Shown: positions 1-20,000 of the stretch, piece by piece | Layout: each line of letters starts with the position of its first letter | Numbering within the stretch: position 1 is the stretch's first letter | NCBI RefSeq assembly: GCF_004010195.1 | Contig: NC_057757.1 | Span: forward strand, 8,639,257 to 8,659,256 | Length of the DNA stretch: 20,000 nt | Direction of reading: 5' to 3' | Source of the DNA: Chiloscyllium plagiosum | Lineage: Eukaryota | Translations under genes and position numbers: made by a program | The notes under the pieces: model-generated | What the model saw: the letters and a program-made list of their open reading frames with translations, nothing else | What the model was told of the DNA's origin: nothing | The model's database searches: none

Positions 1-406
1 CCAATGGGGTTTGTTAAAACATATGAGAGTGCCATTTGGGGTGTCATCATCCTGTGCCATTTTCCAGCTGATGATGATGATGGAGAACATTTTGAAAAGT
101 CTATCCCAGCTCTCCATTTATCTGGATGACATGGTAATAACAGGAAGACTAATAAAGAGCATTTAGAAAACTTGGACATGGTGCTTGATTGTTTCTCCAA
201 GGTGGGTGTGCACCTTCGGAGGGAATAATCTGTGTTTTCAGACACCCCAAGTGACCTACATGGGCTACAAAGTCGACAAGACTGGGTTATACCTTTTGGA
301 AGATAAAGTGAGAGTGATCAAAGGAGCCCCGGCTCCGAGGTCTATACCAGAGCTGAGGTCTTTTCTTGGATTGGTGAATTATTACTGAAAACTGAGATGT
401 AACCTG
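1..406 (+). mobile_element. Decayed Gypsy (Ty3) LTR retrotransposon pol, RT part (fragment 1)
   Basis: Reads YLDDMVITG near 119-146. ORF 185-388 has VTYMGYKVDKTGL...IKGAPAPRSIPELRSFLGLVNYY, typical Gypsy RT C-terminal motifs. Frameshifts and stops are present. Confidence 0.9.
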
Positions 407-1266
407 CGGAGATGAGGATAGTGTAGAAGTTTATCAAAGAATACAGCAGGTTATAGATCAGATCCAGATATGAGTGGAGAAATGGCAGATGGAGTTTAAT
501 CTGGGTAAGCGTGAAGTACTGCACTTTGGGAGATCAAATGTTAAGGAACAATATACAATTAATGGCAGGACCCTGAACAGCATTGATGTACAGAGAGATC
601 TTGGGGTTCAAGTCCAGAGCTCCCTGAAAGTAGGCTTGTAAGTAGATAGGATGGTAAAGAAGGTGCATGGCATGCTTACCTCTACTGATTGGGGAATTGA
701 GTACAAGAGTCAGATGTCATGTTGCAGCTTTATAAGACTTTGGTTAGGCCACACCTAGAGTATTGCATTCAATTCTGTTCATCACGTTACAGGTAGGATG
801 TGGAGGCTTGGAGAGGTGCAGAAGAGGTTTAACGGGATGTTTCCTGAATTAGAGGGTAGGAGCTATAATGAGCGGCTGGAAAAACTTGGTTTGTTTTTCT
901 CTGGAGCAGCAGAGACTGAGAGAGCCTTCATAGATGCATAGATAGGGTTGATGGTCAGAATCTTTATCCCAGGATTGAATTGTCTCATACTTGGGACGTG
1001 CATTATAAGGTGAGGGGGGAAAGTTCAACGGAGGTGTGAGGGGTAAGTATTTTACACAGAGTGTGTAGGAGTCTGGAATGCGCTGCCAGTGGTGGTGGTG
1101 GAGGCAACTACGATAGGCGTGCTTATGTGATTTTCAGATAAGCACAAGGATATGCAAGGAATGGAGAGATATGGCAGGAAGAAGGGATTAGTCTAATCTG
1201 GCGTCATGTTCAGCACAACATTGTGGGCCGAAGGGCCTGTTCCTGTGCTGTACCGTTCTATGTTGT
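407..1266 (+). mobile_element. 5'-truncated CR1/HER1-type LINE 3' fragment inserted in the Gypsy pol
   Basis: Encodes a degenerate RT C-terminus (KWQMEFN..K.EVLHFG, LYKTLVRPHLEYCIQF). It has the shark CR1 3' tail (GGGCCGAAGGGCCTGTT..GTGCTGTAC.GTTCTATGTT). It is flanked by a TSD, GATGTAACCTG (396-406) and GATCTAACCTG (1267-1277). Confidence 0.9.
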
Positions 1267-1270
1267 GATC

Positions 1271-2445
1271 TAACCTGACCTCCATCCTGGCACCCTTACA
1301 TCCACTATTCAAAAAGCGTCAGCCTTGGGGATGGTCTTTTAGACAAGATTTTAGGGAAGTGAAGAAATGGTTATTGTTGGTGAAAGTTTTGGCACACTCT
1401 GATCCCAAATCAGACGTGGTGCTGACATCTGATGCCTACCCGTCCAGTATCGGGGTAGGATTTGCTAACTCAAGCTCAGCGGAGAGGAACACCTGATAGT
1501 GCAGGACTTTGGCTGCTGCTGAACAGAAATATGTCAGGTAGAGAAGGAATGTTTGGCTTTATTGTGAGAAAGGTCCACCAATACCTTTACAGATGCAAAT
1601 TTGCAACAGTAATGGACCACTTGCCCCTGGTAGTGCTGCGTGCTGCCATGAGCTTCAGGTGGAAGGCAGCATTGGGCTCACATTCTGAGTGCATACAATG
1701 ATGTTTGGAACAACGTCCATGTGCCCAAGTGGCAAATACAGATCGCTTGACCCCACCCCTCTCCCATTGGTAGATACATCATGGTGGGTGCTGTCACTGG
1801 AAGAGTCCGTTCAAGTTTGAAACTTTCTGGACATCCTTCCAGTCACCGCTGGCAATATCCGACTGTGGATGCAAAAAGATCTGGTCCCTGCAAAACTGAA
1901 ACAGCTGGTGTTGATGGGGGAGACAAAAGGGCCATCACAACCAGAATTAAATGCTTTCTGGACCTGGTCACCGTACAGGATGGTGTATTACTATCAGGAG
2001 CGAGAGCAAAAGTCCCCACCAGATAGAGGCTGAGATCCACAGGGGTTCCAAAAATGGTTATATGAGCCAGAGGTTATATCTCATTGGTAGGATTGATGCC
2101 GACATAGCTGCACTGGTGGAGTAGTGTCTAGAGTGCCATCAAGGACAAAAATTATTGCCAACAACTGCCCCCACATTCATGGGAATGGCTGGGTAAACCC
2201 TGGACTTGGTTACACGTTGATTCTGTTGGACCTTTCATGGGCTCAATGTTCTTGTCATTGTTGATGGTCATTGGAAATGGTTGGACATGCACAGAGTTCG
2301 TTCGTTAGACACGCTGCTGATAGAAAAGCTGTGAGCATCTTTTGCAATACACAGACTACTGGACATTTTGATCACAGATAACCGTCATTTACCAGCAGGC
2401 AATCTAATTATTTCTGAAAGTTCAATGGCATTCGCTTCCGTACCG
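1271..2445 (+). mobile_element. Decayed Gypsy pol, RNase H and integrase N-terminal/core part (fragment 2)
   Basis: Resumes with NLTSILAPLHPLFKK. RNase H motif LAHSDPKSDVVLTSDA. Integrase Zn-finger region (CLECHQ), then SWEWLGKPWTWLHVDSVGPFMG, VIVDGHWKWLD and ILITDN. Multiple frameshifts. Confidence 0.88.
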
Positions 2446-3895
2446 TAGAATATACAACAATACAGTGCCAAAGAGGCCCTTTGGCCCTCAATGTTGTGCC
2501 GACCTGTGAGGTATTCTAAGCTCACCACACTCCCACACACACTATCCTATCATCATCCATGTGCTTATCCAAGGATTGCTTAAATTTCCCTCATGTGGCT
2601 GAGTTAACTACATTGTCAGGTAGGGCATTGCAAGTCTTTCCCTCTCTCCACGTAAACAATCTGCCTCTGACATCTGTCTTAAATCTATCTCCCTTCAATT
2701 TGCAGTTATATCCCATTGTATACGCTGATGTCATCATCCTCGGAAAAAAGGAATTTCACTGTCGCCCATATCTAATCCTCCGATCATCTTGCATGTCTCT
2801 ATCAAATCCCTTCTTAGCCTTCTTCTTTCCAATGAGAACAGACCCATGCCTCTCAGCCTTTCCTCGTAAGAGCTTCCTTCTAGACCAGGCAACTTCCTGA
2901 TAAATCCCCTCTGCACCTTCTGCAATGCTTGCACATCTTTCCTGTAATGAGGCGACCAGAACTGTACACAATATTCCAAGTGTTGCCGCACTAGCGTTTT
3001 TTATAGTTGCAGCATGACATTGCGGTTGCAGAATTCAATCCTGCTACCAATGAAACCTATTATACCATATGCCCTCTTAACAACATTATCAACTTGGGTG
3101 GCAACTTCAGAGATCTAGGTACATTGACTCTAAGGTCCCTCTTGACGTCCATACTACCAAAACATTTTCCATTGACCCATTGCCTTTCCATTGCCTTCCT
3201 ATTATTCTTCCCAAAGTGAACCACCTCGCATTGAACTCCATTTGCCACCTCTCAGCCCAATTCTGCAGTTTATCCACGTCCCCTTGCAACCTGTAACATT
3301 CTTCCACACTGTCCACGACTCCAGCCAGTTTTTAATCCAAACTGCTAAATCACCCTCCATCCCATGCCTCTGCATTTTCTCAAACAGCCTACCATGTGGA
3401 ATCTTATTAAAGGCTTTACTGAAGTCCATGTACACCACGTCAACTGCCCTACTTTCATCTACATGCTTGGTCACCTTTTCAAAAAACTCAATGACCTGCT
3501 CTTGACCAAACCATGTTGACTATCTGAAATCAAATTGTTGTGTGCTAGATGATTATAAATCTTATCTCTTTTAATCCTTTCCAAAACCTTTCATACAAAG
3601 AAGTAAGGCAAACTGGTCTATAATTACCTGGGTCATCTCTACTACCTTTATTGAACAAGGGCACAACATTTGCAATCTCCAGTTCTCTGGTATTGAACCT
3701 GTAGACAATGATGAAGCAAATATCAAAGCTCTGCTATCTCCTCCCTAGCTCCCCAGATAACTCCATCCGGCCCAGGGGACTTGTCACTCCTTGTAGAATT
3801 GATAACACCTGTTCACAACTAACCTCGATCCTTTTAGTCTAATATCTTGCATCTCATTAGTCTCTTCTACAATATTCTCCTTTTCCTGAATGGAA
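2446..3895 (-). mobile_element. CR1/HER1-type LINE fragment (RT region plus 3' tail) with an internal deletion
   Basis: Minus ORFs read AVDVVYMDFSKAFNKIPHGRL and RQHLEYCVQFWSPHYRKDV. The 3' tail lies at ~2446-2500. It interrupts the Gypsy integrase. Confidence 0.9.
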
Positions 3896-4350
3896 ACCAT
3901 CAACCATCTATCAACCAACGCTGGTGGGCAGAGCAATGCAAACTTTGAATGCAGAATTAAAGCAACAGCCTACAGTTTCACTCGATACTAAACTGTCTGA
4001 GCTCCTATTTGGTCATAGAGTTTCTCCTCACATAGCTACATGGATAGCTCCAGCAGAGATGTTAATTGGGAGATGACTGTACACTAGTTAAAGACGATCT
4101 TCCCGGACCTGGGGTGGGGGTGGGGGCACAGGGGAGGAATGAAACGGCATGAGGAACGCCAATGTCGGACATAAGACACATCTAAGTGAGAGAGGCAGTT
4201 TACTTCAGGGGATGAAGATTGGTGTTGAACCATGAGAGCGGCCCTGCATGGGAAAAAGACCGATTCAACGTGAGTTCGTGTCCCATAAGGTATAAAGTCT
4301 GGGAACTAGAACTGGTTTTGAACAGGCATGTGGACCATGTGAAAGCTGCC
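3896..4350 (+). mobile_element. Decayed Gypsy integrase C-terminal part (fragment 3)
   Basis: Reads RAMQTLNAELKQQPTVSLDTKLSELLFGHRVSPHIATWIAPAEMLIGR and ends with VLNRHVDHVK, matching the YRxTPHxTTGxSPAELLxGR and RHxDQ motifs. Confidence 0.85.
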
Positions 4351-4799
4351 AGCTCGTAAACTGTTGGGGGGAGGGGGGTGTTGGGGGTGTTCGGGGGTGC
4401 GCAACATACACAGCCCTTCAGGACACCAGGCAAGGCTGTCAGACAGACTTCAGAACAGGTCACATAAACCTGCTTACATTAAATTAAGAATGGTTACCCA
4501 GAGTAACTGTTGTCTTATCACATCCTATGTTCCTAATTTCTTGAGTGAGGGCTGGGCTAAAATATTATGAAAGTGGTGCAGGGTGCTTGAGGTGCCTTTG
4601 TAATGTCTGAGTCGAAAGTTGCAGGTTGAAGTCCAGTATATGCCAAACGTGTGCTTAAGAGGTTGTTGTGGTTTTTGTTTAAAAGAAGCCCGATTTGATT
4701 ACTGATCTGTAAAACATGTTTATATTTCCCATGGTACTTGCCTTGATTTTAATTCAACAATTATTCTCCATGTTTTTATTGGCTGTTTGACAGTTTAAT

Positions 4800-5060
4800 G
4801 ACCACATTATTGTGCTATCCATTTAGGACTATGTGGTTACCTTTCCTGTGCAGGTGTATGCATGTTGTTTGTATGTATGTATGGTCAAATGTTGTTTGCA
4901 ATTCCAAATACACAATGTCAACCACATAGGCCTCATTAACATTATTGGGAACTGCAACTAACAGGACTAAATCAAAACACTTAACCCCGTGATAGATCAA
5001 TTAAATCGTCGTAACTCATAATTCAAACTACAAAATTACTCTTGGATAATTCTTCTTTCA
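4800..5060 (-). mobile_element. Highly degenerate CR1 RT fragment
   Basis: Minus ORF segment NEAYVVDIVYLELQTTFD resembles the VDxxYxDFxKAFD motif. Confidence 0.5.
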
Positions 5061-5516
5061 TTCCCATTATGAAGACAGAAGGCACTTAGGTTTTGCAAAT
5101 TATCTGCTGACTCATGCTCATCAACGCTTTGTTATTCCACTTTACTGATTTGATGTTGAATTCCACAGATTTAGATACTGACCACATTATGTCTGCTGTT
5201 CATGTTGACTATCTTAAAATCTCTGCCCCCTCGCCCATTCCCCACAGCCCCACAACCATATATTGTTTGCGTCATCTTTACTTTGCTCTCTTCCTTTCAC
5301 ATCTGAACATACAGCATTTTTGCCTCTCCTTTTCTCTCACACTACAACCTTTTTTTTTCCATTGGGCATTTCACCAACTGTTCTCTTAACCCTCCTTACC
5401 CTTTTTGTCAAAAGTATTTTTTAAAACACCCACAAATTTTCAACACTAAAATAAAGAATTAAAATGTGGATGCTGGAAATTTGAAATGAACACAGAAATT
5501 GTGAAACAACTCAGGA

Positions 5517-6048
5517 GATTAGATTCCCTACCGTATGGAAAAAGGCCATTTGGCCCAACAAGTCCATACTGACCCTCCAAAGAGTAACCACCCAGACCTA
5601 TTCCCCTACCCTATGTTGACCCCTGACCAATGCACCTAACACTATGGGCAATTTAGCATGACCAATTCACCTGACCAGCACATTTTTGGATTGTGGGAGG
5701 AAACTGGAGCACCCGGAGGGAACTCACGCAGACACAGGGAGAATGTGTAACCTCTGCACAGACAGTGACCTGCAAGAATTGCGCCTGTAAGGCAGCAGTG
5801 CTAACCACTGAGCCAGGTGAAAGTGGGGGCTGCAGATGCTGGAGATCAGAGTCCAGATTAGAGTGGTGCTGGAAAAGCACAGCAGGTGAGGCAACATCCA
5901 CAGAACAGGAAGATCGACGTTTCAGACAAAAGCCCTCCATCAGGAATTCCTCATGAAGGGCCTTTGCCCGAAACGTTGACTTTCCTGATCCTCGGGAGCT
6001 GCCTGACCGGCTGTGCTTTTTCAGCACCATTCTTACCACCGTGCTGCC
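5517..6048 (-). mobile_element. HE1-type tRNA-derived SINE (interrupted at 5816-6035)
   Basis: Reverse strand has head GGCAGCACGGTGG...CTCAGTGGTTAGCACTGCTGCC, body GGGTGCTCCAGTTTCCTCCCACAATCCAAAAATGTGC..GCTAAATTGCCCATAG, and tail GGGAATCTAATCT. Confidence 0.88.
5816..6035. mobile_element. Penelope-type palindromic element (imperfect inverted repeat 5860-6033) with degenerate hammerhead cores
   Basis: Homologous to 14048-14263. Axis GGAATTCC at 5943-5950. Minus strand has CTGATGG-A-GGGC-TTTT-GTCT-GAAAC-GTC; plus strand has CTCATGA-A-GGGC-CTTT-GCCC-GAAAC-GTT. Confidence 0.8.
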
Positions 6049-6524
6049 AAAAACAGATCAAGCAGCTTCTCTGAGTGAGGAAGCCTAGTCAACCTTTTGA
6101 GTCCTATGACCCTTCTTTAAAACTTGAAATGTTAGCTCTACTTCTCTCTCCACCAATGCTGCCAGGCCTGCTGCGTTTCTTCAGCAATTTCTATTTTTGT
6201 TTCAATTTCCCATCTCATTGCAATTTTGAAGTAAAGTCAAACAGGATTTGAAACATTAACACTGCTTCTCTCTCCACACTCCTGCTGAGTTTATCCAGCA
6301 TTATTTGTATTTAACTGCAGAGATACAGTTTTGGACTAGCAAAAGCTTCTTCATGTTTTATAAGCAAAGGTGGCGTAGTCCAACTCTCATGTTAGCGATA
6401 TATTTGTTCCATAGTCACTATTATTGTGGTTAGCTTTATATTCAATGTGTAATTAAATGAATTCATGCTCTACCACATGCTAAAGTAGACTATTAGCCTG
6501 GACTATGGGATTGTATAATGTTGC

Positions 6525-6738
6525 TATAGCCCCAGAGAATCATAGAGCTGCTGTCTCAGTATACTGAGATGAGTTTTACTGGTGGTGAGTTTAATCATAC
6601 CTCAAACATTGGGCAAGGTTGGAAAGGCACGACATTCAAGCTGATATCAGCCAGTGCGGGAATTGAACTTTCCACTGTTGGCACCACTCTGCATTACAAA
6701 CCAGACCCCCAGCCAAATGAGATAACCAACCCCCTCCC
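6525..6738 (-). mobile_element. Older tRNA-derived SINE
   Basis: Reverse strand has a tRNA-like head, GGTTGGTTATCTCATTTGGCTGG...GTTCAATTCCC (B box). A related short remnant lies at ~13070-13135. Confidence 0.55.
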
Positions 6739-6771
6739 GACAGCAGGTGTTACCCTGTTATACAGGGATCT

Positions 6772-7950
6772 ATAGAACATAGAACAGTACAGCACAGAAC
6801 AGGCCCTTCAGCCCACGATGTTGTGCCGACCATTGATCCTCATGTATGCACCCTCAAATTTCTGTGACCATATGCATGTCCAGCAGTCTCTTAAATGTCC
6901 CCAATGACTTTGCTTCCACAACTGCTGTTGGCAATGCATTCCATGCTCTCACAACTCTCCATGTAAAGAACCCGCCTCTGACATCCCCTCTATACTTTCC
7001 TCCAACCAGCTAAAAACTATGACCCCTCGTGTTAGCCATTTCTGCCCTGGGAAATAGTCTCCGGCTATCGACTCTATCTATGCCTCTCATTATTTTGTAT
7101 ACCTCAATTAGGTCCCCTCTCGTCCTCCTTTTCTCCAATGAAAAAAGTCCAAGTTTAGTCAACCTCTCTTCATAAGGTAAGCCTTCCAGTCTAGGCATCA
7201 TCCTGGTAAACCTCCTCTGAATCCTCTCCAAAGCATCCACATCTTTCTTATAACAGGGCGACCAGAACTGGACCCAGTATTCCAAGTGTGGTCTAACGAA
7301 AGTTTTATAGAGCTGCAACAAGATCTCACGACTCTTAAACTCAGTCCCCGTTAATGACAGCCAAAACACCATATGTTTTCTTAACAACCCTGTCCACTTG
7401 GGTGGCCATTTTAAGGGATCTATGTACCTGCACCCCAAGATCCCTCTGTCCTTCCACACTGCCAAGAATCCAATCCTTAAGCCTGTACTCAGCTTTCAAA
7501 TTCGACTTTCCAAAACGCATCACCTCGCATTTATCCAGGTTGAACTCCATCTGCCACCTCTCAGCCCATCTCTGCATCTGGTCAATGTCCCGCTGCAGCC
7601 TACAACAGCCCTCTATACTGTCAACGCCACCTCCAACCTTTGTGTCATCTGCAAACTTGCTGACCCATCCTTCAATCCCCTCACCCAAGTCATTAATAAA
7701 AATTACAAACAGTAGAGACCCAAGGACAGAGCCCTGTGGAACACCACTCATCACTGACTTCCAGGCTGAATATTTTCCTTCTACTACCACTCGCTGTCTT
7801 CTGTTGGCCAGCCAATTCTGTATCCAGACAGCTAAGTTCCCCTGTATCCCATTCCTCCTGACCTTCTGAATGAGCCTACCATGGGGAACCTTATCAAATG
7901 CCTTGCTGAAGTCCATATACACTATATCCACAGCTCTACTCTCATCAACT
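6772..7950 (-). mobile_element. Young 5'-truncated CR1/HER1-type LINE (RT domain, one frameshift)
   Basis: Overlapping ORFs 7341-7931 (DFSKAFDKVPH, SGVPQGSVLG, SKFADDTK) and 7010-7465 (VRPHLEYWVQFWSP) join through a frameshift near 7350. The 3' end has a (TTCTATG)n-like tail. Confidence 0.95.
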
Positions 7951-8424
7951 TTTCTATTATATTTCCATTACCAGTCTTCAAACATTAAAGTGTCTCCATA
8001 TAATGACGATTATAATTTAGATTTTATTAAACTTAACGTGAGTCAAAAAGATTGTATCATAACCTTGCCTATTGATGCATTTACCCCCAGTGATGCAAGC
8101 TTTAGATGTTCCCAGTTCGTTTTTATATGAAGCATGAGTTTCTAAACGTTTATAAGCATTTGTATTTTTTCTAAACACAAACGTTTCTGAACCGACTGCA
8201 AGACACATAAAAGCGATATAAATCTTCAACTGATTTTTGAACTTATGGTATATTCATCCCACTGGCAGGGGGAAATAAATGTGATGACGTGTTTTCTATA
8301 AAACCCATTGGTTTGTCTCAAAGTAAGACACTTGGAAAACCAATTTCGGTGATATTTGTGAAGCTTACGGGACTACAATTCTCAAAAGAGTGGGAGTAAC
8401 ATAACTGCTTCTGCTGTGTCATAA

Positions 8425-8435
8425 CCCCAAGGGAG
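8425..8435. promoter_or_regulatory. Candidate O/E (Olf1/EBF/COE) binding site
   Basis: CCCCAAGGGAG matches the pseudo-palindromic YCCCNNGGGA consensus and ends 13 bp before the TATA box. Confidence 0.45.
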
Positions 8436-8447
8436 GTTCTCCACTAT

Positions 8448-8453
8448 TATAAA
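8448..8453 (+). promoter_or_regulatory. Candidate TATA box of the GPCR gene
   Basis: TATAAA starts 67 bp upstream of the predicted ATG at 8515, in non-repeat sequence. Confidence 0.5.
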
Positions 8454-8514
8454 TCAATGCCTTCTCTCAGTTACTTATCCCACAGAGTCGGTTGGAATCT
8501 TGTGTCCAGATACA

Positions 8515-8614
8515 ATGAGAGCTCCATTCACTTTCTACCCCTTTCTCGAGCTACCTCCCATTGTACAGATCATAATGGTTTACTATCCAACAATAGCGGC
8601 CATTGCCATTCCAG
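8515..8614 (+). CDS. GPR139/GPR142-like class A GPCR, coding exon 1
   Basis: ACAATGA start gives MRAPFTFYPFLELPPIVQIIMVYYPTIAAIAIP, the first half of TM1. It ends at the donor CCAG|GTTAGT (phase 1), in frame with exon 2. Confidence 0.85.
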
Positions 8615-8834
8615 GTTAGTGATTATAACCAGTTTCTAAAGCTAAAGTGTCTTTGTTTAACTCTGTTACTGACTTTATGTAAATTAGCGAAACGAGAGCT
8701 CTAACTTTGATTGAAAGACTAACTACCACAGATAGCGATTATTTGTTGCTTTCATGTGTTAAAATTGATTGTGTTGTTGAAATCGTTGCAATCTACAAAA
8801 ACGGCGCCAGCTATTTTAAATTACAGGCAAAACG

Positions 8835-8930
8835 CCCGTGAAAGCGCTGTGGAAACATACCAGGTCAGGCCACATAACTGGAGAGAGAATCAGTGCACAT
8901 TTCACGTCTAGTGTGACTTCTTCAGAGCTT
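8835..8930 (-). mobile_element. Remnant of an old Penelope-like element arm in the GPCR intron
   Basis: CAGGTCAGGC...GGAGAGAGAA..ACATTTC..TTCTTCAG resembles the palindrome arm. The minus strand retains CTGAAGA-A-GTC..GAC.TGAAATGT. Confidence 0.45.
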
Positions 8931-9589
8931 AGAATAATGCAGCTGTTCTCTTCATTTAATGTCAGCCAAGCTGACACAAGATTCAGAAAGGTGGCACAGT
9001 CACAATTGGCTGTATAGCTTCATTCTGTGCTGTAGTAATCCTGTTATGCTGCCAAAGGTGATTGAAATTTTTTTTTTGCACATTATCAACCTAATTTCTC
9101 TTCATTCGTACATAAACCATTTTTGATGTTCATCTGCAAAAAGACTCTACACCCTCTAAATTTAAAACCCAATATCGTTTTCTCATAATTCAGAGAATAT
9201 ATGACATTCACGTTGTCCCTGTTGAGGTGAGTAGAACTGAAATGCGACACATTGCATTCCATCTACCCTGTCCTTCCTTTATCTCCTGATGCAATTTCTT
9301 TGATTTTCCTGCACCCACAAACACTATGCATTTCTATGATCACCAACTCGAAAACTGAATCAGCAGCAAACTTGTTTGGGAAGCATTCAATGACCTTAAC
9401 TATACTATCAACATAGATTATAAATGTAAATGTTCCAAGTATGATGTTTACACCATACAGCTCAGTGCAACTTAATAAAATGAAAAAAAGTTATTCCAGC
9501 TACTTTGTTTCTTTATTTATTAATCAATATTTTGAGCCTATGTTACCATAACAACACATAAATCGTCACTGTTGATTGTTCTATGTTGC

Positions 9590-9752
9590 TCATGTTTTTA
9601 GGGAAGGTAATCTTCGATCTTTACCTGTCTAGCTGACACGTGACTCCAGACACACAGCAATGTGTTTGCCTCTGAGCTAACTTTTGTGCAATTAGAAATG
9701 GATAGTCAATGCTGGCTTTGGCCAGTGATGCTCATATCCATTGAATGAGCAT
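9590..9752 (+). mobile_element. Ancient SINE 3' portion with an L2-like tail, in the GPCR intron
   Basis: TTTAGGGAAGG...GTGACTCCAGAC.CACAGCAATGTG...AATGCTGGC...GCCAGTGATGCTCATATCC..TGAATGA, recognised as a common cartilaginous-fish SINE tail. Confidence 0.55.
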
Positions 9753-9779
9753 TCGATAAAGTGTCCTTCTCTTTTACAG

Positions 9780-10681
9780 CCAACTTGATGACAATCGTGA
9801 TTCTCTCACGGGGAAATTGTGGTCTCTCTAACTGTGTGACTCGATATTTGGTGGCCATGGCAGTGGCAGATCTACTAGTCATTATCAATTATGTGATCCT
9901 GACACGAATTAAGGACTCTTATTTCCCGACTAATTTCCTGTTCATGACTCCTTTCTGTTCACTGCAATCTGCCCTGAATCATATTTCCACCGACATTTCA
10001 GTCTGGCTCACAGTTGCATTTACTTTTGATCGCTTTATTGCTATTTGTTGCCACAAACTCAAGACTAAGTATTGCACCGAAAGAACAGCAACCACCGTTA
10101 TAGGAACTGTCTGTCCAATCTTCTGTTTAAAGAACATACCATGGTATTTTGCATATGAAGCCTACAATATAACTGGCTTGATCCCATGGGGTTGTAGTAG
10201 AAAACTTGAGTATTACACTGTAGCTGCTTGGATAGCATTCAATTGGATTCACCGGTGGTTGACACCATTGATTCCAATATTTTTGATATTTCTCTTCAAC
10301 GCTTTTACTGTAGGACACATTTTGGCAGCGAGTAAAACCCGGAGGAGACTCAGAGCCAGTCGGAATGATAGGGATCAAAGTGATCCCAAGATACAGAGCA
10401 GGAGAAAGTCTGTTATCTTACTCTTTGCCATATCCAGCTACTTTGTTCTTCTCTGGGTGTCATATGTTGTTTATTTTGTGTTACTCCGCGTTACAACACA
10501 TTATTACACAACAGGATACAGTGATCCAATGTATATCGCAGACCAAACCAGCCACATGCTCCTCCTTTTGAGTTGCTGCACCAACACGTGTATTTATGTG
10601 ATGACCCAAAGTAAATTTCGAGAGCAGCTAACCAAGCTGGTGAAATATCCAGTGAAGATTATCTGTAAATCTATTAAATAA
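9780..10681 (+). CDS. GPR139/GPR142-like class A GPCR, coding exon 2 (TM1 second half to stop)
   Basis: Acceptor TCCTTCTCTTTTACAG|C at 9779/9780. Open frame includes ANL (TM1), AMAVADLL (TM2), FTFDRFIAICC (TM3), IPWYF (TM4), PLIP (TM5), LLWVSY (TM6), SCCTNTCIY (TM7) and helix 8 SKFREQL. Spliced CDS is 1002 nt, 333 aa. Confidence 0.93.
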
Positions 10682-10869
10682 AAAGCAAAACTGAGTGATT
10701 CTGAGCATTATTTCTCATTTGGATCATACATCCCAGCACAGACGATTTGAATGTCTTTCACGGTCCCAACAAAATTCAGTAGAATTTTTCAAATGTAGCA
10801 CTGGTAGAGTTCCATCAAGTTTGTGATTTCCAATCTCAGTCTCAGTCAACAACATAAAATTGCTACTAC

Positions 10870-10875
10870 AATAAA
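10870..10875 (+). other. Candidate polyadenylation signal of the GPCR
   Basis: AATAAA about 190 nt after the stop. Another AATAAA overlaps the stop codon (10677-10682). Confidence 0.4.
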
Positions 10876-11160
10876 ACAACAACTATATTGAAAGGTTATA
10901 ATAATGGAACTAAAGTCATAGAGATCTACAGCACAGGAAAAGGACCTTCGACCCATTGCTTCCATGCCATTCAAAATCAACCACTTAACTATTCGAATTC
11001 ATGTCATGAAACATTGGATTGTGACTCATTTCTCCATAACCAGGTACACTGGTGAGGTTCAGGTTGACCTGCAGCAGTTATGAAATGAAAGTAAGAATGT
11101 ACAAAGCGAATACGAAATGCAAAACGTATGAGCAGTACATTAGAACTTCTGAATATATCT

Positions 11161-11292
11161 TTCCATCTATCTGTCTGTCTATCTATCTCTCCACGTCTGT
11201 CTGTCTATCTCTGTATTATCTGTATACCTGTACTGTCCGTCCGTCCGTCCGTCCATCCATCCATCCATCCATCTATCCATCCATCTATCTAT
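11161..11292. repeat. Compound tetranucleotide microsatellite (TCTA/TCTG/TCCG/TCCA)n
   Basis: Directly visible runs, e.g. (GTCC)5 followed by (ATCC)n. Confidence 0.9.
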
Positions 11293-11619
11293 TATGCGAT
11301 TGAAAATTTTATCCATTTTCCCGAAGGTCACAAAAAACATTTATTCTACTTATCAATCATACTTCACTGTCAATTCTATAGGCTTTTCCATTTTAACATC
11401 ATTGGGAGATTTCTGTCAACTCCCATCTCCAGTTCATTTCAGAGTGATGCTTACTGATGCCCTTTTGTGAGTTGATTCAATTCATTTCTTTGCCCCAATC
11501 AGAAACATCCAATTCTCTTCATTTGTGAGTTCATTTCTGAACGACTTTAATTTTGCACTTCCTGAGTTCAAATTAGCTTGGTGACAACAAGTACACGCAC
11601 CATTCTTTACTGACACCAC

Positions 11620-11995
11620 CAGGCCAATCATTGTACTGTCTTTGATATATAATCACACACTGAGCTCCAGTCACACAACCAGCCTCCTTCCATCACTATC
11701 TGTCTCCTATCCCTAAGCTAGATTGACAAGTTACACTGGATCCCACAATTTTTGACATTCTTTACCTGTTTTCCAGGTAGGACCTTGTCAAAGGCCTTAA
11801 TGAAATCTATATAAACGGCATTAACTGCCCTAAACTCATTCAAACCCTCTGTCACCTCCATGTAACTTGTTAAGCATGACCTCCCTCTAATAAAGGCATG
11901 CTGACTCTCCCTAGTCAAATCCCCACCTCTCGAAATAGAGATTAAATTTCTCCTTCACAGTTATCTCCAACGGTTTCCCTACCATGAACTTAGAC
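11620..11995 (-). mobile_element. Degenerate CR1 RT fragment
   Basis: ESQHAFIRGRSCLT...AVYIDFIKAFDKV in ORF 11718-11918. Confidence 0.85.
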
Positions 11996-12119
11996 TGAGC
12001 AGGAATAGTGTCAACTGAGATTATTTGTTAAGACTACCTCATTGCAAACAAACACTGACCCAAAACGTGGATGAAACGTAAGGAGAATCATTATCCAAAG
12101 ATCCATTTTCACAAGACCA

Positions 12120-12530
12120 ATAAACAGAAGTAGCACATTAAGTCAGTTCCATCATTTAAGTGGATAACAGCTGCTCTGATAATCCTCAACTCCACTTTTC
12201 TGCCATTTCCCCGTAACTCTTGATCCCCTGACTGAACAAATCCAGTCTATTTTAGCTCTGAATGCATTAATGACGCAACCCCGACAGCCCCTCTGTCGTA
12301 AAGAATTCCACAGATTCGCTTTCTTCTGAGAAACGAAATTCCTCCCCATCTCTGTCTTAAAATGACTGAGAAATTATACCCTCTGGATCCAGACTCTCCA
12401 TAAGGGGGAGCAATCTTTCAGAATCTACCCTGTCAAGGCCGCTAATCATCTTATACCCTTCAATAAAATCTCCTTTCATTCTTATAAACTCTAATGAGTA
12501 CAAGCGCAAACAACAAAATCTCTCCTCGTG
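12120..12530 (-). mobile_element. CR1 3' fragment
   Basis: LRLYSLEFIRMKGDFIEGYKMISGLDRVD and RNFVSQKKANLWNSL motifs. Confidence 0.8.
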
Positions 12531-12768
12531 AGATTTTAGTAGAGAACAAGGAAATTTGGACTCTTTCATTTAGAAAAGAAAAGGGAGGTTTGGATATCCA
12601 GAGTGATCGTTTGACCCGGTTTATGTGTCATTAAAGGCTAGGCAAATACAAGGCAAAATCAGGATGTTTGTTAGCTTTTATGGAAGCGCGATTTGAGAAT
12701 GGGTGTGTGAAAGCTGATAGAGAGAAGTAGACAGAAGCTAGTGAGTTCAACTAGACAATGGCCAAACA

Positions 12769-13036
12769 GGGCGGAAGCATGGCGTTGCTACCTCATAACG
12801 CCAGGGAGCCGGGTTCGATTCCAGCCCTGAGTCTGTGTGAAGTTTGCACGTCCACCCCGTGTCTGCGTCAGTTACCTCCGGGTGCTCTAGGGAACTCCCC
12901 CCACAATCAAAAGATGTGCAGGTTAGGATGGATTGGCCGTGTGAGGTCAGGGAGCTGGGCATGGGTGGGATGCTCTTCAAATATTCAGTGCAGGCTTGAT
13001 GGTCTGAATGGCCCTTTCCTGCACTGTAGGAATTCG
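12769..13036 (+). mobile_element. HE1-type SINE
   Basis: B box GGTTCGATTCC, body GTCTGTGTGAAGTTTGCACG..CCGGGTGCTC..AAAGATGTGCAGGTTAGG, tail CACTGTAGGAATT. Confidence 0.85.
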
Positions 13037-13139
13037 AAGGAGTGACATTGTTAGGGAAACCTCATGCTTGCATGGGAATTCAAACTGTGGTATTATTCAC
13101 TACCCACCCAGCCAACTGAGCTACCCAACGGCTAAAGAC

Positions 13140-13690
13140 AAGCTCACTGTCTTGATAAAAATATAAAGAACCTTGGTGTGAACCCAGCTTCTTAAGCAAG
13201 CCAGGATTGATTTAACCAGAGAGGGAGTGCAGAGATGTTTCACCAGACCCATCCTGGGATAGGGGAACTTCCACAGGAGGAGAGATTGAGGAAACTGGCT
13301 CCTGAATTCAGTAGAATGAGAGGTGATCTCATTGAAACGTACACAATTCTTGCAGAGTGTGAGAGGGTGTAACTGTTCGGGATGTTTCCCTTGGTGGGTG
13401 AACCTGGATAGTCTCAGAATTCTAAAGAGCGTTATTTAGAATGGAGGTGAGGACGAATTTCCTCATTCGGAGCTTGCAGAATATTTAGAATTCCTTTCCC
13501 GAGGGCCTGTTGGAAGTCAAGCATCAAGCGTGCTCTCGCTAGATATCACCAGCTTGATGGGTAATGGCACCAAGGAATATGTGGATTGTCATTGGGAAAC
13601 AGAATGGTGGAAGGTGATCTGTATTAATGAGGGGAAAGGCATGAATTGCATCAACTGCTTATTCCCAATTCTATTACCTCTGTTTATATG
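13140..13690 (+). mobile_element. Degenerate CR1 3' fragment
   Basis: AGAATGAGAGGTGATCTCATTGAAACGTAC (RMRGDLIETY) and other CR1 3' motifs. Confidence 0.7.
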
Positions 13691-14139
13691 TGTTGCCATG
13701 TGGATGTGTGCCCAATATAGTGGTGTCAATTTTCCCAGCCACCTTCATCTTCGTTTCAACCATTAGCTCCAGCACTTCCATTTCACAGGTCAAATCCACC
13801 TTCGATTTCCTCTACTTTCATTATTTTTGTAACATAAAGAAGGGGGTCATCATCTGCCTGTCCTTCCAACAGGGTTCAGTAATATGTCAAAGCAGTTATG
13901 GTTGCAAGGTGGGTCAGTGGTTAGGAATGCTTCCTGATCGCGTGAGAGACCCATGCTCTCCACGTATCTGCGTAGGTTTCCTCTGGGTGCTCTGACTGCC
14001 TCCCACAGTCTGATTCAGGTTAGGTGGATTGGTCAAGCTGAATTGCCGAGAGAAAGTGAGGGCTGCAGATGCTGGAGATCAGAGCTGAAAATGTGTTGCT
14101 GGAAAAGCGCAGCAGGTCAGGCAGCATCCAAGGAACAGG

Positions 14140-14179
14140 AGAATCGACGTTTCGGGCATAAGCCCTTCTTCAGGATTCC
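14140..14179 (-). ncRNA. Minimal type I hammerhead ribozyme (PLE-like), minus strand
   Basis: GGAAUC-CUGAAGA-A-GGGC-UUAU-GCCC-GAAA-C-GUC/GAUUCU. The core is intact, with a 4-bp stem II, a 6-bp stem I (one G-U) and a palindromic ACGU in place of stem III. Confidence 0.75.
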
Positions 14180-14212
14180 TGAAGAAGGGCTTATGCCCGA
14201 AACGTCGATTCT
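14173..14212 (+). ncRNA. Minimal type I hammerhead ribozyme (PLE-like), plus strand
   Basis: Mirror copy: core CUGAAGA 14179-14185, stem II 14187-14198, GAAA 14199-14202, GUC 14204-14206. Stem I has one U-U mismatch at the palindrome axis. Confidence 0.7.
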
Positions 14213-14477
14213 CCTGTTCCTTGGATGCTGCCTGACCTGCTGCGCTTTTCCAGCAACACATTTTCAAGCTGAATTGCCCCATAGTGTCTACCGATGTGCA
14301 GGCTGGGTGGGTTAGCTCTGTTAATTAGGGTAGAGGGATGTGACTGGGTGTGATCCTCTTTGGCGGGTCGTGTGAACTCCACAGGCTGAATGGCCTGCTC
14401 CCAAACTGCAGGGATTCTATAATCCATTCTGGATGAGAAGCAATTGAAATGCCTTTTGTACCTGGCTTGGCCAAGGG

Positions 14478-14670
14478 CTCTAGCAGTGCAATGGCAGTGT
14501 CTCCACCTCTGAGCCAGGAGGGCCTGAGTTCAAACCCCACTTGCTCCAAGGTGTGTCATACCATCTCTGAGCAGTTTCCATTGGAAAGTACCCGGGGGGC
14601 TTCTGGTAGTCATGTCCTTGAGTTATGGAAGAACCATGTTTGTGTCCCACCTCCCACCAAGGGGTGTTAG
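14478..14670 (+). mobile_element. Older tRNA-derived SINE (with a probable second partial head)
   Basis: GCAGTGCAATGGCAGTGTCTCCACCTCTGAGCCAGGAGG..GAGTTCAAACCCCAC has A-box and B-box-like elements. Confidence 0.5.
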
Positions 14671-15337
14671 AATATTGTGTTCACTCCAGAGAAGTGTAGG
14701 CTTTTGTTGTACATTCATACTATTTAGTTAACACGTTTGGGAGCAACCGTGGGATTATGGAAAGTGTTTCTGAGGGGACTACCATAGCTTTAGAAGGGGA
14801 GATAGGTAGTCAGTGTTATCACAAATCTTGACAAAATGAGAGAGAACATCAAAAATAAGGTAACTATCAATTATATCCTGTGTAACCAGGGAGAGTCCGC
14901 TTTATCACCATGAAATGTAAAACTCACTTTATTTACTGATAAATCCTAACTTTAAAGAATTGCAACGTTCCTCTTGAAATTCCTTCATGTGTCTGTCCAG
15001 GAGTCTTACATTATCCGTTGTTTATCCAACAGTCTTTCACAGGCATTCCCTGCACTTTTCTTAGGCCAAGTCTATCCTGTTGCTAATGGGACTCCTTTTC
15101 TCATAATCCTGACCGTCCATACGTCTCACTGGTTCTCACTCACTTTGTGATGACTGACAACATGACAAAAGCTTTAACTCTTAACTAAATTAACCCCTTC
15201 AGTCAGCTTCCCTGATGTGGGAGACCGTGAAATGAAGGTGCAGCAGAACCTTTTGGATGAATTCCCCTTTTCAAGGCACAGAGGTTTACAGTTCAGAAAA
15301 AAATCTTGGCATCGGAAGTGCACATCTAAATACTTCG

Positions 15338-15845
15338 AGTCATAGGGTCATAGGTCACAGAGTGCTACAGCACGGAGCCAGGTCCTTTAGCCCTAACTGT
15401 TCTATGCCAACCAAAATGTCCATCCATTCTAACGCCATGTCCCTGCACTTGGCCTACGTCCTTATGGTCCTTTCATAAACATATATTTGTCCAAATTCCC
15501 CTTAAGTATTGTTAATGTATCCGCCTCAACCACTTCCTCTGGCAGCTCATTCCATTTGCGTACCACACGCTGTGTGAAAAAGTTGCCCCTCATGTTCCCT
15601 TTTATTCTTTCCCCTCTAACCGAAAACTGATTACCTCTAGTCTTCGATTCCCCAACCCTGGGTAAAAGACTGAGTGCGTTCACTCTGTCCATGTCTCTCA
15701 TAGTCTTATAAACCTCTATAAGTTGCCCCCTCAGTCTCCTACAGTCTAAAGAAAGAAGTCCTAGCTTATCCAACCTATCCCTATAGCTCAGACCCTTACC
15801 TCCTGGCAACAACTTTGTAAATTTCTTCTGTAAACTTTCCAGCAC
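15338..15845 (-). mobile_element. CR1/HER1 3' fragment
   Basis: ORF 15462-15845 reads GLSYRDRLDKLGLLSLDCRRLRGQLIEVYK...NFFTQRVVRKWNELP. Tail is (CTATGAC)n-like. Confidence 0.9.
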
Positions 15846-15849
15846 TTCT

Positions 15850-16300
15850 TCAACATTATTCAGGTTTCTGCATCTACCGTCCTTAAAGACAGTGTGTTTC
15901 AGATTCCTGTAAACCTCTGAGTGAAACTATTTTTTCCTGACACTAACCTCAAATGTATGGCCCCGGCCATTTCTTCCTGCACCAAGGGGAAAGATTTCTT
16001 CCAGTCTATCCTATTAATGCTCCTCATAATTTTATATATCTATATCTATATAATACATCATATAAATAAAGATATCTATTCATTTACACATGGTGACAAT
16101 ATGGATTGCACTGCCTGGGAAGTCAGTGAAGGCTGGAAACCTTCCAACTTTAAAAAAAAAATTGGTTGATTTCTTCAAATATCAGAACATTCAAGGATAT
16201 GGGGCGAATGCAGGAAATTGGGATTAGTGCACCGTCAGTGCTAGTTATGTCAGAACAGACACAATGGGCTGAAGTGTCTTTCCTGCTTTGGATGTATCAA
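15850..16300. mobile_element. Two degenerate CR1 3' fragments in opposite orientations
   Basis: A minus fragment (~15850-16035) and a plus fragment (~16080-16295) with CR1 3'-end motifs, separated by an AT-rich linker. Confidence 0.5.
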
Positions 16301-16480
16301 TAAATCTGTTAGATTGGGCGGCTGTTTAAGGTAAGTGCATATCTGATATCTGTGAATCTTTTAACGGCCTGTTAATCAGAGTTATGGACCAGCATGATCA
16401 TGTGATGATGGAAGACGAGGATGGCAAAATTTGGGAATCTTGGGTGAGAAGGGATATTGAAAGTTTACTCAAAAGACATC

Positions 16481-16788
16481 CTAGATTCCCTATAGTGTGG
16501 AAACAGGCCCTTCAGCCCAACAAATCCACACCGACTCTCCGAAGAGTAACCCACCCAGACCCATTTCCCTCTGATTAATGCACCGAACGCTACGGGCAAT
16601 TTAGCCTGGCCAATTCACTAGACCTGAATATCTTTGGACTGTGGGAGGAAACCGGAGCACCCAGAGGAAACCCATGCAGACATATTGAGAATGTGCAAAC
16701 TCCACACAGACAGTCGCAGATGCTGGAATCGACCTTGGATCCCTGGCGGTGTGAGGCAGCAGTGCTAACCACTGAGACACTGTGCCAC
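16481..16788 (-). mobile_element. HE1-type SINE, near full length
   Basis: Closely matches 5517-5815. Head CTCAGTGGTTAGCACTGCTGCCTCAC..GGTCGATTCCAGC. Confidence 0.9.
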
Positions 16789-17228
16789 AGAGTCATGGAG
16801 ATGCACAGCAGGGAAACAGACACTTCAGTCCAAACGTGCATGCTGACCAAATATCCTAAATTAATCTAGTCCCATTTGCCAGCATATGGCCCACATTCCT
16901 CTAAATCTTCCCTATTCATATAACCATCCAGGTGCCTTTTAAATGTTGCAATTGTACCAGCCTCCATCACTTCCTCTGGCAACCCATTCCACTCACGCAC
17001 CCCTCTCTACATGAAAATGTTTCCCTTTAGGTCCCTTTTAACTCTGTCCTCTCTCACCCTACATGTATGCACTCTAGATCTGGGCTGTTCCACACCAAGG
17101 AAAATACATTGCTGATTTATTATATCCATGCTCCTCATGATTTTATAAATCTCTATGAGGTCCCTGCTTAGCCTCTGACGCTCGGAAAATAGTCCCAGTT
17201 CAATCAACCTTTCCCTGTAGCTCAAGTT
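16789..17228 (-). mobile_element. CR1/HER1 3' fragment
   Basis: LSYRERLIELGLFSERQRLSRDLIEIYKIMR, plus the CR1 tail. Confidence 0.88.
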
Positions 17229-17229
17229 A

Positions 17230-17543
17230 GTTCCACTCAAAGACAAAGGAAGGGATTCATACCTGGAGTCAGAGGAAGTGGGTGAGGTCCTTTCACTGGT
17301 GTTTGCTTAGTGGAAGGATAAGGATTCGGGATGATTAGGGTAAGTTTAGGGAGGCTACACTGACATTTGAGGATATGTTGATATTTTAGGTTACATTATA
17401 TCATGAAGGAGGAAGTATTAGGTGACAGAAAGACGTTAAGATAACTAAGCCCCTGAGGACCTGATGGTATGTATCCTGGGATACTGTAGGAGGCAGGAGA
17501 GGAAATTACTGGGGCCTTGACAGAAACCTTTGTATCATCTTTA
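17230..17543 (+). mobile_element. Degenerate CR1 ORF2 internal fragment
   Basis: Motifs resembling K.PGPDGMYP.IL.EA.EEITGALTE.F. Confidence 0.65.
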
Positions 17544-18015
17544 TAGAGTCACAGAGACATAAAGTCACACAGCCCAGGAACAAACCTTTAGTCCAACCTG
17601 TTCATATTGACCATAATTCTAAACTAAACTAGTCCCAGCTGTCTGCGCTTGGCTCGTATCCCTCCAAACATTTCTTATTCATGTACTATCCAAATCATCT
17701 TTTTAACCAATATAACTGAACTCACATCCACGGCTTCCTGTGGAAGTTTATTCCACACATGAACCATTCTCTATGTAAACGATAACCGCCACTCATGTCA
17801 TTTAAAATCGTTCTCCCCACACCTTAAAAATGCCCCCTCATCTTGAAATAATGGCAGGGAAAAGACACCTGCCATTCTCCTTGTCTGCACCCCTCATGAT
17901 TTTATAAACCGCTATAAAGTCACCCCTCAGCCTCCTATGCTGCAGGGAGAAAAGTCCCAGCCTATCAAGTCTCGCCTTATAAATCAAACGCTCTGTTCCC
18001 CAGCAACATCCTGGT
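17544..18015 (-). mobile_element. CR1/HER1 3' fragment
   Basis: Reverse strand RLGLFSLQHRRLRGDFIAVYKIMRG, plus a (CTATGAC)-like tail. Confidence 0.85.
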
Positions 18016-18109
18016 TGCTGCGTTGGTCTGTACAGCCACCTATGGGCTCACCCTGAGACTGGAAGAGTGTCATCCTTGTCTGTGAGGGACCGCCGATGAT
18101 GATGGTGTT

Positions 18110-18322
18110 GCCTAGTTGAAGAGGGATGTAGTTATGTTGGAGGCAGTTCTGAGGAGTGTTCACGACACACTCACCTGGGATATGGGGTTAGTCTTATGAA
18201 GAGAGATTGAGCTGTCCAGATGGATACCTTTTGCAGCTTAGACGAGTGAATGGAATCGAGTTGAGGTCTGCAACGATGGAACAGGTTCGATGGGCTGAAT
18301 TCCTAGTTCTTATGTTCTCATG
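18110..18322 (+). mobile_element. Degenerate CR1 3' fragment
   Basis: GLVL/SYEERL-like segment and tail GATGGGCTGAAT..TTCTTATGTTCT. Confidence 0.55.
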
Positions 18323-18877
18323 TATGGAGATGAGCCAGTTACTTGAGAGATATTCACATTGAGCTGTACGTTCCTGAAGTACAGATTTCTTTGAAATTGT
18401 TCATACTTTCAGGCAGTTCTAAAGCTGTAGAATGCTTTTTGCTAAAAAAAAAATCAGGATTATTCAGAGTATCTCTGGGAATGTTTCTCAGTTTCTTTTC
18501 TTCTAAGCATTGAATCTCAGCAAGCCGATCCAGTTTTCAGTCAACTCGCAAGGTTCCATCTGAAAAACAGTCTCACATTGTAATCGGGCCTTTGCTCATT
18601 TATACATCATTTGCATGAATAGACATAACATTTCATCTTTTATGTCGGTTATGAGAGCAATTTGATGTACTTTGTTGGTTTACATAAAGCATACACAGAG
18701 TGCAAGTATGAATAGAAAGTATCAGAGTGCAAGGGAGCAGCTAAGTCTGTTTTTTCAATGAGAGTGAATATTATCGGTCCTCTCAGAGCATAATTAAGCA
18801 ACTAGAGGTTTGTCTGTATCATAAGAAGGAATGCTCAACTCTCAGTGTCAAACAATTCTGTTTGTTCCCCTGTTCCA

Positions 18878-19170
18878 GGGCAGCACGGTGGCTCACAGTG
18901 CTAGGGACATGAGTTTGATGCCAGCCTTGGGGATCTGACTGTGTGGAGCTTCTCCCATCGTCTGCGTGGGTTTTCTCCAGTTCCCCCCAACAACAATCCG
19001 AAGGATGTGCAGTATAGGTGAATTGGGCATGTTAAATTGCCCATAGTGTTAGGTGCATTCGTCAAGGTCAAATGTCGGGAAATGTGTCTAGGTGGGTTAT
19101 TCTTCAGAGGGTCTCTGTAAACTTATTAAGCCAAAGAGCTTATTTTCACACTGTAAGGAATCTAACCTAA
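18878..19170 (+). mobile_element. HE1-type SINE
   Basis: Head GGGCAGCACGGTGGCTCA, body TAAATTGCCCATAGTGTTAGGTGCATT, tail CACTGTAAGGAATCTAA. Confidence 0.85.
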
Positions 19171-19174
19171 TACA

Positions 19175-19582
19175 AAGCCTGGGACTTTTCTTACTGGAGT
19201 GGAGGAGGTTGAAGCGTGACCATACAGAGTTTTATGATATCATGAGTGGCAGAGATAAGTTGATAAGGTTGGAAACAGCCGGAGAACCTAGCTCCATGGA
19301 ATGGTCTTCCCTGGGAAATCAGGGACACATCCTGTCTCTGTGTCAACTTTTTCTCTCATGTGCGGAAGTGAGTTCAACTGCAGCTCCTGATTTACCGCGT
19401 GGAGCACCTGGAGCTATGGAAATACTCACTATGGAGCATCCACAAGGATAGGAACGTCATGGATAGCCTGTTGAGTGATCTGGGCACACCACCAGTAAGG
19501 ACAATACAAACAGAGAAGAGTTTGGTGATGAGCAGGAAGATGAGGAAGCAGAGGCAGGCAGTGCAGGAGTCACTTATGACCA
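19175..19582 (+). mobile_element. CR1 fragments: a short RT 3' piece followed by an ORF1 N-terminal remnant
   Basis: LGLFLLEWRRLKRD (19175-19260). Then a CRK...QLQLLIYRVEHLEL...RQAVQES segment resembling the CR1 ORF1 Zn-finger/coiled-coil region. Confidence 0.65.
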
Positions 19583-20000
19583 TTGTTGTGGTTCTGTTCG
19601 CCGAGCTGGAAGTTTTTGTTGCAAACATTTCGTCCCCTGGCTAGGCGACATCATCAGTGCTTGGGAGCCTCCTGTGAAGCGCTTCTTTGATGTTTCCTCC
19701 GGTGTTTATAGTGGTCTGTCCCTGCCGCTTCCGGTTGTCAGTTTCAGCTGTCCGCTGTAGTGGTTGGTATATTGGGTCCAGGTCGATGCGTTTGTTGATG
19801 GAGTTTGTGGAAGAATGCCATGCCTCTAGGAATTCCCTGGCTGTTCTCTGTCTGGCTTGCCCTATGATAGTAGTGTTGTCCCAGTCGAATTCATGTTGCT
19901 AGAGGCATGGCATTCATCCACAAACTCCATCAACAAACACATCAACCTGGACCCAATATACCAACCACTACAGCGGACAGCTGAAACTCACAACCGGAAG
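19583..20000 (-). mobile_element. Penelope-like element 3' end (GIY-YIG endonuclease C-terminus and pLTR) with an inverted duplication running off the window
   Basis: Minus frame 19898-19641 reads QHEFDWDNTTIIGQARQRTAREFLEAWHSSTNSINKRIDLDPIYQPL...PSTDDVA*. Inverted arms at 19728-19829 and 19899-20000. Confidence 0.88.
19621..19660 (-). ncRNA. Minimal hammerhead ribozyme of the Penelope element
   Basis: GCA-CUGAUGA-U-GUC.CCU-AGCC-AGG.GAC-GAAA-U-GUU/UGC. The core is intact, with a 6-bp stem II (one mismatch) and a 3-bp stem I. Confidence 0.7.

Follow-up and report, generated by a model that had tools for sequence, protein, structure and literature searches.

The 20,000-nucleotide stretch of Chiloscyllium plagiosum DNA analysed here (the window) holds one receptor gene surrounded by decayed LINE-like and other repeats, and it raises the question of what kind of receptor has been kept open in such surroundings and what it may detect. 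The first-pass annotation of this DNA had described the gene as intact amid decayed repeats, with a first exon that joins the second in phase 1 to give a 333-aa protein, and both statements were borne out by the splice signals, the open frame and N-terminal homology. Coding exon 1 (8515..8614, plus strand), which carries the short N-terminus and most of TM1, is 100 nt long, starts with ATG and ends at the donor CAG/GTTAGT. It is followed by a phase 1 GT-AG intron of 1165 bp (8615..9779, plus strand), delimited by splice signals, in which read depth points to a short high-copy repeat piece near 9600-9700. Coding exon 2 (9780..10681, plus strand) begins after an acceptor consisting of a pyrimidine tract and CAG and encodes the protein from the last part of TM1 through helix 8 up to the stop codon, as supported by homology search, Pfam and an AlphaFold model. 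The joined exons give 1002 nt without any internal stop, and the first AATAAA past the stop codon (10870..10875, plus strand) is a putative polyadenylation signal. Four annotated proteins from sharks and skate (P0010, P0011, P0055 and P0022) aligned with their N-termini to 8515-8616 in tblastn, at E values of 5e-9 to 5e-4, and the same 34 residues ahead of N1.50 were found in 9 of the 120 relatives described below. We infer the 8614/9780 splicing from the splice signals and this homology, because the junction was spanned by no read in the sampled runs. Neither a second family copy nor a fragment of one was detected in the 20-kb window by tblastn with 16 relatives or by a family HMM in six frames. 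No satellite was found upstream of the gene, and a TCCA microsatellite at 11236-11289 was the sole such repeat noted. The locus was covered by DNA contigs of two samples, one of which is possibly that from which the assembly was made.

Judged from its sequence and modelled fold, the protein is a class A (rhodopsin-like) GPCR. The exon-2 product matched Pfam 7tm_1 above the cut-off (E 9e-19), its AlphaFold model consisted of long helices in a helical bundle with a mean pLDDT of 84.6, and Foldseek showed the model to resemble class A GPCR structures (TM ~0.7). Foldseek placed the neurotensin receptor slightly ahead of GPR139, a difference that is uninformative on kinship, and a Pfam Orf78 match was rejected because it fell below the cut-off. 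Look-alikes from the Atlas carried Srw/Srx Pfam matches. The class A anchors are present, namely N35 (1.50), D64 (2.50), R118 (3.50), the pair C93 (3.25)/C172 (ECL2), P199 (5.50), W259 (6.48), N302 (7.49) and Y306 (7.53), and these residues were nearly invariant across the 120 relatives.

Atypical activation motifs had been pointed out as a mark of this gene, and DRF (117), LLWVSY (257) and NTCIY (302) were indeed found; they are not gene-specific, however, but run through the family in the 120 relatives. The third residue of DR-x was F in 107 of these, Y in 8 and C in 5, and W6.48 was kept in 118, N7.49 in all 120, T7.50 in 119 and Y7.53 in 119. The prolines P6.50 and P7.50 are both missing, with S261 and T303 in their places, and occurred in only 4/120 and 1/120 relatives, respectively; a receptor family functioning without both would be of interest to the mechanics of activation. 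Similarly, the segment ILSRGNCGLS, proposed as a distinctive ICL1, is present at 41, but I-L-S-R-G-[KR]-C-G-L-S was nearly invariant across the 120 relatives and only N46 was private to the gene (1/120). This residue was also its single departure from the family signature, which comprises the ICL1 segment, DR-F, L-L-W-x-x-Y, C-T-N-T-x-I-Y and T-Q-x-K-F-R. The short N-terminus, free of Asn up to N35 (N1.50), and the sole sequon (NIT at 163, in ECL2) were located where the annotation had placed them. In 77 of the 120 relatives the N-terminus before N1.50 measured only 24 residues. We rejected the sequon as a functional feature, as an ECL2 sequon occurred in just 4/120 relatives and was lacking in the zebra-shark partner of the gene.

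The gene was supported as belonging to a family of GPR139-related receptors that is greatly expanded in sharks and rays. With exon 2 as the query, 2,151 of 2,908 candidate proteins matched at E<=1e-3, and the best 120 of these 2,151 matches all came from 14 elasmobranch (shark/ray) species with 51-85% identity, the nearest relative among the matches listed being a zebra-shark protein (85%). The annotation had mentioned many 'GPR139-like' paralogues among shark annotations, and 114 of the best 120 matches were in fact automatically named 'probable/putative G-protein coupled receptor 139', while GPR15-like, capa receptor-like and vasopressin V2 receptor-like were other automatic names within the clade. 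It had also proposed counting the paralogues and checking their clustering: horn shark accounted for 41 of the best 120, of which 21 sat on contigs identical in size, and several database models fused two adjacent tandem copies. Many of the family models were partial or chimeric. In DNA contigs of the same organism at 80% likeness, the summed depth on a conserved coding TM2 segment was 9,611 versus 9-14 on unique sequence, a rough measure that gives no copy number and indicates hundreds of paralogues in Chiloscyllium plagiosum. The proposed membership in a lineage-expanded, uncharacterised, GPR139-related family was thus upheld by the 2,151 matches, by the pile-up of contig depth and by the nesting of the gene within a multi-copy clade. 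The gene itself is one ordinary, well-conserved member, and the interest lies in the family.

Human GPR139 was the best solved relative (E 1.7e-9 with the gene, 9.4e-18 with the family profile and 1.8e-33 with a second profile). GPR139 (PDB 7vug, 9m42) shares with the gene's protein a short N-terminus with Y-Y in TM1, N-x-x-T-x-x-I-L-S, S-x-W in TM3, W-I-H at 5.43, W6.48, the lack of proline at 7.50 and F-R in helix 8. The TM7 of human GPR139 reads N-F-F-L-Y, also without the NPxxY proline, and the loss of P7.50 is therefore old in the GPR139-related group. On the other hand, the two proteins are only ~24% identical, and the gene, unlike GPR139, has DRF for DRY, W-V-S-Y in TM6 without P6.50 (W-A-P-R with R6.51 in human GPR139), a longer ECL2 with the C93-C172 pair as a predicted disulfide, and a longer ICL3. 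GPR139 is moreover one gene, whereas the shark family comprises hundreds of paralogues. W-A-P-R was absent in all 395 retrieved proteins that were checked. The low identity and the absence of this motif agree with the statement in the annotation that the gene is not the GPR139 orthologue, the trees described below being built without true GPR139 or GPR142. The Trp/Phe site of GPR139 is reported to be lined by F3.33, H5.43, W6.48, R6.51 and N7.38 (PMC5430874; PMC8807744). When the pocket was read from the GPR139 alignment in the numbering of these papers, two of the five residues were kept in the gene (H191 as H5.43 and W259 as W6.48), and F3.33, R6.51 and N7.38 were replaced by H, Y and H, respectively. 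As F109 and N271 mutants of GPR139 are described as having lost most of the Trp/Phe response (PMC5430874; PMC8807744), it is unlikely that this receptor senses Trp or Phe in the manner of GPR139.

A more sensitive search, in which 971 clusters passed E<=1e-3 (the best 150 were listed and 20 matches looked up), led to relatives outside sharks. Three low-copy vertebrate lineages, likewise auto-named GPR139, were resolved: lineage A in sharks, coelacanth, sturgeon, teleosts, amphibians, turtles, squamates and crocodile, lineage B in amphibians, and lineage C in ray-finned fish. They were 25-35% identical to the gene's protein, with 27-66% identity within lineages and about one copy per listed species. 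Their pocket was conserved, with a basic residue always at 6.51 (R or K in 100%); P6.50 was kept in lineages B and C, and lineage B shared the ICL3 motif D-P-E...R-R-x-S with the shark family. Trees were constructed by FastTree from 92 chosen sequences and by IQ-TREE in quick mode from 59, and were rooted on long-branched invertebrate peptide-receptor-like proteins. The shark family grouped with lineage B in both (support 0.92 in FastTree and 93 in IQ-TREE), and the amphibian lineage B thus appears to be its closest non-shark relative. The family and lineages A-C were held together against the invertebrate outgroups with support of 99 (IQ-TREE), while monophyly of the family apart from lineage B was weak (SH-aLRT 2) and the placement of lineages A and C differed between the two trees. 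The gene shared a clade (support 99-100) with a single protein each from zebra shark and horn shark, and the clade lay within a subfamily (support 100) that has a longer exon 1 and also contains skate and ray members. By these relationships the family is expanded in sharks and rays, yet its origin is not shark-specific, with relatives in amphibians, coelacanth, ray-finned fish and reptiles. Lineages A-C are unnamed vertebrate orphan receptors that would give the ancestral state.

How the ligand pocket varies was analysed in an alignment of 102 of the 120 relatives (290-365 residues) with 83 sequences of lineage A, 19 of B and 119 of C, using 26 pocket positions chosen from the GPR139 papers. 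Among the 102 relatives, the entropy was 1.37 bits in the outer TM halves versus 0.70 in the inner halves, and 1.51 at the 26 pocket positions (p 6e-6), about twice the intracellular value. The 38 horn-shark paralogues repeated the pattern, with 35 distinct fingerprints over the 12 pocket sites that varied most. In contrast, the ratio of pocket to inner entropy was 0.67, 0.15 and 0.62 in lineages A, B and C, a pocket more conserved than the inner halves in sets that consist of orthologues, for which conservation is expected. The pocket of the gene was identical at 23/25 positions to that of its zebra-shark partner P0003, a shorter model outside the 102-sequence set, and at 23/26 to that of its horn-shark partner P0004, compared with a median of 42% over the 102 relatives; P0004 alone among the 102 had a pocket identity above its inner-TM identity. 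These comparisons mark the gene as a conserved member of the family, closely matched by a single protein in zebra shark and another in horn shark. Pockets that are variable among paralogues and nearly fixed among partners suggest a repertoire of differently tuned receptors, and such a pocket in a large clustered repertoire is what is looked for in chemosensory families. The pattern does not tell the tissue of use and is equally in keeping with any family whose ligands have diversified, including immune families. Comparison of the DNA runs with the window gave nine intronic variants and one coding variant, which was synonymous (p 0.02 pooled); in the cleaner run alone, at 95%, the skew had p 0.09, and paralogue depth can mask coding variants.

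Upstream of the gene, pattern matching detected an Ebf/Olf-1 (O/E)-like near-palindrome, CCCCAAGGGA (8425..8434, strand unassigned), as a candidate promoter element. This putative site, which fits what we take to be the Ebf/Olf-1 consensus, is located 81 bp upstream of the ATG and 14 bp upstream of TATAAA. It is one of two matches to [CT]CCCNNGGG[AG] in the 20 kb, the other of which is coding. In a post hoc shuffle test of the 200 bp ahead of the ATG, it gave p 0.003 (0.3% of shuffles). The TATAAA box (8448..8453, plus strand), 67 bp before the ATG, would fit a short 5' UTR and is weak evidence alone because the window contains 30 occurrences. A further ATG upstream of the gene's own, at 8457, is out of frame; it immediately follows the TATA box and is likely to be ahead of the transcription start. 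No canonical homeodomain site TAAT[GT][AG] was found within 500 bp of the ATG, the nearest being at 8001, and a one-mismatch homeodomain hexamer abuts the Ebf-like site in the single promoter examined. Ebf factors are active in many neurons. Ebf1 is early B-cell factor as well, so that the Ebf-like site does not separate the nose from the immune system. In mouse, the promoters of olfactory receptor genes are reported to be enriched in Ebf and Lhx2 sites (PMC5608512).

Two single-cell runs without a tissue record (X5 and X6, 2-6% of each sampled) yielded no reads of the gene at a likeness of at least 95%. At 80%, X5 gave 42 reads, mostly repeat pieces, with a few that fell on conserved coding segments in either orientation, and X6 gave none. 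X7 gave short paralogue-like contigs at a depth of 3-16, too weak to count as expression. Paralogue-like signal in RNA-type runs may come from expression in tissues other than the nose or from carry-over of DNA. The top-50 list for 'brain & olfactory epithelium' in the catshark paper contains no GPCR (PMC11979771), and such a list, uninformative for sparsely expressed receptors, lends no support either.

The locus is an unbroken two-exon class A GPCR gene, and we consider the chances about even that it works as a chemosensory receptor, with a water-soluble ligand that is not free Trp or Phe. Support for this reading is circumstantial and comes from the size and variation pattern of the family, the short N-terminus, the Ebf-like site, the small known olfactory repertoire of sharks and the parallel with nematode srw genes. 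The broader proposal, that sharks and rays co-opted a GPR139-related peptide-receptor lineage as an unrecognised smell-receptor family of hundreds of genes with this gene as an old member, is put forward tentatively, at somewhat less than an even chance. The ligand would differ from member to member of the family and would be a small peptide or an amino-acid derivative, a ligand type that may have come by descent from the GPR139/FMRFamide/MIP-receptor group. All members would share one G-protein interface, with intact DR, N7.49, Y7.53 and helix 8 K-F-R, and their expression in sensory neurons would depend on an Ebf-type site in the promoter. Catshark olfactory neurons are described as Go/TRPC2-positive microvillous cells (PMC10116579), and because this is the only type reported in the shark nose, members of the family would be expected in such cells if they are olfactory. 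The gene itself may detect a cue stable enough to have kept it since the split of carpet shark and horn shark. Speaking against a chemosensory role, the sampled runs gave no read of the gene, which is alone in 20 kb and has no canonical homeodomain site within 500 bp of its ATG.

A repertoire of immune cells could leave much the same traces, with members that sense chemoattractants or microbial peptides like formyl-peptide or chemokine receptors and an Ebf site that drives expression in the B lineage or leukocytes. The variation among paralogues and their clustering fit this equally well, and both the B-cell role of Ebf1 and the low-level paralogue signal in runs of unrecorded tissue would agree with it. 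Acidic extended N-termini are typical of chemokine receptors, however, and the family has none; we know of no immune GPCR family that reaches hundreds of copies, and no solved relative matches better than the neural GPR139, so that immune use seems unlikely to us. A non-olfactory sensory or epithelial repertoire, expressed in skin, gut, somatosensory ganglia or sperm as a functional analogue of the mammalian MRGPRs, would likewise be in line with the variation in the family and with the activity of Ebf factors in many neurons, but the size of the family is, to our knowledge, closer to that of olfactory repertoires. It would also suit the report that cartilaginous fishes are without MAS1-related receptors (PMC8455134), and we hold it to be slightly more doubtful than use in immune cells.

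Whatever the family does, the conserved member might serve an endogenous peptide or metabolite in a fixed physiological role, as its near-identical pocket in one zebra-shark and one horn-shark partner and its solitary position in 20 kb would allow. The subfamily nevertheless has many recent paralogues in other species, and members conserved one to one are, as far as we know, found in odorant-receptor families too, which leaves this explanation improbable. It is still less credible, and indeed very improbable, that the expansion is mostly a by-product of segmental duplication and the gene open but silent or neutral: the lack of transcripts in the sampled runs and the many partial or chimeric models are in its favour, whereas the open frame and the pocket have been preserved relative to two other shark orders, the variants lie in intronic sequence, and the inner-face motifs are nearly invariant over the 120 relatives. 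A shark orthologue of GPR139 or GPR142 that senses L-Trp or L-Phe would explain why human GPR139 is the best solved relative of the gene and of both profiles, and why H5.43 and W6.48 are kept. It is extremely improbable in view of an identity of ~24% against the 27-66% seen within the other lineages, the three replaced site residues and the nesting of the gene inside a multi-copy clade. The preferred reading stays that of a chemosensory receptor. Under the smell-receptor proposal the gene, its ligand pocket being fixed across shark orders, would be a good first target for ligand finding.

Full-text searches, with most subscription journals and bioRxiv supplements outside their scope, found no description of this expansion in the literature. 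The main text of the catshark sensory-genome paper does not name GPR139 (PMC11979771); the supplements of the whale-shark paper contain GPR142 once, as an orthogroup label (PMC8455134), and those of PMC13188829 yielded nothing on the expansion. The family is apparently undescribed, and it is unusual. The whale-shark paper reports a paucity of GPCRs in cartilaginous fishes (PMC8455134), a picture that is contradicted by hundreds of GPR139-related receptors kept under an automatic name, whatever their function. Known olfactory receptors of sharks are said to number ~10-50 despite large noses (PMC10116579); the family, if expressed in the nose, would resolve this puzzle, and under the smell-receptor reading it would be larger than all known shark olfactory receptors together. 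New in the present analysis are the conserved member with partners in two other shark orders, the contrast between orthologue and paralogue pockets, and the three low-copy sister lineages.

Among known systems, the OR, TAAR, V1R/ORA and V2R/OlfC families resemble the shark family in being large and clustered with a variable pocket and a constant cytoplasmic face, a very short N-terminus and an Ebf-like promoter site being further points of likeness. The shark family is not homologous to them, as Pfam 7tm_4 matched only 2/98 members, weakly (E 0.0013); its members could therefore work like olfactory receptors without belonging to those families. A second likeness is offered by the nematode srw chemoreceptor candidates, which are reported to stem from FMRFamide/myosuppressin receptors (PMC2576165), a group that has been tied to GPR139 (PMC12208981). 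The srw genes expanded by birth and death within the same receptor group and are proposed to sense environmental peptides (PMC2576165). This expansion was independent of that in sharks, the Pfam Srw model matching 0/98 members of the shark family and Srx 7/98. If the smell-receptor reading is true, this receptor group would have given rise to chemoreceptor expansions in parallel, to srw in nematodes and to the present family in sharks and rays.

Decayed LINE reverse-transcriptase fragments of CR1/L2 type were recognized on the minus strand from ORF translations at 2730-3520, 7010-7970, 15460-15930 and 17000-17310, and approximately 550 bp separated the end of the fragment at 7010-7970 from the ATG of the GPCR gene. 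Downstream of the gene, a TCCA microsatellite (11236-11289) was located inside a longer TCTA/TCTG-rich tract. A perfect inverted repeat composed of two 90-nt arms with a 1-nt spacer was found at 14086-14266, and related sequence was also seen near 5750-5950 and 14400-14500.

Parts of two copies of the shark and ray family of GPR139-related receptors were fused in six database gene models (P0014, P0020, P0021, P0023, P0045 and P0095). The fused models are a sign of tandem arrays of the family genes, as well as of unreliable automatic annotation of their exon 1. Divergent family members were present in stingray, skate and catshark (P0186, P0183 and P0195). As P0195 and P0183 retained the TM6 proline, this residue was lost either inside the shark and ray expansion or more than once.

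Protein searches and trees identified an amphibian lineage B (P0231, P0324, P0332, P0336 and P0344), having the TM6 motif W-L-P-K and a very conserved pocket. This lineage was the nearest to the shark and ray expansion among the non-shark relatives, and is a candidate for its ancestral single-copy state.

The protein search also detected lineage A, an unnamed and approximately single-copy GPR139-related receptor (P0228, P0294, P0335, P0345, P0364, P0374, P0390 and others), ranging from sharks to snakes and crocodile among the 120 matches listed, in which no bird or mammalian member was found. Its TM6 had S or C at 6.48, T at 6.50 and an invariant R6.51. The receptor was annotated as a TMEM183A isoform in zebra shark and one frog, suggesting that TMEM183A is a conserved neighbor of the lineage A gene.

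Lineage C (P0263 and P0396-P0514), detected by protein search, was conserved in ray-finned fish from bowfin to percomorphs, with the TM6 motif S-L-P-R. These proteins are likewise automatically named GPR139, and this naming may cause confusion in studies of fish GPR139.

Follow-up and report, generated by a model that had tools for sequence, protein, structure and literature searches.

The palindrome at positions 14,086 to 14,266 of the window (the whole stretch analysed here, 20,000 nucleotides of Chiloscyllium plagiosum contig NC_057757.1) is, as judged from its sequence, the hammerhead-bearing end (pLTR and tail) of a Neptune-type, endonuclease-positive Penelope-like retrotransposon, inserted head-to-head. 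It is considered probable that this 216-bp Penelope-like stub arose in one integration, during which both nicked target strands would have primed reverse transcription at the 5' leader of the element's RNA, this RNA being capped and uncleaved. Neither the upstream promoter region nor a protein is retained in the insertion, which is most likely a by-product that was dead on arrival. In the numbering of the element used below, +1 is the A four bases before hammerhead position C3. The features concerned are the following:

5812 to 6033, no strand: older copy of like kind, also head-to-head, its arms 78% complementary and its centre even; both hammerhead cores decayed, with no descriptor match
13952 to 14420 (limits approximate), plus: older interspersed repeat, putatively SINE-like, split by the insertion; its flanks are contiguous elsewhere
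14033 to 14047, plus: left target-site duplication, 15 bp, identical to 14264-14278
14048 to 14084, minus (sense): Penelope 'tail', element +94 to +130, marking the putative outer RT start site; confined to a single arm in 22 of 23 head-to-head pairs; in partial tandems the element runs past it
14085 to 14175, minus (sense): tailed arm, 3' part of the pLTR or RNA leader, +3 to +93; the same sequence stands downstream of GIY-YIG in longer copies
14146 to 14173, minus: minimal type I hammerhead core, C3 at 14173 to C17 at 14146, by descriptor match; core constant and stems variable across other Penelope-like families
14174 to 14178, no strand: axis, read from the sequence as a 5-nt overlap of the arms with one unpaired base (14176) and a non-native G at -1 of each arm, both arms reaching +1; 714 exact copies of the centre
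14175 to 14266, plus (sense): tail-less arm, +1 to +92, its end is the putative inner RT start site and shares 3 nt of microhomology with the target
14179 to 14206, plus: minimal type I hammerhead core, C3 at 14179 to C17 at 14206, by descriptor match
14264 to 14278, plus: right target-site duplication, 15 bp, identical to 14033-14047

The insertion and its hammerhead motifs

Comparison of the arms (14086-14175 and 14177-14266, 90 nt each, 100% complementary, 1 nt between them) confirmed the perfect palindrome around a single base at 14176 that had been described in the original prediction, and the z-score of its fold against 200 shuffles is -24. Such perfect arms are not exceptional, given that 15 of 107 palindromes sampled in the family, a sample skewed to young copies, are free of mismatches. 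The inserted unit extends from 14048 to 14263 (216 bp) between two identical 15-bp target duplications, as would be expected of the young mobile insertion of about this length that had been proposed. A 37-nt extension is present on its left side only, and the last 3 nt of the right arm double as the first 3 nt of the right duplication. The left and right flanks were found contiguous, with an offset of 0, in 2 other loci among the 45 whose left-flank match reaches the site, and it follows that the 216-bp unit interrupts an older repeat.

A descriptor of the minimal type I hammerhead matches both strands, with C3 at 14179 on the plus and 14173 on the minus strand, and places the predicted cleavage points exactly where they had been expected, at 14206 (plus) and 14146 (minus). 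The conserved core, stem II and the palindromic positions 15-16 of the Penelope-type minimal hammerhead are all present. The specificity of the descriptor can be estimated from 339 matches in 1.04 Mb of family-selected loci against 2 in the reversed control. The check with Rfam hammerhead models that had been suggested gave no score above the gathering threshold on the palindrome, though the minimal type I descriptor matches it. The microRNA matches in Rfam are sub-threshold and reflect the hairpin alone.

A stem I formed across the axis had been claimed for the minus strand. The 6-bp stem does exist, but it is a product of the junction, and in the native element the context is weaker: 3 pairs among the first 4 positions and a U-U mismatch, where 4-5 bp are usual for the minimal type I hammerhead. 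The extra stem I pairs at the axis arise by accident of the junction. In other Penelope-like families present in the loci stems I-III differ, and the core, the pairing and the palindromy of stem III are kept (stem pairs were compared by position; MAFFT left the stems unaligned), but within the palindrome's own family no compensatory stem changes were seen. On this comparison the hammerhead core is judged to be real by descent. In dispersed copies the core and its neighbouring bases gave 3/710 and 26/2556 respectively (p=0.18), a comparison of low power in which selection was not detected.

On both strands it is the antisense arm that is transcribed first. The predicted hairpin reaches -185.1 kcal/mol as compared to -164.6 kcal/mol with stem II enforced, and the suggestion that a read-through transcript would mask the ribozyme is thereby upheld, the hairpin having an advantage of 20.5 kcal/mol over every fold in which stem II is retained. 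Both motifs are predicted to be locked away in it on read-through from either side. Since each strand carries one core, no tandem dimer can form in cis, and ribozyme activity at 14146-14206 is, according to these models, unlikely. An ATG in loop II opens a hydrophobic frame of 26 codons at 14193-14273 (plus), with the same stretch on the minus strand; in the native sequence this frame stops where the tail starts, and the true ORF start of the element was not found.

Several other features were recorded in the window. The older palindrome at 5812-6033 is inserted at the end of a SINE-like repeat, and at 6070-6200 decayed pieces of another related family carry hammerhead-like remnants on opposite strands, apparently head-to-head when inspected by eye. 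The 3' end of a second, different Penelope-like element occupies 19600-20000, with a hammerhead-like motif on the minus strand at about 19620-19657; it is folded head-to-head as well (arms 19728-19832 and 19896-20000) and ends at an assembly gap. About 3.4 kb from the palindrome an uninterrupted frame of 310 aa (9749-10681, plus) matches the rhodopsin-family receptor with seven transmembrane helices (Pfam 7tm_1, E 5.5e-19). Decayed LINE-like RT fragments are found in related direct repeats at 2446-3519, 6773-7967, 15462-15926 and 17007-17306.

The family and its parent element

The multicopy family that had been suspected is a large one. A 37-mer across the core has 26,696 exact occurrences in the 3.56-Gb genome (control 0), a 26-mer from the arm has 86,254, and close back-to-back cores, no more than 13 nt apart, are present at 6,397 sites genome-wide. 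Many different centres were noticed in the best 30 loci (27 distinct sites). When the first 50 of the 6,397 close pairs were counted by hand, 10 had the centre of the 14174-14178 palindrome, 5 and 3 had two other recurrent centres, and the remaining 32 had other forms, often with a short filler. The exact 35-nt centre found at 14176 occurs in 714 copies, and two other centres with equal flanks occur in 281 and 165. In the first 30 of the 714 same-centre copies the tail is on the left in 12, on the right in 17 and absent in 1 (12:17, p=0.46); several subfamilies are represented among these copies and the tail-less end also differs. Because the centre, tail side and subfamily vary between copies, each palindrome would have been built at insertion; a master copy would fix the tail side and the subfamily, and the recurrent centre is thus read as a hot spot reached many times. 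The fixed ends, axis and polarity expected of a self-propagating palindromic element were not found. Neither were the head-to-tail units, each with a hammerhead, that define non-LTR retrozymes, as the locus is head-to-head and contains no tandem.

In longer copies a pyrimidine-rich stretch and a GIY-YIG coding region lie upstream of the arm. The GIY-YIG match (Pfam E 1.7e-4, 22.3 bits) falls 0.3 bit below the cut-off of 22.6, and the RT match in related loci (RVT_1, E 4.2e-10) is above its cut-off. At one locus (L221) RT, nuclease, pLTR, hammerhead and tail follow each other in this order without gaps, but with frameshifts, and the order RT-nuclease-pLTR was seen also in L230. A CX4CxxC linker ahead of GIY-YIG was read directly in L071; a CX2-5CxxC linker between RT and endonuclease marks Neptune and Nematis in the available text of PMC8557442. 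No intact full-length ORF was present in the 21 loci examined, many of them with assembly gaps, and the longest stop-free, gap-free RT-bearing frames in these loci are below 400 aa. Of the two groups, Neptune is favoured as the parent by what we take to be its vertebrate range. The element continues beyond the tail, and from this point partial tandems return to the arm; the pLTR deduced from these tandems, the inverted pairs and the 37-nt tail are all features of Penelope-like elements.

Short head-to-tail tandems were observed at L253 (1300-2400), L255, L258, L244 and L242, where the sequence beyond the tail rejoins the arm at or near +1. They are retrozyme-like and show the otherwise missing 5' region of the element. 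The genome also contains at least five further repeat families that bear hammerheads, with different stems (L139, L237, L031, L044, L012, L094).

Arm ends and a proposed route of integration

Arm ends were collected within the first 3 Mb of contig C1, where a 3' anchor picked out 109 arms that represent young, exact-match copies; after 8 arms abutting gaps had been dropped, 101 were left for counting of the 5' ends. These ends fall at -2 to +4 in 41 arms, at -40 to -3 in 3, further upstream in 21 and downstream of +4 in 36. There is no peak at the ribozyme cleavage site, +33, where 1 of the 101 arms starts (5 of 101 at +30 to +36), and for this reason ribozyme-cleaved RNA was rejected as the main template route. 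An origin of the +1 boundary from a splice junction was likewise rejected, since there is no AG before +1 and ends do not accumulate at the AG that lies about 21 nt upstream (3/101 at -40 to -3).

In a hand count of the first 100 of 8,822 sites at which the base before +1 is not the native C, this base was G 63 times, A 22 times and T 15 times. Preceding bases were also compared in 90 loci drawn from these, with 92 arms, in which two palindromes are counted on both strands and two loci are near-duplicates. When 22 direct inverted joins are left out, G stands at -1 in 42/70 (27% expected, p=1e-8). Solo copies have it in 20/37, although in only 3/13 of the solo copies for which no duplication was found, and where a single base separates the duplication from +1 this base is G in 4/5. 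Control ends elsewhere are preceded by G in 15/49 as compared to 8/11 at +1 in the same sample (p=0.013). An untemplated G at the 5' junction of full-length L1 and SVA copies is attributed to copying of the RNA cap in the accessible part of PMC3287187. The sharp 5' boundary and the excess of untemplated G lead us to take the template for an uncleaved RNA whose capped 5' end is +1. Cap-independent terminal addition could also be the source of the G. The context of +1 resembles, in our assumption, the initiator consensus, and a T/A-rich box lies about 32 nt upstream, its position being kept in three older copies. A putative transcription start can be placed at +1 from the insertion ends, and in the D. 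virilis Penelope an internal promoter is located in the corresponding region, according to the consulted excerpt of PMC2377424.

The 3' ends of the 109 arms are bimodal, with 62 at +89 to +101 and 47 at +124 to +131. Exactly one tail is present in 22 of 23 head-to-head pairs, in the remaining pair the tail carries a deletion, and none of the 23 is joined tail to tail. Target duplications were found in 62 of 79 sampled palindromes, 15 bp being both the median and the commonest length. The Penelope-like protein of the anole, in the part of PMC11167929 that was available, cuts and extends both strands in vitro, starts reverse transcription at two internal sites which bound the tail, and uses uncleaved RNA, ribozyme cleavage not being needed.

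At the subfamily site with the most variation the two arms match in 110 palindromes out of 116, as compared to a shuffled mean of 57 and maximum of 73, in a set imperfectly de-duplicated and with at least one site counted twice. This agreement indicates one RNA or one source for both arms in most cases, and variants due to CpG decay are common to both arms in only 2 of 13. At four loci (L277, L326, L345, L346) the arms differ at two or more subfamily sites, which means that a single RNA is not always enough. Short, locally templated fillers were seen at the 5' joints of L160, L208, L211, L193, L195, L213 and others; presumably they resemble the products of polymerase theta end joining.

Among the records listed as containing the sequence, none is registered as RNA. 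Raw reads were sought in two runs, of which the second (X20) gave none. In X19, a poly(A) single-cell library, 2,120 reads fall on a natural pLTR copy, on both strands, and 93% of them run into unlike sequence. The largest pile of loose 5' ends listed in this run is the +1 boundary itself (108 reads), and head-to-head joints of the family are crossed by 16 reads with 14 starts. No position is listed in this poly(A) single-cell run at which many molecules begin or end. The run shows that the family is represented on both strands and says nothing about the 14048-14263 locus itself.

The proposed integration would proceed as follows. Pol II would transcribe the element from +1, four bases ahead of the ribozyme core, and the RT-endonuclease would nick both target strands about 15 bp apart. 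Priming by one strand would then take place near +94 and by the other near +131, and these two internal start sites would set the limits of the tail. Both cDNAs would run off the 5' end of the RNA, often with a C added opposite the cap, and the two cDNA ends would be joined by end joining of the microhomology type. In the 14176 copy two cap-extended ends may have annealed over 5 nt with one mismatch, which would account for the single unpaired base at the centre. If there were no extra base, the 14176-type centre would represent a 1-nt microhomology and would be expected to occur less often than the 2-nt centre, but its copies are 2.5 times as numerous (714 as compared to 281).

The same Penelope by-product might have gained its second arm by fold-back, either through snap-back of the cDNA at the RNA end or through self-priming of antisense RNA, which is the reading published for rotifer elements in the accessible portion of PMC3846280. 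Arm identity, including the private variants that stand on both arms of L115 and L124, would be explained in this way, and snap-back of a cap-extended end would yield exactly the 14176 centre, so that it is disfavoured by tail polarity alone. A tailed cDNA folding back predicts, however, a fixed tail side for an asymmetric centre, where 12:17 was observed, and a tail-less one cannot create the tail that 22 of 23 pairs possess. Asymmetry is, in addition, seen in many centres, where either arm may show filler or large deletions. Fold-back is for these reasons regarded as unlikely.

It had originally been suggested that the palindrome may be a non-autonomous, ribozyme-bearing family that presents a ribozyme whichever strand is transcribed; on this view it would be copied whole from masters, with a fixed axis and a working ribozyme on both strands. 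The 714 copies with an identical 35-nt centre, the head-to-head joints present in RNA reads (16 reads, 14 starts), the improvement of stem I by the junction and the description of retrozymes as short non-autonomous Penelope-like derivatives (bioRxiv 10.64898/2026.07.22.740005, in the text available) all speak in its favour. Nevertheless the axis is not fixed, and copies with one and the same centre are unlike in their tail side, their subfamily and their tail-less end, the random tail side largely refuting the idea. Old copies have drifted arms and decayed cores (5812-6033), conservation of the core does not significantly exceed that of neighbouring bases (p=0.18, low power), the hairpin masks both cores, and retrozymes are head-to-tail tandems, unlike this head-to-head locus; the suggestion is held to be very improbable. 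An artefact of assembly or library fold-back could be suspected from the many assembly gaps which adjoin these elements, but it is scarcely credible in view of the exact 15-bp target duplication, the continuity of the host repeat elsewhere, the one-sided tail, the 6,397 similar sites, the diverged old palindromes and the presence of head-to-head joints of the family in raw reads.

Known systems and meaning for Penelope-like elements

In the published layout of Penelope-like elements (PMC3846280; PMC8557442; PMC8969392, each available in part) a truncated copy lies alongside in inverted orientation, one end carries a tail of 30-40 bp and the junction is palindromic. Minimal hammerheads in their pLTRs have been published as well (available part of PMC4209133). 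The inverted pLTR and tail insertions of Arkhipova et al. 2013 (PMC3846280) and Craig et al. 2021 (PMC8557442) share with the present one, in the text consulted, a 5'-truncated copy beside an inverted copy, a target duplication and the pLTR hammerhead. The shark copies differ in that both are cut to the first ~95 and ~131 nt and exist in thousands, and in that the duplications are 14-15 bp long as compared to 8-10 bp in the rotifer copies. The sharp 5' boundary and the untemplated G seen here are absent from the available portions of these two accounts.

The metazoan Penelope-like hammerheads described by Cervera and de la Pena 2014 (PMC4209133) have, in the accessible text, a like core with an extra base between 9 and 10.1, a G10.1-C11.1 pair, a palindromic loop-less stem III, a short stem I and thousands of solo motifs, as here. 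Dual motifs on opposite strands are described there from Schistosoma, 100-700 bp apart. The palindrome differs from that published material by its 4-bp stem II and by two motifs that are fully complementary and 5 nt apart, which leaves no room for a same-strand dimer in cis. The animal non-LTR retrozymes (bioRxiv 10.64898/2026.07.22.740005) are, in the part available, non-coding, with a type I hammerhead and derived from Penelope-like pLTRs, as here; they are head-to-tail tandems with ribozymes able to dimerise, whereas the present copy is a single head-to-head insertion, apparently not self-copying.

Poseidon PAc of the green anole (Frangieh et al. 2024, PMC11167929) agrees with the present proposal in its two RT starts bounding the tail, in cutting and extension of both strands and in the dispensable cleavage, as far as the available text goes. 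The shark parent has a Neptune/Nematis-type cysteine linker, unlike PAc, and its loop II ATG opens only 26 codons. In the portion of the PAc account consulted head-to-head products are not derived and no mapped transcription start is given. Among titles and abstract openings within mostly non-subscription literature, no account of Penelope inversions based on the cap or on two-strand priming was found. In the twin priming of L1 the second target strand primes internally and an inversion results, the two cDNAs covering mostly different parts of the RNA. Here, unlike in L1, both cDNAs would cover the same leader and thus give a true palindrome. It can be said that the head-to-head Penelope-like layout and the pLTR hammerheads were known already, and that what is added here is the analysis of the cap boundary and of the single tail, which would explain the position of the axis.

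The 14048-14263 locus is an ordinary one, belonging to a set of 6,397 or more close back-to-back pairs, and its interest lies in the family, which bears on two unsettled points in the biology of Penelope-like elements, namely the formation of inverted pLTRs and the purpose of the hammerhead. In a wider sense, to which we give an even chance, the stubs may record the integration cycle itself: a capped Pol II RNA with an uncleaved hammerhead, a dimeric RT-endonuclease priming both strands at the two tail ends of one RNA, and an axis made of the joined cap-extended cDNA ends. If this is true, inverted pLTRs would be explained with no need of antisense self-priming, and the ribozyme would not define the end of the template in vivo. 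The rules are countable and suitable for testing in vitro: one tail per palindrome, random tail side, a single-base 5' boundary, an untemplated G and no peak at the cleavage site. The genome of the shark carries, moreover, thousands of potential 90-bp RNA hairpins.
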